Of a stretch of 64,000 nucleotides of DNA, positions 1 through 64,000 are shown one piece after another. Origin of the DNA: a virus. Taxonomy: Duplodnaviria > Caudoviricetes. The notes beneath the pieces were generated by a model. It was given only the letters and a program-made list of their open reading frames with translations. It did not search any database and was not told the DNA's origin. The stretch lies in the IMG/VR virus record IMGVR_UViG_2513237360_000007, positions 10,637 through 74,636 of that record. One strand, given 5' to 3'. The position numbers and the translations under genes are program-made. Numbering within the stretch: position 1 is the first letter of the stretch; each line of letters opens with the position of its first letter.

Positions 1-136
1 GATCGTCTTTCTGCGTTAGTCTCATTCTGCTCCTTCCTCTACTAAATCTTTGCTTTCTGATGTATACTCCAATACTCCCTGGGTAGGCATCCCCACAATT
101 CCATTACAGCTATCCTTTACTTTGTAAGCTATATTT

Positions 137-739
137 TCAAAATAATTTCATTACCGCCCTTATTTTTTTTGATACATATCTCCTATGTAAGAAGCATAAA
201 TGTTTCCATGTGTCAATATTAAATCGGATTCTCATTTGATATAAAAATATCTCAGAAATCTTTTCCATGAAATCCCGCGGAAGGATATCCTGCTTAATAC
301 TATTACAGACCCTGCAGGTTGCTTGCAAGTTATCTAAATCATTAGTTCCGCCCTTTGATAAGGGAATAATATGATCGACTGTAAATTCATCAACCCCCAT
401 GAATCTCCCACATAAAACGCAGCGACCTTTTGATTTTGCATAAATGACTTTTCTTTCAGCTGGCTCGAATCGCCTTCTTTTTGACATCGTTCTTATATCC
501 ATCGCAGCATCTTCATTCAATGACATGATATAGAAATTTTTTAATTTTCTGGTTGCTTTATTCAGCACGGCCCTTGCTTCTTCAGAACTTGAAAACTGTT
601 GTGCCTTTCGCTTACTGCTTGTCTTATTAATTTTCCCCCCAGTACTATAGGACATATACTGCGTGCCATTTGTGATCACATAATTCAAGAATCTACCTTT
701 CTTCATTCCTTTCCCCTGGCTATGAAGCCAAGTCTTCAT
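137..739 (-). CDS. HNH endonuclease
   Basis: CVLCG...DHIIPLSKGGTNDLDNLQATCRVCNSIK HNH/zinc motif. Confidence 0.9.
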   Translation of the reverse strand: MKTWLHSQGKGMKKGRFLNYVITNGTQYMSYSTGGKINKTSSKRKAQQFSSSEEARAVLNKATRKLKNFYIMSLNEDAAMDIRTMSKRRRFEPAERKVIYAKSKGRCVLCGRFMGVDEFTVDHIIPLSKGGTNDLDNLQATCRVCNSIKQDILPRDFMEKISEIFLYQMRIRFNIDTWKHLCFLHRRYVSKKIRAVMKLF

Positions 740-831
740 TCACATCATCAATATCATGACATTGATTCCACAGCGTCAGACTAGCATGATCTGTCTGTAC
801 ACCCTCGGTTTTACCACCCACTCTATTTCCT

Positions 832-1458
832 CTAGTGTTTCTTAAACCAGACCGACTGCCCGGGTTTCAAACTCCAGCAAGAGTTCTCTGTTGTCACGCA
901 TTTGCCGCAGTAGCCAGTGCATTCAATCGCATCATCAGGTATCTCACATTCTGAATCGTTCAGTCGGACCCAGGAAGTGGGGAGATTATGCGGATTCTCA
1001 CATCTCCATCTCCCCCAATTACTAAAGACCAAAATCAAATTTGACGGTTTCCTTCGCCTGTCCAAATACTCATTGACCAATTCATATTTCTTAGTGAAAC
1101 AAAGGAATCTGGTAAACCTATGTTTCCGTGCCAATTTGCACATCAACTCTAAATACTGCTGATCAGGTATATCACCGCTTGAATGCCATCTGAAATACTT
1201 GTACGGGACCATGGTTAATACCGAATCAATCACATTGAAATACCCCTGCGGATTATCTTGGTAGGCCATTAAGTTTTTTCTTAAACTTTCCTTCACACGA
1301 TCAAATGCAAAATTCCCTCGTAAAGCGTAGCATTTACGATTACAGGGAGCATCCCTCCTACAGGTCTCACCCACAGGAAGATTAACACTTGCAATGCTGG
1401 CTCCCAATTTTGAGATTCCCGTGGATATTCTCGGATAAACAAGTTTATCACTTTTCAT
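832..1458 (-). CDS. Gp88-like phage protein (Cys-motif, radical-SAM-like)
   Basis: LPVGETCRRDAPCNRKCYA and FRWHSSGD motifs typical of phage Gp88 family. Confidence 0.75.
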   Translation of the reverse strand: MKSDKLVYPRISTGISKLGASIASVNLPVGETCRRDAPCNRKCYALRGNFAFDRVKESLRKNLMAYQDNPQGYFNVIDSVLTMVPYKYFRWHSSGDIPDQQYLELMCKLARKHRFTRFLCFTKKYELVNEYLDRRRKPSNLILVFSNWGRWRCENPHNLPTSWVRLNDSECEIPDDAIECTGYCGKCVTTENSCWSLKPGQSVWFKKH

Positions 1459-1478
1459 GCTTAACCTCCCCGGTATAA

Positions 1479-2510
1479 TTAAAAGATTTCATAGTCATAT
1501 ACATCATTAAAACAAATATTTCCGTTTTCTAAAAAAAACTTTCCCCAGGCGCTCTCGGCCGAAGATGAATTAACGCAATACTCAGATTCACATCCTCCGT
1601 CATTAACATAAACCAGTAAATAAACAACTTTTTCTTTTTTAGATCCTTTTCTATAGGAATATGTATCCATATCATCAAACCAGTCTTCTACACCGCATTT
1701 ATATCCACCTCCATATGATCGTTCGTAATCATGCCAAACACCATAGGATCTTTCTATGTATTCATACTGTTTGCTTTCAACAAGAAGAAGCCGCTTGACC
1801 ACCTCTATCGTATTCAGCATTTCTTCGACTACCACTTCTTCTTTTACTGTATGTGCATAATAATATCCACAGCTCAAATTAACAGCAGCTATGCCACATT
1901 GGGGAGCTATAATGCTAATATCAGAAAAGGTACCATAGCACTCCTTAAATCCCGTTTCTTTTATGATGAATTCTGTAAACTCCGGATTATCGCACTCATA
2001 GAATACCGCATCATTTGCGTGTGCCCGGTCAAGTTCAATCAAATAATGCAGCGAGTTTAACTCATATAAGAGATCTGTATCACAAAATTTCCCACTTCCA
2101 ACTCCACCGATTTCTTCGTCCTCGCAGAAAAGAACGGAGCATTTATACTCTTCCACGATTTTTAGAATTATATAGATACCACACCTGTCATCGCCCCCTA
2201 TTCCTTGGGGTGAACTAATAATATGTTGCCCCTCAATAATTTGTTCATAGAAATTATACACTGTCGATTTATGCACAGTATCCATATGGGCGGTAAGAAG
2301 AACAGGAATTGTCCCCTTTGCGTATATGAACCCATCACCGACTGCGATATCCGTATAACCAGCAGCAATCAATGCTCTCGGAAGAAACTCTTTAAGTTGC
2401 ACCTGTGTCATTTTACAAAGTTTTATAAAATCTGGCACTATGGAAAAATTTATCCCAATGCCATTTTCGTTTTTGTATAGTTTTCCTTTTGTTTTCCCAC
2501 TTTTGCTCAT
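1479..2510 (-). CDS. M28/M20-type zinc metallopeptidase
   Basis: Metal ligand motifs AHMDTV, GGDDRCG, DEEIG, ELD, YYAHT. Confidence 0.85.
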   Translation of the reverse strand: MSKSGKTKGKLYKNENGIGINFSIVPDFIKLCKMTQVQLKEFLPRALIAAGYTDIAVGDGFIYAKGTIPVLLTAHMDTVHKSTVYNFYEQIIEGQHIISSPQGIGGDDRCGIYIILKIVEEYKCSVLFCEDEEIGGVGSGKFCDTDLLYELNSLHYLIELDRAHANDAVFYECDNPEFTEFIIKETGFKECYGTFSDISIIAPQCGIAAVNLSCGYYYAHTVKEEVVVEEMLNTIEVVKRLLLVESKQYEYIERSYGVWHDYERSYGGGYKCGVEDWFDDMDTYSYRKGSKKEKVVYLLVYVNDGGCESEYCVNSSSAESAWGKFFLENGNICFNDVYDYEIF

Positions 2511-2523
2511 GCTATTTCCTTCC

Positions 2524-4698
2524 TCAGGCAGCAGGGCTATTTATTCCCGCTTCATCTTCGTTTTCTTCAAGAATATCATCCACACAATCATCGCAACAAT
2601 CATGGTCACTATTCCAGGCGGAGTCATGTACTAAAGATTCGCAATGCTCACAATGATGAACTTCATTCTGTGGATACCACTCTCCGCTCTCTACCATGCG
2701 GTACCCATCAAGATAAGCGCAACTCGAATTACAGTAACTCCGACCGTCCTCTGTCTCGACTGAATCACCATATATATAATAAAAGGCACCGCAGGAATCA
2801 CATTCACGAAATTCCGGCTCATCTAGTGCGTTGTCACATACGTTTCCATATCCAACTATGTGATTGCCACTGCCAATTTCCCACTCACTATGATAACTAC
2901 AATAGAAGCAACAATTTTCGCAGTACCACTCGCCATCAATATAATGCATATCATCGGTATTATTTTCCTCTTCACATTCACAGCAGATTTCTCTGGCAAA
3001 ACACTGATCACACTCAATTGTTTTTTCTTCCATATGTTCTCTTCCACAGCGGGGACAGATTGGGGCATGTCCAACGCTTATTCTTTTGATATTTACCCCT
3101 CCGTCAGCGTTTTTAAGGTAACTGACATTGCAATCTTTAAAATACAAGTAGTCCGTATAGTGCACCCCATAAGTATCTATTACGTTATTACATTCCGAGG
3201 GTCCTTTCTTGTTTACCCAAATGTTTGGTCGATTCATACAGTCAGATATGACTTTTTGAACTATTTCACGTACTTCTTGATAGAAAGAGTTTTCTCCATC
3301 TGTCGCTTGCGGATAAATACGTCCCTGCACAATCTTATCTTCACCCAAATGGAACATATTCCTGTTGATTTTGGGCTCTAATTCTAATTGATCTCCCGTA
3401 TAAGAACTATCGACCGTGTAGAATACCATACTTGTACCATCAAGCATATATGATAGTGTCCCACCTGAATAGCAGCCCTCATAAGCATGTTCCATACCGC
3501 GCTTGTTCTCCTTATCAATAGTATGGCAACTAGCCCAACTATTCCCAAAAGACATAGTAAAATAATCTATTGGGTGGCAGCTAAGTATTGTATGTCTTGT
3601 GATTTTAAGTGGATTTATTGCGTCTGAATATTGCGCGAACCTTCTCTGATATTCCGGATCCTTGTCGATACCAATAAAGTGGCAAAATTTATTTACAATT
3701 CTTGATGTTTTTTGTCCTGCAACAGCCTTCAATGTGGGGGATATTGCATTTATAACATCGGCCATAAACACATCTATAAACTGATCTTTATAGTTCATTA
3801 ATTGTAGAGAAAAATCTCTTACTTTGCTCAATAAACCTAAAGATTCTGATGTATATAACTCACTGGGGCAACCAGACCAGCCACATAAATGCGCCCGATT
3901 GGCTTCTTCAAATTTATTGACTTTTTCTGTAAAGAAACTATGATTTTTAACACACTCAAGGTAGTAGTCCTTCAGATATAGCCCTCCATGAGCTCTTATA
4001 GTATTGTAGGCGCTAATAATTTTATACATTCGATCTCTGATATCAACGGACTCTTGATAGCTATGGCAACCAATCATGTATTTCTTTCTAATATTCTGAG
4101 ACCATCTGCGGATGTACCCACTAAAGTCTTCTAATATTTTACTGTCGCATATTCTATTATAATCCTCGTCAAAGGCTATTTGATATTTCCCATTGTAATT
4201 AGGATGCCTCGATATCAAAAGAATTAGATCTCCTTTTTTTTCTGCCCATTCATCCAATATTTTATTGCATCCACTAATAGTTGGATGATACTCGTATTCA
4301 TTGAGAAGTGCCATCATCTCCTCGAGCAGCTCATCCCTCCGTTCCTCAGTCAATACAAATTTTTCTCCTGCAACAATCTCCTTCATATATGCATGATCGC
4401 CGCAGGGGAGAGGTACATTCTTTGACAAATCATCATATCCCGGCACTTTCTCCGCATTGGGGTAAATACTGAAAAACTCCTCCTCTGATATTGGATGAAT
4501 CCTGCGAATATCGACCGTATCTATGTAACCAAGATTTTTGCCAAATCGACTAGCTATAATCTCAACGGATACCTGTCCATCACAATCTACCTCTTCATCA
4601 ATCAACCTCAAAAGTGTTCCATGGTCTGATCTAAGACTGCATTCATCTCCTCTATATAAATTTCCTACAGCATATTTTTCATACATAATTTTTTCCAC
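2524..4698 (-). CDS. Phage protein with SWASCH motif and C-terminal Cys-rich repeats
   Basis: FGNSWASCH motif; repeated CxxC units in the last ~180 aa. Confidence 0.7.
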   Translation of the reverse strand: MEKIMYEKYAVGNLYRGDECSLRSDHGTLLRLIDEEVDCDGQVSVEIIASRFGKNLGYIDTVDIRRIHPISEEEFFSIYPNAEKVPGYDDLSKNVPLPCGDHAYMKEIVAGEKFVLTEERRDELLEEMMALLNEYEYHPTISGCNKILDEWAEKKGDLILLISRHPNYNGKYQIAFDEDYNRICDSKILEDFSGYIRRWSQNIRKKYMIGCHSYQESVDIRDRMYKIISAYNTIRAHGGLYLKDYYLECVKNHSFFTEKVNKFEEANRAHLCGWSGCPSELYTSESLGLLSKVRDFSLQLMNYKDQFIDVFMADVINAISPTLKAVAGQKTSRIVNKFCHFIGIDKDPEYQRRFAQYSDAINPLKITRHTILSCHPIDYFTMSFGNSWASCHTIDKENKRGMEHAYEGCYSGGTLSYMLDGTSMVFYTVDSSYTGDQLELEPKINRNMFHLGEDKIVQGRIYPQATDGENSFYQEVREIVQKVISDCMNRPNIWVNKKGPSECNNVIDTYGVHYTDYLYFKDCNVSYLKNADGGVNIKRISVGHAPICPRCGREHMEEKTIECDQCFAREICCECEEENNTDDMHYIDGEWYCENCCFYCSYHSEWEIGSGNHIVGYGNVCDNALDEPEFRECDSCGAFYYIYGDSVETEDGRSYCNSSCAYLDGYRMVESGEWYPQNEVHHCEHCESLVHDSAWNSDHDCCDDCVDDILEENEDEAGINSPAA

Positions 4699-4723
4699 CT
4701 TTCGTCAATACATCCAATGAGCT

Positions 4724-5002
4724 CTAATTTAGTTCCATTACATCTATAACCACATTTTTGTTGATTTCAAAATCAGCAAATTTAACAACAACTCTTGTGC
4801 CGTCAGGTAACTCTGGCGGGTCACTGATTTCTACAGCCTCTCCATTATCCAGGACAATGATTGAGCCCCAATCATAAGCAGTTCCGCATTCAATGCTGAG
4901 GCTCAAAATAGGCTCGGCAGCAAAAGTTTTCGTAGTCAAAGTCCCAATTTGGGCAACAAAAACCACACCCAACGCCAAAAACCTTAGGATCTTATTTGCC
5001 AT
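4724..5002 (-). CDS. Small exported hypothetical protein
   Basis: N-terminal signal-peptide-like hydrophobic stretch; SD AAAGGAG upstream. Confidence 0.65.
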   Translation of the reverse strand: MANKILRFLALGVVFVAQIGTLTTKTFAAEPILSLSIECGTAYDWGSIIVLDNGEAVEISDPPELPDGTRVVVKFADFEINKNVVIDVMELN

Positions 5003-5221
5003 ATTCAGTTATCTCCTTTTGAAAAAGTTGTGACGATTGTCACGAATAATTAGATATGTTAATTTCCAGATAATCCAACCTATTGGTATGATGACATCAG
5101 ATGCTTTGAGCCTAAAGCCCTATTCATTGGATTCCAATATTTGTCCACATCCCTCTGCCCCCTTCCATTCAATGTTTTGGTAAATACCTTTTTTCCAATC
5201 ACAATATCTCCCCGCATACTT

Positions 5222-5368
5222 TTATTTCACCTTGATCCCTGTAATTTCTTCAAAAATTTTCACATCAAAATTAGGGATCTCTTTAATGATATTTTTCTGT
5301 TGGCCAGATAAACTATTCCACCATAACTGACTACGGTCTTTTTCATTAAGTTCTTTCTGATAACCTCC
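5222..5368 (-). pseudogene. Remnant C-terminus of a common Firmicutes phage protein (GGY.KEL...IPNFD..IF.EITGI)
   Basis: Translates as GGYQKELNEK...NSLSGQQKNIIKEIPNFDVKIFEEITGIKVK*, with an apparent frameshift at the QLWW motif and upstream stops; family resemblance from memory. Confidence 0.5.
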
Positions 5369-5535
5369 TAGACCTCTCTATACCTGGTCCGTTTCATATC
5401 AATAAAATTTGTGGGAGTTGTCACATAGAAACCATGTGTTTCAGATTTGAAAATAGACATATATCTCATGTCTTTTTAGTTATATCACTTTTAAAGTTAT
5501 ATGTCAATGTTTTTTCCAAACATTCGTTCTCCTTT

Positions 5536-6486
5536 TTACGCCACAATTGAAATTTTGTTATCAACATAGGCAAATCTGTTACGGCTCCCAAAACGCTCTT
5601 TCAGCAGATCATCAGCATACAGCACACATGCAACCCTATAATTCCGATTTGGATAGGCCAAATGAGCCCGCTCTTTAAATGCCGTGGGCGAACTTTCCCT
5701 TAGCAAGGTTCCAAATATATTAACTATCTTACGTTCTTCCCCATATGCCTGGAAAATGTATTTCATTGTTCTCATGGTATAGGTGGAATAACCAAAGGTT
5801 TCCATATCCCAGCCAGCATGGTGAATCACCTTGAACGCAAATTCCAACCCTTTCGGCCCATTCGTTTTTACAATGTCTAAGGCATCCAGATAGGATTTGA
5901 GATATACCTTTCCGTCTCTCCTCTCCTTTGTTGTTGGACTTATCAAAACACCATACTTCCTTGACAGCGTATCAACTACGGATACAATAGGATCATTCAG
6001 AACAAGGGCTGCCGTATGCTGGTGTATTGCCTTCATTGGGCGTACCTCGTCATACTGTCCGCGGAAAAGCTCCGCTCCGTATCTCTCTATCTCATCATCT
6101 CCCACACTTAAATGGACATTTGCCAGGACATATTCACGCCCACACATCTGTGCAGCTATTACCCTGCCCATCCCCTCACACACATCAAAACTCCCTTTCT
6201 GAGGATTTGGTATGATATCTATATATCCAGCCTTTCTTAGATCAAAGTTCTGGCTTAAGGAGAGAATTTTATCTTCATTCAGAAAATGGATTCTATCGAC
6301 TTGATATCTGGGAAAGTTTAGCATTGTAAGCGGAACTTTAGCTGTCCCTAAAATATCTCGTCCATCTTCCGTTACCATTACATCAACATTTGCCAGCAGA
6401 TCATTCATCCTTTCATGGTTTCCGACCCTGTTAAAATACTCCTCTGCTATTTCATAAATCCTTTTTACCATACTATATCCCTCCAT
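5536..6486 (-). CDS. ParB/Srx-like N-terminal domain protein (DUF6551-like)
   Basis: PRYQVDR and FDVCEGMGRVIAA resemble the ParB-like D-G-x-x-R motif. Confidence 0.6.
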   Translation of the reverse strand: MEGYSMVKRIYEIAEEYFNRVGNHERMNDLLANVDVMVTEDGRDILGTAKVPLTMLNFPRYQVDRIHFLNEDKILSLSQNFDLRKAGYIDIIPNPQKGSFDVCEGMGRVIAAQMCGREYVLANVHLSVGDDEIERYGAELFRGQYDEVRPMKAIHQHTAALVLNDPIVSVVDTLSRKYGVLISPTTKERRDGKVYLKSYLDALDIVKTNGPKGLEFAFKVIHHAGWDMETFGYSTYTMRTMKYIFQAYGEERKIVNIFGTLLRESSPTAFKERAHLAYPNRNYRVACVLYADDLLKERFGSRNRFAYVDNKISIVA

Positions 6487-6747
6487 TTATTTTTCTCTGC
6501 TTTTTGTATATGTAACACCAATCAACACACATAGAAATTTCCCTTCTCCGTTCCTAAGACCCTTATTCCTGGCACGCTTTGCGTTTCCGTATATTCATGC
6601 TTATACCGGACTTTCACCTTACATTTACTTTCCCTTCGCCCGAAGGTATTTGATGTATAGTCAGGGCATACCCAAAGGGAGATCCAGGGAGCCGAGGTTA
6701 TCTAATGGCAATATGAACCTATCACCGGTCTTTCATTTGCCTTATGA

Positions 6748-6948
6748 TCAATCCGTTGGGACCTTCCGTACCGGTTCCAGTGACGCAACAACCATCTTAT
6801 GTACTGACGCTATAGTGCAATAATCACATTTTATGTTTATCCCTCTGCAGCAACATATATCACAGCTATGTTTAAAGCTGCTCATTGCTTCCTGTGCGGA
6901 AGTACATTGCATCTGATAATTAACCCCTACCTGCTCAAACTTAGTCAT
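6748..6948 (-). CDS. Small Cys-rich hypothetical phage protein
   Basis: SCDICCCRG..CDYC motif; SD-like GGAAA upstream. Confidence 0.65.
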   Translation of the reverse strand: MTKFEQVGVNYQMQCTSAQEAMSSFKHSCDICCCRGINIKCDYCTIASVHKMVVASLEPVRKVPTD

Positions 6949-6989
6949 TTTCCTTGTCTCCTTCTATATTGGTATTAGCTAAAGCGCCT

Positions 6990-7298
6990 TTAGCTCAGCG
7001 CATCATGTATTAATCCTAAAACCTCATCCTCTCCCGCCCATTGATTCCTTCCGCCAACATAATCGGTCAATGACCTAGCTTCGCGGTACAGGACCTTATC
7101 TCTTAATGGACCATAGCAGCTGCTTTCCGTGTTTATGTACATGATTTTTCCATTACCTGCATTAAGGATGAAACCACTTGCTCCTCTGACGGTTCCGTTT
7201 ATTCTGATCGGTTGTACATGGCATTCAAAACCCGGATCCAGCTTTCTCATATGTGCCTTTATCTTTCTACTCGTCAACATAATATTTCCTTTCTGCAT
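6990..7298 (-). CDS. Hypothetical phage protein
   Basis: ORF collinear with neighbours, AAAGGAAA SD before internal Met. Confidence 0.65.
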   Translation of the reverse strand: MQKGNIMLTSRKIKAHMRKLDPGFECHVQPIRINGTVRGASGFILNAGNGKIMYINTESSCYGPLRDKVLYREARSLTDYVGGRNQWAGEDEVLGLIHDALS

Positions 7299-7613
7299 GG
7301 CAGGGATATTGTGCTTACCCCGCCTTGACTACGCCATGGCCAAAACAAAAGTGTTTCGTAACCATCAAATCTCCCTCCCTTCCTTTTGGATTGTGTGGGT
7401 GATTTTTTGTTTCACAGCACATCATAAAAGAGCAGAACTATCCTGTTTTCTGCTCTCCTGACTGTGCCATTCTATCCAACTGTGCTATTCGCTTTTCTGC
7501 ATTCCCCCTCTATTATTGAATCAGTTGCCGTCCAGCGCCTTCCCTGACATTTGCCCAGGCATTCTGTTAAAGGCAAATTAACCCTGTGATTCCCCGGCAT
7601 TCCTGATTCGCGA

Positions 7614-7835
7614 CTATCGTTCCCAATACCAGCCGAAACCATCTTCCGTGTATAACATAAGCCCGGCTTCTGTGGCGTTAAAGTCTATAACTGTCCGTAT
7701 GTCCAGATAGTCTGGAGCATTTGCATAGCTGGTGTTTTCCGGCACAGCCATACCCACAAAAAATCCAAATGTAAAAAAGCATGATATGGCCGCTAAGGTT
7801 TTAATCCTCATTTCCTCCTCCATTTCCAGGCACAA
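7614..7835 (-). CDS. Small membrane/exported hypothetical protein
   Basis: Hydrophobic N-terminal segment, GGAGG SD before MRIK. Confidence 0.6.
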   Translation of the reverse strand: MCLEMEEEMRIKTLAAISCFFTFGFFVGMAVPENTSYANAPDYLDIRTVIDFNATEAGLMLYTEDGFGWYWER

Positions 7836-7879
7836 AAAAAGCCAGGGTTATCCCCTGGCAAGTGCCCCTTGCAAAAATT

Positions 7880-8389
7880 CTATTTCCAGATTGAATCATG
7901 ATTCGTTGATGCCTCGAACCGCGTCCCATTTCCCCGGCATTGCGGAATTGCGTTTATCCCCCTTTCAGGGGTCCTCCGAACCTTTAAGCGTGACGCCTTC
8001 GTCCATGACCTCGTAAGCAAAGGTCTACGCATTTTTTTGTACATCTGATTGGAATCCGGCAATTGTTCTACAGACAGATGAAAAATCCTTCTCTTTTCCA
8101 ATATCATTTTTGCAAGGCAATGGGTCTGTGGAATCTCAATGTCGAACCAAATATTTTTGCCGTAAAGGTATGAGCGCAAAGATCCTTTGCTATAACGCTG
8201 TATGACAGGGGCGGCCTTGTCATCACTGACAATGTGAACGGTCAGTTTGCCATGGCGTAATCTGTAGTCATCACAGACATATGGTATACGCCCACTATCC
8301 ACCCTATATTCCCCGTAACAAGCCCCCTTAGGGACTTTCCTGTCATATATGCAAGTGCAGAAATCACCTGTAAAACGACATTGTTTCAT
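7880..8389 (-). CDS. Hypothetical phage protein
   Basis: AGGAGG SD before MKQCRF (start moved from 8425 to 8389). Confidence 0.6.
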   Translation of the reverse strand: MKQCRFTGDFCTCIYDRKVPKGACYGEYRVDSGRIPYVCDDYRLRHGKLTVHIVSDDKAAPVIQRYSKGSLRSYLYGKNIWFDIEIPQTHCLAKMILEKRRIFHLSVEQLPDSNQMYKKMRRPLLTRSWTKASRLKVRRTPERGINAIPQCRGNGTRFEASTNHDSIWK

Positions 8390-8467
8390 GGCACTACCTC
8401 CTTGTATTTTTGTGCTTAAATACACTCCCCAGGGGCAGACAGATTGCGTCCGCCCCCTGAACTATAC

Positions 8468-9325
8468 TCAAGCCGTCTCAGACTGATTGAGTAATTCATT
8501 CTTAGATTTATTCATGCCGACCTTCTCCGCCTTTTTCTCCTCCGCAATTATCTCCTCCCTGGTCTGATCAATACTTTGTCCCGTAATCATAGCATACCCA
8601 AAGACCACTGCTAATTTCTTGAATCCGGCCTTATTATCCTTACGAACAACCTTGCCCCCGTCTTTATCAACTCTCAGCACGCTATTGTAAAGTCTGCTGA
8701 CCGTCCATGTTAAAGTGGCGCTACAATGCCATTTTATGGGAAGGAAAAGATTGGACTTGAAAAGCGTCCCCTCCTCCCTTATGCCGAAATTATCATTCAG
8801 ATACACCGCAATCGCAGTCCGTAACTCTTTAAAAGCGTCCTTTGTATACTCGTCAAGTATAAAGTTGCCGTCCCCCTCCGTATCACAGGTTGCTAGATAG
8901 CAATTAAAGTTATGTACAGCATTTTCCAGCCGGATATAAGCCGGGGCGTAATCCACCCCGTCAACGCCTTTACGCGGTGCCATATATCCCACGCCTGGAA
9001 TGGAAAACCTTGCTATGGTCTTTATAATGTGCAGGTCTTTCCCGGTCACGTCCTCAGGATTAAACACTATCTCACCCTGTTTTTCCTTAAGAATGCATTT
9101 AGTCTCACTATAACTTGAGACAAGTGCTTTTTCCTCTTCGGTTAACTCCTCCTCGCTGCGAGTAACCTTGTTTCCATCACGGTCAACGATCGTTAAGATG
9201 GATGTAATGGCAAGCTTTACCTTGCTTATCTGGTATTCCAGTGCCCAATGTTCTACGCCGTTCTCAAAAATCTGCCTTGCTTCCTCGTTCTTAAAATTCA
9301 GTTTCAGTGTAATGTCCTTTTTCAT
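8468..9325 (-). CDS. Hypothetical phage protein, first gene of leftward arm
   Basis: GGAAGGAA SD before MKKDITLK (start moved from 9421 to 9325). Confidence 0.75.
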   Translation of the reverse strand: MKKDITLKLNFKNEEARQIFENGVEHWALEYQISKVKLAITSILTIVDRDGNKVTRSEEELTEEEKALVSSYSETKCILKEKQGEIVFNPEDVTGKDLHIIKTIARFSIPGVGYMAPRKGVDGVDYAPAYIRLENAVHNFNCYLATCDTEGDGNFILDEYTKDAFKELRTAIAVYLNDNFGIREEGTLFKSNLFLPIKWHCSATLTWTVSRLYNSVLRVDKDGGKVVRKDNKAGFKKLAVVFGYAMITGQSIDQTREEIIAEEKKAEKVGMNKSKNELLNQSETA

Positions 9326-9734
9326 ATTGTTCCTTCCTCTCTGCGGTTTTCCCGCTATAAAATTCTTTGTCATCATGCCCCACATACTGCATAGGATAGT
9401 CCTACACACTAGGACGGGCACGAGTAAATCAAACTATGAGGTTGCCCCCATAACCGCGCCTACTTTCGCAATAGTTCGCGGATTTCGCCGTATGGATGCA
9501 CGCCGTTTCACTGTACCCCGTAGCCGCTTAGCGCACTGCGGAGGTGTTGCCGTGGGCACACACTGTGTTTTGGAATGCAATTATGTCATGGTGCAGGTGG
9601 ATGAATAAATATGCATCCAGTTCTTAAAATTTACGATAGTCACCGTCAGCCCCTCCTCCCTGCTGACATCTTAATAATACACAATACGCGAAAACAATTC
9701 CACCACGTTAATATTTTTCCGGAAAACCGTATGT

Positions 9735-9958
9735 TTTATGGGGAAAATGTATATTTTTCACATAAATAAAAGCGGACTAGGGGGCGTATTAAAACCTAAA
9801 AAAATCGTTTTTATCACTGATACCTCCATAGCTGTCCTCCTTCCGAACTGACCCAAAATACCGCCATTTTTCATCAAAAAAGGCCTAATCCAGCCGATTC
9901 AAGATCCGATACCAGGGTTAGGCCCCTATTTAAACCTTATAAGGGAATGTATATTTTT
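9735..9958. repeat. Direct repeat AATGTATATTTTT (9746-9758, 9946-9958) within an imperfect ~25-bp repeat
   Basis: Exact 13-mer twice, 200 bp apart, each preceded by AAACC..TTAT..GG. Confidence 0.8.
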
Positions 9959-10203
9959 ACCGCAGAAAATCATATTTATGCAATAAAAATGCATATTATA
10001 CAGTGCGGTTATAGCGATTGGCCAAGAAAAATAAGAACGTTATCGATATGAGATCGGGAATACTTTATAAGTAATACTTATTGACATATTGCTTTTCAAG
10101 TGTTATAATATATATAGTATTACAGAAAAAACGAAGCATTTATTATTATACAAAATGGATCTACGGGCAAAAAATGAATATGTGTTTATCGCTTTAATTC
10201 ATC

Positions 10204-10601
10204 GTAGATTATATATCTACTCTTCTTTCCTGTTCGGAAACTGTTATCCCCTTAAATAAATATACTATATATTTCTATATGGCTTACAGGTTAATATTAT
10301 TATATATACTCGCTGCTAATATATTATTATAAACTGTAGTAGCAATAACCTGTAAGACATATACACTGTGATGTTCAATGGTATCAGTTTTCCATATTCT
10401 TATCTGAACATCACAGGACTATCTCATTTAAAGATTACTTCTAATCTTTTAATATAAGAGAACAGAAGCATATCTTTTTTCTTTTCATGGTATTATAAAG
10501 CTTCTGTTCTCTCTCTGGCTCACAAAAAATCTATTAACCATATTTTTATAAAATCATGTGAGCCAGAATATGTTATTATAAACTCTTATAAAAAAAGAGT
10601 T
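10204..10601. repeat. Tandem array of inverted repeats (hairpins/cruciforms)
   Basis: Stems 10204-09/10215-20, 10283-93/10346-56, 10366-77/10405-16, 10430-37/10442-49, 10457-69/10500-12, 10514-24/10557-67, 10581-87/10595-601. Confidence 0.85.
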
Positions 10602-10870
10602 ATTATATATAGTGTTTATAATAACATAGTATATATTATTATATATAAACTCTTTATATATATAGTTATATATAATAACTCTTTATATATATTATTATAT
10701 ATAATATATAAGGAATAAGGCGAAGCATAGCGCCGATCCGGCCAAAACCATTATAATATCCAGCATTTTCTGCATTTCATTTTCTTCGAGAGGATCTTCC
10801 ATCCCGCGTCCCTCTTTAGATCTTATACGCGATTCCCAATAAATGTAAATACCCACGGTACAAGGAGGTA

Positions 10871-10972
10871 ATGCTTATTTTTTGCAAAGAATGCCAGCTT
10901 AGAACAGCGCAGTATTCGTTTCAACAATCAGCAGTAAGCAACAGGAGGAATTACCAATACCCAAACATTTAA
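10871..10972 (+). CDS. Putative 33-aa leader peptide (MLIFCKECQLRT...) overlapping the RNAP start
   Basis: AGGAGG SD and ATG; CxxC motif; not in ORF track because it is short. Confidence 0.45.
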   Translation: MLIFCKECQLRTAQYSFQQSAVSNRRNYQYPNI

Positions 10973-13713
10973 TATCTCAACGGTATGTTTTTAAAATCCA
11001 TTCATCCCGGTTACGCCGGGCGAAATGGGATCTGCAGCTCTCGCTTGATCGTGCCAGAAAAAACAAAGAATTGATTGCTCTAAGCGAAAGCCAGATGATG
11101 CGGTTCATTGATGAGATCAACGGGATCACTAATCCCGAACTACACATATCATCAATACGCAGGGAGATAAAAAGGCTTAGGCGGGACAAGGATATTATAA
11201 GGTCCCGGCCAAAGGTTCAGCGGCTCTATGAAGAACTGGATCACTATCAGTTCAAAAAAGATTATGTGTGTGTCGTGATAGATAACGAAAAAGATTATTA
11301 TCACATATACAAGAGGGGATTCAAAATAAATGGCACAACATTCCGCAGGCTGCTGGGGACTACCGGCGGTATCAAGACAAACACTATCGTTTTTGTAAAC
11401 GAGCTGCTGCTGCCAGAATTAATGACAAGGATCAATAACGGGCGCGATCCTCGGAAGGAGTTTTCTCCAGCCAAACTTGAAGCATACATTGCATTAACAT
11501 GCAGCTCCTCCACTCCGGTTAGTATGCCGCGTGGCATTGTAGTTGTGCACGATTGTATTACACACTTCAAAGATGATGTGATCGAACTGGATGATACCGG
11601 AGTTGATCAACCAAAGATGCGGTTCCTCAAAAACCACGAGATTGAACTGAACAATAGCGATGGCTACGGGCTCGGGATGCCGTCCCTTATGGAACAATGG
11701 GGGATAGACATTGGAGAAGACTTTATCCTTCCTGCTTGTGTTATACGAAACTCATTCTGCAAAGGAGCTGTCGTATGTGTGGATTTTCAGCAATTCGCTT
11801 CAGACCATGGCCTGACAACCATACAAGATATCTGGGGGAACACGCATAGCATATTTGAAGTAGCACTTATCTTAACAGAATCAATGCTTAAGCTCTGGGA
11901 TTCCTACTCCTCCATTGACGATTATCTGGAAAACTGTAAAAAGAATCATTATACTTTTGCCATTACGAAGTCATCTGAGTCCGAACTTGAAAATATGAGA
12001 ACTATGAACTATCAGTTTTTACAAAGCTATGATTTTACAGACGAAGAAATTGACGAGTTGATTGCCCCTACAGTAAATGAGATACAGGACATCCTCTCCG
12101 GAGATTACAGGAAAACCATACTCTATGTAAAGGGCATCGGCCTGAATGATGATAATGTACAACACCTGGACACCTCTTTCGCAACTGCTCTGATGATTGA
12201 TAAGGAAATGCAGAAGGACCCGTTTGTACAAGATCAGATACGCGGGATGATCCGCAAGAGAATAGACAATGCAAAAGTTGGAGTCTTAAATGTTCCAGCA
12301 AACTATTCTATCATCTGCGGGGATCCGTACTCCCTTTGCCAATCCATGTTTGGCCTGGAAGTGACCGGGCTGCTCCAGAAGGGGCAGATCTATTCAAAAT
12401 ACTGGATTGATCATGGTATAAACAGAATAGCCAGCTTCCGGGCGCCTATGACATCACACAATAATATCAGACTCTTAGATGTTGTCCATAACAGCGAAAT
12501 GGATGAATTCTACCGTTATATTACCACTCCCACCATTTTTAATAGCTGGGACACCTGCGCCCAAGCCATGAATGGGTTCGACTTTGATGGTGATTGTGTG
12601 ATCAACACATCCCTGCCATTAATAGTAAATAACACGCACCAGCTGCCGGCCATATGTTGCGTGCAGCGAAAGGCTCCAAAATGTGTCCCCACTTCTGATG
12701 ATCTGATGGCATCCAATATCAAAAGCTTTGGAAATGCGGTTGGCCCCATTACCAATAAAATCACCTCAATGTATGATGTTAAAGCACGGTTTTCTCCCGG
12801 CAGCCGAGAATACAACATCATGGACTATAGGATAAAATGCGGTCAGCTTTATCAGCAGAACGCTATTGACAAAAGCAAGGGAATTGAAGCGCGTCCAATG
12901 CCCGCAAAGTGGTATAATTGGATTTCCAATAAGGTAACTCGTACTCAACCATCAAGAGAAAAGAAATATAATGTACTCAACCGTTATCTCCTGGCCGACA
13001 AAAAACCATATTTCATGAAATACATATACCCCTCATCAAAAGCGGAATATGAAAAATATCTTAAATCAAATAGTGATAAGTGCATACTAAGGTTCTCGCT
13101 TACGCTGGATGAGTTGATCAGCAAGCCCACCCATACGGCAGAGGAAGAACAATTTTTAAAGGCTTATTACATTGGCCTTCCTCTGGGTATGGCCCCCTGC
13201 ACATTAAACCGTATATGCTGGAAAATAGAAAGTATCTTTGACAAGTATTATTTACCGCTGAAGGATAATTTTGATTACTCGATCCTGAAATCAGATGTAG
13301 AATACACCCCTTATATGTTTGGGAAAATCAAAAGGATCTATGATGAGTATGTATCAGAACTGCGGGAATACAGTAAAGTATGTGCCAAAGAAAGGATTAA
13401 AGATTATGACAGCAAGACACTAAAATTCACTTTACAGGAAAACTTCAGAAGGCACTGCGTGGAAGCATGCCCAAATGCCGACATGCTATGCAATATCATC
13501 CTGGATATATGTTATACCAAAAATGGTTCTAAAAGATTCGCCTGGGACATGTGCGGTGAAACCATTATCCAGAATCTATTGAAACGAAACAACTATAAAA
13601 TAACATACCCTACGTATGATCAGAACGGAGACATTGAATTTGGAGGTAACACATATAGGATGACAACCACAGATATAAAAGTTGCTATAGATATTGAGGA
13701 TACCATTCATTGA
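10957..13713 (+). CDS. yonO: YonO-like single-subunit DNA-dependent RNA polymerase (two-barrel, RdRP-like)
   Basis: FRAP and catalytic GFDFDGD motifs; position upstream of head genes as in SPbeta; frame extends 38 codons upstream of the track start to an ATA codon 8 nt after AGGAGG (10943-48). Confidence 0.9.
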   Translation: MPKHLISQRYVFKIHSSRLRRAKWDLQLSLDRARKNKELIALSESQMMRFIDEINGITNPELHISSIRREIKRLRRDKDIIRSRPKVQRLYEELDHYQFKKDYVCVVIDNEKDYYHIYKRGFKINGTTFRRLLGTTGGIKTNTIVFVNELLLPELMTRINNGRDPRKEFSPAKLEAYIALTCSSSTPVSMPRGIVVVHDCITHFKDDVIELDDTGVDQPKMRFLKNHEIELNNSDGYGLGMPSLMEQWGIDIGEDFILPACVIRNSFCKGAVVCVDFQQFASDHGLTTIQDIWGNTHSIFEVALILTESMLKLWDSYSSIDDYLENCKKNHYTFAITKSSESELENMRTMNYQFLQSYDFTDEEIDELIAPTVNEIQDILSGDYRKTILYVKGIGLNDDNVQHLDTSFATALMIDKEMQKDPFVQDQIRGMIRKRIDNAKVGVLNVPANYSIICGDPYSLCQSMFGLEVTGLLQKGQIYSKYWIDHGINRIASFRAPMTSHNNIRLLDVVHNSEMDEFYRYITTPTIFNSWDTCAQAMNGFDFDGDCVINTSLPLIVNNTHQLPAICCVQRKAPKCVPTSDDLMASNIKSFGNAVGPITNKITSMYDVKARFSPGSREYNIMDYRIKCGQLYQQNAIDKSKGIEARPMPAKWYNWISNKVTRTQPSREKKYNVLNRYLLADKKPYFMKYIYPSSKAEYEKYLKSNSDKCILRFSLTLDELISKPTHTAEEEQFLKAYYIGLPLGMAPCTLNRICWKIESIFDKYYLPLKDNFDYSILKSDVEYTPYMFGKIKRIYDEYVSELREYSKVCAKERIKDYDSKTLKFTLQENFRRHCVEACPNADMLCNIILDICYTKNGSKRFAWDMCGETIIQNLLKRNNYKITYPTYDQNGDIEFGGNTYRMTTTDIKVAIDIEDTIH

Positions 13714-14480
13714 GTATAATCCTTAACGAAGTAAAGTATGCCGAACAAATTTTAAGTGGTGAAGAACCCGCAAATAAACCATATGCTACTCTCACGCTTC
13801 TTGGTAAGTACTATCGACAAAAGGTAGGTCTAAAACCAATGGAGACAATTACCGCTTTAAATGATTTCATGGTATCGCACTATGATGACTATAACCCAGA
13901 TTCTTGGGAAGAAGTTATTGAGAAAATAGCCAGGTCAAAGAAATACCTGATTCGTGAACTGGATCACATTGAGATCATGCAAACTGAATTGGACTGTATA
14001 GCTTTAATCGATGACTTGAATCTACAGAAAATCATGTTTACTATGCTATGTTACGCCAAATTTTACAATGCCATAAATCCCCGAAATAATAACTGGATTA
14101 ACACGGATATAGCTGAAATCTTTAAAAACGCAAGAGTTAATACGCGGTGCCGTAAAGATAAACTCCTGATTCTAAATAAGCTTTTAAATATGGCAAAATG
14201 TGATGGCGAACCATATATATCATTATCAAAGAAAAATACCAACACCAATGTGAAACTGAACTTTTTAGATATAAGCGGTAAGCCGGTGCTGCAGATATCT
14301 GACTTCAGAGAACTGGGGTATGCGTATCTGCAATACCTTGGTAAGGAGCAGTTCACCCACTGTGAGAAGTGCAGTCTATTAATCAAAAAAGGGAAAAGAC
14401 GACCCAAGTACTGTTCTAATTGCGCCAAAAATATAAACAGAGAAAAGACCCGGCAGAGGATGCAGAATCTAAGGGCTTGA
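13710..14480 (+). CDS. RNAP-adjacent protein with C-terminal zinc ribbon
   Basis: TTG start overlapping the RNAP stop; CEKC...CSNC motif. Confidence 0.75.
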   Translation: MSIILNEVKYAEQILSGEEPANKPYATLTLLGKYYRQKVGLKPMETITALNDFMVSHYDDYNPDSWEEVIEKIARSKKYLIRELDHIEIMQTELDCIALIDDLNLQKIMFTMLCYAKFYNAINPRNNNWINTDIAEIFKNARVNTRCRKDKLLILNKLLNMAKCDGEPYISLSKKNTNTNVKLNFLDISGKPVLQISDFRELGYAYLQYLGKEQFTHCEKCSLLIKKGKRRPKYCSNCAKNINREKTRQRMQNLRA

Positions 14481-14594
14481 AAATGTTTGATTTTATTTGG
14501 CCCCAAAATCCACGTTTTTATGATGGTTTTCGGGCACCTTGCAATTTTCGTTATTATGAAGAGATAAGAGAAAACACATTGAAGGAGAAATATT

Positions 14595-15224
14595 ATGGAG
14601 AAAATGCTGGTAACACAGGCGCTTAATGAATTGAAACTTTTAGATGGTCGTATAAACCGTGCAATTTCCAATGGAGAATATGTGGCTGCTGCAAGACTAA
14701 ACGAATCTAAAGTATCCAGTACCGTGACAAAAGAGGAGTTCATCTCAAATGCCAAGTCCTCGCTCCAATCAGTAAATGACCTGATTGAAAGGCGTAAAAA
14801 GATCAAGGCTGCCGTTGTAATTTCAAATGCCAACACTTTTGTTGACATTTCAGGAGTTTCAATGACTGTGGCAGACGCAATTGAACGTAAAGATAGTATT
14901 GAGTATGACGAAGAAATTCTGGGAACCCTAAAAAAACAACTAAGCAATGCAAGGGCTACTGTTGGTCAGAAAAATTTAAATATGGAGCTTCAGATTGACA
15001 AAATTGTAGAGTCCTCGTTTGGGAAAGACTCCAGGCAGAAAATCAATTCTGATGATTATGAGGCCATTGCTAAGCCGTATAGGACGAACAATGAGTATGG
15101 TTTGGTTGATCCACTAGGCATTGAGAAACTTATTGCTCAAATGGAGGAAGCCATCCAGGGATTTATCTCTAACGTGGATGCTGCTCTGCAGATAAGCAAC
15201 TGTACGACCTATATTGAATTTTAA
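14595..15224 (+). CDS. Helical coiled-coil protein (distantly DIP1984-like)
   Basis: GAAGGAG SD; heptad-rich; N-terminal QALNELKLLDGRI and C-terminal VDAALQISNCTTYIEF; family link tentative. Confidence 0.75.
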   Translation: MEKMLVTQALNELKLLDGRINRAISNGEYVAAARLNESKVSSTVTKEEFISNAKSSLQSVNDLIERRKKIKAAVVISNANTFVDISGVSMTVADAIERKDSIEYDEEILGTLKKQLSNARATVGQKNLNMELQIDKIVESSFGKDSRQKINSDDYEAIAKPYRTNNEYGLVDPLGIEKLIAQMEEAIQGFISNVDAALQISNCTTYIEF

Positions 15225-15245
15225 TACATGCAAGCCTTAATTTAA

Positions 15246-15607
15246 AAGAAAATAGTTTGGCATGGTTGTGCGAAAATTCCAAATTCACACACCTTCTCAA
15301 ATAGGAAAATTTGAATATTAAATCCAATACGAATACTGTTAATAGAAAACAGAATAATGGATATTAAAACATATTATCTAATTGAGCAAAGTATGCATTC
15401 TTTAATGCAAAAGATGCTGGCTTACTTTTTATAAAAATGCTTAATATTCAATCATCAATTCTAAATTCTTACATTTCAATCATCTTATGATTAATCATCA
15501 ATTATAAATCCTAAATCATCGATAAAATCCTATAAGATTGGTTAGCGCCGCTTGTGTGATTAGGCCGGAATGGTCCAATAGGCTGCCCAGCCATGCCAAA
15601 CTTTCTT
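15246..15607 (+). ncRNA. Putative ~360-nt structured RNA of unknown family
   Basis: Closing stem AGTTTGGCATGGTTG(15254-68)/CAGCCATGCCAAACT(15588-602); inner 11-bp stem 15311-21/15441-51; no ORF; abuts tRNA-Gly. Confidence 0.65.
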
Positions 15608-15617
15608 GAAATAAAAT

Positions 15618-15691
15618 GCGAATATTGAGTAATGGCTATCTCCCTTGCCTTCCAAGCAAGTATATTGCTGGTTCGAATCCGGTTATTCGCT
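15618..15691 (+). tRNA. tRNA-Gly(TCC)
   Basis: GCGAATA/TATTCGC acceptor, CTTGC-CTTCCAA-GCAAG anticodon arm, TTCGAAT T-loop. Confidence 0.85.
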
Positions 15692-15701
15692 TTTACTTAT
15701 A

Positions 15702-15773
15702 GCTGGCGGAAGGTCGGATATCTTACTAAGCCTCATAAGCTTGGTCAAACAGGTTCAACTCCTGTGCGTAGCA
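15702..15773 (+). tRNA. Degenerate tRNA-Met(CAT)-like element
   Basis: TAAGC-CTCATAA-GCTTG anticodon arm, ACAGG-TTCAACT-CCTGT T-arm; acceptor stem pairs poorly. Confidence 0.55.
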
Positions 15774-15802
15774 AGCAAGTCAAATTTCACTTGATCTATA
15801 GA

Positions 15803-15830
15803 GTCATCCCCAGCATGACGTACTTTTTTT
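15803..15830 (+). terminator. Rho-independent terminator-like hairpin
   Basis: GTCAT/ATGAC stem followed by a T7 run. Confidence 0.45.
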
Positions 15831-15877
15831 AATGATATGGGAAAATAATAATCAAACTATGAAAGGTAGGTAATAAT

Positions 15878-16045
15878 ATGGCAGTTGTTACAAACAAAAA
15901 TGCAGACCCAAGAACTGCGGAGCAGAGAGCTAACGATGCTGCTCAGAATGTCCGTCCCAAAGGTGCCCAGGATACAGCCTATGTAACCACCGGTCCCGCC
16001 ACTGGGGTAGAGGACGAACGCGCCAAAGATACAGAAACTCAGTAA
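15878..16045 (+). CDS. 55-aa hydrophilic peptide (MAVVTNKNADPRT...)
   Basis: GAAAGGTAGG SD, ATG, open frame to TAA. Confidence 0.6.
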   Translation: MAVVTNKNADPRTAEQRANDAAQNVRPKGAQDTAYVTTGPATGVEDERAKDTETQ

Positions 16046-16072
16046 TTTGGTCATGGCACCAAAGTGCCCTTT

Positions 16073-16145
16073 GCCGGAATAACTCATTTAGGTGAGCAGC
16101 CACAGAGTATGTGAAAGGCTGTTGGTTCGATCCCAACTTCCGGCT
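16073..16145 (+). tRNA. tRNA-like element with non-canonical anticodon arm
   Basis: Perfect GCCGGAA/TTCCGGC acceptor, D-loop GG, GTTGG-TTCGATC-CCAAC T-arm; anticodon stem disrupted, no U33. Confidence 0.55.
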
Positions 16146-16189
16146 TATTAAAATATACGCAGAAAGGATGTAATACTATAGGTTCTTGC

Positions 16190-17158
16190 ATGATTACATA
16201 TCAGGAAGTTAAGGATCTGGTCAAGTCAAAACTAATTGATAAGACAGATTCCCGCAGTTTTGAAGAATTAAGCGAGTATCTTTTTGGAGAGGGAAACTGC
16301 TTCTGTGAAAGTGAAGTCCGCAAAAGAATGTATGGCATGCAGAGACTTGTTGAAATAATAGAGGCCAGCACCAATGATATTAATATCTCCCGGCGTATTC
16401 TGTCCATTTCGGATGCACATATCCCATTTAACCTATCACCTGGCATATTCAAACAATACTCCGGGATGGTTGATATTCTAATCTTCAATGGAGATATTTT
16501 AGATTGTCAATCTATATCCAAGTTTCCTCGGTTATATAGAATCAGCCTCACAGAAGAAATGATCCGGGCCCGGAAGTATATGACAGATGTCATAAAAATG
16601 ATACAACCAAAAACCGTCTACATTAATGTTGGGAATCACGAAAAACGGCTTGGTAAATACCTATCAGAACGGTTGAATGACGACTTAATGCGCATTATGC
16701 CAGATAATCCTCTTGATTTGATAATCAACGATGGCTTCAAGGATAAGGACCGCGAGAATAAAACTGAAACATACTACTCTCCGTTAAAAGAGGTGTTTAA
16801 AGATTCCGGTATAGATATTATATACACCGGCGGATGGTATTGTATGGTTGGTAATACTATTTTCGCACATCCACTCTCTTACTCTTCCGGAATGTTAAAA
16901 ACCACAGAGAAGGCTACAGACTATTTTCTTCGGAAAAACAGAATCTTTACGTCTGTCGTATTGGGCCATACACATAAACTTGGAAGTTTCATTCAAGGTG
17001 GAATACAAATGTACGAGCAAGGTTGTACCTGCGATTTGTCCCGGCTTGATTATGCGGATGGGATGCTTACTCTGCCCAATCAAAATGGATTTATCTATAT
17101 TTGCCAAGATATAGATGGAAATATCATCAATGAAAAAACAAAAATAGTAAAAATATAA
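16190..17158 (+). CDS. Calcineurin-like metallophosphoesterase
   Basis: SDAH, GDILD, GNHE, GHTH motifs. Confidence 0.9.
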   Translation: MITYQEVKDLVKSKLIDKTDSRSFEELSEYLFGEGNCFCESEVRKRMYGMQRLVEIIEASTNDINISRRILSISDAHIPFNLSPGIFKQYSGMVDILIFNGDILDCQSISKFPRLYRISLTEEMIRARKYMTDVIKMIQPKTVYINVGNHEKRLGKYLSERLNDDLMRIMPDNPLDLIINDGFKDKDRENKTETYYSPLKEVFKDSGIDIIYTGGWYCMVGNTIFAHPLSYSSGMLKTTEKATDYFLRKNRIFTSVVLGHTHKLGSFIQGGIQMYEQGCTCDLSRLDYADGMLTLPNQNGFIYICQDIDGNIINEKTKIVKI

Positions 17159-17181
17159 ATTGGAGATTTAAGGAGATTAAT

Positions 17182-17460
17182 ATGTCAAAAAATGATTTAG
17201 CTAAAATATACGTTAACAATGGCTATGCCGGATCCATCACCGAAGCGGCAGAACAGATTGATAATTTTATCAATGTAATTGGGGAAGCTTTGAGTACTGG
17301 CAAAAAGGTTACCCTTCATGGATTTTTAAGTATGCAAGTAGTAGAAAAACCGGCTCAAAATTTTACTGACCCCATTACAAAAGAGAAAAAGATACTTGCT
17401 CCCAAGAAACGAATTAGGATTTCTCAAACTCCTGGGTTTAAGAATATTGCGGGTAGATAA
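17182..17460 (+). CDS. hup: HU-like histone-like DNA-binding protein
   Basis: MSKNDL...ALSTGKKVTLHGF...DPITKEKKILAPKK HU signature. Confidence 0.85.
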   Translation: MSKNDLAKIYVNNGYAGSITEAAEQIDNFINVIGEALSTGKKVTLHGFLSMQVVEKPAQNFTDPITKEKKILAPKKRIRISQTPGFKNIAGR

Positions 17461-17461
17461 T

Positions 17462-17860
17462 ATGCATGGTCTTATATTTAGAGATATATATGATTTCTCT
17501 GACTTTGTTCTAAATACTGTAAAAGTATCGGGACTTGATTTGAATATCATATGTAAATTTGAAATTGCTAATGCTCTTATTTCAAATCTAAGTCAGGATG
17601 ATAATACATCATTTGCTTCAATTGATTTGGAAAATGAGTTTATAGGCGGCTACGCCCAGGAATACTTGGTATGTCTTGATTCCAATTTAAATATCCGGGT
17701 ACAGAAAACCTATCTTGATAACAAGCTCTACAGCAGACAAAGAGATTTAGACCCGGAGATACCAACATTACTACATAAAAGCTGTAACTGTAATGCTGTA
17801 AATAGCATAAATGAGGACTATTTATTCATCTTCTCACTTTCAGATATTGATGACGAATAA
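17462..17860 (+). CDS. Hypothetical phage protein
   Basis: ATG right after the HU stop; EYLVCLD motif. Confidence 0.7.
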   Translation: MHGLIFRDIYDFSDFVLNTVKVSGLDLNIICKFEIANALISNLSQDDNTSFASIDLENEFIGGYAQEYLVCLDSNLNIRVQKTYLDNKLYSRQRDLDPEIPTLLHKSCNCNAVNSINEDYLFIFSLSDIDDE

Positions 17861-17888
17861 GTGGCTTTTAATTTAGAGGAGGAAACAT

Positions 17889-18146
17889 ATGGATTTTTTA
17901 CAAGAATATAGTGTTGTAGTAATTCTGGGGATTTGTTTATGTGTAGGATATATTGTTAAAAAATGGATTGCAGATTTAGACAATAAGTACATCCCGACCA
18001 TTGTCGCTATTTTAGGTGTACTGATCAACATCTGGATCAACGATGGAGCTTTTACTCCCCAAATTCTACTCCAAGGATTGTTTAGTGGCCTATCATCTAC
18101 CGGCACGCACCAGTTCTTTAAACAATATATAGAGAAAACTGAATAA
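17889..18146 (+). CDS. Phage holin
   Basis: Two to three TM helices, NKYIPTI and GLSSTGTHQFFKQ holin-type motifs. Confidence 0.8.
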   Translation: MDFLQEYSVVVILGICLCVGYIVKKWIADLDNKYIPTIVAILGVLINIWINDGAFTPQILLQGLFSGLSSTGTHQFFKQYIEKTE

Positions 18147-18273
18147 GGTTTATTTGAGGGCTGTCTAGCAGTAATAGTTGGATGGCTCTCTTATTGTAGG
18201 TACCTCTTGCTAAACATTGTAGATTTAATTCCTACCCGGCCCATTTTTATAAACTACTCAAGGAGGTGCCGTT

Positions 18274-19596
18274 TTGGTACAAAGCATGCAAAGAAATAAC
18301 GGCAATCCGAAGGGCATAACAAAGATTATGGACAGCCGAATTGCTGAAATTGCAAATGAAATCTCAGAATGGGACAATCGATATATTTTCAAACTGTTAC
18401 AAAAATTAGGCGTTGGAAGCCAATATTATACTTGCCAAAGATGTAATAGGGTGCTCCTACGCGGAGACTTTTATGTTTCAACAGAACCCGGCGTCAAATC
18501 ACAAATAACCAATATATGTAAGGCTTGTGCTAATGAAATAGCCATGCCCACTGTTAATGGAGTACAGCAGCCGCCCACAAAAAATACAGTAGATGCTGCC
18601 TTGAGAGCCTTGAATAAACCCATGTTGGAAAAGCTTTGGGAGTCTTCTCTCTATGAGGCGGCGAATACAGTGAGCGGAAAACCCAAGAAAAACGCCTGGA
18701 CCTCTTATATTAAAAACATCCAAATGGTGAACTATGGGACAATGACCTATGAACAATCAGATGGATATACAAGTGGAAATTATAGTGTTGAATCAATTAA
18801 GAAAAATGCAAAGAGTAGTGAATCCCAAGAAATTATTGAACAATTTGAAAAGAATAAGAAAGACACACTCAGGCTTTTGGGGTATCTTCCTTTTGAGCAA
18901 GAAAAATTATCTGATCAACCATTTTTATATGCTCAGCTCATAGGATTTTTGGATTCATCTCCCGAGGGCAATGATGACATGATGCGGACACAATCCATTA
19001 TTACTATTGTGCGTGGCTTTCTTCAGATATCGCAAATAGATGATATGGTTGCCCAAGCACTGCAAGACCCCAAAGGTGCGATCAAGAATGTCGCAAATAT
19101 AAAGGCTTATGAAGAAATAAGCAAAAACATCAGTATGAGAATTACAAAGTTAGCTGAACAAAGCTGCATCTCACTGAAAAATAGCAAAAATTCCAAAAAA
19201 GGAGAAAATACCTGGACCGGTAAAATTAAAAAGATTAAGGAAATCAGCCTTCGCGAAGGCGAGGTCAATGGTTTTGACATTGGAACCTGTCGTGGTATGC
19301 AACAGGTCTTGGATATGAGTAACGCTTCAATTCTCAAACAACTATCTCTAGACGAGTCTGAATGGTCTGATATCGTCAAGGAACAACGCGACAAACTTAC
19401 TACTACTCAAAAAGAAAAAGACATCTATCAAGAGATAGCTAGGGTATTACTAAGGGAGAACCTTGATTTGAAAGATACGCTAAAGTCTAAGGGGGTGTCC
19501 CTCAAAGACAATCTTGTTGATTTACCCTCTCTCTTCTCTCCGTTCTCAGAAATTTCTAACACAACCCCAGATCCAAATGAAGAAATAGGTGTATAG
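18274..19596 (+). CDS. Putative terminase small subunit (zinc finger N-terminus)
   Basis: CQRC...CKAC; immediately upstream of and overlapping the large terminase. Confidence 0.55.
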   Translation: MVQSMQRNNGNPKGITKIMDSRIAEIANEISEWDNRYIFKLLQKLGVGSQYYTCQRCNRVLLRGDFYVSTEPGVKSQITNICKACANEIAMPTVNGVQQPPTKNTVDAALRALNKPMLEKLWESSLYEAANTVSGKPKKNAWTSYIKNIQMVNYGTMTYEQSDGYTSGNYSVESIKKNAKSSESQEIIEQFEKNKKDTLRLLGYLPFEQEKLSDQPFLYAQLIGFLDSSPEGNDDMMRTQSIITIVRGFLQISQIDDMVAQALQDPKGAIKNVANIKAYEEISKNISMRITKLAEQSCISLKNSKNSKKGENTWTGKIKKIKEISLREGEVNGFDIGTCRGMQQVLDMSNASILKQLSLDESEWSDIVKEQRDKLTTTQKEKDIYQEIARVLLRENLDLKDTLKSKGVSLKDNLVDLPSLFSPFSEISNTTPDPNEEIGV

Positions 19597-21658
19597 GTCC
19601 ATGGGCAAACCAAAATACAAACTGCAGATTGTTGATAACATGACGGATGATTTATTGTCCAAAATGTTTGATGACAACTACACTGTATATGTAAAGCCTG
19701 GCATTTACGCCATGTCATCCCGAAAACTTGAAAGCTTAATTAAAATTGCAGAAATTCAAAAGTACTATCAATGTAATCCGGTTCGGTTCATTGATGATTT
19801 CTTCAAAATTGAGTTATTTGATGCACAAGCCCTTGTCATAACAAAAGCTTGGAATTGCCCAAATGTGCTGGTCGTTGCCACTCGTGGATTCGGAAAGTCA
19901 ACCATCATTGATCTTTTGATAATGGCAAAGGATATGCTATTCTCCAACTATTGGTGCTATATTGCATCTGGATCTGGCAGCCAGGCCGAGCAAACATTTG
20001 CAACCCTTGAAAAAATCGCGAATGATAACATTGATGAGATGAAGGGTTCCACGGGTTACATATTCAAAAACGAGGTTGAAATTAAAAATGCTGCTGGCGA
20101 TGGTTTCTCCCACTCAAGCAATGGTTTTACCTATTCAACCTATAACGGCTCAATGACCATGACCCTAAATTCCAACATTGATTCAAAAAGAGGTTTCCGC
20201 GGATCCGTTATTTTTGATGAATGTGGATTCTTATCCGCTGAGATGATAAAAGTCTATGGGGCATTCGCTATTGTAAATAAGAACTTCACTACCGGAAAAG
20301 ATCGTGATGGTAATTCCATTGATCCTATTCGGCAAAGAACTTTTGCTACTAATATTCCCAACCAAAAATTCTACATTAGCTCAGCTTCGTCTACTGATAC
20401 AGAATTCTATCATCTGTACCGTGAGTTTTCCAAAAAACAGCTTATAGGTGATCCCAATTATTGTGTTTTGCACATTGATTGTGAGGTAGCTTTCTCTCCT
20501 ACAATGAAAGGTGAGATCATCTCTCCTCTTCTAAGCCGTGACACGGTAGAAACTGAAATGCGCACAAATCCTGAAAAAGCGCGCCGCGAGTATTACTGTG
20601 AGTTTACTACGGATGCCGGAGTTAAAGCTATTATAAAACGTGGTGTCATAACCCAAAACGAAGAGCTCAGAAAGCCCTTATTATATAATGATACCGGTGA
20701 TAAAAAGTTTATCATTTCGTATGATCCCGCCAGGAGCCGGGACAACTCCGTTATATTGGTTTGTGAAGTATACGAGGAAATGATTAATGGAGAGCTTGAC
20801 ACAAGAATGAGGATCGTCAATTGTATCAATCTGCTTGACGTTGGCAAGAAAAGAAAGTCCCCTATGCAGACGCCTGATCAGGTTGAGTATCTCAAGGAAG
20901 TCATTCTTGATTATAACGCTGGTGCAGATGCATATGGCAATATCATTGGCATATATATTGATGCTGGATCTGGTGGTTCCGGCGTTAATATAGCCGACTA
21001 TTTGATGCCAGATTGGATTGGTACGGATGGTATTTTACATCGTGGATTAATTGACAAGGAGTATTCTGCAGATTATGTCAAAAAATTCCCGAATGCCGTA
21101 GATAAAATACGCCTAATGTCTCCATCGGCATTTAAATCAGAAATGTACGAATGTATGATTGAACTTATGAATCAGAACAAAATCGATTTTACTGCCACTT
21201 ATGATAATAAAGGCTATTTGACTTTATTTGATGTGGATCAAAAAAAGCTAGAAGCCGAAAAGAAACGGATCTCTGATAAATTACATAGCCTGAATATTCA
21301 AGGTAAAAAATTTGATGAGGAATTGAAAAAGGAATTGGCAAATATTGATTCAATAAAAACGAAGTCTATTAAACTGGACTGGCAGGAAGAACTTGCCCTT
21401 AAGAATATTGATGCCTTGAAGGAAGAACTTGTCAATATGATCCGCAAACCAAGGGAATCAGGAAAAGACAGTTTTGAATTATGTCCAGAAAATGCGAACC
21501 GGCTAAATGATGATCGTGCATATACGCTATGTATGGCTTCCTATGCCCTCAGTCTCGAACGTAGAAAAAAGATGATAGACCGGCGTAAAGCACGAAAGAT
21601 TGACTCATCTAGAATGGTGGGCATTTCTAAAAAGGCTAACGTTTGGCGGCGGAGGTGA
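19589..21658 (+). CDS. Terminase large subunit
   Basis: Walker A ATRGFGKS, Walker B VIFDE, nuclease SYDPAR and DDRAY. Confidence 0.92.
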   Translation: MYRSMGKPKYKLQIVDNMTDDLLSKMFDDNYTVYVKPGIYAMSSRKLESLIKIAEIQKYYQCNPVRFIDDFFKIELFDAQALVITKAWNCPNVLVVATRGFGKSTIIDLLIMAKDMLFSNYWCYIASGSGSQAEQTFATLEKIANDNIDEMKGSTGYIFKNEVEIKNAAGDGFSHSSNGFTYSTYNGSMTMTLNSNIDSKRGFRGSVIFDECGFLSAEMIKVYGAFAIVNKNFTTGKDRDGNSIDPIRQRTFATNIPNQKFYISSASSTDTEFYHLYREFSKKQLIGDPNYCVLHIDCEVAFSPTMKGEIISPLLSRDTVETEMRTNPEKARREYYCEFTTDAGVKAIIKRGVITQNEELRKPLLYNDTGDKKFIISYDPARSRDNSVILVCEVYEEMINGELDTRMRIVNCINLLDVGKKRKSPMQTPDQVEYLKEVILDYNAGADAYGNIIGIYIDAGSGGSGVNIADYLMPDWIGTDGILHRGLIDKEYSADYVKKFPNAVDKIRLMSPSAFKSEMYECMIELMNQNKIDFTATYDNKGYLTLFDVDQKKLEAEKKRISDKLHSLNIQGKKFDEELKKELANIDSIKTKSIKLDWQEELALKNIDALKEELVNMIRKPRESGKDSFELCPENANRLNDDRAYTLCMASYALSLERRKKMIDRRKARKIDSSRMVGISKKANVWRRR

Positions 21659-21703
21659 TCTCTCGCTGTTTTATTATGCTTTGAAAGGAAGTGATTTTAC
21701 CTA

Positions 21704-23314
21704 TTGAATAAAACAGTTATAGCTTCAACAAACAAAGTCAAGGCGAAAATACCCGATGGAAATCTCACTTCCACCAACAAATCGCATGGACAAATAATAA
21801 ACTATTCTGAGTTGAAGAAATTACTTCTTCAGAATGTAGGAAAAACAACTAATCGTACCTATGTTCAGTATACCAAAGATAACATTCAAACATATCTACG
21901 TTCACCATTATCAAACCTCGATAATATTAGATTAGTCTCACAATTCTTATATAGAGTTTCTGCTCCCTACAAAATTATCGTCAATTACTTTGCCAATCTC
22001 GGTACTTTTTCCTATAACACAATTTACAAAACTGACATAACTAAGTCTTCTTCAGAAAAGAACAAAATGTTGAAGTCATATCAAGAGACACTTAGAAGGT
22101 TAGAATCAATACGCTTCAAAGATGAGTTACCCAGTGTAATAGCTACTGCCATTAGAGATGGTGCCTTTTTTGGATTCTGCTGTGACAATGAGGATACTTT
22201 CTTTATAAATGCATTAGATCCAAAATATTGTAAAGTATCTTCCTTACAGAACGGAGTTTACGATTTTTCATTTAATGCATCATTTTTTGATCAGGGCACA
22301 AACAAATATTATATTGATAGTGACCTCAATCCTGATGGCCTTTGGGATCAAGTATTCATAGATGGTTACAACACATATAAATCACAAGGACGGGATTATA
22401 TGTGGTTTGATATCCCCCCCGAAAAGGGGATTTGTATCATTGCCGGTGATGATGCTATATGCCCACTACCTTATTTTCTTAGTGTCTTTAATGACTTATT
22501 AGATTTACTGGATTACCAGGACCTGATAAAAAGTAAAACCGAGTTAGAGAACACAGTATTGCTTATTAGCAAGATTCCTCTTTTGGATGGATCCAATGAG
22601 GTAAATGACTTTTCGGTTGATTTGGATCTGGTACAAGCTACTCAGGCCGTCATCGATGAAGTGGTTCCGTCTTTAGTGGCAACAGCCTATAGTCCCTGCG
22701 AAGTTGATAAAATTGAATTCAACAATGACAATCAGGTTCAGCAGACCAATATATATGGACAGGCGCTCTCTAACCTTATGAGTAATATTGGCCTAAGTGA
22801 AATGTTATTCAATCCAGATAAAAATGGATCTGTTGGGTTAAATGCATCGATTAAGGAAGATGAAATGGTATTCTTCCGGTTTCTTAGCCGGTTAGAATCA
22901 TGGGTAAGCCGATATCTGCAGCTCAATATATCTGAAGACTACCTCTTCTATTTCCATCAAATAACCTACTACAGCCGTAATGAATATGCCGGCAAACTTA
23001 AAGAAGCTGCTACTCTTGGTGTACCTGTAAAGATGGACTATGGAATTGTGCTTGGTTTTACACCTCTTCAACTTGTCCAAAAAACTCATTTCGAGAATGC
23101 TCTTGATTTAAGTTCTCTTTGGACCCCACTCATATCTTCTTATAATGAAGCATCTCAGGAAAAAAGTGGTGCTCCGAAAAAGGACGATGAGGCATTAACG
23201 GATGAAGGGGCATCTAGCAGGGATGATGGTAAGAATGAAGGGACTGCTGCCAAGAAGGCACTAAACTCATCTCCCGCACGAGGACGCGGACGTCCCAGAA
23301 AAACGAAGGAGTAA
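21704..23314 (+). CDS. Portal protein
   Basis: Size and position after TerL; SPbeta YonE-like layout. Confidence 0.75.
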   Translation: MNKTVIASTNKVKAKIPDGNLTSTNKSHGQIINYSELKKLLLQNVGKTTNRTYVQYTKDNIQTYLRSPLSNLDNIRLVSQFLYRVSAPYKIIVNYFANLGTFSYNTIYKTDITKSSSEKNKMLKSYQETLRRLESIRFKDELPSVIATAIRDGAFFGFCCDNEDTFFINALDPKYCKVSSLQNGVYDFSFNASFFDQGTNKYYIDSDLNPDGLWDQVFIDGYNTYKSQGRDYMWFDIPPEKGICIIAGDDAICPLPYFLSVFNDLLDLLDYQDLIKSKTELENTVLLISKIPLLDGSNEVNDFSVDLDLVQATQAVIDEVVPSLVATAYSPCEVDKIEFNNDNQVQQTNIYGQALSNLMSNIGLSEMLFNPDKNGSVGLNASIKEDEMVFFRFLSRLESWVSRYLQLNISEDYLFYFHQITYYSRNEYAGKLKEAATLGVPVKMDYGIVLGFTPLQLVQKTHFENALDLSSLWTPLISSYNEASQEKSGAPKKDDEALTDEGASSRDDGKNEGTAAKKALNSSPARGRGRPRKTKE

Positions 23315-23317
23315 AAT

Positions 23318-23503
23318 ATGCCCCAACCCTTTATAAAAACAAGCGACTGTGAAACGGCCAAACGGCTATTGGATTCTGGATTCGTTTTGATTTCAGAAGT
23401 TGCTGGTATATACACATTCGTAAATGATGCTTCTAAATCAATAGATGTAAAGTTTGCAAATGATCTCAAAAAGCTTAGTTTTTCTAACAAGCTTGAAATC
23501 TAG
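23318..23503 (+). CDS. Small hypothetical phage protein
   Basis: AAGGAG SD; FIKTSDCETAKRLLDSGF. Confidence 0.65.
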   Translation: MPQPFIKTSDCETAKRLLDSGFVLISEVAGIYTFVNDASKSIDVKFANDLKKLSFSNKLEI

Positions 23504-23543
23504 TCCCCATATTCTGGGCAAATCTGCAGAAAGGAGGTAAAGC

Positions 23544-25169
23544 TTGAAGGAAAAATTACTTACTTTAGATAATCTCTATGAATTCTTTCTTAAACAAAAT
23601 AAAGACATTCAGTTTTGCGCTAAGACATCTGGTTCGGATGGTATATGTGTACAAGTCCCCGCCTATTTTTCAGCTTCAACGGAATCGGCTAAAGGGCTGA
23701 TGCCTGTACATATGAAAGTATGCCATACCAAACTCAATCGCAACAACTCATTTATTTCAGAAGAAAATATGAACAAGGCACTCCCCTCTCTCTTCAACAG
23801 GCCAATACTTGGTCACATAATCGTGAATGATGATGGAGTTGCTGATTTTCATGCACATGATATGGAAATCAATGAGGATGACACGATTACATATATCGAA
23901 AGACCTGTAGGGGTCTTCCCTGAGTCATGCAACGCCCGCCTTGAATACGACAGTATCAATAAAAAGACTTATGTCCTTGCTGATGGGTATGTATATGAAG
24001 ATTATGGGAACCAGGCTGCTTCCATATTAAGAAAATCCGGCTCCAAGAAAATGAGCTGTGAACTGGTGGTAAATGAGTTTTCATTTAATGCAAAAGACAA
24101 ATATTTAGAAATTACTGACTTTTATTTTAATGGAGCAACAATTCTTGGAACAGATCCCGATACTGGTATCGAAATCGGAGAAGGAATGGTTGGAAGCGAG
24201 ATATCTATAGAAAGCTTCAGTAAACAAAATAATAGCCACTTCTCTTCCATTCCTGGTGATGAAGAGAAATATAATTGTCTGCTTGAAAGACTTAATCAGG
24301 CCATCATGGCTATAGAAGAATTAAAAACCCAGCAAGAAAATTTGAAAGGCGGTGAAAATTTGACAAAATTTGATGAATTACTTGCTAAATACGATGTGGA
24401 TTTAAAGGATATAGAATTTGAATATGAAGGTTTAACAGATACAGAACTCGAAGCCGCCTTTGCTATGGCTTTTGACAGTATCACAGATAATTCTAACATG
24501 GAATCAAATCCGGATACTCCTCTAAATGATACGTTTGAGCATGACAATCCGTTACCAACAAAAAAACTTAATACAGTTAACAACATGACCAACATTAGTT
24601 TTGAATTGTCGCACGAAGACATCAGATACGCACTATATAAGCTAATTGAACCCTTTGATGAAATGGACAATGATTATTATTACATATCTGCTGTCTATAA
24701 TGATTATTTTGCTTTTGAGGGGTGGGCAAGCGGCCGGATCTGGGGACAGAAATATACACAAGAAAAAGATAATATTTCGCTTGATGGAGAACGGTATGAA
24801 CTTTATAAGGAGCTCCTAACGGCATCAGAAAAAGCAGAATTAGAATCCATGCGTTCTAATTACTCTGTTTATGAAAAGAAGTTGAATGAGTATGAACTGA
24901 ACAGCAGCCGCAATGAGAAGCTGACCATATTAAAAGATGAAAAATATTCTGTTCTTACAGGAGATGAAGCATTTAAAACACTTACAAATGACATTGACAA
25001 CTACTCGGTTAAAGAACTTGAAGATAAAGCAAAGATTTTGCTTGCTGAGTATGTCCTCAAGGAGGGAACATTCTCTTATAAACCAAAAACAACCAACCGC
25101 GTTGCCTTCAATCTAACCGACATTGAAGATAAACCATATGGTTCTCTATTTGATGATTTAGAGCCCTAA
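23544..25169 (+). CDS. Prohead protease/scaffold fusion (YonD-like)
   Basis: N-terminal NRN.SFI / KMSCE protease-like motifs, acidic coiled-coil C-terminus, position between portal and capsid. Confidence 0.7.
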   Translation: MKEKLLTLDNLYEFFLKQNKDIQFCAKTSGSDGICVQVPAYFSASTESAKGLMPVHMKVCHTKLNRNNSFISEENMNKALPSLFNRPILGHIIVNDDGVADFHAHDMEINEDDTITYIERPVGVFPESCNARLEYDSINKKTYVLADGYVYEDYGNQAASILRKSGSKKMSCELVVNEFSFNAKDKYLEITDFYFNGATILGTDPDTGIEIGEGMVGSEISIESFSKQNNSHFSSIPGDEEKYNCLLERLNQAIMAIEELKTQQENLKGGENLTKFDELLAKYDVDLKDIEFEYEGLTDTELEAAFAMAFDSITDNSNMESNPDTPLNDTFEHDNPLPTKKLNTVNNMTNISFELSHEDIRYALYKLIEPFDEMDNDYYYISAVYNDYFAFEGWASGRIWGQKYTQEKDNISLDGERYELYKELLTASEKAELESMRSNYSVYEKKLNEYELNSSRNEKLTILKDEKYSVLTGDEAFKTLTNDIDNYSVKELEDKAKILLAEYVLKEGTFSYKPKTTNRVAFNLTDIEDKPYGSLFDDLEP

Positions 25170-25178
25170 TCTGATTTT

Positions 25179-25202
25179 GAAAGCTTAAGAGCTTTCTTTT
25201 TT
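25179..25202 (+). terminator. Rho-independent terminator
   Basis: GAAAGCT-TAAG-AGCTTTC followed by a T run. Confidence 0.55.
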
Positions 25203-25230
25203 ATTGTCAAAATGAAAGGAGATATTTTTT

Positions 25231-25740
25231 ATGACTAATTATAATTTAGGAGCTACACATGGCGCGGTTGAAACCTCACTTATGCTCGCCACAAATGGTG
25301 GTGCACATATTTTAAACCTGCGCGCTCACGAAGATATTGATAACGGTAATGTTGTTGCATTAGGTGATCATGATGCCAAAAATCTTGATGTATGGTATTC
25401 CAAGTCTCCAGCTGCGACCGACCACGTTTTTTTAGTAGGAACATCCGTTGTTATTTATGAAGATTATACCGAAATGTTCCAAGATGAGGCCCGGTTTTAC
25501 AATGCCAAAGATGACGTTATGCGATGCTACGATATGAAGCCATATGATAAGTTTGCTATTTCAAAGGAAGCATTGGGTACAAATGCGGATGATGCCGCAA
25601 TTGGAAAGTACCTGATTCTTGAAGCTGGCAAAACAAAACTTCAGGTCGCAGATGCCCCTGGTGACAGTGCATTTGCTGCTCATGTGTATGACATTGCAAC
25701 TAATGGGAAGTACCGTGCCATGGTACTTAAAAACGCCTAA
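25231..25740 (+). CDS. Head decoration-like protein
   Basis: Position upstream of major capsid; IDNG..V.LG motif. Confidence 0.55.
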   Translation: MTNYNLGATHGAVETSLMLATNGGAHILNLRAHEDIDNGNVVALGDHDAKNLDVWYSKSPAATDHVFLVGTSVVIYEDYTEMFQDEARFYNAKDDVMRCYDMKPYDKFAISKEALGTNADDAAIGKYLILEAGKTKLQVADAPGDSAFAAHVYDIATNGKYRAMVLKNA

Positions 25741-25759
25741 TGAAAGAGGTATTTGAATA

Positions 25760-26863
25760 ATGAGATTAGACTTTAATTACGATGCATGCGCTGACAACAT
25801 CAAGGCCGTGTTCAGTGCTCCCGATTACATAGAATTTTCAAAATTATGTTCTGATACCGTTAAGGGAGCTGTAGTCAAATATAGTACAGAGGATGCTAAT
25901 AGAATAATCCTGAAAAATGTACGCAAGGTAATGGGAATTAGCAATAATCCTACCATTAGAGAAGTAAAGAAATCACTGAAGAAAACCGCTAATAGGGAAG
26001 CAATGTTTGAGTTAGTTGCCGAGACTATTGAGGATACGATCATTACTGGCTGGCAGGATCAACCGTTTTTTGTTAAGTATGTAGAGTACCGTACAATGGC
26101 TTTGGGGCAGAGCAATCGGTTCTCCGTACCGGAAAATACTGATTTCATTGTAAGTGAGATTTCCGCAAGTAACCACATGATCACTCGTCAGAGACCTGGA
26201 AAGGGTAAAGAGTTTACCGTAAGTGTTAAGTCTTATGGTGCAAAATTCTATTGCGAGGCTGAGGCTTACTTAATGGGACTTGAAGATTGGTCTGCTTTAA
26301 TCGAAAAGATTGCTAAAGCCTATACTAAACGCATCAATACTTTAATCTATTCCGCAATTAAGTCTGCCGGTAAAATGCTGCCTAATCCAGATCAGTGGAA
26401 TATTGCATCTCAGATGCAGAAGGCTGACAGAAAGAACTTTGATAAACTTTGCCAAGATGTAGCCATGGCTACTGGCAAACAGCCCATTATTATAGGTACA
26501 GCTGTTGGCTTAGCACGCCTTACAGACATGGCCGATGTTGACTGGGCACCGGAAAGTGCAAAGTCGGATGTTTACAGTCTTGGGCGCCTTGGAAAATGGA
26601 CTAAATATGATATCATTGAAATCCCAAATGCCTTTGAGGACAATGACACCAGTAAATATTTGGTAGATGATGATATCCTATACATTATGCCCGATAGCGG
26701 ACAATTCATTAAGTGGTATGATGAAGGCGATACTGAGATTTATGAAATCACAGATAGGGCTACTCATATGGATCACACTTATGACTACGAGATCAGCCGT
26801 AAGTTTGGCCTGGGTATAGTAACTGCCGGTACAAGGTTTGGTACGGTTAAAATAGCCGACTAA
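25760..26863 (+). CDS. Major capsid protein (YonB-like)
   Basis: 367 aa HK97-fold-type size and position in head module. Confidence 0.75.
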   Translation: MRLDFNYDACADNIKAVFSAPDYIEFSKLCSDTVKGAVVKYSTEDANRIILKNVRKVMGISNNPTIREVKKSLKKTANREAMFELVAETIEDTIITGWQDQPFFVKYVEYRTMALGQSNRFSVPENTDFIVSEISASNHMITRQRPGKGKEFTVSVKSYGAKFYCEAEAYLMGLEDWSALIEKIAKAYTKRINTLIYSAIKSAGKMLPNPDQWNIASQMQKADRKNFDKLCQDVAMATGKQPIIIGTAVGLARLTDMADVDWAPESAKSDVYSLGRLGKWTKYDIIEIPNAFEDNDTSKYLVDDDILYIMPDSGQFIKWYDEGDTEIYEITDRATHMDHTYDYEISRKFGLGIVTAGTRFGTVKIAD

Positions 26864-26924
26864 TTTGACGTGGCAACTGTCAAAGGATGGTTGCCGCCAT
26901 TTTATTGATATAAAGGAGATAATA

Positions 26925-27461
26925 ATGCCAGCAAGACAAACAACAGCCAGAAAGCCAGCCGCCAAGGCGGATCCTGCAAACTCCGAACAGCTTGAAGTGG
27001 TAAAGCAGAAAGAATTCAAACCCGGTGATATGATCCCCTGCCGCTCCTACTTCTTAGGAAGGCTAACTTTTAATGGTGAATCAGGCGTCCATTACTTTTG
27101 GGCTAAAATGGGTGATGTCAAATATGTTCAATATGTGGATTTAAAAACTGCATTTATGGAGACATCCGATTATATATTTGAGCCACTTCTTATTATTGAA
27201 GATGAGGATTTCTTAAATGATCCATTTTTCCAGGAGCTGCATGAAATATACGAAAAGCTATGGAGTGAAGATGATATAAATACTTTTCTCTCCCTTCCTA
27301 ATCAGAAATTTGAAAATGAATTAAGATCTGCCCCCGCGGTCCTCAAGAACCTGATTAAATCTAAGGTTGGTAGTCTGGTTTCCAAGAATAACTTTGATAG
27401 TATTAAAAAGATTGAGATCATTGATTCTATCTGCGGGACCGATTTTAAAGCAATGATCTAA
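26925..27461 (+). CDS. Head morphogenesis hypothetical protein
   Basis: AAAGGAG SD; position after capsid. Confidence 0.7.
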   Translation: MPARQTTARKPAAKADPANSEQLEVVKQKEFKPGDMIPCRSYFLGRLTFNGESGVHYFWAKMGDVKYVQYVDLKTAFMETSDYIFEPLLIIEDEDFLNDPFFQELHEIYEKLWSEDDINTFLSLPNQKFENELRSAPAVLKNLIKSKVGSLVSKNNFDSIKKIEIIDSICGTDFKAMI

Positions 27462-27477
27462 GTCAGAGGGTGGCCAT

Positions 27478-27945
27478 ATGACACTCTTTTATGAAGATAT
27501 ATTCTCATATTTTTTGGGAAAGCAAAAAGACTATAAACTGATATCTCTTCCTGAAGAGATGGCAAATGAAAATATGTGTGAATGGCTCCATGCAGCTGCC
27601 TCAAAACCATATGTGAGAAAATTGTTCAAAGAATTTACAATGAGCGATGAGACAACCAAAATTGATGCTGTTCTATTCCAAAGCATTGACGATAACTTTG
27701 ATTCAGATTTTATTGTAGATATTCTTTCGCTAGGAATGCTGGTTGAATGGATGCGTCCAAAGTTAAATTCAACAGAAAATCTGGAGCAAATGTACGGTGG
27801 TAAAGAAGAAAAATTCTATTCCCAATCCAACCACTTAGCCCAATTGCAAAGCCGGAATAGAGAAATCAAGAATGATCAACGCAAATTAATCAGAAGTTTC
27901 GGGTACGACTATGACGTTATCTCAAAGAGAGGGGAACAAAAGTGA
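27478..27945 (+). CDS. Putative head-tail adaptor
   Basis: Synteny; KEEKFYSQSNHL motif. Confidence 0.55.
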   Translation: MTLFYEDIFSYFLGKQKDYKLISLPEEMANENMCEWLHAAASKPYVRKLFKEFTMSDETTKIDAVLFQSIDDNFDSDFIVDILSLGMLVEWMRPKLNSTENLEQMYGGKEEKFYSQSNHLAQLQSRNREIKNDQRKLIRSFGYDYDVISKRGEQK

Positions 27946-28253
27946 AGCATATATATGGAACTTTTTCGGCTGAACAGATTCATCAGCAGAAGGAGAATCT
28001 GCATAATTCCATCCACTGGCTTTTGCTTTACAAAGAACAACAGTATCCCCATTTATCAAGTTATATAAAGTCTTTGATGATACGCATATCTGGATTGAAC
28101 AAGCTTTTAAACGAACCTGCCGAATTAGTCACTTTACTAAGCCTTCTACAAGCCATAAGGGATATGAATGATTCTCCCGATTGTGACTTTAAAATGTACA
28201 GAAAATTAGTGCTTGATGCGCACTCTATAACCGACATGATAAAGGAGGAATAA
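27942..28253 (+). CDS. Hypothetical virion morphogenesis protein
   Basis: Overlapping GTG start, synteny. Confidence 0.65.
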   Translation: MKHIYGTFSAEQIHQQKENLHNSIHWLLLYKEQQYPHLSSYIKSLMIRISGLNKLLNEPAELVTLLSLLQAIRDMNDSPDCDFKMYRKLVLDAHSITDMIKEE

Positions 28254-28254
28254 C

Positions 28255-29469
28255 ATGCCTTCATTATCTAAGTTAAAGGAGATATACAGAAATCAAGATG
28301 GATCAGCTGTGTCCCTGGGAGAAATACGCAGTGAAGCATCAGATCTTATCATGGAGTCAACGTGGGATGGTGATCCTCAAAGTCGCATTGCTTACATATA
28401 TGACTATTTTCATGATAACGAATCATCTATGGCATATAAGCTGAACTCACCAAAAGATTCATTGAAGATACCCGTTCACATTAAATTCATCGTACATTCC
28501 TACAACGCAGATGGAAAAGACCAGGTTAGTTACCACATACAGTTTAAGCCATCATATTCCTGTTCACTTGATTATTATGAGCAATCATATGAAAAGAAAT
28601 ATGGAGCCCAGTTTCCTATTGGACTTTATATTGATATCCCCGATAGAAAAGGCTCTTATCGCCGTTGGTTAATAGCCGAGGACGGAAGTCGCTATGATCT
28701 TTCTTTTGATAAGTACTGTGTTTATCCGACAAATTATTTATTACATTGGATCGATGAAAGTGGCAGTTCAAGATTGCTCCGGCATATGTGGGCTGTTGAA
28801 AGAATGAGAAACAGTTACAACGCAGGGGTTTATACAGATAGAGTTTTTACACGAGTGGAGAACCAAACAGTATTATGGCTTCCTATGAATTCCATTTCAG
28901 AAAAACTGACATATGATAAACGGCTTATAGTCTCTGCACCAATTGACTGTCCATTAACATGGGCGGTAAGTAAGGTAGAAAATACTTTGCCGTATGGTAT
29001 AAATCGCTTGGTACTTTATCAAGACACATTTAACCGCGATATTGATTATGTCAATCTTGACACCGGCGAAATGTATGCTGATTACTATTTATCACCCATC
29101 TCTCCTACCCTGCCATCTGATTCCTCTGTCTCTGGCATTCACGGTAACATGATCGTTAGTACAAAGAACATACGAGTTGGTGGAGGCCATAAGAAGGTAC
29201 AAGTGCAATGGATGAATCCGAATGGTTCTGAAAACAAATCTATTACAACTATGATCAATGACTGGAATTTCTCAATTGATAACAATGATGTTTCTAACTT
29301 AGTTGATATGATCCCCGTTTATGATTCTGATAATAATATCCTACCAAATGTGATCAAGATACAGTTTTTAGGTGACTTCAATTATCTCACCAAAATACTT
29401 ATGGTAGAAGCTCATAACCCTGCAGGTGATGAGAAGGCATATATTGGACTTGAGATTTTAAGTTTATAA
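28255..29469 (+). CDS. Putative head-closure/neck protein
   Basis: Synteny between head and tail genes. Confidence 0.5.
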   Translation: MPSLSKLKEIYRNQDGSAVSLGEIRSEASDLIMESTWDGDPQSRIAYIYDYFHDNESSMAYKLNSPKDSLKIPVHIKFIVHSYNADGKDQVSYHIQFKPSYSCSLDYYEQSYEKKYGAQFPIGLYIDIPDRKGSYRRWLIAEDGSRYDLSFDKYCVYPTNYLLHWIDESGSSRLLRHMWAVERMRNSYNAGVYTDRVFTRVENQTVLWLPMNSISEKLTYDKRLIVSAPIDCPLTWAVSKVENTLPYGINRLVLYQDTFNRDIDYVNLDTGEMYADYYLSPISPTLPSDSSVSGIHGNMIVSTKNIRVGGGHKKVQVQWMNPNGSENKSITTMINDWNFSIDNNDVSNLVDMIPVYDSDNNILPNVIKIQFLGDFNYLTKILMVEAHNPAGDEKAYIGLEILSL

Positions 29470-29479
29470 GGAGTATTGT

Positions 29480-30067
29480 ATGGGAGTATTTATAACGAAT
29501 CCTCAACCAACTATGGATTTCACAAAATTCCTGTCTCTTCCAGATTCAGATAATATCAGAATTAAAGATATTATAAAAAAGAAGATACTGGCAAATAACG
29601 ATATATTATATTTGCTTAATGCCGCCGAGGATGATTATGAAGCAGAGGACTTTTTTGGAAAATATGTATTACCCTGCTATATTGTAGATAGTTCAAACGC
29701 GGAAGTGCACAACTACCTGTGCTTTGAAACTTCATTCTTTGAAACACCTAGATATAGTGAAATATATAAAACCATGCAAATTATATTTTATATATGCATA
29801 AATAAGTCTGACATTATTCACCCACAAAGCGGTATAGCCCGCCATGATTTAATATCTGCGTTGTTAACCAGAGACATTAATTGGTCTGAAGCCTTTGGAA
29901 TGAAATGTAAAATTGTTCAAGACAAGGCCAGTACTACTGACCTTAACTACGCCACCAGAACACTAATATTTGAATGCGAACTCCCCAATGGAATTGCCAA
30001 GACAGACATGACAAATGGTGAAACCTATTTCTGTAATAATGATCCAGATGAGGAGTGGTATGCATGA
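29480..30067 (+). CDS. Putative tail terminator/completion protein
   Basis: Synteny; RHDLISALL motif. Confidence 0.5.
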   Translation: MGVFITNPQPTMDFTKFLSLPDSDNIRIKDIIKKKILANNDILYLLNAAEDDYEAEDFFGKYVLPCYIVDSSNAEVHNYLCFETSFFETPRYSEIYKTMQIIFYICINKSDIIHPQSGIARHDLISALLTRDINWSEAFGMKCKIVQDKASTTDLNYATRTLIFECELPNGIAKTDMTNGETYFCNNDPDEEWYA

Positions 30068-30816
30068 GCTTATTCTCATCCGGAAGTGAAGAACTGCGCA
30101 TATACCGTGGGGAGGATTATGTAATCAATGAACATATCGTTGTCCATACTCCAACACTTGATGAAATATGCAATTATGGTGAAGATGAATACTTTTCGCT
30201 CATTCATTTTCTAGCTGCTACTCCCACCGATCTATGCTATCAGTTATGGGACCTTGGATTTGATTATACGACCATCTCTGACTATGTTCTTTTTTCGCAG
30301 CTTATATCTAAGATGTTCCCACCAGAAAAAACATCTATTATTTTCGGCAGACTGGATTTCACAAAATTCCGTCTGAAAGCTCATCCAAATAATAAAGGTG
30401 AGATCGTTATGGAGTATCCTGATGGTAGCTGGTATATTGACGAATGTACATATGAAATTCTTGTTGATTACCTACGCAAAGTACATTTTCTAGAAAAGAA
30501 TGTAGCCATACCAGCTAATGAAAGTACGAAGATGGTTTTAATAGAAGATGCTCGTGATGAAGCTTTGATTAAAAGCCGTAATCATAAGCATTCCTCTTTA
30601 CTAAACATGATATCAGCCATGGTCAATAGCGAAGGATTTAAGTATAACCATAATGAAGTATGGAATCTTAAAATAAACGTATTCATGGATAGTGTTATGA
30701 GGATAGGGAAAATAAAAAATGCAAGCCTGTTACTTCAAAGTGGGTATTCAGGTTTTGGAATAAATTTAAAAGAAGTTGATCAAAAACAACTCAATTGGAT
30801 GGGCGGTTTATACTAA
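30064..30816 (+). CDS. Hypothetical tail-module protein
   Basis: ATG overlapping the upstream stop; synteny. Confidence 0.65.
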   Translation: MSLFSSGSEELRIYRGEDYVINEHIVVHTPTLDEICNYGEDEYFSLIHFLAATPTDLCYQLWDLGFDYTTISDYVLFSQLISKMFPPEKTSIIFGRLDFTKFRLKAHPNNKGEIVMEYPDGSWYIDECTYEILVDYLRKVHFLEKNVAIPANESTKMVLIEDARDEALIKSRNHKHSSLLNMISAMVNSEGFKYNHNEVWNLKINVFMDSVMRIGKIKNASLLLQSGYSGFGINLKEVDQKQLNWMGGLY

Positions 30817-30847
30817 CTCATCCCTTTTCTTTGAAAGGAGACAAATT

Positions 30848-31648
30848 ATGGTTTTTAATCCAAATGAATTAATATTGGAGAAAATTCGGGCTATTGAGGA
30901 ATATGATCCTCAGACCTTAGAATTAACCGGTAGATACACTCAGATTGAAGAGCCATCGCTTCAAACATCAGCAGAAGGAACTGATGTTACTGACGCTATG
31001 GGAACACCGATCATGACTTTTTATCGGAATCAGCAAGCACAATTAAGTTTTACCAACTCACTTTTCTCTCTTGATTTAGCTGCTACTCAGTTTGGATCAG
31101 AAAAAGTGGTTGCGGGTGAAGATGCAAAACTAAAAATACCGACATCCGAAATCATTAAAGTGGGCGGGACCGCTGAAGCTCCCACTGCGGAATTACATTA
31201 CACTCCTATTACAGGTACTGTAAAGTATGTGAAAGTAGTAAATGCAAATAAGACTTTTGGAGAAACATACATCCTTGATACGGCAGCTTCTGCAGATGAC
31301 AAAAAGTTCTCTCTGGCGGACAAAGTAATCACATTGCCCAAAGGAGTAACTGGACGAGTTTTTGTGAGTTATGTCAGAGAGACTTCTACCGGTGCTTCGG
31401 TATCTAAACGCAGCGATGGCATTCCGGAGATTAAGACCATCTGGATGCATGCAATCTTTCATGATCCTTGTAATGAGAATGTAAAGTATGCCGGTGTTAT
31501 AGTGGCCGAAAATGCCCAAATTGATCCAAGCAGCGTAGAAATCGGCTTGAAATCCGATAGCAAGCACTCTGCTACATATTTAATCCGTCCAGATTATTGC
31601 AATGAAGAAGAGTCTAAGCTGTTTGAAATATTAGTGAGTCAAGACTAA
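30848..31648 (+). CDS. Putative major tail tube protein
   Basis: GAAAGGAG SD; beta-rich 266 aa; upstream of tape measure. Confidence 0.6.
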   Translation: MVFNPNELILEKIRAIEEYDPQTLELTGRYTQIEEPSLQTSAEGTDVTDAMGTPIMTFYRNQQAQLSFTNSLFSLDLAATQFGSEKVVAGEDAKLKIPTSEIIKVGGTAEAPTAELHYTPITGTVKYVKVVNANKTFGETYILDTAASADDKKFSLADKVITLPKGVTGRVFVSYVRETSTGASVSKRSDGIPEIKTIWMHAIFHDPCNENVKYAGVIVAENAQIDPSSVEIGLKSDSKHSATYLIRPDYCNEEESKLFEILVSQD

Positions 31649-31702
31649 TCGTTAAGGAGGGATGGTAACACCATCTCTTCTTAATTTATATAGGAGACAT
31701 CT

Positions 31703-32047
31703 ATGCCAAGAAAACAAAAATGTATCTGCTGCGGGAAAACCTATGATTTATGCATTCATTGCCCTACAGACGTTGGCTATACGCCATGGCGAACCATGCA
31801 TTGTTCAGTGGATCACTTCAAGATTTTTGAGTTGGTTCGGGATTATGTGAATGGGAAGTTACCAAAGGACAAAATTTTAGAGATGCTGGCAAAAACAAAT
31901 ACGGAGGGTTATGAAAGATTCAACACTCAGACGGGCGCTGTACTCCGCGAACTCTTTAAACCTGATGGAGAGGATGATATTATCAGCCCCGAAAACGAAT
32001 CAAGTGATAAAGTATTAAAGCATCGAAAACCCAAGACGCAGATTTAA
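31703..32047 (+). CDS. Zinc-finger hypothetical protein
   Basis: CICCGKTYDLCIHC motif. Confidence 0.75.
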   Translation: MPRKQKCICCGKTYDLCIHCPTDVGYTPWRTMHCSVDHFKIFELVRDYVNGKLPKDKILEMLAKTNTEGYERFNTQTGAVLRELFKPDGEDDIISPENESSDKVLKHRKPKTQI

Positions 32048-32122
32048 GTGACGAGAATTGATCTAAGCCAAAAGGCATGCATCTAACTCGTCACGAGTAT
32101 AGTTTTTGCATGCCTTACTTTT
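32048..32122 (+). promoter_or_regulatory. Predicted H-type pseudoknot or terminator/antiterminator switch
   Basis: Interleaved stems 32048-55/32087-94 (8 bp) and 32072-81/32107-16 (10 bp), then a T run. Confidence 0.5.
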
Positions 32123-32145
32123 TACGCTGAATTAAAGGAGAATGA

Positions 32146-32352
32146 ATGAGAGAATATTCTGATATTTTTAAACACTATTACGAAGCTGAAGATGTAATAC
32201 TAATTTACAATACCAAGCAAGCATACTTCTATGTTTTAAAAAACTGTCCACTCGTTGATTTATTTTGCTCAAATGGCACACTTGTCTTCGCATTCGACAG
32301 GGCTGCTTCTAAGCCATTGTACGACAAATGGTGTAGGCATGATCTGACATAA
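32146..32352 (+). CDS. Small phage protein (DUF5659-like)
   Basis: IYNTKQA.FYV...LVF.F...S..LYDKW pattern. Confidence 0.65.
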   Translation: MREYSDIFKHYYEAEDVILIYNTKQAYFYVLKNCPLVDLFCSNGTLVFAFDRAASKPLYDKWCRHDLT

Positions 32353-32354
32353 AT

Positions 32355-32849
32355 ATGGACTGCAGGTTATGTTCCATTGACGCATCTACTACTTCTACAG
32401 GGATTTCATACTTTTTAAACGGTGAATACCAATCTTCCACTCTTATCCAATATGATGATAAAATTGCTGACTCTCGCTTTAATAAAATGTGTTTAGCTAT
32501 ATTGAGAGAACTGGACACCCTAAATCCAGATATCATATATATGGAAGAGGCGGCCAATCCAAGGAATCCGCATACTCAGCGTCTTCTTGTCCGGCTTCAA
32601 GGCGTTGTATATTCTTGGGCAATATCACACGGTGCCGATTGCGAATTTATTAGGCCATCCAGTTGGAGGTCCTTAGTAGGAATTAAAAGTAAGGGAAAGC
32701 GTAAAAATGAACTGAAGATCGCGGCGATTGAAATGGTAAAAAGTATATTTAATATCACAGTAAATGATGATGTCGCAGAATCGATTTTAATTGGAATTGC
32801 TGCTATTAACAAATACAACCCGGACTTAAAGGAGATATTTAATGAATAA
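32355..32849 (+). CDS. RuvC-like Holliday junction resolvase
   Basis: SIDASTTSTG, YMEE, PSSWR, DDVAESILIG RNase H-fold acidic residues. Confidence 0.85.
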   Translation: MDCRLCSIDASTTSTGISYFLNGEYQSSTLIQYDDKIADSRFNKMCLAILRELDTLNPDIIYMEEAANPRNPHTQRLLVRLQGVVYSWAISHGADCEFIRPSSWRSLVGIKSKGKRKNELKIAAIEMVKSIFNITVNDDVAESILIGIAAINKYNPDLKEIFNE

Positions 32850-33408
32850 AAAAATGACCGTATCTACATTTACAACCCAATATATTAATTGTAAAAAGGA
32901 AAGTGACCGAAATAGTTTAGTACGTAGTATTATTAAAAGGTCTTATGTTCCAGTCACTGAAAAAGTATCTATTATCCAAGAACTATTAGGGGTGGCCTTC
33001 GATGAGAAAGATGGATTGAAAATCCCTAATGCACTGTGCCTCCATATCAATTTCCATATTATAATCCTATCCCTATACACTGATCTAGAAATTGATAAAA
33101 AAGAAAATGATAGAACAGCCGGTTTCCGCACCTACGATATTTTCCAGTCTTGTGAATTATGGAACGTACTTAAGCGTCAAATTGGCGCTGACTACAAAGA
33201 ATTGGAAAAAATAAGGGATCTATACTTGGAAAATATGGCCACAGAGAACGATTTGGTTGTTCAGCTTTCAAACCAGATAACACGTTTCGGGACATTGATC
33301 AGTTCAGCTTTCAGGCCACTCGCGAACACAATCCAGTCAGAAATGAATAACCTCAATGAAAGCCAAAAGGATAATCTCAAGAATAGTATGATTAAACTAT
33401 TGAAATAG
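32842..33408 (+). CDS. Hypothetical protein (possible tail assembly chaperone)
   Basis: Synteny before tape measure; YVPVTEK motif. Confidence 0.55.
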   Translation: MNKKMTVSTFTTQYINCKKESDRNSLVRSIIKRSYVPVTEKVSIIQELLGVAFDEKDGLKIPNALCLHINFHIIILSLYTDLEIDKKENDRTAGFRTYDIFQSCELWNVLKRQIGADYKELEKIRDLYLENMATENDLVVQLSNQITRFGTLISSAFRPLANTIQSEMNNLNESQKDNLKNSMIKLLK

Positions 33409-33474
33409 AACTTAAATACTTAATTTAGAGTCTGTCGGGGTCATAGCCGCCAGACTTATTTATTGGAGGTAATC

Positions 33475-33924
33475 ATGAAATATATGTCTGAAAAGAAAAT
33501 TAACTGGTTAAAAAACTACTATCGACAATGTAATATTGAATATTTGGAACTATTAGCCACTGAATTAGAATGGATGGCTTGGAAAATTATTGATGATTTT
33601 TATGCTGATTACGATCCAATCTATTATAAACGTAACTATGGACTTTACAATGCCATTCATATAACAAGAAGGTATTCGTTTTCAGAACCATCAATATTGT
33701 TTTCAATAAGAAGTGCTTATATGGAGGATTGGTATAGAGATCCGACTGAGTATATTTTTGTTGGTGCTATTATAATGGGAAAACACGGTACAGCAAAGGT
33801 CAAAATCTCCCTCCCTGCTCCAATGAAAAGAATAATAGATTATATCAATTTGTATAATGACAAAGATATTAAATCCAAAGCTATTGAGAGCGCTAAAAAA
33901 ATTGTGGGATCATGCCCTTTTTAA
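33475..33924 (+). CDS. Hypothetical tail-module protein
   Basis: GGAGG SD; YDPIYYKRNYGL motif. Confidence 0.65.
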   Translation: MKYMSEKKINWLKNYYRQCNIEYLELLATELEWMAWKIIDDFYADYDPIYYKRNYGLYNAIHITRRYSFSEPSILFSIRSAYMEDWYRDPTEYIFVGAIIMGKHGTAKVKISLPAPMKRIIDYINLYNDKDIKSKAIESAKKIVGSCPF

Positions 33925-33936
33925 TAGGAGGTAAAA

Positions 33937-36900
33937 GTGGCTAATAAAGGAGTAGATATTGAATTTAAAGGAGGTTTTAATGATGATGATATTATTAAAG
34001 CTCTCCGTAAGGTAAATGGCGAAATAGATGAGACCAAGAAGAATGCTGAAGAACCAATTAAAGTTAATCTCGGTGGATTTGTAAAAGAATTCACAAAAGA
34101 GTTTGATGAAATTGATCGTATTATAGCTAAAAGAAAAGCTAATATTGATAAAAGGGTCATCAATTACATCCCCAAGATCCAATTCAACTTGCGTGATGTT
34201 GAGTTATGGGAAGAAACACAAAAGAAAATTGATCGGCAGATAGCAAAAGCCAGAATGAACTATGATCTTCCATCATTACAGACCGATTCATTTTCTAAGC
34301 AGCTAATCGCCAGAGAGAAACTTCTTGCTAGACTAGGCGAAAACACATCAAAACATAAAGCCTTAAAGCAAGTATGGATGGATGATGGACCATCTATAAG
34401 CAAAGCAAGAGCCAATATTGAGCTACTGCAACAACAAATAGCTTTAAAAGAAAAAATTCTACAAATAGATACAAAAGTAAAACCCTTTCTTCCAAAAAGC
34501 GATTGGTCTACAAAATTTAATGGATCCGATGTAAATGCGCAAAAGGAAGCATTAAAAGAATCAAAAAGATTAATGGCTGATGAACTCTATACTGCTGCTG
34601 ATAAAGAAAAAGAAAATATATTGGTAGCGTTAAAGGATTATGAAAAATCTGCTAACAAAATAATGAGAGAAGGCAAATTCGATGAGTTTGTTTTCCCGGA
34701 TCTTATTAGTAAATTTAATGCTATCGAATCATCTGCTCAAGACTATTTAATGAAGCTCGGCCTCATTAAAGGAAAGACTTCCGAAACGCTAGAAACTTCA
34801 CATAAGCAACTTACTTCATCTGCTCAGTTATTTGACAAATATGGGGCTACTGCCGAAGAAGTATTCGTGAAGATTGACAAAATATTTTCTCAGGCTAATG
34901 ATAGCGATGATGGCTTTTATGGATTAAGCAGTAGGAGCATTTCAGACCTCACAAAGATGATGGCTTTACTGGAACACTTTTCTGAGGGTGATTTATCGAA
35001 GCTTTCTTTAGAAGGTGATGAGTTCTTTGGCTTCCAAGATGAGCTAAAAGAAATCCAGAGTTTCTTAAAAGATGAATTTACAGTTGACGAATCATTAGAA
35101 GAAGTATTTAAATCCACAATAGATCAACTCAATCAATTGGAGTCTACTGCTGAGGAAGCTGTTCCTGCTATTGAAAAAGTGGAAAATTCCCTTAATCCAG
35201 ATAGTGATGAATCTAAAATAGAGGCAAAAACTGACGCCATTGAAAATTTAACCGAAGCAATGCAGCGCCAGGCAGAATCTGATGAAGCTTTATCAAAAAC
35301 ATCATCATTATCCGATGATCATATCACTAATATAGAAAACACCACGGAAGCCATTAACCAATTGAATGAAGCTGAAAAAGAAAGGGATAAGTTAGATGCC
35401 CCCACCGCTTCTATCGATTCCACGTTGGATACTGATATTGATAAACTTGAGAAAAAAACTAAAGCTACTAAAGAGTTAGATGATGTACAGGAAAAGCAGA
35501 AACAAAATGAAATTGCGCTCCAAAAAGAACTCTTATTCTTAGACGAACGAGAGAATTCATATTGGGAGACACGGGAAAAGCTTTTAAAAGATGGAGTTGC
35601 ACAGCAAGAAGCTTATGCTAACTTAAGGAAAGAACAAGAAAATAATTATAACCAAAGTTGGATTATAGCAGAGACTAACAGGATGTTATCATCCTATGCT
35701 GCGGCTGAAGGTAAAGTAATTGGCTATGGGCGTGCAGTTCAAAGTGCCAGTGATAAGGCTAATCATCTGGCGACTGCCTGGGAGAATGGTAGCATATCTG
35801 CAAAGAAATATGAAACAGAGATAGCAAAAATCAATAGTGAATTAAGTAATAAAAAATATAACTTAACCGGCGCAGAGACCGGCGTCTTTTCGACTAATCC
35901 ACAGAACATAATTATACTGGAAAAAGAGATGCGCGCTCTTGCTCTGGCAACTGAAGGTATTATTCCAGAAAGTATTGCATTCAATGAACAATCAAAAAGA
36001 ATGTCATATGAAACAAAAGATGCTGCTGGAAATATTAGTAAGTATTCTATTGCCATCAATTCACTTAATGACGAACTTCTTCGTTATCAAACAAAGACTA
36101 TTCAGGCCATAGGTCCAACACAAGAATTTTTCAACTTTTTATCTCAGAGTTTTAAGAAGGTATCGTCATATATCTTTAGTTTTGGGTCTTTTTATAGATT
36201 ATGGGCAGAACTAAAACAGGGAATTACTATCATTCGTGACATTGATGATGCCATGACTGAACTCAAGAAGGTCAGTGATGAAACTGCCTATACATACACT
36301 AAGTTTCAAAAGCAGGCAGCTGCCGAAGGGCGCGATGTTGCCCAAACTACGAGCGACATGGTTCAGGCTTCGTCTGACTGGAAAAAGATGGGATACAATT
36401 TACAGGAATCCCTTAATCTCGCAAAATCATCATCACTCTATGTTAATGTTGGTGACGATGTTAACATAACCGAGGCTACATCAGACTTAGTTTCTACCAT
36501 TAAAGCGTTTAATATGAACGCAGATGATTCAATAGGCATTGTTGATCGTCTAAATGCTGTATCAAATAATTTTGCTGTCACATCAAAAGATCTAGGAAAT
36601 ATTCTAAATCATTCCTCATCCTCTCTCGCTGCCGCCAATACTTCAATAGATAAAACAATAGCAATGGGCGCTGCCATGAATGAAGTTCTACAAGATAGTT
36701 CTACTTCTGGTAGCACATTGAAAATATTGTCCATGAGGCTACGCGGAGCAAAAGTAGAATTAGAGGCTGCGGGTGAATCAACTGAAGGTATGGCAGAATC
36801 CACATCAAAACTTCGCGAAAAAATCAAAGCCCTGACGAACATAAATGGATCTGGCGGATTTGACATAATGAAGGATGATAATACATTCAAAGATGTATAC

Positions 36901-37293
36901 GAAATGATGGATGGAATTGCTGAAAAGTGGAAAGGTATGGATGATATATCCAGAGCTGGCTTACTTGAATTAATCGCAGGTAAGATGAGAGCTCAAGGAG
37001 TATCTGCGCTTTTAAACAATTGGTCCGAAGCCGAAGCCATACTAAAAACTTCCTTGGATTCATCTGGATCAGCAGCCAAAGAAAACGAAACCTATCTTGA
37101 TTCAATATCTGGTCGCGTTAAGCAATTACAGGCTCAGTATCAAGAGCTTTGGCAGACCACCCTAAATGACGATTCAATCAAATTCTTTATTGAACTTGCG
37201 ACAAGTGTCACTAAAGTTGCAACTGATATGGGAGGACTACTTCCTATAGTTGCAACCTTAACGACATTATTAGCTGGTATCAAATATGCGGGT
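33937..37293 (+). CDS. Tape measure protein, exon 1 (1119 codons)
   Basis: Long helical ORF with TP901-type TMP core (IDDAMTELKKVS...LKILSMRLRG); ends GCG GGT at the predicted 5' splice site. Confidence 0.88.
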
Positions 37294-37836
37294 AAAGTAA
37301 TTCGTAACCGTGACAACGAATGTGCCCTTCTCATTAATGCTGCGTAATATACTCCCACAAAGTAAACGATGAGAATGTCCCGTCACGTAAATAAATAACT
37401 AAGGGACGCATAGGCGTATAATATGCTGGGAACTCCCCCAAACACCTCTTCACCGAAACTCACCGAAAGGTGTGCTGTACAGCCGGGGCCGTGAGGCAGA
37501 AAAAAGTAAGAGGTTCTTGTTCAGAACAAAATTCTGTTCAATACACCAGTCCAATATTTTCTGGTCAAGGGAGGGTCAATAGGTAGCCCATATGGGTGAA
37601 AGCAGGCTGTTTCCTAAGTGCGTAAGCATATGGAATCGCCCCAGAGACTGACAAGGCCGGTCTGCCCGCAGGGATAATTGCGTGCGGATTCAAAATACAG
37701 TCCAAATGCCGAAGGAAATTGGATAACACTTCGGTCGGAGTAGTGCTCCGTGTGGTACTCTTCTTCTATTGCCTGGTGCAACGGGTTATCCCGGTGGCAA
37801 TCGAAGTGCTCTTAAATGAGTGATATTTTCTAAAAA

Positions 37837-38052
37837 TTATAAAAGGAAATAAAACATTAAAATAGCCAAAAATATAAAGATAATAATCCAAAGTAATGAT
37901 TCTCCAGTGGGCTTCTGTCCCTTCACTTTTTTATTCTTCGTCTGTTTTAGAGAAAACCTCTTGGGTGTCTTTTCTCTATCAACACCTCTTGCCTGATCAA
38001 AAAGATAGTGATCTCGGGAGTCGATTTTATTATCATGGTTCATGTCAAACAT
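37837..38052 (-). CDS. Intron cargo: 71-aa membrane-anchored protein
   Basis: EF-hand-like DMNHDNKID motif, C-terminal TM helix, AGAGGG SD. Confidence 0.7.
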   Translation of the reverse strand: MFDMNHDNKIDSRDHYLFDQARGVDREKTPKRFSLKQTKNKKVKGQKPTGESLLWIIIFIFLAILMFYFLL

Positions 38053-38079
38053 AACTTCAATTCCCTCTACTACATATTA

Positions 38080-39222
38080 CTAAATAATCAGTTCTACAAT
38101 ACCTTCATACAAAGTTCCGCTTTCTAAAATAGCCTCTTTAATTTGTGTGCTAGTGGTCAGAGGAGGAAAACTGGCGAAATCACACTGAGAATATTCCACA
38201 TTGTTGTTAATACAGTAATTTTTTTTATTACAATAGCAATCAATATTTTTTGACTCACAATTATATTTGTTTAGTCTAAACGTTTTTGGGGGGATTTTGT
38301 TTGCATCAAGTCGCTGTTTACAATTCAGTGAATTGTAATATCTATATAGAGGAAAATATTCATTGTCAAGATTATATAATGCAATTTTCTCTTCTAGATC
38401 AAGTTTTTTATATTGCCTATATTTCTCTTTAACCCACTCATCAAGGCGATAGAGATCCTTTGACCAATCTCGAAATCCCTCCATTATGCTCTTATGAATT
38501 CCACTATTTATATCATCCTCTAACCTCTTGTACCAATCTGCCTGTTTTAAAGGCACAATGCCAAAATCAAAATTTGCAAAATTATAAAAGTCAATCTCTA
38601 AGTCAGGCATTTTTCCATTTCTGATTCTTTTTTGATTTTTAAAAAACCAATCTTTAGAAAGGGTATTCTTTAATTCCGTTGGGTGGATAGGATTCCTTTT
38701 ATTCCTCTCTCTAAAATCATTTATTTCATTTATTCCGATAATAGCTTTTTCTATTGTTGAAAAATAATAATGTGGAAACTTAATAATAACTGACCTAAGT
38801 TGCAAAGTACTATTTAATTTAATCCTATATAATCGTAACATATTAAGAGATGTACTATAACTCCGCTTAGCATTATTGTATGAGTCCAAGTAAGCTGAAT
38901 TATCCTCCAAGTATATACATTTTTCATTAATATACTTTATTGTTTTTTTTATCTCATCAATTTCTTGTCGCAATATTTGAATTGATTCCTTTAAAAATGC
39001 AATCTTTTTATCTATAGCAATATACTTTAGTGGGTTATTTAATACATCAGCTTTGTTGCCAGAATTCCTAGCACGTTTACTCTTGGTCCTTAATTCCTGT
39101 ACTTGCTTTTCAATTTTCTCAATACTGTTATATAATATTTGTAAATCATCATAAGATGCCTGTATGTCCCGTCTTTTTTCCACTTTAGCAGTTTGAATCC
39201 ATTTAAACTGTTCCTTTGGCAT
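38080..39222 (-). CDS. Intron cargo: 380-aa hypothetical protein (coiled-coil N-terminus, Cys-rich C-terminus)
   Basis: AAGAGG SD, low-GC long ORF; no endonuclease motif recognised. Confidence 0.8.
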   Translation of the reverse strand: MPKEQFKWIQTAKVEKRRDIQASYDDLQILYNSIEKIEKQVQELRTKSKRARNSGNKADVLNNPLKYIAIDKKIAFLKESIQILRQEIDEIKKTIKYINEKCIYLEDNSAYLDSYNNAKRSYSTSLNMLRLYRIKLNSTLQLRSVIIKFPHYYFSTIEKAIIGINEINDFRERNKRNPIHPTELKNTLSKDWFFKNQKRIRNGKMPDLEIDFYNFANFDFGIVPLKQADWYKRLEDDINSGIHKSIMEGFRDWSKDLYRLDEWVKEKYRQYKKLDLEEKIALYNLDNEYFPLYRYYNSLNCKQRLDANKIPPKTFRLNKYNCESKNIDCYCNKKNYCINNNVEYSQCDFASFPPLTTSTQIKEAILESGTLYEGIVELII

Positions 39223-39324
39223 ATAGTATATTTACCTCTTAATCATTCTATGCAAAAAGTATTTGTATCCCAACCAATTGCATCAAAATTATAGCCTATT
39301 TCATTTCTCTCATAATATCTTTAA

Positions 39325-39504
39325 CTAATCTATCTCTTGATAATATTCGCTCCATACATTTCGCCAAGTAATCGTTCTGGTAATTTCATCAAAAAAATTA
39401 TTATTATTCAACACGGTATGTTTTAAATACGCAGAACACTCTTCTGCTATTTTTATTGGATCTTTCTTTTGATCTAATGCCAACAAATAATTATAGATTA
39501 CCAT
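39325..39504 (-). CDS. Intron cargo: 59-aa hypothetical peptide (MVIYNYLLALDQ...)
   Basis: ATG overlaps the upstream stop (ATGGTAA); below ORF track cut-off. Confidence 0.4.
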   Translation of the reverse strand: MVIYNYLLALDQKKDPIKIAEECSAYLKHTVLNNNNFFDEITRTITWRNVWSEYYQEID

Positions 39505-39875
39505 TCATATCCACAATTATCACAGTGAAACTGACGTTTCACTTTCTGCGAAAATATCCCAAAAGCCAGTACCGATCCTGCCTTTGATATCTCTGATATT
39601 TTATGAACATTTGTGCTTGAACAAGTTGGGCAACGAACAACATGTTCTTTTTTATATTCATTGCGCAATCGCATATCATTACTATTTTCAAAGGAGATGT
39701 ATTTCTCAACTATAACCCTTGCTTCATCAGGGCTACATCCTCCGACTTCGCTAATTCTTTGTATTAACCTTTTTCTTTCATGAACACTATTACTTTTCCG
39801 AATTTCAGTAAAAAGCGAACTACTTTTTTGCAAAATTTTGCGTTCATTTAAAGTATATTTTTGAGATACCATCAT
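39498..39875 (-). CDS. Intron cargo: zinc-ribbon protein
   Basis: CPTCSSTNV...GSVLAFGIFS...HCDNCGYEW; GAGGGGAGGGG SD. Confidence 0.85.
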   Translation of the reverse strand: MMVSQKYTLNERKILQKSSSLFTEIRKSNSVHERKRLIQRISEVGGCSPDEARVIVEKYISFENSNDMRLRNEYKKEHVVRCPTCSSTNVHKISEISKAGSVLAFGIFSQKVKRQFHCDNCGYEW

Positions 39876-39901
39876 TATTTCCCCTCCCCTCTTTTTAACC
39901 A

Positions 39902-39930
39902 ATTATAACATATGAATATATGCAATGCAC
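39902..39930 (-). promoter_or_regulatory. sigmaA-type extended -10 promoter for the antisense cargo operon
   Basis: On minus strand GTGCAT-17 nt-TATAAT with TG at the extended -10 position. Confidence 0.65.
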
Positions 39931-39969
39931 CTGCTATTTCATATATGTATGGCTACCTACCACATTGTG

Positions 39970-42900
39970 ACATTCGAATTAGTTGGGGAAAAAATAAATG
40001 GAATCAAGGCCGCCGTCACATCATCATCATCTCTAAAAAACATAACAAATGAACTCTTAGAGCTGACAAAAGATATGACTGTCCAGAAAACAATGGAATA
40101 TTTGTCTTATGCCCAAGTCAATAAGCAACTGGCCGCCAGGATACTATATTCTAAGGGATTACGGGCAGAACAGCTCAAGGAAGCCATGTCTACCTATCAA
40201 ATAGCTACAGCAACAGGAATACTTGGTACAGCACAAAAAGTAACGTCTGCTACAACAGTACTGTTTTCCAGAACAATTGTCCAATCCAAATTCCTGCTCC
40301 AAGGTTTATGGGCTACCCTAATGGCCAACCCGTTAATCCTAGTTGTCGGCTTAATATCAGCAGTTACTCTGGGAGTTACAAAATGGAAACAGGCTCAAGA
40401 AGAATTACGCCAGACTACAGCGGATGCAGCAGCCGAACTAGAAAACTCATCAAAAGAAATTGGCACTTATGCGGATAGATATAAGGAACTTCATACAGCT
40501 CTTCATGATGCAAAAGATAGTGAAGAAGAAACATACAAAATTAAGAGTGATCTATTAGCACTTCAAAAAGAATTAAACGAGAAATACGGTGATGAGTATG
40601 GGAAAATCAATCTCGTCACTGATGCTTATAGAGATCAGACGGAGGCTATTCTAGCTTACAAGCGTGCTGCCAGCGAGAAATATTTAAATGAGAATCGCTT
40701 AGGTATTAATGATGCCAAGCAAAAAATGACTGAAATCAATACCTTCCAATTGGCAGATATGATTTCATCAAAATCCAGTTCTGGAATATCCATTAAAAAT
40801 CTAGCCAAAAAGCATGGTATAAAAATCGCGGAAAATGAAGAGTATGGATTGTTTAGTCTATACATTAAAGCAGACGCTACTCAAGCCAAAGAAACAACAA
40901 ATAGTTTCATGACTGACTTGAGCAAGATGCAAGGCAGATTTAATGATAGTGCCGTAGAAAATGTACTGGATTCTTCCAGCCGGGTCATGAAGAACCTTCA
41001 GGATGATTTCTTCAATCTGTATGGAGACCAATTCCAAGAAGCACTATTGGCTGAAGTCCAAACGGACTATGGACGGGCTGATAATGTCCTCTCTCAAGGA
41101 TATAGTGATGCCACTGCCGCGGTAAATGAATACAATGAAGCATTACTAAAAAGTTCTAATCCGTATGATGACAAAGCCGTTACTGAAGCGTATGAAAACT
41201 TGCAGATCATCCGAGCTTCTATAGAAGAAAATTCCAGTGCATGGGATGGATACGAGTCTGTTATTAGTGATGTATTTAGTGCTGCTGATACAAGACTTAT
41301 CGATTTCAATAATCTCATTGGTTCCAACAAAGAGGGGATCGGGGATTTAGTTTCTGAAATCAAGGATTTGAATTTGTCGGATGTGGACTTACAAGCTATG
41401 TCGGATAATGGAGCAAATGGTGATATCTTTGATCGGTTATCCGCAAAAGCAAAACGGTATCAAGTTAATGTTGGAGAGCTGATATCATTATTAGTTCAAC
41501 TTGGTGTTGTACAGAGTACAGTATCCAAGCAGGAAATTGTTAAGCCCCAAACCAAAGCCGAAGCAATCAGTGCCGTAAACGCTCTTACTGATGGTTTTGA
41601 AGAATTGGATAAGATTTACAAAAGCCTCAAGGGAAAAGATCCGTTTGACTTTTCATTGCTTGATAATAAAAATTTCAAGGATACATTTGGCGGACTCGGC
41701 AAAAGCTACACGGACTTCGTAGAACAAATAGCAAGTTCTCCTAAAGATATTGCTGCTTGTCAAAGTGCTTTTAATGACTTGATCACCACATGGCTTGAAA
41801 GCACCCACATCTTAGATGATGTTAATGAAGATACTGCGGGCGTAACCGTGGCAATGCTTAAAATTATGGGTGTTGCAAATGCCGAAGAATTGGTAATGAG
41901 CCATCTCGCCGATGCTCATGAATACGCAGCGCTTGAGAAGAAATTCAATGCTGAGATGTCAGCTAATCTTGAGGGAGCCACTGCCAGCGAGATTAATAAA
42001 ATTTTTGATGAAGCAGATGTTGTTGACGAGGCAAAACAAGCGATGGCTGGATTTGCTCTGCAAAAAGAAATTGCCAATGGAATATCCCTTGATACCTCTG
42101 CAGACATTGAAAACTTACTTGCACTCGTTGGAATAATCGGTTCTGCTAATACTGCATTAAAAGCCTTAAATACATTACGACAAGGCGGCGATGTTGGCGG
42201 AAATATTGGCGGTAAGGAAGGCTATGACTATCTTGTTCGACAGGCACAGCTTGAAATTGAAGAAGCTTTAAAGAAGGCTGCCGAATATAAAGGAAAAGGC
42301 AAGGTCAATTACATTGGTGGTAATGAATCCAACAAAAGTGGCTCAAAAGGGAGTAAGCCTAAAAAGCCAACAGAATTTGATGCAGCTGCGGAATCAGTTA
42401 AAAATCTAAAAGCCCAAATTGACTCCTTAAATGGCGTACTTGAAAATACGAAGCCTTATGATCAGCAGCTAAGAATTCTTAATCTCATTGTTGAAAAACA
42501 GAAGGAATACTTTGATGCGTTAAAAAAGCAGGATGAATTTTACAATGGAGCATACCAGCAGTCCCTCTCTTCTCTACCTCAAGAATGGCAAGATAGGATT
42601 ACCGGCGATGATAACTTTTCCATTGATGAGGTTCCTGAATCCATAAAAGATGCTGTCACAGAAGCTCAGGGATTGAAAGATAAATGGGTTGCTGTAAAAC
42701 AAGAGATCCAAAAAGCAAACGGTGAATTGGATACGACCAAGCAAAAGACGCATGATTTAGCTCAAACAAAGTTAGATAATGAAATTGGTCTTCTTGAGAA
42801 TAAAATAACTGATATCCAAAATAAAATGGACGAAGCTGAAGCCATGGGCTTGCAATCCACCAAAAAGCAGTATAAGAACTTAATCAGTCTTTCAAAACAG

Positions 42901-44817
42901 GCTGCTTCCTACCAACAGAATAAGCTTCAAGGATATATGGCAAATCTAATCGCCATGGAGGTTGCCGGAGAAACAAACACCGACCAGTATTACGAAACCG
43001 CTGAAGCAATCCAGAATTGCGAAAATGCAATATCCCAATGTGCTCAGAATCAAGCCAAATGGAATAAGGCTATGTTGGAACTTCCCATTCAATATTTAGA
43101 GAAGGCCAATGATGAGCTCAATGACCAGCTGGAGGAGTTACAGGACAAGCAGAACGATTATGACAGTGCTATAAATGGTGTCACCAGCCATTTGCAAGAA
43201 CAAATTGACGCCCAGCAAAAACTAAGGGATGAAGCAGAAAAAACATCGCAGGCTCAGATCGATGCTATTCAGGAACAAATTGATGGCCTCCAGGAATCAA
43301 ACGATAAGCGTAAGCAACAGCTAGAATTAGAGCAAAAGCAATATGATCTTGAACGGGCTAAGAATCAAAAGACAACTAAAGTCTTCCGTGAAGAAGCTGG
43401 CGGCTTTATATATGAAGCTGATCAAAGCGCTATTCGTGATGCCCAAGATGCTTATGATGATGCTCTCTTGAACAAGCAATTGTCTGATCTGGAAGACAAG
43501 ATTAAGGACATTGAGGATTCACGCGATGCATTGTTAGATTCTTATGATAATGAAATTGACCGGCTTCAAACAATTATGGATTCATGGAATGATATTACTG
43601 ATGCAATCCAACGAGCTAAAGATATGGCTATGGCTAATTCTATCTTCGGCGCTGGATGGCAAGATCGTGTTACCAGTGGCGATACAAGTGATTTAGAAGA
43701 CATAACCGGCAAGTATGATAAAAATGATCGTGATCGCTCTTGGGTGGAAGAACAAATTGAAGCCAATGAACGGCTTATCCGTGAAGTTGAACGATATGTA
43801 TCAGCTTGGCAGATGGGAGAAATCAGCATCCGGGAGGCCCGGGAATCTATTAATGATATTGTAGGAGATATTGCTCCTGAAATTGAGGCAAACGATGAGC
43901 GTGTCAATAGTATTTCAACTTACCAGGATCAATGGACCAATGCTAATGATAGGGTAAGCGAAAACATTAGCGCCCTCAATGATACAACTGCTAATAACAG
44001 TGCCGAGGTAAATGCAACAAACCAACGGCGTGATGCTGCATTACAGTATGCTGATCAATGGGCCAATAATGTTCTTTCCGTTGGAAGTTCGCTATCTAAC
44101 ATTACTGAAGCCAACGCCGCTGCCACAAATGCTGAAGGTTTATTTCTTGATGCCAGAATAAGCAAATTAAGTCTTTTCAAAGATGTTTATGCCGAAATGG
44201 CTTCTGTAATTGGAGACAAATGCAAAAGCATTGTTGATGCATGCAAAGAAGCAGAACGAGCATTACGTAGTTTGGATAAAGCAGAGAATGGTGGTGGATC
44301 CTCAAGCGGTGGTCATTGGGACTCTTCCGGTGCGTCCGGGGGCCCAGGCGTATACGCTGATGGAATATTAAATGGGCGTCTTGGTGGACGTAGCGAATCT
44401 GAAAAAGAAAAGATGCTTAAGTATCTGACTACACATGATCTTAAAAATGGAGAAATTCCTATTATTGGTCATGAAAATGAAGTCGTCTTGAACCCTGATC
44501 AGCAGGAACAGGCCATTCAGAATACGGAGAAATTGGCTGACGTTTCAGGTGCCCAACTCATATTTGACGCCGATAACATTTCCTCATTCTCAGGAATGCT
44601 TAGCAATAATGCTATGTTTACTAAAGGAAATATCTTCAAAGGTATCTCAACTCTCCCACCGAATGTCTCCAACAGTAATGTAAGACACGGGGATATAAAG
44701 GTTGAGATAGCTAATGTGACATTGCCACGTGTAAAAGATAGTGATAGCTTCCTAAAATCCATGACTGATGGCAGCATGCAATCTGCTATTCAACAACAAC
44801 TTTATAAACGAAGATAG
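39970..44817 (+). CDS. Tape measure protein, exon 2 (1615 aa)
   Basis: Long coiled-coil TMP C-half; no SD before the track ATG at 39925; in frame with exon 1 after splicing. Confidence 0.88.
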   Translation, partial: TFELVGEKINGIKAAVTSSSSLKNITNELLELTKDMTVQKTMEYLSYAQVNKQLAARILYSKGLRAEQLKEAMSTYQIATATGILGTAQKVTSATTVLFSRTIVQSKFLLQGLWATLMANPLILVVGLISAVTLGVTKWKQAQEELRQTTADAAAELENSSKEIGTYADRYKELHTALHDAKDSEEETYKIKSDLLALQKELNEKYGDEYGKINLVTDAYRDQTEAILAYKRAASEKYLNENRLGINDAKQKMTEINTFQLADMISSKSSSGISIKNLAKKHGIKIAENEEYGLFSLYIKADATQAKETTNSFMTDLSKMQGRFNDSAVENVLDSSSRVMKNLQDDFFNLYGDQFQEALLAEVQTDYGRADNVLSQGYSDATAAVNEYNEALLKSSNPYDDKAVTEAYENLQIIRASIEENSSAWDGYESVISDVFSAADTRLIDFNNLIGSNKEGIGDLVSEIKDLNLSDVDLQAMSDNGANGDIFDRLSAKAKRYQVNVGELISLLVQLGVVQSTVSKQEIVKPQTKAEAISAVNALTDGFEELDKIYKSLKGKDPFDFSLLDNKNFKDTFGGLGKSYTDFVEQIASSPKDIAACQSAFNDLITTWLESTHILDDVNEDTAGVTVAMLKIMGVANAEELVMSHLADAHEYAALEKKFNAEMSANLEGATASEINKIFDEADVVDEAKQAMAGFALQKEIANGISLDTSADIENLLALVGIIGSANTALKALNTLRQGGDVGGNIGGKEGYDYLVRQAQLEIEEALKKAAEYKGKGKVNYIGGNESNKSGSKGSKPKKPTEFDAAAESVKNLKAQIDSLNGVLENTKPYDQQLRILNLIVEKQKEYFDALKKQDEFYNGAYQQSLSSLPQEWQDRITGDDNFSIDEVPESIKDAVTEAQGLKDKWVAVKQEIQKANGELDTTKQKTHDLAQTKLDNEIGLLENKITDIQNKMDEAEAMGLQSTKKQYKNLISLSKQAASYQQNKLQGYMANLIAMEVAGETNTDQYYETAEAIQNCENAISQCAQNQAKWNKAMLELPIQYLEKANDELNDQLEELQDKQNDYDSAINGVTSHLQEQIDAQQKLRDEAEKTSQAQIDAIQEQIDGLQESNDKRKQQLELEQKQYDLERAKNQKTTKVFREEAGGFIYEADQSAIRDAQDAYDDALLNKQLSDLEDKIKDIEDSRDALLDSYDNEIDRLQTIMDSWNDITDAIQRAKDMAMANSIFGAGWQDRVTSGDTSDLEDITGKYDKNDRDRSWVEEQIEANERLIREVERYVSAWQMGEISIREARESINDIVGDIAPEIEANDERVNSISTYQDQWTNANDRVSENISALNDTTANNSAEVNATNQRRDAALQYADQWANNVLSVGSSLSNITEANAAATNAEGLFLDARISKLSLFKDVYAEMASVIGDKCKSIVDACKEAERALRSLDKAENGGGSSSGGHWDSSGASGGPGVYADGILNGRLGGRSESEKEKMLKYLTTHDLKNGEIPIIGHENEVVLNPDQQEQAIQNTEKLADVSGAQLIFDADNISSFSGMLSNNAMFTKGNIFKGISTLPPNVSNSNVRHGDIKVEIANVTLPRVKDSDSFLKSMTDGSMQSAIQQQLYKRR

Positions 44818-44864
44818 GCTCCGGGAGTCCACTTGTCTGGGCTCCCACTCTATTTGGAGGAGAT

Positions 44865-45116
44865 ATGACAAACAATAATCTATCAAAGGACTTTATAGCT
44901 CTGCTAACAGAACTATTTGAAGGTCTTATAAAGAAAGCAAAGTTCCCCGTTGTTGTATCCTGTAAAATCATTTCCAAGACCGGGGATAACAAATACCTGG
45001 TCAAACGTAATGGAAATACTCATCTCGTTAGAGGACGGGGCACTTACCCTCCTGACAGCATTGTAGAGGTAATGCTTCCCGATGGAGAATGGAACCGTGC
45101 CTTTATTGTATATTAA
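44865..45116 (+). CDS. Small OB-fold-like tail-tip protein
   Basis: GGAGG SD; VEVMLPDGEWN motif; follows TMP. Confidence 0.6.
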   Translation: MTNNNLSKDFIALLTELFEGLIKKAKFPVVVSCKIISKTGDNKYLVKRNGNTHLVRGRGTYPPDSIVEVMLPDGEWNRAFIVY

Positions 45117-45130
45117 AAGGAGGCTCAAAT

Positions 45131-46234
45131 ATGATTGGTGTTCCTGTTCTTTATGATGATACGCGTATCTCTAAAGACGCATTCAACGATTTTAAAATTA
45201 CATATAAGTGGGACGGCAATAACCCGCAGCAGACAGGAAATGTAGTAACCATTTATAATAATGAAACAAATTCCGTTGTGTATACTGCAACTACTCCAAA
45301 TTATTATAGAACGGAATGCATCATTCCTGCTAACACGCTGGTTAACGGCGTATTGTATAAGGCGACTATCTGTGTTATATCTAGTGAAGGTACCTCGGCA
45401 CCGAGTGAAGCACTGCTATTCTACTGCTACACTACCCCTACTTTAGCTTTTACAAATCTTGCACAGGATCAGTTAATTGAAAGTGATAGTTTCAGGGTGG
45501 AAATCTCATATTTCCAGCCTGAAAATGAGGAGCTTGAAGACTACTATATCACACTTTATTCAAATGACAACCGGGTACTGTACACTTCTTCAATTCGTTA
45601 TGATACAGAAAACATGAGTTTAGTTGTTCCTGGCTTAGAGAACAATACTCAATATTATATAAAGGCCTTTGGAAAAACCATCACCGGGATGGACATCGAA
45701 ACAACCTTAATACACATAACTGTGCGTTACCTACAACCCACGCTATATAGCCTTATTGAATTAAGTAATAATTACCGCGGTGGATATACCACTATCAAGT
45801 CAAATATTGTTTCATTAAGAGGGCGAGTATATAGAGATGGAGTTGAAATAGATCCAAACTATATTAACGGAGAATATGTTGATCTTAGCAACCAATCAGA
45901 TGTACTGAAATTTGCAGATAGTTTTATTATCCCAAATAATTTCACTCTTGAACTTAAGGGATATGGGTTTATCCGTAATACAATCCCCCTTATCCTAACC
46001 AATGGAAAATACCACATATCCGTGTATTACCGTGCAGGATGCTATGATAGCGCAGGTGGTATTGAAAAAGCCTATTTCGAAGCCAAGGTTGAAAATGAAA
46101 TGATATATTCCATTTACAGTAATTATATAGATCTTCCCTCCTCTAATGTCCTTATTGGTTTTATGTTATCTAGAAAAGAAAACTATTATGAAATCTGTGC
46201 TTACAATTATGGAAAGGCGGTGACTAGAACATGA
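45131..46234 (+). CDS. Tail tip/baseplate protein with Fn3-like repeats
   Basis: Beta-sandwich repeats (LVNGVLY, LENNTQY); synteny. Confidence 0.65.
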   Translation: MIGVPVLYDDTRISKDAFNDFKITYKWDGNNPQQTGNVVTIYNNETNSVVYTATTPNYYRTECIIPANTLVNGVLYKATICVISSEGTSAPSEALLFYCYTTPTLAFTNLAQDQLIESDSFRVEISYFQPENEELEDYYITLYSNDNRVLYTSSIRYDTENMSLVVPGLENNTQYYIKAFGKTITGMDIETTLIHITVRYLQPTLYSLIELSNNYRGGYTTIKSNIVSLRGRVYRDGVEIDPNYINGEYVDLSNQSDVLKFADSFIIPNNFTLELKGYGFIRNTIPLILTNGKYHISVYYRAGCYDSAGGIEKAYFEAKVENEMIYSIYSNYIDLPSSNVLIGFMLSRKENYYEICAYNYGKAVTRT

Positions 46235-47154
46235 TCATTCTAGGCAGCACAGCCTGCGGAGACAAAAACTCAATGATGTCTACCCCTACAACAGTAAATA
46301 ATATAAATGATATTCGTATGCAAAACGGGGTGTTTGATGAACTCTTTATAACCACACAGGTATACACTACTTGGGATGGAACAATACCACAAGATTGGGA
46401 TTTTGATACGAAAATGCATGCTTTATTCCAGAAAAGCCTTTTTGGTGGTAACGTTGACTTTACCTCCGAAACCGTATCTTCAATTCTGGTAAAAAAGCGG
46501 CGTGTCGGCGAACTAGCATGGAAAACGTTTTTTGAAATACCGATAAATTCAAACCAAGACTTCAACTTTATCAGAAACGATTATTATAACCGATCTGGAT
46601 GCGAATATCAGTATTGTCTCATTCCTACCCTAAATGGAGTTGAAGGGAACTACTCTTCTAACCATAACATGAGTACAATCCTTTCAAAATTTGATGGTAT
46701 ATTTTTGGTTGAAAAAGAGGTGGCATACCATACAATAATTGATATATCAATTCAGGAAGAACGCATTTTCACATCCAGTAAGCTCGAACCGAAAGGCAGG
46801 AAAAAGCCCCTTGTCATTTACAATGGAGACACTAATTATCGCGAGTTCAATATCGATGCCTCCTTCGTATATATGAAAGAAGATGCCTGTACGTTTGATA
46901 TTGAAAACAGCAGAGAATATCGGGAAAAGGTTGACAACTTTCTTTCTAATAAAAAACCCAAAATCTTTAAAGCTTTTGATGGGCGGATGGCGCTGGTATG
47001 TATTGTTGATTCCATTTCACATTCTGAAAATGGCCACCCACTAAATATAACAACAAGTCTCACGGCCGCCGAAACTGGAGATTGCGAATCCATAAACGAC
47101 TTATATGACAATAACTTTATTGATTGTGATAGAGATGTCAGCCGCAGCATCTAG
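46231..47154 (+). CDS. Distal tail (Dit-like) protein
   Basis: Synteny; FLSNKKPKIFK.FDG motif. Confidence 0.55.
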   Translation: MIILGSTACGDKNSMMSTPTTVNNINDIRMQNGVFDELFITTQVYTTWDGTIPQDWDFDTKMHALFQKSLFGGNVDFTSETVSSILVKKRRVGELAWKTFFEIPINSNQDFNFIRNDYYNRSGCEYQYCLIPTLNGVEGNYSSNHNMSTILSKFDGIFLVEKEVAYHTIIDISIQEERIFTSSKLEPKGRKKPLVIYNGDTNYREFNIDASFVYMKEDACTFDIENSREYREKVDNFLSNKKPKIFKAFDGRMALVCIVDSISHSENGHPLNITTSLTAAETGDCESINDLYDNNFIDCDRDVSRSI

Positions 47155-47169
47155 GAAGCAGGTGATAAT

Positions 47170-48588
47170 ATGACAGATATTACGCAAGCTCAACGGGACA
47201 TTATTTATCAATCTGATTGGGTACTTCATTCAAAGGTTGAAATTCTGAATCGGAATTTTAAAATCATCAATTATGTAGAAGGTAACCTATTAGATGACAA
47301 ATATTCCATTGATGCTGATTCTGATATGAGAAGAACATATGACTGCTCTCTCGCTGTCACCGATGCGTCCTTTATCCTTGATCAAAATAGTTGGGTCTGG
47401 CTGGATAATTATGTGCGACCATATGTTGGTATTGAGCATCTACGTAGCGGAGAAATCATATGGAATCTTATGGGGACTTACGTGCCTACCAATGTATCAT
47501 ATGATGATGCTGAATCCTATTCACTAAGCTTGGAATGTGGTGATCTCATTGCTACTATTAACGGCGACCGTGGTGGTCACCTCGAGGGGCTGTCTACAAA
47601 AATCGAGGCGGGAACGGACGCTTACAAGGCCCTTGTTGGTACACTCAAGGAAATCGGAATATCAAAATACATAATTGAGGATGTTGATTTTGAGATCCCT
47701 TATGATTTGGAATTTAATGCAAATGTTACTGCTTATGAAATCCTTGATGAAATAAGGAACCTATATTCTGGATATGAAATGGGGTTTGACATTTATGGAA
47801 CATTTTTCTTTCGGAAGATTCCTCAAAGGTTTGAAGATAATATAACACTTGATTACACTCAGCTACGCCCTCTTGTTATTAATGAGGGACGCTCAACCTC
47901 TTTAACTGGAATATACAATCATATCCAAGTGTGGGGACAGATAATTGAAACTGACCGATACGTGAATGCTTCTGCCCTCTCTGGTGATACTTACAACATT
48001 TCTTTGGATGGCATAGCTTCACTTTCGGACTTGGATAACTTTGAAAAGATAGCCTTCAAGATAAATACAACCAACCCAGCAAACGCTGCAATATCCATAA
48101 ATGGGTTAGAAAAACTGCTTATTGTTGATGATTCCGGCAACCCTCTTCCCGCTCAAACTCTTCCAACTGGGACAGATGGTGTATTCAAATATCGCCGTAA
48201 AGACAAAAGCATGTATTACCTTGGTCAGTACCAGGTATTCGGTGAAGCATATGATGAAAATCCTGACAGCCCTTTTAGAATTGATGCATTAGGCAAAGAG
48301 TTACTGCTTGTCTGCGAAGGTAGCGATTTTGACAATATATACAGTAATGACTTAGCTAATCAACGGGCCAGATATGAAATATATAACCATACAGTCCTCA
48401 GCACATCTCTAGATCTAAATCTGGTATCTATTCCTTGGCTGGATGTCAACCAAAAAATATCCTATATCTCCCAAAATGAGTTAGAGGAAAAACAATATAT
48501 TGTTAAGTCTATATCCGGCAGCACAACCGATGCGGAGATGTCTATTAGCTGTATCTCTTTCTACCCAACTTACAAATACAACATTTGA
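47170..48588 (+). CDS. Baseplate hub/Tal-like tail protein
   Basis: IDADSDMRRT, YEMGFDIYGTF, ARYEI motifs; synteny. Confidence 0.6.
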   Translation: MTDITQAQRDIIYQSDWVLHSKVEILNRNFKIINYVEGNLLDDKYSIDADSDMRRTYDCSLAVTDASFILDQNSWVWLDNYVRPYVGIEHLRSGEIIWNLMGTYVPTNVSYDDAESYSLSLECGDLIATINGDRGGHLEGLSTKIEAGTDAYKALVGTLKEIGISKYIIEDVDFEIPYDLEFNANVTAYEILDEIRNLYSGYEMGFDIYGTFFFRKIPQRFEDNITLDYTQLRPLVINEGRSTSLTGIYNHIQVWGQIIETDRYVNASALSGDTYNISLDGIASLSDLDNFEKIAFKINTTNPANAAISINGLEKLLIVDDSGNPLPAQTLPTGTDGVFKYRRKDKSMYYLGQYQVFGEAYDENPDSPFRIDALGKELLLVCEGSDFDNIYSNDLANQRARYEIYNHTVLSTSLDLNLVSIPWLDVNQKISYISQNELEEKQYIVKSISGSTTDAEMSISCISFYPTYKYNI

Positions 48589-48600
48589 AAGGAGTAATCC

Positions 48601-49683
48601 ATGTCAGTTACAAATCCTGACTTAACCGGGACAAAATTCCCGGATGAAATAGATAATTGGGACCGTTGGCTTGATCCTACACTTCAGACCATTGCTGCGA
48701 TTCAGCAATATCAGTCGCTATACAGTCAATCCAAATTTGAAGAAGCAAATATAGTTATTGAAAGTAATCCCTCATTAAAACGTATAATTGTAAATGCCGA
48801 GAGCATGAACAAATTGTATGATGCCATTATAGCAATGGAAAGATTCTATTTCAGTGATTTTCAAGCATATCTTCAAAATATTGTTCAATATTCTGGAGAA
48901 TATGTTCCAACAAAAAAATATCCTAAATACTCAGTAGTAACGTATATAGTCCACAATGCTCAACAGGCTTACCTCTGCATTGTTCCGGACTGTCCGATAG
49001 GTACCTTACCTACTGACTTATCCTGCTGGATCCCATGGACAGCTCGGGGTGAAAAGGGAGAATCAGGAACTGGCCTCTCTCCACGCGGTACATGGAATCT
49101 ATATGTGGACTACTATAAAGATGATATGGTGAGTTGGAATAACAAACTGTGGGCAGCCTTAGTAAACAATACTGGAAAGGAACCCAGTACTGCAAACGCA
49201 GGTACCTGGCTACCTGTAATGGAATTCAGTTCTGAGAAATTTTGTTTGATTGATGATACTACAAATACCAGATATAACTTAGGGATAAAGAACGGACTTC
49301 CTTGGTATCGAATTGAAGGGGATGGTTCTGAAAATGGAAAGATATCCATTGCAAAAAGCGATGATATAGTACGCCTTGATGATAAGGTTGAAAAATATAG
49401 CGGCTTTCAATTAGCAGAAAACATTGTAATTAAGCAATCAGATTGGACAGCCTTAACAGATATTCAAGATTATGGTTTCTCTTATACATATGAAAACTCT
49501 TCTATCATGGCGGATGATGGCGTAAGCGTGAATTTTGATAATACAAGCATGCTCAATGCTTCCAAAGCTTTTATTATTGTCAAAGAAGATAATCTAGCTG
49601 GCAGCCTTACTCTCCTTGCCAGAAAACTCCCCTATACAGACTTAACAATACGAAATATTGAGGTGATAAGAAAAAATGGCTAA
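48601..49683 (+). CDS. Baseplate/tail fibre attachment protein
   Basis: TKFPDEID N-terminus; RGEKGESG collagen-like linker; short beta-repeats. Confidence 0.55.
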   Translation: MSVTNPDLTGTKFPDEIDNWDRWLDPTLQTIAAIQQYQSLYSQSKFEEANIVIESNPSLKRIIVNAESMNKLYDAIIAMERFYFSDFQAYLQNIVQYSGEYVPTKKYPKYSVVTYIVHNAQQAYLCIVPDCPIGTLPTDLSCWIPWTARGEKGESGTGLSPRGTWNLYVDYYKDDMVSWNNKLWAALVNNTGKEPSTANAGTWLPVMEFSSEKFCLIDDTTNTRYNLGIKNGLPWYRIEGDGSENGKISIAKSDDIVRLDDKVEKYSGFQLAENIVIKQSDWTALTDIQDYGFSYTYENSSIMADDGVSVNFDNTSMLNASKAFIIVKEDNLAGSLTLLARKLPYTDLTIRNIEVIRKNG

Positions 49684-50980
49684 ATACGGGAAAACGAACT
49701 GCTCCGGGGGGATTAGTGTCCTATCTGAAGACATGGATTCTACTCTCGGAGATGTAATAAAAGGGAAAAAAGCTATGACTTCAGATTCTGGAGACGAAGG
49801 TGGCATTGGTACTCTTGAGTTAACGGGAAACGCTATAGAATCTCGCGTTCTCAATGGATATAGCTTCTACTCCACGGACGCAAAGAAAAAGCTTACTGGC
49901 AATGTAGTTGTAAATAGTTTACTGTCTTTTAGCTGTGCCGCCTATTCTGGCCGGAGGGTGTTGGCCAAATGGCAGAATCCAAAGGCGGCGACTGGAAAAC
50001 CTTACAGCGGAGTGATCATCCGCTACAGCACCAGCGGATATCCTGGTAAGACCGGGGGGACGCAGATCTATAAGGGAGCCGGAAGCAGCTCTTCATCTGG
50101 AGGAAATTCTCAAGCATATCTTGATCTTCCCAATTTAAATACAACCTACTATTTGAGTATTTATCCCTATGTAACTTGTAGTACAGGGGAGATGACAGGG
50201 GATGTACTTAATGCTTCCATAAAGACATTAACAGAGATTTATGTGACTATTAAGGCAACACAAACCTATACTATACAAGGCTTCAAATATGCAGATTTCT
50301 TTTTAGTCGGAGGTGGTGGTGGTGGTCATCTCGGAGGCGGTGGTAGCGGCAGAACGACTACCAAAAAGGGGGTGTCTGTTAATACCGGTGAAGTATTAGC
50401 AATGACAGTTGGTGCTGGCGGAGCACAACAGGGAAATGGTGGGGCATCTTCTGTCTCACGCGCTGGAATAACAATAGCTTCGGCGTCAGGAGGAAACGCT
50501 GGTGGCGATAATGGTGGATCCGGCGGTTCTGGAGGCGGCGGATGTACGATTGGCGCTACTTCTCCCGGCGATGGTGGCTCTGATGGCTCTGATGGCGTAA
50601 CGCCTAAAATTTTAGGTGGCGGAAGCGGTACATCTGGAGGTACTGGCCAAAAAACAACAACAAGAGCATGGGGAGATGCATCTGGGACAGTATACTCCGG
50701 GGCTGGTGCTGGCGGTAATAGCTGGTACGACCGAGTAGATAACGAAGGAGAACGGAACTACTACTTTAGTGCCGGTGGAAAAGGCGGCGCTGGCGGTGGC
50801 GCAAACGGCGGTGGATGGACTGGACAAGGTGGACAAAACGGTTCGATTGACGCAGAAATACCTGCCCAAAATGGTGTTGCCAATACTGGAGGCGGTGGTG
50901 GTGGACGTGCTCGCGATGACGGTCTCTGGAAAGATGCAGGACGCGGCGGATCTGGTGTAATACTAATGAGGTTATATTAG
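49676..50980 (+). CDS. Glycine-rich tail fibre protein
   Basis: VGGGGGG...GGNGG glycine-rich domain; Fn3-like middle. Confidence 0.75.
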   Translation: MAKYGKTNCSGGISVLSEDMDSTLGDVIKGKKAMTSDSGDEGGIGTLELTGNAIESRVLNGYSFYSTDAKKKLTGNVVVNSLLSFSCAAYSGRRVLAKWQNPKAATGKPYSGVIIRYSTSGYPGKTGGTQIYKGAGSSSSSGGNSQAYLDLPNLNTTYYLSIYPYVTCSTGEMTGDVLNASIKTLTEIYVTIKATQTYTIQGFKYADFFLVGGGGGGHLGGGGSGRTTTKKGVSVNTGEVLAMTVGAGGAQQGNGGASSVSRAGITIASASGGNAGGDNGGSGGSGGGGCTIGATSPGDGGSDGSDGVTPKILGGGSGTSGGTGQKTTTRAWGDASGTVYSGAGAGGNSWYDRVDNEGERNYYFSAGGKGGAGGGANGGGWTGQGGQNGSIDAEIPAQNGVANTGGGGGGRARDDGLWKDAGRGGSGVILMRLY

Positions 50981-50992
50981 GAGGATGATTAA

Positions 50993-51319
50993 ATGATAGC
51001 TCATGAGATATACGCGCAAATTTATAATAATACCGTAACACAGGTTGGTGTAGCCTTTAGTTATGAGGATGCCAACCGAGTGGCACGGTGTGTTTATGGT
51101 GATAATGCGTTCGCGGTGAATTGTACATATTGCCCCTGTGAGGAAGGTGACACATACATAGATGGTACCTTTTATGATATTAATGGTACCGTTAGGGCAT
51201 GGCTACCTACACCAGAGCAAGAAATCACCCAGTTAAGAGACGAAAGTCTGCTACTTAAACAGGAAAACCAGGAACTGACGATAGCCTTGGCAGATATAAT
51301 TGGAGGTGTTTCAATATGA
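50993..51319 (+). CDS. Tail fibre assembly-like protein
   Basis: Follows fibre; C-terminal coiled coil ELTIALADIIGG. Confidence 0.6.
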   Translation: MIAHEIYAQIYNNTVTQVGVAFSYEDANRVARCVYGDNAFAVNCTYCPCEEGDTYIDGTFYDINGTVRAWLPTPEQEITQLRDESLLLKQENQELTIALADIIGGVSI

Positions 51320-51474
51320 TTAGCAATATACAGCGCAATATCATTATCCGTGCCTTACGGATCCGGGTGAGCCATGGAGAAAAACCTGAAGAAATCTTAT
51401 CAGGATACACAAAATTATCAGATAAAGAAAAAACGGATATATTAGCAGCTGTTAAAGATGGCGGCGTTATTTAA
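51316..51474 (+). CDS. 52-aa phage protein (MISNIQRNIIIRAL...)
   Basis: GGAGG SD, ATG overlapping the upstream stop. Confidence 0.6.
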   Translation: MISNIQRNIIIRALRIRVSHGEKPEEILSGYTKLSDKEKTDILAAVKDGGVI

Positions 51475-52495
51475 GCCTATTCGCTTAAATCTTATGGAAA
51501 GGAATAGTGATTGCATTATGGATAATGCTTATGCAAAAGGAAAAAAACTGTTTTGGGGTGATTATTTTCAATACACTCCTACCGGCGTTAGTCTTGCGAA
51601 AAAGGCTGGGCGATATATAACTGATGGATCTAAAGTTCAACGAGGTGATTTAGCATTCTTCTACTACTCTTCCCTCGGTCGTGTAGGACATGTCTTAGCT
51701 GCCTATGTAGTATCGGTTAATCAGACGAAGCAAACCATTTATATCAAATCCATTGAAGGAAATACTTCTGGGGTAGCCTATGAACGTAATGGTGGAATGG
51801 TCGCTATTAAAGAATATACTATCAAATTCTCTGAGATTGGTGGTAAAAACAAATTCAACGGTTTTGCTCGTCCTATGTATGGCAATGATACTTGTACCAT
51901 TGATGAATTCATTGAGATTCTTGAAGGTGAAGTAGGATATATTGAAAAAGCATCTAATAGCCAATTGGACAGCAAAACTTCCAATTCTGGCGACAATAAC
52001 TATACTAAATATGGAAAGTGGTACGGGTGCAATGGCGTTGCTTGGTGTGCCCAGTTCGTATCCTGGTGTGGTTATGTAGCATGTAAAAAGCATATGGAAC
52101 TAACCAGGACTGGTTGGGAACGGCAAACAGATGGAACTTGGAAGTATCTTCTAAACGGTGAGTATATCAGAGATTCTTGGAAAGAAATCGCTACTGCTGC
52201 TGGGAAACAATGGTTTGCGTTTGTCGGAGATGGGACAATGGTTACCGGATGGTTTGGAAATGCTGAAAATGGTTGGTATTACATGAATCCTGCCGATGGT
52301 GCCATGCTTTCTTCCCAATGGTTCGATATAAATGGAAAATGGTATTACGCAACCAAATCGGGTCTGACAGCCCAAAATACATATGTCAAATCCACAACCT
52401 CCGGTGTATATTGTTGGCTTAACACTGACGGTATCTGGGAAGAAAAATGGGATACAACAACTCCTGATTTGTTAAAGTATGAATTAGCTGAATGA
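51458..52495 (+). CDS. Endolysin: circularly permuted CHAP domain plus cell-wall-binding repeats (true start probably 51494 or 51518)
   Basis: GHV...EGNTS half precedes EVGY.EK...WCAQFVSW half; C-terminal WYY/WKY repeats. Confidence 0.85.
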   Translation: MAALFKPIRLNLMERNSDCIMDNAYAKGKKLFWGDYFQYTPTGVSLAKKAGRYITDGSKVQRGDLAFFYYSSLGRVGHVLAAYVVSVNQTKQTIYIKSIEGNTSGVAYERNGGMVAIKEYTIKFSEIGGKNKFNGFARPMYGNDTCTIDEFIEILEGEVGYIEKASNSQLDSKTSNSGDNNYTKYGKWYGCNGVAWCAQFVSWCGYVACKKHMELTRTGWERQTDGTWKYLLNGEYIRDSWKEIATAAGKQWFAFVGDGTMVTGWFGNAENGWYYMNPADGAMLSSQWFDINGKWYYATKSGLTAQNTYVKSTTSGVYCWLNTDGIWEEKWDTTTPDLLKYELAE

Positions 52496-52515
52496 AAGGA
52501 ATGGTGTGAGTTGGT

Positions 52516-53007
52516 TTGAATACAATAGAAACGTTATTTAATACATGGACAATGGATACCTTATTATCCATTTTTTTATTGCTGTTTGCGCTCAAGGAGA
52601 TATGGAATATTTTAAATTGGTTTTTAGAAATATTAGGAGTTCAGACAAAATGGTCTTTGCAAAAGAAATATGATAAAGATATGCTTTTGCGGCATGAAGA
52701 AAAACTCAATGATATTTCCTCATATGTACATACAACAAAAGACAAAATCAATGTGCTTGGGCAAATGATTTTAGACATGCAAGATAAAACTGACGCAACT
52801 GAAAGAGCCAGACTCAAGGATCGAATCTCTCAAGCATATAGGATTTACCATGAAAAAGGTGAATGGAGCTATATGGAGAAGGAATCCTTCGGGGACTTAA
52901 TCCGCGATTATGAAGCGCATGGGGGTAAAAATAGTTTTGTTCACGACACATGTGAGCCCGAATCAAATTTATGGAAAGTTATCAGCCGCACTTCTACGGA
53001 TGATTAA
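52516..53007 (+). CDS. Lysis-module membrane protein
   Basis: N-terminal TM helix, coiled coil, YEAHGGKNSFV motif. Confidence 0.65.
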   Translation: MNTIETLFNTWTMDTLLSIFLLLFALKEIWNILNWFLEILGVQTKWSLQKKYDKDMLLRHEEKLNDISSYVHTTKDKINVLGQMILDMQDKTDATERARLKDRISQAYRIYHEKGEWSYMEKESFGDLIRDYEAHGGKNSFVHDTCEPESNLWKVISRTSTDD

Positions 53008-53025
53008 ATCCAGTTAGGAGACAAA

Positions 53026-53499
53026 ATGCCAAATATAATATTAGACAATAGCAAAATCAGAACCGTAGATTTTAGCTCCAGTACAGAATATGAACTGACT
53101 GATTTGAGTTTTTATATTCCTGCCGAATATTTTGATCATACAATTTATGCCATCATTTATGACTGTACCGGTGTTAATGAAATCTGCAGCTTAACAAATA
53201 CGGAACTTAGAGCCAATTATAAAGTCTTCAACTTTGACCCTTCTTATTCTTATCGGATTAAGTCTGGCAATTCAATAATATATCTAGTTTTAATTAGCCC
53301 GGATATGGGATCTATCACTATTTCGCAGGATTTACACGTAATTGTAAAGATTGATAAAATGAAAGTTAGTCACTATACGCTACTAACAGAAACTTTTTCC
53401 AAACAATTGGCGGATACGTACACCAAAATTGAAGAGCTAACCAAACTAAATATTGATATATATGAAAAAATTGTATTATTACATAAGGAGGTGACGTAA
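53026..53499 (+). CDS. Hypothetical structural protein
   Basis: AGGAG SD; synteny. Confidence 0.65.
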   Translation: MPNIILDNSKIRTVDFSSSTEYELTDLSFYIPAEYFDHTIYAIIYDCTGVNEICSLTNTELRANYKVFNFDPSYSYRIKSGNSIIYLVLISPDMGSITISQDLHVIVKIDKMKVSHYTLLTETFSKQLADTYTKIEELTKLNIDIYEKIVLLHKEVT

Positions 53500-56400
53500 T
53501 TGATCCTAGATGTACAGCATTATAAAGATGAACTCAAAGAAATTCAAAACAATACATCCGTAACTCATACTACTTTTAACTCCTTGGATCAGCACCTCAT
53601 TATCAATACCAAAACTCGTGAAATACAATTGCCAACAGACTTTCGTTTCCTGGGTGTTGAAAATGATCATGCTGCAAAAACGTTCTATTTTGAAATTGAT
53701 AGATATTACGATGGCACGGACCTTAGCATTCACACCTGTATTGTACAATACATATGTTCTGATGGTGTGCAAATCGCCGAGGGCTTTTATCCAGTTACTG
53801 AGTTTGATTTAGATTCTGTTCCAGATAAAATCATTTTTGGCTGGACCGTTAACAATGATGTCACCAGTATTCCCGGTAATGTGTTTTTTGCTATTAGATT
53901 CTACTCAATCACCGATAATTCCTTTTCATATAACTTCAATACATTAGAAGCAAAAACGTCAATCCTGGATGGTATGGACACAACTAAGTCTGATCTATTA
54001 ATTACACCGTCCATTCTTTCGATGTGGGAATACCGAATGAATAAGCTGAATGCTTCTATTACAAATGATATTGCGAACTTTGAAGATAGAATGTCTGCTC
54101 AGGTTACTGTAGCTTCGCATTTTGCCAATGATTCTTCCGATGCTGCTACCAAGTCCGCCGAGTCGGCTGCTGCTTCTGCCCAGGCGCTTGCAGACAATAA
54201 GGCTTATGTAGAATCCCAGAAAGATGCCTTTGTGGGATATAACCGTCACGAAACGGATGTTAAATATGCTAATGCGCTTACTAGCTCGACCGGAGGATCC
54301 GGCCACGTTACAGTTAATGATGCTGCCGCAGCACCTTTTGTCAATCTAAATGTTGCGGGCAAGGGTGAGCAGGTGAGAGCGACCGGAGCACAGTTAATGG
54401 ACACTTCTAGGATGGCGAGAATACACAATGATGTTGTTTTTACTGTTCGGGAGGATGGTAGTATTCTGGTGACGGGGAATACATTACAGAATGCAGCTAA
54501 TTCTGCCGTTGCTTCAACTAATTTATCACCTGGTACCTACTATGTCAGTGGAAGTGTCCCAATAGACAATTCCAAGATTTTTGTCAAGGCAAAGAAATGG
54601 TATAGTGACGGTTCATCTGTTGTTATCAATGATACTTCTTTTGTTGTAGATGGAACAGAAACGAAAATAGACTATTTTATCCAAATCTATCAGGGATTAT
54701 CTGATTTTAAGGTTGTTGTCTATCCTATGCTTAATGCAGGTCCCATACCTCTACCTTGGGAACCCTACACAGGCGGTAAGCCTTCGCCGTCACCGGAGTA
54801 TCCGCAGGAGGTTATCGGAACAGGGACAGTTACAATGGGAATGCAATTATTACCAGATAGTGCCCTGTCCACAGGTTACTTAACGAGTGCGGATGGGAAA
54901 AAAGACCCAAACAGTATTTATAGGACGATCTGGATTAATCTATTGGCCGGAACATACACATTTTCAGTTTCTGGTGGAGCAATGATCGTTAAGACAGTTA
55001 TCGATGGAGTATTTGGCAATAATAACACTGCCATTGTAGATGGATCAGGATATACATGTATATTGGCATCAGATGGATACTTAGGGATATCATTTAGAAA
55101 GCTTGATTCTACTGAATATACTACAGAACCACAAGTTATGCTTAATATTGGAACCAGAACTAACCCATGGGAACCATATACAGGAGGGAAACCCAGCCCC
55201 TCAAGTGAGTATCCGCAACCACTGGCCATAACTGTAACTGGCGCGCAATTAATTAATCCAGATAGTAGAAATGCCAGCCGCGCTATCTGCACTGTTATTA
55301 ATGATAAAATTAAAATCGTAGCTGTAGATGATACTGGCTGGCAAAATATACATTTTCGCATCGGTCCAGCAGAAAAATATGCCGGGAAGAAGTTATATCT
55401 GCATATTACGAATATGAGCGGGGGAACGGATACGGCAAGGGCTATGTTAGTTTGGACGAAAGATAATATTGGTGCTGTCACGTCATTTTTCACATATGGT
55501 AAATCCCAATTTGGAACATGGAAGGAAATTGATATCCCTTCTTCTATTCCTGATTCAGCAGATACTTTGTCGCTATACTTGTGTATCACTGAGTATAAAA
55601 ATGATAACTCATATCCTGTAATAGGCACAGAAGCAGTCTTTGAAAGGGTGATCTTATCGGAATCAAAAGTTGATTGGAGGCCTTACCAGTCCAATACCGC
55701 AACTATCCAGTTAACATCTCCGCTCTATGCTGTGGAGGATCACAAAGATGAGATTACTATGACCAAGCGGATTAACCGGTGTGTGGAGCTTGAGTTTAAT
55801 GGGAGCGAGGATTGGGGTCTTTATGATAGCACAGTATATAAAGGGTTTTGGTTATACAATGCGCTTCCGGAAAAAATGAATAGGCGAGAAGGATTTTGTA
55901 ATCAATTAAAAATTGATACAATTGGCCGAAAAACAGAAAACGGTTTATGGTTAGGCCCAAACAGTGGCAATAAAGCTATTTATGCTATAAATAGTCAATT
56001 TTTTGATGACACAGCCGCCGATAAGGGCCTTGCTGCCTGGAAAGCCCATCTTGCATCCCATCCACTTAAGATAGTCACCTATCTGGATACTCCAGTGGAG
56101 ACAGACCTCCCCGCCGCAACTCAATCCGCCCTAAACGCCCTTACCACCTTTACCGGTACCACCCACATCACCATCACTGCCGGAGGGGCGGAACCAGATG
56201 TGGCCGTGGAATACGTTCAGGACACCCAAACCGCCTTGGAAAATATACAAAAAAATGCCGTGACACCAGAACAAATATCTGAAGCAGTTGAAACTTATAT
56301 GGAAAAGAATCCCGAAATCACGCTTCCGGATGATATACTACCAAGGATTACAGCTTTAGAAAATCAGATTGCCGATCTATTGTATAAAGCTATTTCTATT

Positions 56401-56955
56401 ACTAGCTTCACAACAAATGTAACGACAGCCGAATTAGGATCAACTGTAAACTCTCTAACTCTAAAGTGGACAACAAATAAAGTTCCCAAGTCCTTGATTC
56501 TTGATAGCGAAGTCATCAATACTTCTTTATCTCAGAAAGTACTAACGAATGCTGGGATCACCTCGGACAAGACATACAGACTTACCGCCACAGATGAAAG
56601 AAATGCCAGTGCCAGTAAGACCGCATCTATCGCATTTCTCAATGGATGCTATTACGGAGTCAGTTCAGATGTTAGTGATGCAGCTATTAATAATCAGCTC
56701 ATCCTTAGTTTTACAAAAGTTCTTTCTAATTCTAAGGCACGCACTATTACTGTGAATCCTGGAACAGATGAGTATATTTACTATGCTATCCCCGCCCGTC
56801 TCGGAACTCCGGTATTTAAGGTCAGCGGTTTTGAAGGTGGTTTTTCACTAGCAAAGACACTCAGCTTTACAAACGCAAGCGGTTATACTGAAAATTATAA
56901 TGTATATCGTTCAACAAATAAAGGACTCGGCAACACAACAATTGATATTTCATAG
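53500..56955 (+). CDS. BppU-like receptor-binding/tail fibre protein with carbohydrate-binding-like modules
   Basis: N-terminal FEIDRYYDG.DLS BppU-type region; repeated PWEPYTGGKPSP linkers; Ig-like C-terminus. Confidence 0.75.
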   Translation: MILDVQHYKDELKEIQNNTSVTHTTFNSLDQHLIINTKTREIQLPTDFRFLGVENDHAAKTFYFEIDRYYDGTDLSIHTCIVQYICSDGVQIAEGFYPVTEFDLDSVPDKIIFGWTVNNDVTSIPGNVFFAIRFYSITDNSFSYNFNTLEAKTSILDGMDTTKSDLLITPSILSMWEYRMNKLNASITNDIANFEDRMSAQVTVASHFANDSSDAATKSAESAAASAQALADNKAYVESQKDAFVGYNRHETDVKYANALTSSTGGSGHVTVNDAAAAPFVNLNVAGKGEQVRATGAQLMDTSRMARIHNDVVFTVREDGSILVTGNTLQNAANSAVASTNLSPGTYYVSGSVPIDNSKIFVKAKKWYSDGSSVVINDTSFVVDGTETKIDYFIQIYQGLSDFKVVVYPMLNAGPIPLPWEPYTGGKPSPSPEYPQEVIGTGTVTMGMQLLPDSALSTGYLTSADGKKDPNSIYRTIWINLLAGTYTFSVSGGAMIVKTVIDGVFGNNNTAIVDGSGYTCILASDGYLGISFRKLDSTEYTTEPQVMLNIGTRTNPWEPYTGGKPSPSSEYPQPLAITVTGAQLINPDSRNASRAICTVINDKIKIVAVDDTGWQNIHFRIGPAEKYAGKKLYLHITNMSGGTDTARAMLVWTKDNIGAVTSFFTYGKSQFGTWKEIDIPSSIPDSADTLSLYLCITEYKNDNSYPVIGTEAVFERVILSESKVDWRPYQSNTATIQLTSPLYAVEDHKDEITMTKRINRCVELEFNGSEDWGLYDSTVYKGFWLYNALPEKMNRREGFCNQLKIDTIGRKTENGLWLGPNSGNKAIYAINSQFFDDTAADKGLAAWKAHLASHPLKIVTYLDTPVETDLPAATQSALNALTTFTGTTHITITAGGAEPDVAVEYVQDTQTALENIQKNAVTPEQISEAVETYMEKNPEITLPDDILPRITALENQIADLLYKAISITSFTTNVTTAELGSTVNSLTLKWTTNKVPKSLILDSEVINTSLSQKVLTNAGITSDKTYRLTATDERNASASKTASIAFLNGCYYGVSSDVSDAAINNQLILSFTKVLSNSKARTITVNPGTDEYIYYAIPARLGTPVFKVSGFEGGFSLAKTLSFTNASGYTENYNVYRSTNKGLGNTTIDIS

Positions 56956-56972
56956 AATGGAGGCTTGTTGAA

Positions 56973-59900
56973 ATGCCTATAAAAGTTATTGACACAATCG
57001 AGCCTAAGACATCTGATTTTAAGGTTGTTGATGCCTCAAACGTAAGTTATAAAGGAAACAGCTTAGAAAAACATCTTGAATCATATTCAGGAACAGACGT
57101 CAATGCTTTAGAGGAGGCTACTGAATTAGAGTATGGGATTGTAATCAGCGAAGATATCCAGAAAAAAATATCAATGGATCATATGGTAGAATGTATCATT
57201 AACCGTGCGATTGAACTGGGGTTGATCAATCCCGTCATCAGCGGCCTCTCCACATACTCCGTTGTCAATTGGTCAGATAATTGGAGTTTTACAAAAGATA
57301 ACTCTACATATACAATCGTCAATCTCCCCCATACCTGCAACCAAACGGATGGGGCAAGCCAAAGTATGTACCGTGGGAAGACATGGTATAGTAAAGATTT
57401 AGTTGTATCCAATGATGATGGAACGAAGGTATTTTATATTATATTTGAAGCGGCCGGACAGAAATCCATTGTTTATGTAGACAACGTAGAGATGAGCAGT
57501 TATGGAGGCGGATATACACCATTCATACTTAAACTTGCTAATCTCACATCCGGCGCACATAAAATAAAGATAATGTGTGATAATACTGCTGATACTAACC
57601 TGATACCAGTATCAGCAGATTTCAACTTTAATAACGGGCTACATAGGGATGTCTATCTCTTTACCCAGTCATTGGTTGGCTTTGATGCAGTCGAATTTGG
57701 TGATTCAAGAATGCACATTATTCCATCCGTTGTTACAATTGGCAGCACTAGCAATGCCAGCGCCAAGTTGTCTATAAAGGCTAAAATAATTAATACCGGA
57801 GTAAAAAACATCAATGCGGTTATCCGAATGACACTGTATGAGAGATCGACCGGGAATACAATACTCTCTGATTCTGAAAATGTTATGCTGCCATCTTCCG
57901 GAAGTTACAATTATGATGCCACATTTGACGTAACCTCTGTACATTTATGGAATGGTATTAAGGATCCCTTCCTATATATCGTCAAGCTGGATCTTCTCGT
58001 ATATGGTGATATTCTGGTAGACACACTCTCCGACCGCATTGGTTTCCGCAAAATATCTCTGGATGAAGCAAACGGCTTTCTACTGAATGATAAAAGCTAC
58101 CCGCTGAGAGGCGTTGCAATGCATCAGGATTATCCGGGAGTCATGTCTGCTATGACCAAAGACTGCTTTGATGCTGACTACTCTACCGTGATTGATATTG
58201 GCTGTAATGTAGTTAGGCTGGCTCATTACCCGCACGATAAATATGCATTTCAAAAATGTGATGAACTCGGCCTGATTGTACAGACTGAAATTCCATGGGT
58301 GAATCATTGCGGCGTAAATGCCACTCAGGAATACTATGACTGCATAAAAACCAATCTGGAAAGTATGATAAGAAATCACTACAACCACCCCTCCATTGTT
58401 TTCTGGGGACTTTCCAATGAACTGAATGGAAGCCACTGGAAAGGCGGCGGAGATCCACAAGGAGGTTATAGCTATTCAAAAGCGCTGGAATGGAATAACC
58501 TTTTGTACACATATGCAAAGACACTGGATAGCACCAGGTTTATTGGTTTTGTTGCACATCCAAACACCTTTAACAATACCCCGGCAAATTCGGCTGATTG
58601 GTCGGCTGATTGGATCGGACTCAATCTATATTATGGATGGTACTATGGTAATTTTAATGGGCTTACTACTGCCCTGGATCATTATCACAACCATAGGCCT
58701 TTTCTCGCATTAACAGAATATGGCGCCGGTGGGAATCCAGCAACCCACAGCGAGACTCCTTTGACAACCACCACAACCGGAACCGGCGGAGCTGTTCATG
58801 ATGAAGAGTATCAGAATCTATTCCACGAGTCTCACTTAGAGCAGATCCAAGCCAAGCCATGGCTGGTATTCACCTCGCTCTGGGTACTGTTTGATTTTGC
58901 GGTATCCGGGAGAAACGAGGGCCGGATGCCCTATACAAACAATAAAGGGCTCATCACGCGGGATAGACAGGTTAAGAAAGATTCCTTTTTCTTATATAAG
59001 GCTGCCTGGAACCCTGAACCGATGATCTACATTACAAGCCGCCGATTTACTGCAGTGCGTCCAGATACAATATCCATCAAGGTCTATGCGAACACGGACT
59101 CGGTATCACTTTACCGGGCAGATGGGACCACATTGATCGCCACACTTACCACAGCTACAAAATGTGGCGTTGTCTGGGAGTTTAAAAATGTCTCCTTCTC
59201 TTCCTCTACATCCGATGAGGTCTTTGTCGTAAAAGGCACCAAGGATGGTTTTGAAGTACGGGATGAAGTTACCTTCTATCATGAAGTGCAAGAAGCGCCT
59301 GGACCAGAATATGATTATCATGTTGACATTGACTTTACCGGCTCAAATGACAACCTTGTTGCCAATGATAAAATGGGACATGCAACAGTTAGCTTGTCAG
59401 GTTTTACTGGTATTGCAACATCCGGATTTAATTCCGCCGGATATCTAAATAATACAGATGGCACCGGTTTGGTTACTATAAGTAATCTTGGACTTGATCA
59501 ATTATCTGGTCCCGTTGAAATCGGTATGGAGTTTGCGGATTTCCCATTCACTACAATAAACCACAGAGGGCGATTCATCATAATGAATGATGATATATAT
59601 GACTGCTATGTGATATGCGATGATGATTCAAGAAAATACATTGCTATTGAATATACAAATGACAATAATACTACAGTTGTAGGAAGAACACCGCAGCTTA
59701 GCACACAGTATTCCTATAGCAATTTTAAGCTGACTATGCGCTTTGATGATATTTCCCATCCTTGCTCATCTTTCCGATATACCCGTACACCATCTGGAGG
59801 CACGGAAGAAGAAATCGTTGTCTCAGAGATGAATGACTATAATACGCCTGGAACGATCCAGCCATTAAGTCACTTCACTCGTGCTGCAATCACTGGAAAC

Positions 59901-61172
59901 AGTATATACCTATTGAACCGATCAGCGAAGGATCGTCCTTTAAAAGCAACTCTTAAACGTTTCTTTATAAGAACGGAGAAAACCGGACGTTACATTTCAG
60001 CTACTTATAGCAATAAAACTCCGGCAGTTGGAGACACGGTTGATCAATCATTAATAAATGTTACCCTAACAGAGGCAGACGGGACAAAACAGACCATATC
60101 AGATTTTACGATCACAGAAGCTGATCTCATATTAAAAGCGGGAACAAACACTTTTACTATAAATCATGATGGGCTTACATGTATCCTATCAATCCTGGTA
60201 GGTACAAGCTTAGTTATAACTCGGCAGCCAGAGAATGTCACAGCAAATGCTTGTGAATATGCATCCTTTGATATTGAAGCTACTGGTACAGACATATCCT
60301 ATCAATGGAAATATTATACAAACAACAAATGGATGGATGCATCTATGGGGGCATCGTTAACGGTTGAAGCCTTAGGTGTACGCAATGGCAGACAATATAA
60401 GTGTGTAGTATCAGATACTTTCGGGAATAGCGTTGAATCAAATGTTGCAACCTTGACAGTCAATATGCCAACTGCTGAGAAATATTACGACTTTGGCAGG
60501 AAGATAGCATATGTTCCACTATCTGGCCTAAATGAAAACAGCACTGTACTAGCTACCATTGAAGGATATTCCTATCCATCAAAAGACAACATCGAGGGTA
60601 CTCACATGATCACCAGCAAGGCTCCGAGTAATAACACCGGCACCTGTGGCGTTACAATACAGTTTAACGCTGATACGTATGAATCCTTTTATCTATGTAT
60701 GAATCATACTCCATCCTCTCAAAGCACGAATGTAGAACGATACAGCAGAGTATTTAAAACAGATCCATCTGTGCTAAAGTCGTATCCATTCACAGTATTG
60801 TTGACTCAAGATACTTTTAAAACAAACTATGATGAAGTATCAGAATATAATGCAATCGCATCTCCTGGTGTTCTTCAAAAATATTCCGGATATCTATACA
60901 TAAACACAGGCGATAGAAAAACACCCACAACAAAGAATCCTGAATATTACACTTCAGGCCAAGCTCTCGCAGAAGCCATAGTCAATGGAGATCAATACTA
61001 TAACTTCGATACCTTAAAGATTAGTATGCTTAAAGTATGGAAAGACACAAAATACACCCGTATATCTGAAGCATTGGAGTCAAAAGTAACACCTGATATA
61101 GATATTAAGATTGATGATGCTGGCTTGCCTTACAATGCCGGGACTGGCGGTACTCTTATATACAGTGTCTAG
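56973..61172 (+). CDS. GH2 glycoside hydrolase fused to a phage structural N-terminus and Ig-like domains
   Basis: YPLRGVAMHQD, RLAHYPH, WGLSNE (acid/base), TEYGAG (nucleophile), NKGLITRDR; C-terminal ITRQPEN...YQW...YKC Ig module. Confidence 0.88.
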   Translation: MPIKVIDTIEPKTSDFKVVDASNVSYKGNSLEKHLESYSGTDVNALEEATELEYGIVISEDIQKKISMDHMVECIINRAIELGLINPVISGLSTYSVVNWSDNWSFTKDNSTYTIVNLPHTCNQTDGASQSMYRGKTWYSKDLVVSNDDGTKVFYIIFEAAGQKSIVYVDNVEMSSYGGGYTPFILKLANLTSGAHKIKIMCDNTADTNLIPVSADFNFNNGLHRDVYLFTQSLVGFDAVEFGDSRMHIIPSVVTIGSTSNASAKLSIKAKIINTGVKNINAVIRMTLYERSTGNTILSDSENVMLPSSGSYNYDATFDVTSVHLWNGIKDPFLYIVKLDLLVYGDILVDTLSDRIGFRKISLDEANGFLLNDKSYPLRGVAMHQDYPGVMSAMTKDCFDADYSTVIDIGCNVVRLAHYPHDKYAFQKCDELGLIVQTEIPWVNHCGVNATQEYYDCIKTNLESMIRNHYNHPSIVFWGLSNELNGSHWKGGGDPQGGYSYSKALEWNNLLYTYAKTLDSTRFIGFVAHPNTFNNTPANSADWSADWIGLNLYYGWYYGNFNGLTTALDHYHNHRPFLALTEYGAGGNPATHSETPLTTTTTGTGGAVHDEEYQNLFHESHLEQIQAKPWLVFTSLWVLFDFAVSGRNEGRMPYTNNKGLITRDRQVKKDSFFLYKAAWNPEPMIYITSRRFTAVRPDTISIKVYANTDSVSLYRADGTTLIATLTTATKCGVVWEFKNVSFSSSTSDEVFVVKGTKDGFEVRDEVTFYHEVQEAPGPEYDYHVDIDFTGSNDNLVANDKMGHATVSLSGFTGIATSGFNSAGYLNNTDGTGLVTISNLGLDQLSGPVEIGMEFADFPFTTINHRGRFIIMNDDIYDCYVICDDDSRKYIAIEYTNDNNTTVVGRTPQLSTQYSYSNFKLTMRFDDISHPCSSFRYTRTPSGGTEEEIVVSEMNDYNTPGTIQPLSHFTRAAITGNSIYLLNRSAKDRPLKATLKRFFIRTEKTGRYISATYSNKTPAVGDTVDQSLINVTLTEADGTKQTISDFTITEADLILKAGTNTFTINHDGLTCILSILVGTSLVITRQPENVTANACEYASFDIEATGTDISYQWKYYTNNKWMDASMGASLTVEALGVRNGRQYKCVVSDTFGNSVESNVATLTVNMPTAEKYYDFGRKIAYVPLSGLNENSTVLATIEGYSYPSKDNIEGTHMITSKAPSNNTGTCGVTIQFNADTYESFYLCMNHTPSSQSTNVERYSRVFKTDPSVLKSYPFTVLLTQDTFKTNYDEVSEYNAIASPGVLQKYSGYLYINTGDRKTPTTKNPEYYTSGQALAEAIVNGDQYYNFDTLKISMLKVWKDTKYTRISEALESKVTPDIDIKIDDAGLPYNAGTGGTLIYSV

Positions 61173-61247
61173 TTTTGGGAAAAGTAATATTGGAATCACA
61201 AGGAAAGGGTGATATAATATTGTAAGGCGCAGTGAGGGGGTGGATGG

Positions 61248-62027
61248 ATGAGTTATGAGGCAAACGATTTGTTGGTAAAATTAACACCAAATTCATTAAC
61301 TTATTTCATATTGGCTTTTGGGCTTATTTGCTGCGTTTTATTAATTCTTTATATAAATATAAACCCCATTAGTCAGCCATTAGTAGTCATAAATGGAAAA
61401 CCCAATGTGGCTTTCTATATACTTTCATATATAATAAAGTTTTCCTACGTATTTGCATTCTTACTTTTAATTTATTATCTAAACAGTTACTCAAAATTAG
61501 TTACAAGTGGTTTTCTAATTGGCTTTGATGGCTTATTGGTAAACCATTTTGAGATATCTGGGGATATTTATAAATATTTCTTTTACAGAAATACTCCTAT
61601 TTTATCTATAGGCGTGTTTATAATTTTAAGAGAGGTATTAATTAATGATTACTTTGAAGTTAGAAGAAACAAGCAAAATATAGTAATTCTTCAGATTATA
61701 TCTTTTTACCTATTTTTTATGTTAATTGTCGAATTGGAAGGATTTTTTGGATATGTAAGAGTTGGGTATGGTGAAAAAGTGTTGTCGTACATAAATGTAA
61801 CAGCATATTATGTGAAATTTGTAATCAATGTGATAGGATTCTTTTCATCTGTCTTGCTACATATTCTTTACAACAATAAAGATAACGTGGAGTTTCACAA
61901 ATCAAGCAAATCGTGTTTTCTAAGAAAACATGGTATTTTTAATATTTTATTCATATGCATATTTTTAATTAGTATTATGAGAATTATATATGATATTTAT
62001 GATGGTAGCTTTTATATACACCTTTGA
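61248..62027 (+). CDS. Low-GC polytopic membrane protein (moron-like)
   Basis: About 7 hydrophobic segments, very AT-rich, last gene before terminators. Confidence 0.7.
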   Translation: MSYEANDLLVKLTPNSLTYFILAFGLICCVLLILYININPISQPLVVINGKPNVAFYILSYIIKFSYVFAFLLLIYYLNSYSKLVTSGFLIGFDGLLVNHFEISGDIYKYFFYRNTPILSIGVFIILREVLINDYFEVRRNKQNIVILQIISFYLFFMLIVELEGFFGYVRVGYGEKVLSYINVTAYYVKFVINVIGFFSSVLLHILYNNKDNVEFHKSSKSCFLRKHGIFNILFICIFLISIMRIIYDIYDGSFYIHL

Positions 62028-62077
62028 TCTATCCTTCTTTAATTATTTTAGTGGGATATTAAACAAGATACAAATCG

Positions 62078-62120
62078 ATAGGGCAGTTGAGTTTTAATAC
62101 TCTTCTGCCCTATTTTTTTT
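62078..62120 (+). terminator. Rho-independent terminator
   Basis: ATAGGGCAG/CTGCCCTAT stem followed by a T run. Confidence 0.8.
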
Positions 62121-62124
62121 ACGA

Positions 62125-62150
62125 TAAAAAATGGGGGTTCACACCCCCAT
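62125..62150 (-). terminator. Rho-independent terminator for the minus-strand peptide gene
   Basis: ATGGGGGT/ACCCCCAT stem followed by T6 on the minus strand. Confidence 0.7.
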
Positions 62151-62159
62151 AAAAAGTTG

Positions 62160-62216
62160 TTACTTTTTTGAAATCACCAGAATTATAAGCAAAATCATAA
62201 GTAGATCATAATTCAC
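62160..62216 (-). CDS. 18-aa hydrophobic peptide, putative type I toxin (MNYDLLMILLIILVISKK)
   Basis: GGAGG SD 7 nt before GTG; single TM helix with KK tail; own promoter and terminator. Confidence 0.6.
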   Translation of the reverse strand: MNYDLLMILLIILVISKK

Positions 62217-62357
62217 GTGACCACCTCCCATGTTCAGCAAATTTGCAAGACGCTAATTGCTATTACAATCAACTATCGTGCATACTTGTTTAAAACGAAC
62301 ATAGTTATGAGGATTTCACTCTAGGCGTACACAGACAACTGTCTGCATACTGTAGTT

Positions 62358-62386
62358 ATTTTACCATAATAAAATGTTTATATCAA
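62358..62386 (-). promoter_or_regulatory. sigmaA promoter for the putative toxin
   Basis: TTGATA-17 nt-TAAAAT with TG extension. Confidence 0.6.
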
Positions 62387-62417
62387 TAAATATAATCGTA
62401 TGTAATCTCTATTCGTA

Positions 62418-62560
62418 GTGTTCAACCACATAATGGGCTACCGCATCAATAAACGCGCCATTACGCGGCTTATGTTCCTATTTCCATCTCGAATATCGCC
62501 TTCTTCTGTGGGTGCTCAGAGCCGACCATATATTAGCGGGAATTCCGCCTACCTTGGTTG
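62418..62560 (+). pseudogene. Degenerate AraC-family C-terminal HTH fragment
   Basis: MGYRINK then, frameshifted, PISISNIAFFCGCSEPTIY*REFR. Confidence 0.4.
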
Positions 62561-62599
62561 GACTGATGGTTTTAGTGGGCATCTTGAGGACTTCCGTTT

Positions 62600-62920
62600 T
62601 TTGGTGGGAAGGGGATCTATTACCGTTTTATTGGAGATGTGGATATAAATCTGTGTCCAAGCATAGACCGAATATTGTTGATTGGAACGCCCTGTTCAAT
62701 CATGTGACTTGCAAAGGAATGATGAAGAAAATCCAAATGTTTGGATTTTCTGCGACAAATGTATGTGGTCATCTTGCTGGAAATGGAGGTTCCGCTTATT
62801 AAAATTTCCGCTTTACTGGGTCATAGTTCCAGTCATACGATCTTTGAATACTTCTGTGATTCTCTGGACGAGAATGAAAATATCCTGGCATTCATGAACA
62901 ATGCATTTGGTGTAGCTTAG
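62600..62920 (+). pseudogene. Degenerate tyrosine recombinase C-terminal fragment
   Basis: One frame reads DFLRQMYVVILLEMEVPLIKISALLGHSSSHTIFEY, matching the HxLRH...LGH...Y pattern, with upstream in-frame stops. Confidence 0.6.
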
Positions 62921-63001
62921 GAGGTAAGCCGGTATGGTATTTGATTTACGCCTCTTACCATATTCTTTTCCCGTTGGACTGTTTTCATGAACATGTCTGC
63001 G

Positions 63002-64000
63002 CTAAACCAGGAAATCCGGATGGCTGCTTAACCACTTCATATAGCATTCAAACCCTTTCTCCGGAGTGTCGGCAGCCGGGACAAATCCGGTATCTTCATA
63101 TAATCTATCGAGAGACATGGCAGCGTTATCCCTCGTCTGGTTTACCTGTATAGTTGCCTCTTCTGGAATCGATGCCAGGCTATATGAGAAATCAGGGTAT
63201 CTTTTTTTTAACAATTCACACCATTCAAGCAGGCTCCATTGCTTGCCGCTGCATAAAGGATAGCTGTCATAGCGGAGGGTTTCTGCCTCCATAAGTCTGA
63301 CAGCTGCATCTGCAATATCAATTCCGCATACCCAATCCTGACAACATGGTCTTGGCAAAACAGCATGCTCGCCGCTGATTGCTTTTTGCGTTAATTGATA
63401 AATCAAACTCATATGTCCTCTTACGCCCGTATATCTCTCCCAGGGCCCATAGACATCTCCGATTCTGGCAATTACCGCATCCATCATATACAACTCTTTT
63501 AAACGCAGCAGTATTTTTTCTCCAGCGTATTTTGAAATCTCATATAGCGATTTTGGGGTTCCAATACTGCTTTCCTCACTCAGCTTTTTCTCCTGAAAAG
63601 CGGTTTCTCCATATGCAGAAATAGAGCCTAAATATATAAACCGTTTCACATGTTGATTTTTTGCTGCCAAAACAGCCTTTAAAAGCCCAAGGCAATTTAC
63701 TTCTATGATAGAAGATGGATTGTTTTCCTCCATGGTTCTGTCCGGAGTAATGGCCGCCCCATGGATAAAATAGCTCACGCGATATTTTTGGATTACTTTC
63801 TCTATTTTTTCCTGATCCAGAACATCTCCCTGCTCAAAAAAAATCTTTCCCGGCATTTTTTCGAATTCCCTGGTAAAAGTATCCGCCGGAGGTTTTCTTG
63901 CATACAAAATGACATTGTACCTTTTGTTTAGAAGAAGACTAGCAATATTCATGCCTATAAATCCCGTTCCTCCAGTTATAAAAACATACTCTTTCTCCAT
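63002..64000 (-). CDS. NAD-dependent epimerase/dehydratase (host gene)
   Basis: ITGGTGFIG Rossmann motif, YEISK (YxxxK), VYGP. Confidence 0.92.
   Translation of the reverse strand: MEKEYVFITGGTGFIGMNIASLLLNKRYNVILYARKPPADTFTREFEKMPGKIFFEQGDVLDQEKIEKVIQKYRVSYFIHGAAITPDRTMEENNPSSIIEVNCLGLLKAVLAAKNQHVKRFIYLGSISAYGETAFQEKKLSEESSIGTPKSLYEISKYAGEKILLRLKELYMMDAVIARIGDVYGPWERYTGVRGHMSLIYQLTQKAISGEHAVLPRPCCQDWVCGIDIADAAVRLMEAETLRYDSYPLCSGKQWSLLEWCELLKKRYPDFSYSLASIPEEATIQVNQTRDNAAMSLDRLYEDTGFVPAADTPEKGFECYMKWLSSHPDFLV

Follow-up and report, generated by a model that had tools for sequence, protein, structure and literature searches.

Background

ROOL and GOLLD, two large non-coding RNAs of phages and prophages with an intricate fold, are often found beside tRNA genes. 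Repeat RNAs of another kind, such as the trp leader with its protein TRAP, and CsrB and RsmZ with CsrA, bind many identical protein subunits through motifs of the type (G/U)AG or GGA. The VIPR system combines a RAMP/RRM protein, Vipr, with an adjacent RNA of ~100 nt (vrRNA), which comprises 9-16 strict 5-nt YNNGG units with hypervariable NN and often occurs in arrays; on these repeats, the protomers of Vipr are reported to align in a row (bioRxiv 10.64898/2026.04.26.720920). Bacterial Y RNAs and YrlA, which are found also in phages, are modular and contain an end-to-end stem and, in some members, a tRNA-like module (PMC4201824).

The pair described here consists of an RNA with a tract of 7-nt units (hereafter the heptad RNA) and a protein encoded immediately upstream (the partner protein). 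Like VIPR, it brings together a small phage-encoded protein and an adjacent RNA in which tandem short repeats are followed by a pseudoknotted conserved part. The units of the heptad RNA, however, are 7-nt U-Y-A-A units, whereas those of vrRNA are 5-nt YNNGG; the RNA is single, ~250-410 nt long and closed by its own ends, whereas vrRNAs measure ~100 nt and are often arrayed; and its tract is near-invariant among T5-like phages, in contrast to the hypervariable NN of vrRNA. The partner protein is modelled as mostly helical, unlike the RAMP/RRM protein Vipr, from which its fold most likely differs. The resemblance to VIPR is one of logic, not of membership.

Compared with ROOL and GOLLD, the heptad RNA is smaller, and it comes with a 7-nt tract and with a dedicated protein gene located upstream. 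The preliminary description of the locus had drawn this comparison, and the analogy of context stands, but the covariance models of GOLLD and ROOL do not match the RNA. With the TRAP and Csr targets it shares about a dozen short conserved motifs at a short, slightly flexible spacing in single-stranded RNA, an arrangement that suggests binding of many identical protein subunits; it differs from them in its U-Y-A-A motif, the fold of its protein, its knotted closing core, and its context of phages and tRNA arrays. As in Y RNAs, a stem is formed by the two ends of the molecule, and a tRNA-like module is present in some members, but the heptad RNA gives no Rfam Y RNA match and has the tRNA-like module in some lineages only. 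No Ro60/Rsr gene was seen beside it.

Results

The locus and its setting

The stretch of DNA that was analysed (the window) comprises 64,000 nt, and the feature under study occupies positions 14595-15607. The window comes from a provirus fragment in IMG/VR (74.6 kb, ~45% complete). Since identical copies of the window's partner protein are found on 70 contigs, the longest of 2.19 Mb, the DNA of the window is probably a prophage. The elements that frame the RNA are as follows.

14497-14524, + strand: candidate sigma-70-like promoter, 5' of the protein gene (9/12 positions match; weak consensus)
14595-15224, + strand: partner protein gene, 209 aa, PHROG 1491, T5.085 family (ORF; PHROG profile)
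15618-15691, + strand: tRNA-Gly (UCC) (ARAGORN and Rfam, 50.7 bits)

Between the end of the gene and the tRNA-Gly lie 393 nt (15225-15617) with no + strand ORF of at least 30 aa, and the segment is thus ORF-free, as had been proposed. The tRNA starts 15 nt past the closing stem of the RNA, or 10 nt past the AAGAAA/TTTCTT extension of that stem; the 10-nt distance given in the preliminary description is correct when counted from the extension. The same tRNA-Gly is next in line after the RNA also in close relatives. The number of promoter-like sites in the region is not above that in shuffled sequences. Between the candidate promoter and the tRNA no further promoter-like site was found on the + strand, and no terminator-like site was found in the gene-RNA-tRNA interval of the window.

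Two ORFs upstream of the pair (11071-13713 and 13710-14480; 880 aa and 256 aa) had been taken for an RNAP gene pair. Sequence searches of Pfam, NCBIfam and PDB gave no match for either ORF, and the PHROGs to which they correspond are all of unknown function, so that the RNAP label is not retained here. The same 880-aa and 256-aa genes precede the pair in the relative at 92% identity.

Further upstream, a TA-rich tandem repeat (10630-10710; 29-nt unit, 2.7 copies) is located in a gene-free region, at the same place (~10 kb) where the coding strand and the GC skew switch; it may represent a divergent promoter or origin region. Downstream of the tRNA-Gly there are two tRNA-like stretches for which ARAGORN makes no call. 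The first (15700-15780) has the look of a CAU anticodon arm, a good T-arm and an imperfect acceptor stem. In the second (16073-16144; weak tRNA-Sec match, 16.6 bits), the acceptor halves match and a T-arm is present, and the anticodon region is oversized. These may be degenerate or intron-bearing tRNAs.

A conserved structured RNA encoded on the + strand

Positions 15254-15602 (+ strand) correspond to a real, conserved, structured non-coding RNA, with a length of ~350 nt in the window and roughly 250-410 nt in the family. The fold energy of 15240-15612 lies below that of shuffled sequences (z = -3.15). Three seed relatives were obtained via the protein at 49-56% identity, each with an ORF-free gap followed by tRNAs. 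Their gaps contain common sequence blocks and, on inspection by eye, a closing stem that differs in sequence with its pairing kept. A wider homologue set came from pattern scans, two over viral contigs and one over bacterial genomes; a script retained the matches in which the RNA's two ends pair, which left 54 distinct members.

In these 54 sequences, the closing helix P1 (14 bp) and the helix H (5 bp) are together 95.8% paired, compared to 59.1% after column shuffling and to 31-48% when the partner strand is slid out of its true register. Their covariation score is 0.947 versus 0.216, none of 500 shuffles being as high, and changes on both sides are seen in 16 of the 19 pairs. Taken singly, P1 is 95.4% paired over its 14 pairs (both-sided change in 13) and H is 97% paired (both-sided change in three of five pairs). 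The collection of homologues and check for covariation that had been recommended thus yields a positive result for both helices. Approximately 97 of 1026 pair cells are G.U, which would become A.C mismatches if read on the opposite strand; as the wobble pairs fit the + strand alone, the functional molecule is the + strand RNA.

The RNA matches no described family. At gathering thresholds, Rfam 15 reports only the tRNA-Gly in the 64-kb window; at E-values up to 10, chance-level matches to snoRNAs or CRISPR repeats appear around the RNA (15100-16300). None of the Rfam models for GOLLD, ROOL, RAGATH-27, tmRNA, Y RNA, RNase P and 6S matched the RNA at threshold, ARAGORN found no tmRNA, and a blastn search of the region against phage records gave no match. 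The literature that was searched contained no published description of the gene-RNA pair. Neither the RNA nor its protein belongs to a described family, and there is no match in Rfam, Pfam, NCBIfam or PADLOC, in agreement with the initial view of an uncharacterised RNA outside the named Rfam families.

For a T5-like copy, contigs assembled from RNA libraries (Logan) span both the gene and the RNA, with DNA carry-over being possible. One such contig ends at the 3' end of the RNA and continues into adapter, although contigs of this kind demonstrate neither transcription nor transcript ends or levels and are given no weight here.

Pseudoknotted core

The following elements, all on the + strand, are distinguished within the RNA.

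15254-15271 / 15585-15602, + strand: P1, closing helix (inverted repeat, covariation)
15272-15276, + strand: GAAAA junction, nearly invariant (no change in the columns of G and the first A, next two A at least 90% conserved)
15276-15280 / 15567-15571, + strand: P2 (covarying examples; cognate 6.59 versus non-cognate 4.82)
15285-15291 / 15553-15559, + strand: P3, 7 bp, formed with the loop of Pa (sequence, covarying examples; 6.71 versus 5.46)
15292-15294 / 15303-15305 (stem) and loop 15297-15302 with 15309-15314, + strand: putative 5' H-type pseudoknot (relatives)
15315-15437, + strand: central variable region (unalignable between clades; lineage-specific hairpins)
15438-15518, + strand: repeat tract (7-nt periodicity)
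15519-15530, + strand: near-invariant 12-nt motif (most letters invariant or at least 90% conserved)
15529-15533 / 15578-15582, + strand: H (covariation; cognate 5.18 versus non-cognate 3.26)
15545-15566, + strand: hairpin Pa with loop 15553-15559 (seen in the sequence)
15581-15585, + strand: near-invariant GGCUG motif (conserved columns)

The ends of the RNA fold into a pseudoknotted core, composed of P1, P2, P3 with Pa, and H, with invariant junction motifs. The outermost part had been described as a 15-bp stem (15254-15268/15588-15602); it is exact save one U.G pair, and compensatory changes conserve it across the 54 homologues, which is much stronger evidence than the fold energy. Beyond one U-C mismatch the stem continues, in the family frame, to C15271-G15585, and the inverted repeat in the window is wider (15249-15271/15585-15607). 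P3 pairs with a hairpin loop and therefore constitutes a pseudoknot, and H, which crosses P2 and P3, forms a second one. The 5' strand of H consists of the final CC of the 12-nt motif and the next 3 nt, while its 3' strand overlaps GGCUG. For P2, P3 and H, the cognate duplexes are longer than non-cognate pairings, and individual examples show that the sequences of P2 and P3 differ between members with complementarity kept. Hairpin Pa is only 58% paired in the columns of the MAFFT alignment because of register shifts; per-sequence examples support it.

The putative 5' pseudoknot (15292-15314) is kept in close relatives and has covarying counterparts in T5-like phages, PVP-SE1 and other members. 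A generic finder of H-type pseudoknots did not separate the 5' domains from shuffles (12.1 versus 11.1), so the knot is inferred from individual covarying cases. Compensatory changes are observed also within the central hairpins of T5-like phages. A perfect 11-bp inner stem (15311-15321/15441-15451) had been noticed in the window; it is indeed perfect there, but it is not conserved, being broken in L343 and L345, two relatives with proteins 73-77% identical, and its 5' arm overlaps a conserved pseudoknot strand.

Heptad repeat tract

The tract at 15438-15518 contains approximately 11-12 units of 7 nt, with a break near 15476-15492. In the window, a unit reads U, Y or A, A, A, followed by three variable bases. 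The core common to the whole family is U-Y-A-A; in the window it continues with U and two variable bases, while in most other members A-G and one variable base come after U-Y-A-A. Autocorrelation over the family reaches 0.44, 0.42 and 0.37 at lags of 7, 14 and 21 (background ~0.25), and the spacing between motifs is exactly 7 nt in 199 of 341 cases. The units of T5-like phages are irregularly spaced (7-9 nt), which makes a rigid register of one protomer per unit uncertain. The tract is almost free of G in the window, no GGA occurs in 15438-15518, and the RNA is apparently single-stranded here.

Among seven T5-like phages (RNAs 90-100% identical), only ~5 positions of the tract vary, and about two of the core. 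The RNA is present, at 90-100% identity, in 438 T5-like records, across which tract and core are near-invariant; it is almost never an annotated feature there. Where the protein is 73-92% identical to that of the window, the RNA keeps its A-A-U cores and the spacer bases drift. The near-invariant tract of T5-like phages, together with the kept cores, is more in keeping with a binding platform under constraint than with a guide that evolves fast. A published cluster with a 7-nt period (#156,623; bioRxiv 10.64898/2026.10.21.760802) was considered and found to be distinct from the heptad RNA, as its second array is reverse-complemented and it has no protein partner.

Partner protein

The profile of PHROG 1491 matches the protein over its full length (residues 1-209, E = 7.5e-63). 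The family occurs in 739 phage records and, clustered at 90% identity, comprises at least 3642 clusters, every one of them named hypothetical and none with a Pfam assignment; the protein itself matched no Pfam, NCBIfam or PADLOC family. Its AlphaFold2 model, derived from an alignment of 38 sequences, has a pLDDT of 93.8 and contains five helices and a small sheet of four short strands, and is mostly ɑ-helical, as the 209-aa product of ORF 14595-15224 had been expected to be.

The only solved structure aligned over the whole partner protein is that of an uncharacterised protein from Corynebacterium diphtheriae (PDB ID: 3kdq, 152 aa). The two share 18% identity over 151 residues with an rmsd of 9.2 and a Foldseek probability of 1.0; the Z score is 11.2, and a Z below ~13 between helical proteins may mean a common helix arrangement only. 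Viral and Atlas structural look-alikes are all uncharacterised. Comparison of the AlphaFold2 model with known structures revealed no recognisable RNA-binding fold. No RAMP or Cas protein is among the fold matches listed, which cannot exclude such a fold.

PHROG 1491 bears the label 'tail fiber'. In T5-like phages, PVP-SE1 and JBP901, the gene has tRNA genes and early-type genes as neighbours, and no tail-fibre fold was found in the structure matches; for both reasons the label is regarded as unsupported. In Aeromonas phage LAh_8, the partner gene comes directly after a gene (L352, 503-799) that bears the annotation ProQ-like RNA chaperone.

Distribution and gene-RNA linkage

For nearly every member of the RNA family, the protein gene lies on the same strand and ends 7-116 nt upstream. 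Phages that carry the pair include T5 and the T5-like phages, the rV5-like and Bastille-like groups, Lactococcus phage 949, and Vibrio and Aeromonas phages. Conversely, every protein homologue that was fetched (JBP901, a T5-like phage, PVP-SE1, REC, River4, 949, RAY, LAh_8, Hena1 and seven metagenomic relatives) is followed by a gene-free gap of 380-790 nt. A covariance model that covers the 3' domain of the RNA only (R1) locates the RNA in this gap in Aeromonas phage LAh_8, Lactococcus phage 949, Vibrio phage River4 and Erwinia phage Hena1. It gives a single match in the 64-kb window (53.7 bits, E = 5.9e-09) and weak ones in Pseudomonas phage REC (E = 0.1) and Erwinia phage RAY (E = 0.54), both of which have the protein. 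The window RNA exhibits all features of the family, i.e., P1, the GAAAA junction, the 12-nt motif, H pairing onto GGCUG, the heptad tract and the PHROG 1491 gene. That the RNA is genetically coupled to its neighbouring protein gene, in phages that are very distant from one another, and to tRNA arrays is well supported.

In one relative with a protein 77% identical (L346, 2781-3630), a Tad2-like gene (anti-Thoeris, PF11195) and a weakly ThsB-TIR-like gene come after the pair, and an integrase gene lies 5' of it. In L003 (4062-4210), a RAGATH-36 RNA (RF03104; 70.6 bits, gathering score 70) comes immediately behind the heptad RNA, ahead of the tRNA cluster.

Association with tRNA genes

Approximately 24 of 40 loci have a tRNA on the same strand within ~450 nt of the pair, and in seven of the loci the tRNA begins 0-16 nt past P1. 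In the filamentous cyanobacteria Moorena, Phormidium, Coleofasciculus and Floridaenema, the pair resides inside long tRNA arrays, and an embedded tRNA-like module replaces the 5' and central part of the RNA, as it does in the viral member L172. ARAGORN calls complete tRNAs inside the RNA in three members (Gln in L226, 6271-6341; Asp in L255, 2434-2509; Ile in L172, 6344-6419), each between the 5' strands and the repeat tract, so tRNA modules are apparently tolerated, or recruited, by the central region. The RNA is not followed by a tRNA in JBP901 and T5-like phages; the tRNA cluster of JBP901 is located upstream of the gene. Because the 3' end of the RNA abuts a tRNA in many lineages, release by RNase P, as suggested in the preliminary description, is plausible.

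Suppressor-type tRNAs are present in the tRNA clusters beside the pair at three loci (L129, 6079-6165; L133, 2132-2223; L353, 2035-2142); two have the anticodon CUA (ARAGORN 'Pyl') and one is annotated as tRNA-sup(tca).

Discussion

With moderate confidence, we favour an RNA-protein particle that is matured from a tRNA operon transcript, holds one protomer per repeat unit, and has a tRNA-related role. The gene, the RNA and the downstream tRNA would be transcribed together, and an RNase P cut at the tRNA would generate the 3' end of the RNA. The repeat tract could then serve as a row of binding sites, each for one protomer of the partner protein, with the knotted core as a cap or nucleation site. 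Binding of the protein to the RNA is suggested by the gene neighbourhood. The product would be a defined ribonucleoprotein tied to tRNA gene arrays, e.g., one concerned with tRNA supply or with tRNA-directed conflict between phage and host. A more far-reaching version can be offered as a tentative suggestion: the pair might represent an undescribed ribonucleoprotein class of large phages and mobile tRNA arrays, in which a pseudoknotted RNA with a coded row of heptads is joined by a ring or filament of helical protein. Such a particle would have the tRNA pool or tRNA-targeting immunity as its target, and changes in the units could re-target it.

The RNA alone could instead be a decoy or sponge that soaks up some factor of the host, for which defence nucleases that cleave tRNA, enzymes that modify tRNA and RNA chaperones are examples; the protein would then be co-inherited or active elsewhere. 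The tight association with tRNA clusters and the embedded tRNA-like modules are consistent with such a role, as is the nature of the units, which are A-rich, have the 7-nt size of a tRNA loop, and in several cases resemble T-loop or anticodon-loop sequences. Strong conservation of the tract in T5-like phages is expected for a fixed host target, Tad2-like anti-defence genes are nearby in one relative, and the ProQ-like chaperone gene adjoins the pair in Aeromonas phage LAh_8. A sponge nevertheless leaves the near-absolute adjacency of gene and RNA over a huge evolutionary distance unexplained, and the unit consensus differs between hosts with common conserved tRNA loops; we consider this explanation unlikely. 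A cis-acting element that controls the protein mRNA or the maturation of the tRNA operon, whether as a structured 3' UTR or as a module for processing and stability, would account for the position of the RNA 7-116 nt past the stop codon on the same strand, for the lack of a promoter or terminator in between, and for the RNA-library contigs that bridge the gene and the RNA. It is decidedly improbable, however, given a 350-nt multi-pseudoknot core, invariant junctions and a conserved tract that far exceed the needs of known 3' stabilisers, and given that JBP901 and T5-like phages have no tRNA following the RNA, the cluster of JBP901 being upstream of the gene.

A tandem tract in which constant positions alternate with variable ones, with a conserved pseudoknotted tail behind it and a dedicated protein encoded beside it by the phage, recalls a VIPR-like guide RNA with a non-contiguous code, in which the variable bases of the units would jointly specify a nucleic-acid target and the protein would polymerise on the tract. 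The drift of spacers among window relatives, with the fixed core bases kept, agrees with such a code, but the tract is near-invariant in the 438 T5-like records, each locus has a single RNA and no arrays, the units are 7 nt long, irregular (7-9 nt in T5-like phages) and devoid of GGY, and the protein is modelled as mostly helical, with no RAMP among the fold matches listed. A guide function therefore has a very slim chance of being correct. The chance is close to negligible for an element acting at the DNA level, such as an iteron replication origin or a small mobile element that has inverted repeats at its termini. Its AT-richness, short direct repeats and long-range inverted repeat give the locus such an appearance, but compensatory changes preserve pairing rather than sequence, G.U pairs fit one strand only, the element keeps one position and one orientation with respect to a single gene, and the window contains no further copies. 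It was the lack of other copies of the arm sequence in the window that led to rejection of a MITE or iteron reading.

T5, Bastille-like and rV5-like phages have a research history of decades and serve in biocontrol, yet hundreds of GenBank records leave the pair unannotated or mislabel its protein as 'tail fiber'. The system is testable directly in T5 and E. coli K-12. The interface between phage infection and the tRNA pool is a major battleground of bacterial immunity, and the combination of a constrained multi-pseudoknot RNA, one protein family and tRNA arrays points to an undescribed activity at the interface of phage and tRNA pool. The pair offers a compact new RNA fold and possibly a new mode of RNA-protein assembly.

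Follow-up and report, generated by a model that had tools for sequence, protein, structure and literature searches.

Group I introns in tape-measure protein (TMP) genes are already known: in prophages of the Bacillus cereus group they occupy three sites, designated TMP-IVS1, TMP-IVS2, and TMP-IVS3 (Tourasse and Kolsto 2008, PMC2504315), and several of them contain no complete homing-endonuclease gene and are spread passively with the phage (PMC2504315). The locus described here resembles these elements in having a predicted group I intron of the self-splicing type in the long TMP gene of a siphovirus from a Firmicute prophage, with P1 and P10 adapted to the target site. It differs from them in belonging to the SPbeta-like phage group, with relatives found mostly in gut-type metagenomes and a single conserved site, and in the size and content of the introns, which are 1–5 kb long and carry a hypervariable multi-gene cargo together with a conserved antisense zinc-ribbon gene; moreover, the copy in the window (the whole stretch of 64,000 nucleotides analyzed) is missed by Rfam.

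The IStrons CdISt1 and BcISt1 (PMC4227781; bioRxiv 10.1101/2023.11.20.567912) likewise have a 5' ribozyme followed by kilobases of coding DNA before the 3' splice site, and in both cases the ORF region may be enclosed between the arms of a short inverted repeat, which is represented here by a candidate stem only. Unlike IStrons, the locus has no IS200/IS605 or IS607 genes, its ORFs lie on the opposite strand, and the element is confined to one homologous position within a phage gene instead of occurring at many genomic sites. As in the introns of T4 td/nrdB/nrdD, SPbeta bnrdE/F, and Twort orf142, a phage protein gene is interrupted, the 5' splice site is closely followed by an in-frame stop, and an essential product needs splicing, which is a prediction in the present case. 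However, in those introns, which belong to subgroup IA with P7.1/P7.2, a peripheral loop harbors a GIY-YIG, HNH, or LAGLIDADG gene in the sense orientation, whereas here P7 and P8 are only 8 nt apart, a P5abc-like extension is present, and no endonuclease domain was found.

According to the comparative analysis, it is highly probable that an SPbeta-like prophage has its TMP gene interrupted by a group I intron (Table 1), the insertion point being a Gly codon that immediately follows a hydrophobic segment. The view that ORF1 and ORF2 are two halves of a single TMP of this prophage is supported by sequence comparison. The Pfam domain PF10145 (PhageMin_Tail) was detected in residues 794–1014 of ORF1 (76.8 bits versus a cut-off of 33.2), and ORF1 had an identity of 27–37% with the TMPs of Sundance, PMBT24, and SPbeta-like phages. 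Besides this domain, a TMP gene is recognized by its location behind the tail tube and chaperone genes and by a very long helical product, and the split gene fits this description; YomU and YomW-like genes are located upstream of the TMP gene in relatives. The 5' exon is homologous to approximately residues 250–800 of uninterrupted TMPs of 2,300–3,300 aa, whose alignment to ORF1 ends at 37272–37335 and then continues collinearly with ORF2, and the 3' exon gives weak collinear matches to their C-terminal parts. Rechecking of coordinates and frames upheld the earlier observation that the TMP frame stops at 37347 and resumes at 39925 with no Shine-Dalgarno sequence, and joining 37293 to 39970 restores the frame (...IKYAG/TFELVGEK..., the slash marking the junction) to give a product of 1,119 + 1,615 = 2,734 aa, collinear with the uninterrupted homologues. 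In the latter, GGT followed by ACA or ACG (G/T) stands at the aligned site, matching the spliced junction. Among the related TMP loci that were retrieved, about two-thirds have the interruption at this site.

Table 1. Positions of the TMP exons, the elements of the intron, and the cargo genes in the window.
Feature	Position	Strand	Remarks
ORF1	33937-37347	+	1,136 aa
TMP 5' exon	33937-37293	+	1,119 codons; PhageMin_Tail domain; last codons ...GCG GGT
Group I intron (predicted)	37294-39969	+	2,676 nt: ribozyme, cargo, and 3' end
P1	37290-37327	+	GGGU (37290-93) and A37294 with U37323 and GCCC (37324-27)
P1 extension	37301-05/37316-20	+	
Guide segment	37317-23	+	CGAATGT; used for P10
P2	37328-35/37368-75; inner stem 37338-45/37357-64	+	Inner stem: 4 compensatory pairs
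P2.1	37377-81/37403-07	+	Invariant
P3 (tentative)	37413-17/37654-58	+	GGCGU with AGGCC; 3 G-C, G.G mismatch, 1 U-A
P4-P6 domain	37424-37640	+	
P4	37424-27/37601-04	+	Invariant in close relatives
P5	37433-37/37569-73	+	Compensatory changes
P5a	37444-50/37508-14	+	Compensatory changes
GNRA hairpins	37462-71, 37488-97	+	Followed by A-rich stretch
Hairpins of P4-P6 domain	37517-41, 37545-65, 37586-97	+	
P6	37605-14/37632-40	+	Invariant in close relatives
P6a	37619-28	+	
Catalytic core	37644-37703	+	
P7	37644-50/37698-703	+	A37645 bulged; G37646-C37702 at predicted guanosine-binding position
J7/3 and P3'	37651-58	+	
P8	37659-70/37679-90	+	12-13 bp, 6 pairs with compensatory changes
J8/7	37691-97	+	
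P9	37708-14/37729-35	+	4 pairs with compensatory changes
P9.1	37736-40/37746-50	+	
P9.2	37764-73/37796-805; inner stem 37782-93	+	4 pairs with compensatory changes
Cargo ORF, 71 aa	37837-38052	-	Hydrophobic C-terminal segment
Cargo ORF, 380 aa	38080-39222	-	Coiled-coil N-terminus, Cys-rich C-terminus; orphan
Cargo ORF, 59 aa	39325-39504	-	
Zinc-ribbon gene	39498-39875	-	125 aa from ATG 39875; 134 aa from TTG 39902
Candidate antisense promoter	39902-39930	-	Extended -10 TGnTATAAT (39910-39902); GTGCAT at -35 (39930-39925)
ORF2	39925-44817	+	Frame opens at 39916, first ATG at 39925
UGCACC	39926-39931	+	Complementary to GGUGCA in P9.2 loop (37775-80)
Omega-G and 3'-exon strand of P10	39969 and 39970-76	+	ACAUUCG
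TMP 3' exon	39970-44817	+	1,615 codons and stop

Both splice sites proposed in the preliminary description withstood comparison with relatives. P1, with its wobble pair U37293.G37324, is invariant in seven sequences, and the 7 nt following omega-G are the exact reverse complement of the guide segment. Between 39916 and 39990, only five in-frame positions come after a G, and the probability of a 7-nt complement at one of them by chance is about 3 × 10−4. The same rule (5' site after an in-frame GGT, guide immediately preceding GCCC, and the complement of the guide directly after omega-G) yields in-frame junctions in relatives with other guide sequences and opens a long in-frame ORF2 in every locus listed, that is, in the window and its relatives. 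The resulting P10 comprises 7 bp in L055 and L056 (guide TTAATAT), 6 bp in L009 and L017 (guide ATTGTAT), 6 bp in L074 and L004, and 6–7 bp in the close relatives L089, L090, L091, L092, and L095; the guide AGAATTT is used under the same P10/omega-G rule in another subfamily. Intron lengths obtained in this way ranged from 1,057 to 4,983 nt and were mostly not divisible by three. At this TMP site, the motif GGU/AAA...(A)UGCCC (the slash denoting the splice site) is common to at least 10 clusters of sequences, and ACATTC at the start of the 3' exon is invariant in six relatives, synonymous positions included, while the codons after it vary.

The first ~520 nt of the insert form a structured RNA, which is conserved and displays group I features. 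Seven related cores, namely, that of the window and those of six close relatives, are 80% identical up to approximately 37812, beyond which the sequences are unrelated; the six relatives have kept the ribozyme with a wholly different cargo. In these seven sequences, the proposed structure of 132 pairs was 97.6% paired, with compensatory changes in 27 pairs, whereas in the control, in which the partners were slid by 1–3 columns, 35–43% were paired and 1–4 pairs were compensatory. This conservation of the core with compensatory changes bears out the group I identity assigned to the insert from the sequence. P1, P4, P6, and P7 do not vary among close relatives and therefore give no covariation signal within the subfamily. 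P7, which was confirmed at the positions given in the preliminary description and has its bulged A and G-C pair at the canonical place, covaries across the wider family: in 13 relatives, 96.7% of cells were paired and four of the seven pairs were compensatory, with no variation in the G-C and A-U pairs.

Segments P (UGCUGGGAA) and Q (AGCAGGC) form P4 and then P6, giving a P4-P6 domain in which two extension hairpins show compensatory changes; RNAalifold offered an alternative pairing for P4 and P6. The in-frame stop of ORF1 (37345-47) falls in the P2 loop. The tentative P3, which is absent from the preliminary description, is the weakest element of the core and, being invariant, gives no covariation signal. 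An alternative P3 (37480-86 with 37657-64), which looked stronger, was rejected, as it is deleted in L094 and L095. Three GNRA hairpins had been reported, and all are present in the window; GAAA and GUGA/GCGA/GCAA loops are kept in relatives, but the GNRA form of the GUAA loop is not. The internal loop of P9.2, UGGUGCAA at 37774-81, is invariant. The minimum-free-energy fold was no better than those of shuffled sequences (z = −1.1). A distance of 2.2 kb separates the ribozyme core from the 3' splice site, and the helix that would close it is a candidate only: the pairing of UGCACC with GGUGCA is a speculative cargo-closing interaction suggested by base complementarity. Each arm is conserved in six relatives, a complement of 6–7 nt is not significant alone (shuffle p ~0.7), and the UGCACC arm overlaps the antisense −35 position.

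The Infernal search against the Rfam group I models, which had been suggested as a check, failed to recognize the window itself, with no match for the 526-nt stretch even at E ≤ 10. At the same TMP site, L074 (38.0 bits, E = 3 × 10−8) and L022 (44.7 bits, E = 3 × 10−10) gave full-length alignments to RF00028 below its curated gathering threshold of 50 bits, which is a detection criterion and not a mechanistic one. A small P7-P8-P7' covariance model built from classical relatives scored only 4.9 bits (E = 6.7) on the core of the window, and the best match of an nhmmer profile of classical relatives in the window was at 37407-37516 (E = 0.11).

Four minus-strand ORFs occupy the ~2.1 kb that separate the ribozyme from the 3' splice site. 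The 71-aa and 380-aa ORFs had no match in Pfam, PHROG, or PADLOC, and no family match was obtained for the 59-aa ORF; the product of the 380-aa ORF matched itself only among 5.8 billion proteins, and the closest relative carries cargo unrelated to it. The zinc-ribbon protein consists of a helical N-terminal domain and a C-terminal CPxC...CxxCGYEW ribbon, and nearly all related introns encode a homologue of it on the minus strand, adjoining the 3' splice site. Its matches in Pfam were weak, generic zinc-ribbon matches below the curated cut-offs. A structural search with its AlphaFold2 model (pLDDT 77), in which it was effectively the helical domain that was tested, gave no significant match and no nuclease (Z ≤ 6.1). 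The gene may be expressed from its own candidate promoter next to the 3' splice site, recognizable from its motifs; GTGCAA-17-TATAAT with the same spacing was read by eye in L090, L091, and L095, and the promoter is absent from the consensus-scan list because its −35 element is weak. No homing-endonuclease family (LAGLIDADG, GIY-YIG, HNH, His-Cys, or PD-(D/E)XK) was found in the intron ORFs with Pfam, PHROGs, and PADLOC. Judged by these searches, the ~2.1-kb segment is a minus-strand cassette and not a homing-endonuclease gene.

The same gene order could arise if the ribozyme were a relic and the insert an accessory-gene (moron) island between two genes, the two TMP halves being translated separately, ORF2 from the ATG at 39925 or 39949, and assembled non-covalently. 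In-frame ATGs do occur upstream of 39970, gene callers give at least two genes in every relative, the window has no Rfam match, and P3 is weak. However, the core is nearly fully conserved, with compensatory changes, across relatives with unrelated cargo, and P10 and omega-G are conserved as well, down to the synonymous positions of ACATTC. Neither a Shine-Dalgarno sequence upstream of the ATG at 39925 nor a start codon for ORF2 common to the relatives was found, and the intron-less homologues are single proteins; a tape measure made from two genes is considered improbable.

Inactivation of the TMP gene by the insertion, which would leave a defective prophage copy making no tail, could be suspected from the 45% completeness rating of the provirus record and the orphan status of the 380-aa cargo gene. 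This is very improbable, since both exons are fully open, inactivating insertions would not keep the ribozyme and frame logic, and intact exons in this same arrangement are seen again both in six close relatives, which derive from different samples, and in dozens of more distant phage contigs. Even less credence is given to an IStron-type origin, in which a group I ribozyme would be fused to a DNA transposon and spread by transposition, with the zinc-ribbon protein representing what is left of the transposase or TnpB, or a new form of it. The layout is indeed alike, with a 5' ribozyme and then kilobases of ORFs ahead of the 3' splice site (PMC4227781), and of 13 members, 11 had a weak ribbon match to PF12760 (IS1595) and four had one to the PF07282 (TnpB/Cas12f) ribbon; these matches are generic and under the curated cut-offs, though, the ORFs are antisense, and all copies occupy one homologous TMP site and are not scattered. 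No TnpA, TnpB, IS200/IS605, IS607, or other transposase Pfam domain was found in the four ORFs of the window, nor any transposase or TnpB domain in ten cargo ORFs of four relatives.

Under the preferred reading of a group I intron in the TMP gene, the intron in the late transcript would begin with the ~520-nt ribozyme, and P1 (GGGU/GCCC with U.G) would define the 5' splice site. Once the first step is complete, the guide CGAAUGU would exchange its intron partner AUUCG for ACAUUCG of the 3' exon (P10), and G39969 would enter the guanosine pocket of P7, leading to exon ligation and a single TMP of 2,734 aa. Unspliced RNA would yield only the 1,136-aa fragment, ORF2 having no ribosome-binding site of its own. 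It can reasonably be inferred that the tail is approximately 400 nm long and that its assembly depends on splicing. The intron is a member of a widespread and unannotated family in which passenger genes facing backward take the place of a homing endonuclease. The architecture of this family looks new: the ribozyme is followed by a hypervariable cargo and, beside the 3' splice site, by a conserved antisense zinc-ribbon gene with its own candidate promoter.

The virus is an SPbeta-like siphovirus, and the split tape-measure protein (TMP) gene is located in its tail module; the IMG/VR provirus record that contains the window is 74.6 kb. The final 400 residues of its upstream half (ORF1) matched the middle of single TMPs of 2,300-2,500 aa from Brevibacillus phage Sundance, Enterocloster phage PMBT24 and SPbeta-like Bacillus phages; uninterrupted TMPs aligned with ORF1 up to 37272-37335 and then with the downstream half (ORF2). 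The ORF2 frame was open only from 39916 and, in agreement with the preliminary description, no Shine-Dalgarno sequence was found upstream. The N-terminus of ORF2 had no match in phages by tblastn, nor did the insert by blastn against 50,697 phage records, and no close relatives of ORF1 were found in the genome-contig collection. The only Rfam match in the window at the gathering threshold was a tRNA gene early in the provirus (15618-15691, 50.7 bits).

Features of the split TMP gene and its probable intron (window positions)
Feature	Position	Strand	Description
ORF1	33937-37347		1,136 aa; PF10145 PhageMin_Tail (Pfam)
P1, exon strand	37290-93		GGGT
Guide segment	37317-23		CGAATGT
P1, intron strand	37324-27		GCCC
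P3, tentative	37413-17 / 37654-58		GGCGU / AGGCC; sole pairing with canonical topology
Candidate antisense promoter	39910-39902	minus	extended -10 TGnTATAAT, ahead of zinc-ribbon gene
ORF2	39925-44817		1,630 aa; no family match; weak collinear alignment to C-terminal parts of single-chain TMPs
Omega-G (last G of intron)	39969		directly followed by ACATTCG

All the coordinates put forward in the preliminary description were correct. A codon of the ORF1 frame ends at 37293 and the next one starts at 39970, so that the two halves join in frame to give ...IKYAG^TFELVGEK (the caret marks the junction), a product of 1,119 + 1,615 = 2,734 aa. Just five in-frame positions near the start of the ORF2 frame come after a G, and the segment to be complemented, consisting of the bases beside the P1 strand, was fixed beforehand; the 7-nt complement is therefore not a chance occurrence (~3e-4). 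The splice sites can be expressed as a rule, according to which the cut follows an in-frame GGT, the guide lies just 5' of GCCC, and omega-G is followed by the complement of the guide. Among the related phage loci fetched for comparison, this rule yielded a P10 of 6-7 bp opening a long ORF in L055 and L056 (guide TTAATAT), L009 and L017 (ATTGTAT), L074 (AGAATTT) and L004, and it also held in every close relative with a complete locus. The 5' motif GGU^AAA...(A)UGCCC was common to the related loci directly past the stops. Intron lengths were 1,057, 2,676, 2,867, 3,568, 3,641, 4,502 and up to 4,983 nt; since most of these are not multiples of three, the frame is restored by precise excision alone, and the spliced translations were collinear with uninterrupted TMPs.

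An alignment-based scan of IMG/VR produced 80 TMP relatives. In about 27 of them the protein ran 600-2,600 residues past the homologous point, and in about 55 (12 sequence clusters) the frame ended 4-83 codons past it. Intron-less alleles read ...AAC TTA GGT^ACA ATC... and ...AAA GGT^ACG GTT... at the aligned site, their G^T junction being the one that splicing would make in the window.

The assignment of the insert to group I introns was examined in both the window and its relatives. The Rfam check proposed in the preliminary description was negative for the window, with no group I match at the gathering threshold when the whole window was searched, at E <= 10 for stretches of 3.1 kb and 526 nt, or in the RF00028 search; likewise, L004, L008 and seven further related loci had no Rfam group I match at their thresholds. 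Short stretches of two relatives gave full-length alignments to RF00028 (L074, 38.0 bits, E = 3e-8; L022, 44.7 bits, E = 3e-10), both under the cut-off of 50 bits. The P, Q, R and S core elements were recognisable in the related loci directly after the stops. P7 was 96.7% paired in 13 relatives with compensatory changes in four of its seven pairs, while the G-C at the guanosine-binding position and the neighbouring A-U were invariant; the geometry of P7 in the window (G-A-GACUG/CAGUC-C) is the same. Model R1 (P7-P8-P7'), built from 13 classical relatives, placed the window core at the correct coordinates with a non-significant score (4.9 bits, E = 6.7), its weakness being due to P8, which cannot be aligned between subfamilies. 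The top window match of an nhmmer profile of classical cores fell inside the intron (37407-37516, E = 0.11), where the "GNRA hairpin + AGAAA-AA" motif was aligned as well as the P element. When either strand was folded for minimum free energy, or core and tail were folded as a duplex, the results were indistinguishable from shuffles, and an exact 20-mer of the R element gave three chance matches in IMG/VR, in high-GC coding regions.

An intein, ribosomal bypass and a group II intron were also considered. They were dropped because intein, reverse-transcriptase and domain V signatures were absent and most lengths of the related inserts are not multiples of three. The split TMP gene is confirmed as an observation, and its interpretation as a gene interrupted by a group I intron is supported and very probably correct.

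A protein search identified contigs (L089-L095) whose N-terminal TMP halves share 70-91% identity with ORF1, all having the same architecture. Over their first ~520 nt the seven introns were 80% identical, with 37596-37658 invariant, and the similarity broke off abruptly near 37812. The proposed structure comprises P1, P2, P2.1, P3, P4, P5, P5a with extension hairpins, P6, P7, P8, P9, P9.1 and P9.2; across the seven introns its 132 pairs were 97.6% paired and 27 had compensatory changes, versus 35-43% paired and 1-4 compensatory pairs when the partners were slid by 1-3 columns. Covariation backed P8 in six pairs and P9 and P9.2 in four each, along with the inner P2 stem, P5, P5a and two hairpins of the P5 extension. 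P1, P2.1, P3, P4, P6 and P7 were invariant in the seven introns, and the subfamily consequently carries no covariation information on them. P3 is the main gap in the group I core of the window. Of the other candidates for it, 37480-86/37657-64 (7 bp, one bulge) was rejected because a deletion in L094 and L095 removes its 5' strand, and GGAC/GUCU because 37659-61 belongs to P8 by covariation. Two long-range pairings suggested by RNAalifold (37413-16/37637-40 and 37421-26/37626-31) were also set aside, being invariant, unlike group I topology and without an analogue in L004. In L056, the flanks of which are 94% identical to those of L055, the ribozyme contained ~370 extra nt directly after the Q element in the P6 region (L056:10400-10790), which puts the R element at 10789 rather than 10415; this may be a second insertion point in the intron family.

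The ribozyme must locate a 3' splice site as far as 4.5 kb away, for which the relatives (1,057-4,502 nt) form a natural test set. P10, omega-G and a possible P9.0, formed by AAA after P7 and U-rich bases ahead of omega-G, were conserved in relatives. In P9.2, the invariant loop GGUGCAA has a complement, UUGCACC, which lies 21-40 nt before omega-G in six of six relatives and coincides with the antisense -35 position. A complement of 6-7 nt is not significant alone, and comparison of cargo-closing complements with shuffles gave p of about 0.7 for the subfamily of the window and borderline values in L009, L017 and L055 (p about 0.04-0.05); the pairing is put forward purely as a hypothesis from sequence, in which it might close off the cargo, i.e., the ORFs between the ribozyme and the 3' splice site. 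It recalls the inverted-repeat stem around the ORF region of IStrons, with which these elements appear to deal with a distant 3' splice site (PMC4227781; bioRxiv 10.1101/2023.11.20.567912). A perfect 9-bp complement, UAGGUAGCC (37580-37588) and GGCUACCUA (39951-39959), would join the P5-extension region with the final 20 nt of the intron; it was missing in relatives and is probably due to chance.

From ~37812 to 39969, every long ORF is on the minus strand, namely, ORFs of 71 aa (with a hydrophobic C-terminus), 380 aa and 59 aa and a 125-aa zinc-ribbon protein. Searches of these ORFs against Pfam, PHROGs and PADLOC gave nothing above generic zinc-ribbon noise, and the 380-aa protein had no relative among 5.8 billion proteins. 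In the nearest relative, with a TMP 91% identical, the cargo was wholly different. The cargo of four relatives contained no endonuclease or transposase domain; one included a proteasome-subunit-like protein on the sense strand (L090:10421-10984, PF00227, 30.1 bits, cut-off 22.4), beside which an antisense ORF had a weak Phage_integrase match.

The zinc-ribbon gene is the exception to this turnover, its minus-strand homologues lying immediately ahead of the 3' splice site in almost all related introns and forming the sole ORF in the 1,057-nt intron of L095. P0136, a common family member (369 blocks of the assembly index), was in the order TMP-N, cargo, antisense ribbon, TMP-C in all three contigs inspected. 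GTGCAT or GTGCAA occurs 17 nt upstream of the antisense -10, a spacing kept in relatives. The family has >1,500 members and is also found outside introns; a 168-aa member followed by a 481-aa protein without a Pfam family was observed in bacterial chromosomal loci (L099-L101, about 3450-5540), and the C-terminal ribbon module is thus not confined to introns. The AlphaFold2 model (pLDDT 77) has a helical N-terminal domain and the ribbon at the C-terminus. Foldseek against PDB found nothing at E <= 0.001, the top VIA-align matches (Z = 6.1 at best, under the level the tool treats as meaningful) were helical DNA-binding-type domains, and the Atlas search returned unnamed zinc-ribbon clusters only.

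Two further observations concern related phages. A 592-aa gene running off the start of L095 (positions 1-150; Logan contig ERR9999216_1104), upstream of the tail module, had a precomputed match to PF05183 (RdRP), a eukaryotic-type RNA-dependent RNA polymerase family unusual in a tailed phage. A RAGATH-18 RNA (69.4 bits, over the gathering score) was found downstream of the tail genes of another (L025:18249-18312).

Group I introns have been described from prophage TMP genes of the Bacillus cereus group, where they occupy three sites and in some cases lack a complete endonuclease gene (PMC2504315); the central claim of the preliminary description therefore adds another member to something known. 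Literature searches gave no account of the architecture at the level of the family, of its conserved antisense gene and hypervariable cargo of several genes, or of how prevalent the intron is at a single site in the TMPs of SPbeta-like phages. IStrons are the nearest analogue in layout, but their defining transposase genes are absent here. Tentatively, and with considerable doubt, these introns might represent a large undescribed family fixed at one TMP site of SPbeta-like phages, in which the intron would be a protected cargo bay and the ribbon protein would take the place of a homing endonuclease. Accessory genes would then turn over fast between the conserved ribozyme and an antisense zinc-ribbon gene with its own promoter; the prophage would express the cargo antisense to the late operon, splicing would take it out of the TMP message, and the zinc-ribbon protein might be a new intron-associated factor in regulation, maintenance or mobility.

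As the intron is missed by gene callers and Rfam, thousands of phage contigs probably carry a truncated TMP and an unexplained giant ORF, and inferences on tail length or taxonomy drawn from TMP length would then be wrong. The zinc-ribbon protein is a small protein, very common in phages, with a defined genomic address. RNA catalysis would be needed for an essential late structural gene, and 1-5 kb inside the TMP gene is free to gather unrelated accessory genes, which would make it a hotspot hidden in coding sequence.

Follow-up and report, generated by a model that had tools for sequence, protein, structure and literature searches.

The tape-measure (TMP) gene of a Lachnospiraceae-type prophage is split by a group I-type intron, and about 2.1 kb of this intron consists of four genes on the opposite strand. 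We consider it probable that the whole represents a spliced TMP intron from which a self-contained antisense cassette is looped out. This picture draws on the observed anatomy of the insert, its exon junction, covariation within its RNA, the turnover of its cargo among relatives and the tie between one cargo gene, which encodes a zinc-ribbon protein, and the interruption of the TMP gene. Coordinates (Table 1) refer to the whole 64,000-nucleotide stretch of phage DNA that was analysed, here called the window. In the mechanism that we propose, the ribozyme core (37294 to ~37806) would fold after late transcription, and P1, P10 and the terminal G would be used to join the exons, giving a TMP of 2734 aa. 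Some 2.1 kb of foreign sequence, flanked by the core on one side and by the final 40-70 intron nucleotides on the other, would be looped out in the RNA by a GGUGCA/UGCACC helix. The predicted cassette starts with an extended -10 promoter just inside the 3' splice site, followed by the zinc-ribbon gene, a variable middle and a membrane protein with an EF-hand-like loop. The zinc-ribbon gene would always accompany this kind of intron, and the variable middle would here be made up of the 59-aa ORF together with the 380-aa gene, which is an orphan. Since splicing would remove the whole loop, cargo genes could be gained or lost without harm to the essential tail gene, and since the promoter points away from exon 2, expression of the cassette would be possible when the late operon is off. 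The promoter may be active in the lysogen, and the cassette may benefit the phage or its host.

To our knowledge, phage group I introns have been viewed as selfish RNAs that carry a homing endonuclease at most. In the present phage, as in many related genomes of gut phages, the terminal loop of the intron instead holds an antisense cassette with its own putative promoter, whose content changes around one constant zinc-ribbon gene. If this cassette is expressed, self-splicing introns would constitute a further storage place for the accessory genes of temperate phages, and a protected one, because imprecise deletion destroys the TMP gene. The arrangement also has consequences for annotation, in that two TMP halves are called, the ribozyme is missed by Rfam and the cargo seems intergenic. 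The strict link of the zinc-ribbon gene with interrupted TMP genes, furthermore, provides a concrete experimental handle on a large family. We found no publication on this layout, that is, an intron end loop with opposite-strand genes and a zinc-ribbon gene at a constant place.

Table 1 Features of the interrupted TMP gene and its intron, in window coordinates
Feature	Position	Strand	Details
TMP exon 1	33937..37293	+	ORF; 1119 codons, C-terminal ...LLAGIKYAG
P1	37290..37327	+	Exon GGGU 37290-37293 with GCCC 37324-37327; U37293.G37324 wobble at splice site
Group I-type intron	37294..39969	+	2676 nt, multiple of 3
P2	37328..37375	+	UUCUCAUU / GAUGAGAA plus inner stem; inner stem compensatory (C-G to U-A, G-C to A-U)
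Candidate P3 5' strands	GGUC 37574-77 (4 bp) or GGCG 37413-37416 (GGC 37413-15, 3 bp)	+	Both pair with GGCC 37655-58
Catalytic core	37646..37702	+	P7 GACUG 37646-50 / CAGUC 37698-702; P3' GGCC 37655-58; P8 37659-71 / 37678-90; J8/7 CAAAAUA
P9 region	37708..37801	+	P9 37708-14/37729-35; P9a 37736-40/37746-50; P9.1 AUUGCC 37768-73/GGCAAU 37796-801
Putative long-range helix closing cargo loop	GGUGCA 37775..37780 with UGCACC 39926-39931	+	Proposed from complementarity
71-aa protein	37837..38052	-	N-terminal DxNxDxKIDxxD (EF-hand or dockerin-like) loop, C-terminal hydrophobic anchor; Shine-Dalgarno GAGGGA
380-aa protein	38080..39222	-	N-terminal coiled coil, Cys-rich C-terminus; orphan
59-aa ORF	39325..39504	-	Start overlaps zinc-ribbon stop (ATGGTAA); weakest gene call
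Zinc-ribbon gene	39498..39875	-	125 aa from ATG 39875; N-terminal helical domain and C-terminal CPxC...CxxC ribbon
Putative antisense promoter	39902..39930	-	-35 GTGCAT 39930-25, 17 nt, TG-n-TATAAT 39910-39902
Intron 3' tail	39932..39969	+	Ends G39969; potential pairing of UACCACAU (39958-65) with GUGUGGUA (37750-57)
TMP exon 2	39970..44817	+	Begins TFELVGEKINGIK; first six bases ACAUUC form P10

Relation to known systems

IStrons, such as CdISt1 of Clostridioides difficile and BcISt1 of B. cereus, combine a 5' group I ribozyme with IS200/IS605-type cargo whose transposase genes drive their spread. The element described here likewise has a large foreign gene block near the 3' end of a ribozyme, where splicing would remove everything and the host gene survives. 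Unlike IStrons, it is devoid of TnpA, TnpB and any further transposase domain, and its cargo is antisense, has its own putative promoter and varies among relatives. Other phage group I introns, in T4 (td, nrdB, nrdD), SPO1 and Twort, contain looped-out endonuclease ORFs (GIY-YIG and HNH; LAGLIDADG elsewhere), usually on the sense strand. These share with our element the insertion into a conserved part of an essential gene and the placement of an ORF in a peripheral loop, which lets the core fold, but the loop here contains four antisense genes without a nuclease motif. Temperate phages such as lambda and HK97, finally, carry morons, extra genes with their own promoter that stand among the late genes and are located between genes. 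The cassette resembles them as an apparently autonomous promoter-gene unit of odd composition that is located among late structural genes and varies in content from one related phage to another. It differs from them in lying inside a gene, where it would be harmless only through splicing, and no intrinsic terminator was found 3' of the cassette on the minus strand.

Group I introns in TMP genes have been described in prophages of the Bacillus cereus group (TMP-IVS1, IVS2, IVS3a/b; Tourasse and Kolsto 2008, PMC2504315). They are compact introns of subgroup IA1 or IA2 that have no ORF, or a GIY-YIG/HNH gene or its remnant (PMC2504315). They share with the present intron an in-frame insertion, an early stop after the 5' splice site and the definition of the site by P1 and P10; most copies, furthermore, are likewise without a homing endonuclease and inherited with the prophage (PMC2504315). 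The intron in the window differs from these introns in carrying 2.1 kb of antisense non-endonuclease genes in its 3' loop and in a core that is missed by Rfam; an antisense gene, promoter or cargo is nowhere mentioned in the passages of that paper that were searched (PMC2504315).

A changing cargo around a constant zinc-ribbon gene

The intron is carried by all close relatives of the phage. Four of these (L031-L034) retain the core, the guide and the final 45-65 nt of intron sequence around different cargo, as would be expected from the proposal, made in a sequence-only reading of the window, that a conserved core and 3' segment flank a variable insert. Over a 188-column alignment of the core, the ribozyme is ~92% identical, while intron lengths are 1057 (L034), 2676 (window), 3568, 4502 and 5243 nt (L033) and the cargo comprises between a single gene (L034) and at least six (L033). 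Because the inserts differ by so much between a shared core and tail, the cargo is swappable. In the cargo of the relatives, the only matches to Pfam or PADLOC families are coiled-coil noise and, in L022, a retropepsin-like protease. The sequence-only reading had proposed that the ribozyme turns an essential gene into a neutral landing pad for accessory genes; the notion of free cargo fails for the zinc-ribbon gene, which is present in 5/5 loci, always adjoining the 3' splice site. Among further TMP loci, 27 uninterrupted ones lack it and the one that is interrupted at this site has it, and in dozens of other phage loci it adjoins the 3' splice site or sits just upstream of a large ORF. Because of this distribution, we regard the zinc-ribbon gene as part of the element, which, judged from the loci compared, is better described as an antisense cassette that is constant except for its variable middle than as a neutral landing pad.

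The gene also extends beyond the recognizable cores. It occurs in the TMP inserts L022, L035-L037 and L071, whose non-coding parts are unmatched by the covariance model or nhmmer, and it stands alone in the minimal elements L034 and Hungatella L035/L036, a minimal version (L036) being present in a prophage of a cultured strain, Hungatella hathewayi (GCA_000235505.1). In phages of the same core family for which downstream DNA is available, the core is followed, in this order, by 2-5 kb, an antisense zinc-ribbon gene and a large plus-strand ORF. Across IMG/VR, 283 stretches encode a relative of the protein, and the family comprises 3556 clusters at 50% identity; the gene is single copy in the source virus record. 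As its start codon, ATG 39875, which is preceded by the Shine-Dalgarno sequence GGAGGGG, is more likely than the TTG that would give 134 aa. The AF2 model of the protein has five helices plus the ribbon, and four Cys together with Ser, Lys, Gln, His and Gly are invariant. No nuclease domain was found among 150 relatives, whose N-terminal parts are variable. Searches of the PDB gave a best sequence E of 1.3 and, with Foldseek, nothing at E up to 0.001; an Atlas search returned unnamed zinc-ribbon clusters only, and similarities to PF07282 (E=0.07) and PF12760 (0.0027) were both below the cut-offs. A weak match to the ArpU family (E=0.009) was likewise far below the cut-off. Sequencing run X14, whose RNA-Seq label is a guess, contains two 151-nt contigs that both lie within the zinc-ribbon gene, which is too thin for a statement on expression.

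This distribution raises the question whether the zinc-ribbon protein might be the element's own factor, substituting for a homing endonuclease or maturase, with the other genes as later hitch-hikers. Its constancy at the 3' splice site amid varying cargo, its presence in the unmatched inserts and as the only gene of the minimal elements, its absence from the uninterrupted loci and a predicted helical domain plus zinc ribbon that would suit nucleic-acid binding are all consistent with such a role. However, the protein has no nuclease or other catalytic motif and nothing similar in the PDB by sequence or fold, antisense orientation and an own promoter would uncouple the gene from transcription of the intron, unlike a maturase, and intron and gene could have been co-inherited from one old insertion. 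We regard an own factor as possible but rather unlikely, and we put forward with the same reserve that its role could be a nucleic-acid-binding aid to folding, spread or retention by recombination, or control of the antisense promoter. A broader generalization, which we offer tentatively and hold to be unlikely as a whole, is that the protein marks a large new class of phage group I introns with a non-nuclease antisense factor for retention, spread or folding, and that the adjoining loop is a general hotspot at which temperate gut phages maintain lysogen-expressed accessory or defence genes within an essential tail gene.

Promoter and further cargo genes

The four minus-strand ORFs that had been reported are all present, at 39902-39498 (134 aa from TTG), 39504-39325, 39222-38080 and 38052-37837, and they lie, as claimed, 3' of P9, given that P9.1 ends at 37801 and the nearest cargo ORF ends at 37837. 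The reported absence of nuclease and transposase motifs was also upheld: LAGLIDADG, GIY-YIG, HNH, TnpB and similar families are unmatched in the four proteins (Pfam, PHROGs, NCBIfam and PADLOC). Specifically, profiles revealed no homing endonuclease catalytic domain in these proteins and no IS200/IS605-type transposase in the intron, with neither a RuvC nor a Y1 domain. The extended -10 described by the sequence-only reading is real as well, with TGTTATAAT at 39910-39902 on the minus strand and GTGCAT 17 nt upstream at 39930-39925. Both the -10 and the spacing are kept in L031-L034 (TGNTATAAT in three, TGCTATACT in L033), and transcription would be expected to start near 39895. As the same reading suggested, the host sigma factor may express the cargo in the lysogen, and antisense transcription might dampen late transcripts. 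A generic promoter scan omits this promoter because its -35 matches at 3/6 positions only.

Ribosome-binding sites are found at the zinc-ribbon, 380-aa and 71-aa genes, and the G+C content of the cargo is 25-35%, versus ~40% in its surroundings. The 71-aa protein has homologues in L031, L032 and L033, with an N-terminal loop that is invariant (4/5 loci including the window). The 380-aa gene takes the place of an unrelated ~400-aa gene of three relatives. Its product retrieved only itself among 5.8 billion proteins and gave no Atlas lead, produced coiled-coil noise only in Pfam, NCBIfam and PADLOC and no match in PHROGs, and its Atlas model is poor (pLDDT 0.45). The 59-aa ORF has no homologue in the relatives. 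Because homologues are lacking, the gene status of these two rests on ORF length, to which the ribosome-binding site adds in the case of the 380-aa gene.

Such cargo might be mostly dead weight, made up of decaying remnants or of chance ORFs in AT-rich DNA that are tolerated only since they are spliced out, with no cassette expressed at all. The orphan nature of the 380-aa and 59-aa ORFs, the poor structural model, the missing terminator and the low G+C content would fit this explanation. It is nevertheless improbable, given that the zinc-ribbon and 71-aa proteins are conserved across loci of very different cargo, that an open frame of 1143 nt in DNA of ~30% G+C is unlikely to arise by chance, that three of the ORFs have ribosome-binding sites behind a conserved -10, and that the 59-aa ORF overlaps its upstream neighbour as if translationally coupled.

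Splice sites and exon junction

The splice sites of the proposed intron, 37293/37294 and 39969/39970, were placed by means of P1, P10 and the terminal G; the same sites are present in the four relatives. GCGGGU/AAA at the 5' site, the guide GAAUGUGCCC and G/ACAUUC at the 3' site are identical in five loci, in which the exons differ at many synonymous sites. P1 was recovered by RNAalifold, and its GGGU/GCCC pairing also occurs in L058; since its residues are invariant in the five loci, it shows no covariation. For P10, the guide GAAUGU (37318-37323), which immediately precedes the P1 strand, can pair over 6 bp with ACAUUC (39970-39975), likewise in L031-L034, and the intron would end with G39969, a G preceding ACAUUC in all five loci. 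A 5' splice site placed behind CUCAUU (37335), which pairs with GAUGAG, was rejected, as this helix is P2, no P10 follows and protein homology ends earlier.

Exon 1 matches PF10145 (2.7e-21) and the tape measure family phrog_4211 (6.9e-69), and it ends at the point where protein homology to uninterrupted TMPs stops. Joining the exons at 37293/39970 yields an open TMP of 2734 aa with no stop, which in protein alignments is collinear across the junction with the uninterrupted TMPs P0029, P0014 and P0018. Nucleotide-level conservation, third positions included, extends over the 17 codons past the 5' splice site but not over the exon. In L033, the conserved exon-2 peptide TFSKIGGEINAIK directly follows TAA TAG with no start codon, and in the window no ribosome-binding site was found at GUG 39967 or AUG 39949. 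Several loci have an ATG, GTG or TTG immediately 5' of the first exon-2 codon, and gene callers often annotate stand-alone TMP C-halves of ~1600 aa. No exon joint was found among short identical contigs from sequencing runs X2, X5, X8 and X14.

Ribozyme core

The group I identity of the insert rests on our own structural and comparative analysis, from which we infer splicing itself. The earlier identification as a group I intron thereby gains support from a P1 with U.G, a 6-bp P10, a terminal G, covarying P7, P8 and P9 and a restored TMP. R-like and S-like elements, CAGAGACUGACA and AAAAUACAGUCC, give the P7 helix GACUG/CAGUC, which is conserved with an A-U / G.U switch. In P8, 9/10 pairs show a compensatory change among 35 distinct sequences, and compensatory changes are found in P9, P9a and P9.1 alike. 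An exhaustive complement search for P3 and P4 within the five-sequence alignment found nothing convincing; more distant cores yielded two rival P3 strands, both of which covary in relatives (AAUC/GGUU, AACC/GGUU, CACC/GGUG, UGUC/GACA, UGCC/GGCA). A P-like element, GGGUCAAUAGG, and a Q-like one, AAUCGCC, were also seen, as were several hairpins with covariation, and no single canonical P4-P6 assignment was derived from them.

RNAalifold detected compensatory change in 26/136 pairs. With six sequences, 99% of cells are paired, 13/43 pairs are compensatory and 0/500 shuffles are as good; with 35 distinct sequences, 95% are paired, 33/43 pairs are compensatory and the covariation score is 0.39, versus 0.03-0.05 with partners slid. 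Because the covariation alignment (A8) had been fitted to the structure of the model, it favours that structure. Folding the core as a single sequence did no better than shuffles (z = -1.2), a result that is uninformative because the RNA is pseudoknotted.

The Rfam group I model (RF00028) has no match in the whole window or in 13 relatives at the gathering score, and no group I match appears at E up to 10 for 36800-40600, for the 521-nt core (37330-37850) or for the core of L037. This constitutes weak counter-evidence, since Rfam is equally blind to the L037 insert with its classical Q/R/S elements. With blastn, 37300-40000 has no match among 50,697 phage records, and an exact 25-nt core motif is absent from viral_contigs and genome_contigs, after which a gapped pattern succeeded.

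That splicing does not occur, the TMP being made as two proteins with an ordinary moron island and a structured leader RNA in the 2.7 kb between them, would fit the annotated C-halves, the potential start codons before exon 2 and the blank Rfam result, but is very improbable in view of the L033 stop codons without a start, the lack of a ribosome-binding site in the window, the conserved third positions past the 5' site, the exact fit of P1, P10 and the terminal G, the covariation of P7-P9 and the collinearity of uninterrupted homologues over the junction.

For the spliced intron that we favour, the putative helix closing the cargo loop recurs in the four relatives, where it comprises 7 bp (GGUGCAA/UUGCACC). 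Long-range helices were also sought in other families, where AT-rich matches arising by chance mostly obscured the result. L195, whose core belongs to the L058-like (type B) group, contains ACUUGCAA/UUGCAAGU at places that match the long-range helix.

The window offers a well-resolved instance of a recurrent, apparently undescribed arrangement, in which what is very probably a group I intron interrupts the gene for the tail tape-measure protein (TMP) and carries antisense genes downstream of its core. What the sequence-only reading had observed at this locus is confirmed and its interpretation is partly supported, with RNA splicing, promoter activity and expression in lysogens standing as predictions from sequence and antisense dampening of late expression as a hypothesis. 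In IStrons, too, a group I ribozyme is joined to 3' cargo, though of another kind, an IS element. A full-text literature search on group I introns found no description of the antisense-cargo TMP layout. Group I introns are known in prophage TMP genes of the Bacillus cereus group, where they are of type IA1 or IA2, mostly lack an ORF and in a few cases carry GIY-YIG or HNH genes (PMC2504315).

On homology, the two long plus-strand ORFs of the window, which derives from a 74.6-kb IMG/VR provirus record, are halves of one TMP: the first matches positions 525-946 of phrog_4211 (6.9e-69) and the second, weakly, positions 914-1744 (E=0.049). Between them lie ~480 nt without an ORF at 45-48% G+C and ~2.1 kb of AT-rich DNA at 25-35% G+C, the latter housing the four minus-strand ORFs claimed earlier. 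A single uninterrupted TMP ORF of 1778-3406 aa spans the insertion position in 27 related IMG/VR loci, and the full-length TMPs P0029, P0014 and P0018 are likewise continuous through it; in four close relatives from Logan and ENA assemblies (L031, L032, L033 and L034) the TMP is interrupted exactly as in the window. Joining 37293 to 39970 yields a 2734-aa ORF without a stop, which stays collinear with the continuous TMPs across the join to within a few residues, and the proposed intron is accordingly bounded at 37294 and 39969. Elsewhere, a related TMP gene is interrupted by ~1.2 kb at a different, more upstream site with a frame change (L029:4008-5243) and no zinc-ribbon gene nearby; this interruption could be a further intron or the insertion of an endonuclease.

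Features of the split TMP gene and its surroundings (window coordinates)
Feature	Position	Strand	Details
tRNA gene	15618-15691		sole Rfam match in window, 50.7 bits
TMP first-half ORF	33937-37347	+	1136 aa; PF10145 at 2.7e-21
Proposed intron	37294-39969		2676 nt
71-aa protein	37837-38052	-	invariant DxNxDxKIDxxD loop and hydrophobic tail
380-aa ORF	inward of 59-aa ORF	-	good ribosome-binding site
59-aa ORF	inward of zinc-ribbon gene	-	start overlaps zinc-ribbon stop codon
Terminator-like hairpin	39431-39457	+	with T-run; sense strand, within cargo
Zinc-ribbon gene	likely start ATG 39875	-	behind GGAGGGG; 125 aa
Predicted promoter	39930-39902	-	GTGCAT, 17 nt, TG-T-TATAAT
TMP second-half ORF	39925-44817	+	1630 aa

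The predicted splice sites are shared by all five loci (the window and its four close relatives). Specifically, exon 1 ends in ...GCGGGU and the insert starts with AAA, followed 24 nt further on by the decamer GAAUGUGCCC, while the insert's last base is G and exon 2 starts with ACAUUC. GCCC base-pairs with the exon's GGGU to form P1, whose U.G pair falls on the exon-insert boundary, and the adjoining GAAUGU is exactly complementary, as P10, to the first six exon-2 bases. The 17 in-frame codons after the 5' splice site are kept base for base, third positions included, whereas the exon just upstream carries many synonymous differences, a pattern which indicates that RNA and not protein is conserved there. 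In L033, TAA TAG directly precedes the conserved exon-2 peptide TFSKIGGEINAIK, which would therefore be untranslatable without splicing, and in the window no Shine-Dalgarno sequence accompanies either possible exon-2 start, GUG 39967 or AUG 39949.

Rfam returned no group I match, not even when the 521-nt core was scanned by itself at E up to 10, but it was equally silent on a related TMP insert (L037) whose Q, R and S elements (AGUCAGCAGC, GUUCAUCGACUGUA, AAAGACAGUC) come close to textbook form, and is thus judged insensitive here. From the five cores, which are ~92% identical over a 188-column part aligned later, RNAalifold recovered P1, P2, P7 (GACUG/CAGUC), a 13-bp P8, P9, P9a and the P9.1 hairpin, with compensatory change in 26 of 136 predicted pairs; the R-like and S-like segments, CAGAGACUGACA and AAAAUACAGUCC, pair as P7 with the guanosine-site G-C pair. 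R1, a covariance model of this part of the core built in this analysis, detected a sixth core (L058) and, after a gapped-pattern scan of IMG/VR, 47 more. Across six sequences, counted on a MAFFT-based alignment, 99% of cells are paired, 13 of 43 pairs are compensatory and covariation is 0.31 against ~0.04 with slid partners, a result equalled by 0 of 500 shuffles. Across 35 distinct sequences the values are 95%, 33 of 43, and 0.39 against 0.03-0.05; this alignment was fitted to the covariance model and is biased toward its structure, with the slid controls and the MAFFT count in agreement. In the window core, P3' (GGCC, 37655-58) can pair with either GGUC (37574-77) or GGC (37413-15), relatives covarying for both, and no single canonical assignment of P4-P6 was derived. 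In L058-like (type B) cores the order P3, J3/4, P4, P5, P4', P6, J6/7, P7, P3', P8, P7', P9 is fairly cleanly readable, which supports by homology the group I assignment of the window core.

The cargo begins past the P9.1 hairpin. The internal-loop sequence GGUGCA (37775-80) of this hairpin has its complement in UGCACC (39926-31), which lies ~40 nt ahead of the 3' splice site. The matching helix has 7 bp in L031-L034 (GGUGCAA/UUGCACC), the corresponding places in L195 (type B core) read ACUUGCAA/UUGCAAGU, and a second possible pairing would join GUGUGGUA (37750-57) to UACCACAU (39958-65). From these complementarities we infer that a long-range peripheral helix closes off the cargo as its loop, which is how group I introns usually accommodate ORFs.

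Just inside the 3' splice site, the extended -10 noted earlier is present, and this element and its spacing are conserved in relatives; a generic promoter scan missed it because its -35 is weak. In line with the claimed absence of endonuclease or transposase motifs, the four cargo proteins match no nuclease, transposase, defence or other family, and a search of 5.8 billion proteins turned up no relative for the 380-aa one. The 71-aa protein carries an invariant N-terminal motif (DMNHDNKIDSRDH) resembling an EF-hand or dockerin calcium loop, and is itself conserved in three relatives. If functional, the sense-strand hairpin would cut late transcripts short of exon 2; chance alone predicts roughly one site of this kind.

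Intron length varies from 1057 nt in L034 through 2676 in the window, 3568 in L032 and 4502 in L031 to 5243 in L033. The zinc-ribbon gene occurs in all five loci, as the only cargo in L034, and a small EF-hand-like protein in four. L031, L032 and L033 share a ~400-aa gene, in place of which the window has its unrelated 380-aa gene, L032 and L033 share a 274-aa gene, and the remaining cargo genes are unique to one locus, three of those in L031 lying on the sense strand. The cargo is thus variable in part: the proposed conserved core and 3' segment do flank changing genes, but the zinc-ribbon gene is constant. Reading the intron as a cargo bay accordingly fits the group I features and the turnover of most cargo, but not a zinc-ribbon gene that belongs to the element itself. 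The cargo of another TMP insert includes a sense-strand retropepsin-like aspartyl protease (L022:7560-8057; PF13975, just above cut-off).

That the zinc-ribbon gene belongs to the element is indicated by gene neighbourhoods. An IMG/VR scan found 283 stretches encoding a relative of the zinc-ribbon protein, whose C-terminal domain follows CPxCxSxNxxKISxxSKxGSVxxxGxxSxKxxKQxHCxxC. Of the 79 loci kept, nearly all have the gene in divergent orientation immediately upstream of an ORF of 1000-1630 aa, and 47 have, beyond the gene and on the strand of that large ORF, an exon-1-like TMP segment. Where R1-found cores have downstream DNA available, the core is followed after 2-5 kb by an antisense zinc-ribbon gene and then by a large ORF. 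The gene also adjoins the downstream TMP half in the inserts of L022, L037, L071 and Hungatella hathewayi, which neither R1 nor nhmmer matched. In the last two (~0.95-1.1 kb) it is the sole gene, and Hungatella hathewayi (L035/L036:6057-7001; GCA_018364655.1, GCA_000235505.1), with ~0.95 kb between TMP halves and the gene antisense, provides the minimal form of the element in a cultured species. Its insertion site is ~five codons downstream of the window's, and the L071 insert is homologous to it, with compensatory changes in the first hairpin. The gene is absent within 6 kb of all 27 uninterrupted TMP loci, is present in L022, the only locus in that set to carry an interruption at the window's site, and has one copy in the window's virus record.

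The family comprises 3556 clusters at 50% identity (E up to 0.001), with variable N-terminal parts and no nuclease domain in the relatives. An AF2 model gives a five-helix domain plus ribbon (pLDDT 73), and neither sequence nor fold comparison found anything similar in the PDB. Two options are live: the gene may be a founding passenger or the element's own nucleic-acid-binding factor.

In the phage contig L120, a 998-aa ORF has an antisense zinc-ribbon gene (1015-1467) immediately upstream of it, and a window-family core (12651-12831) follows a 1071-aa ORF 11 kb beyond that gene, so that one tail module may hold two introns. No RNA run was listed as containing the stretch, and the four sequencing runs compared with it showed no spliced junction. 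At 39435-39826, a wastewater run (X14; its RNA-Seq label is a guess) matches in two 151-nt contigs, both identical to zinc-ribbon gene sequence, and in nothing else of the 3.7 kb compared, and a mouse-gut DNA run (X8) likewise covers this gene only.
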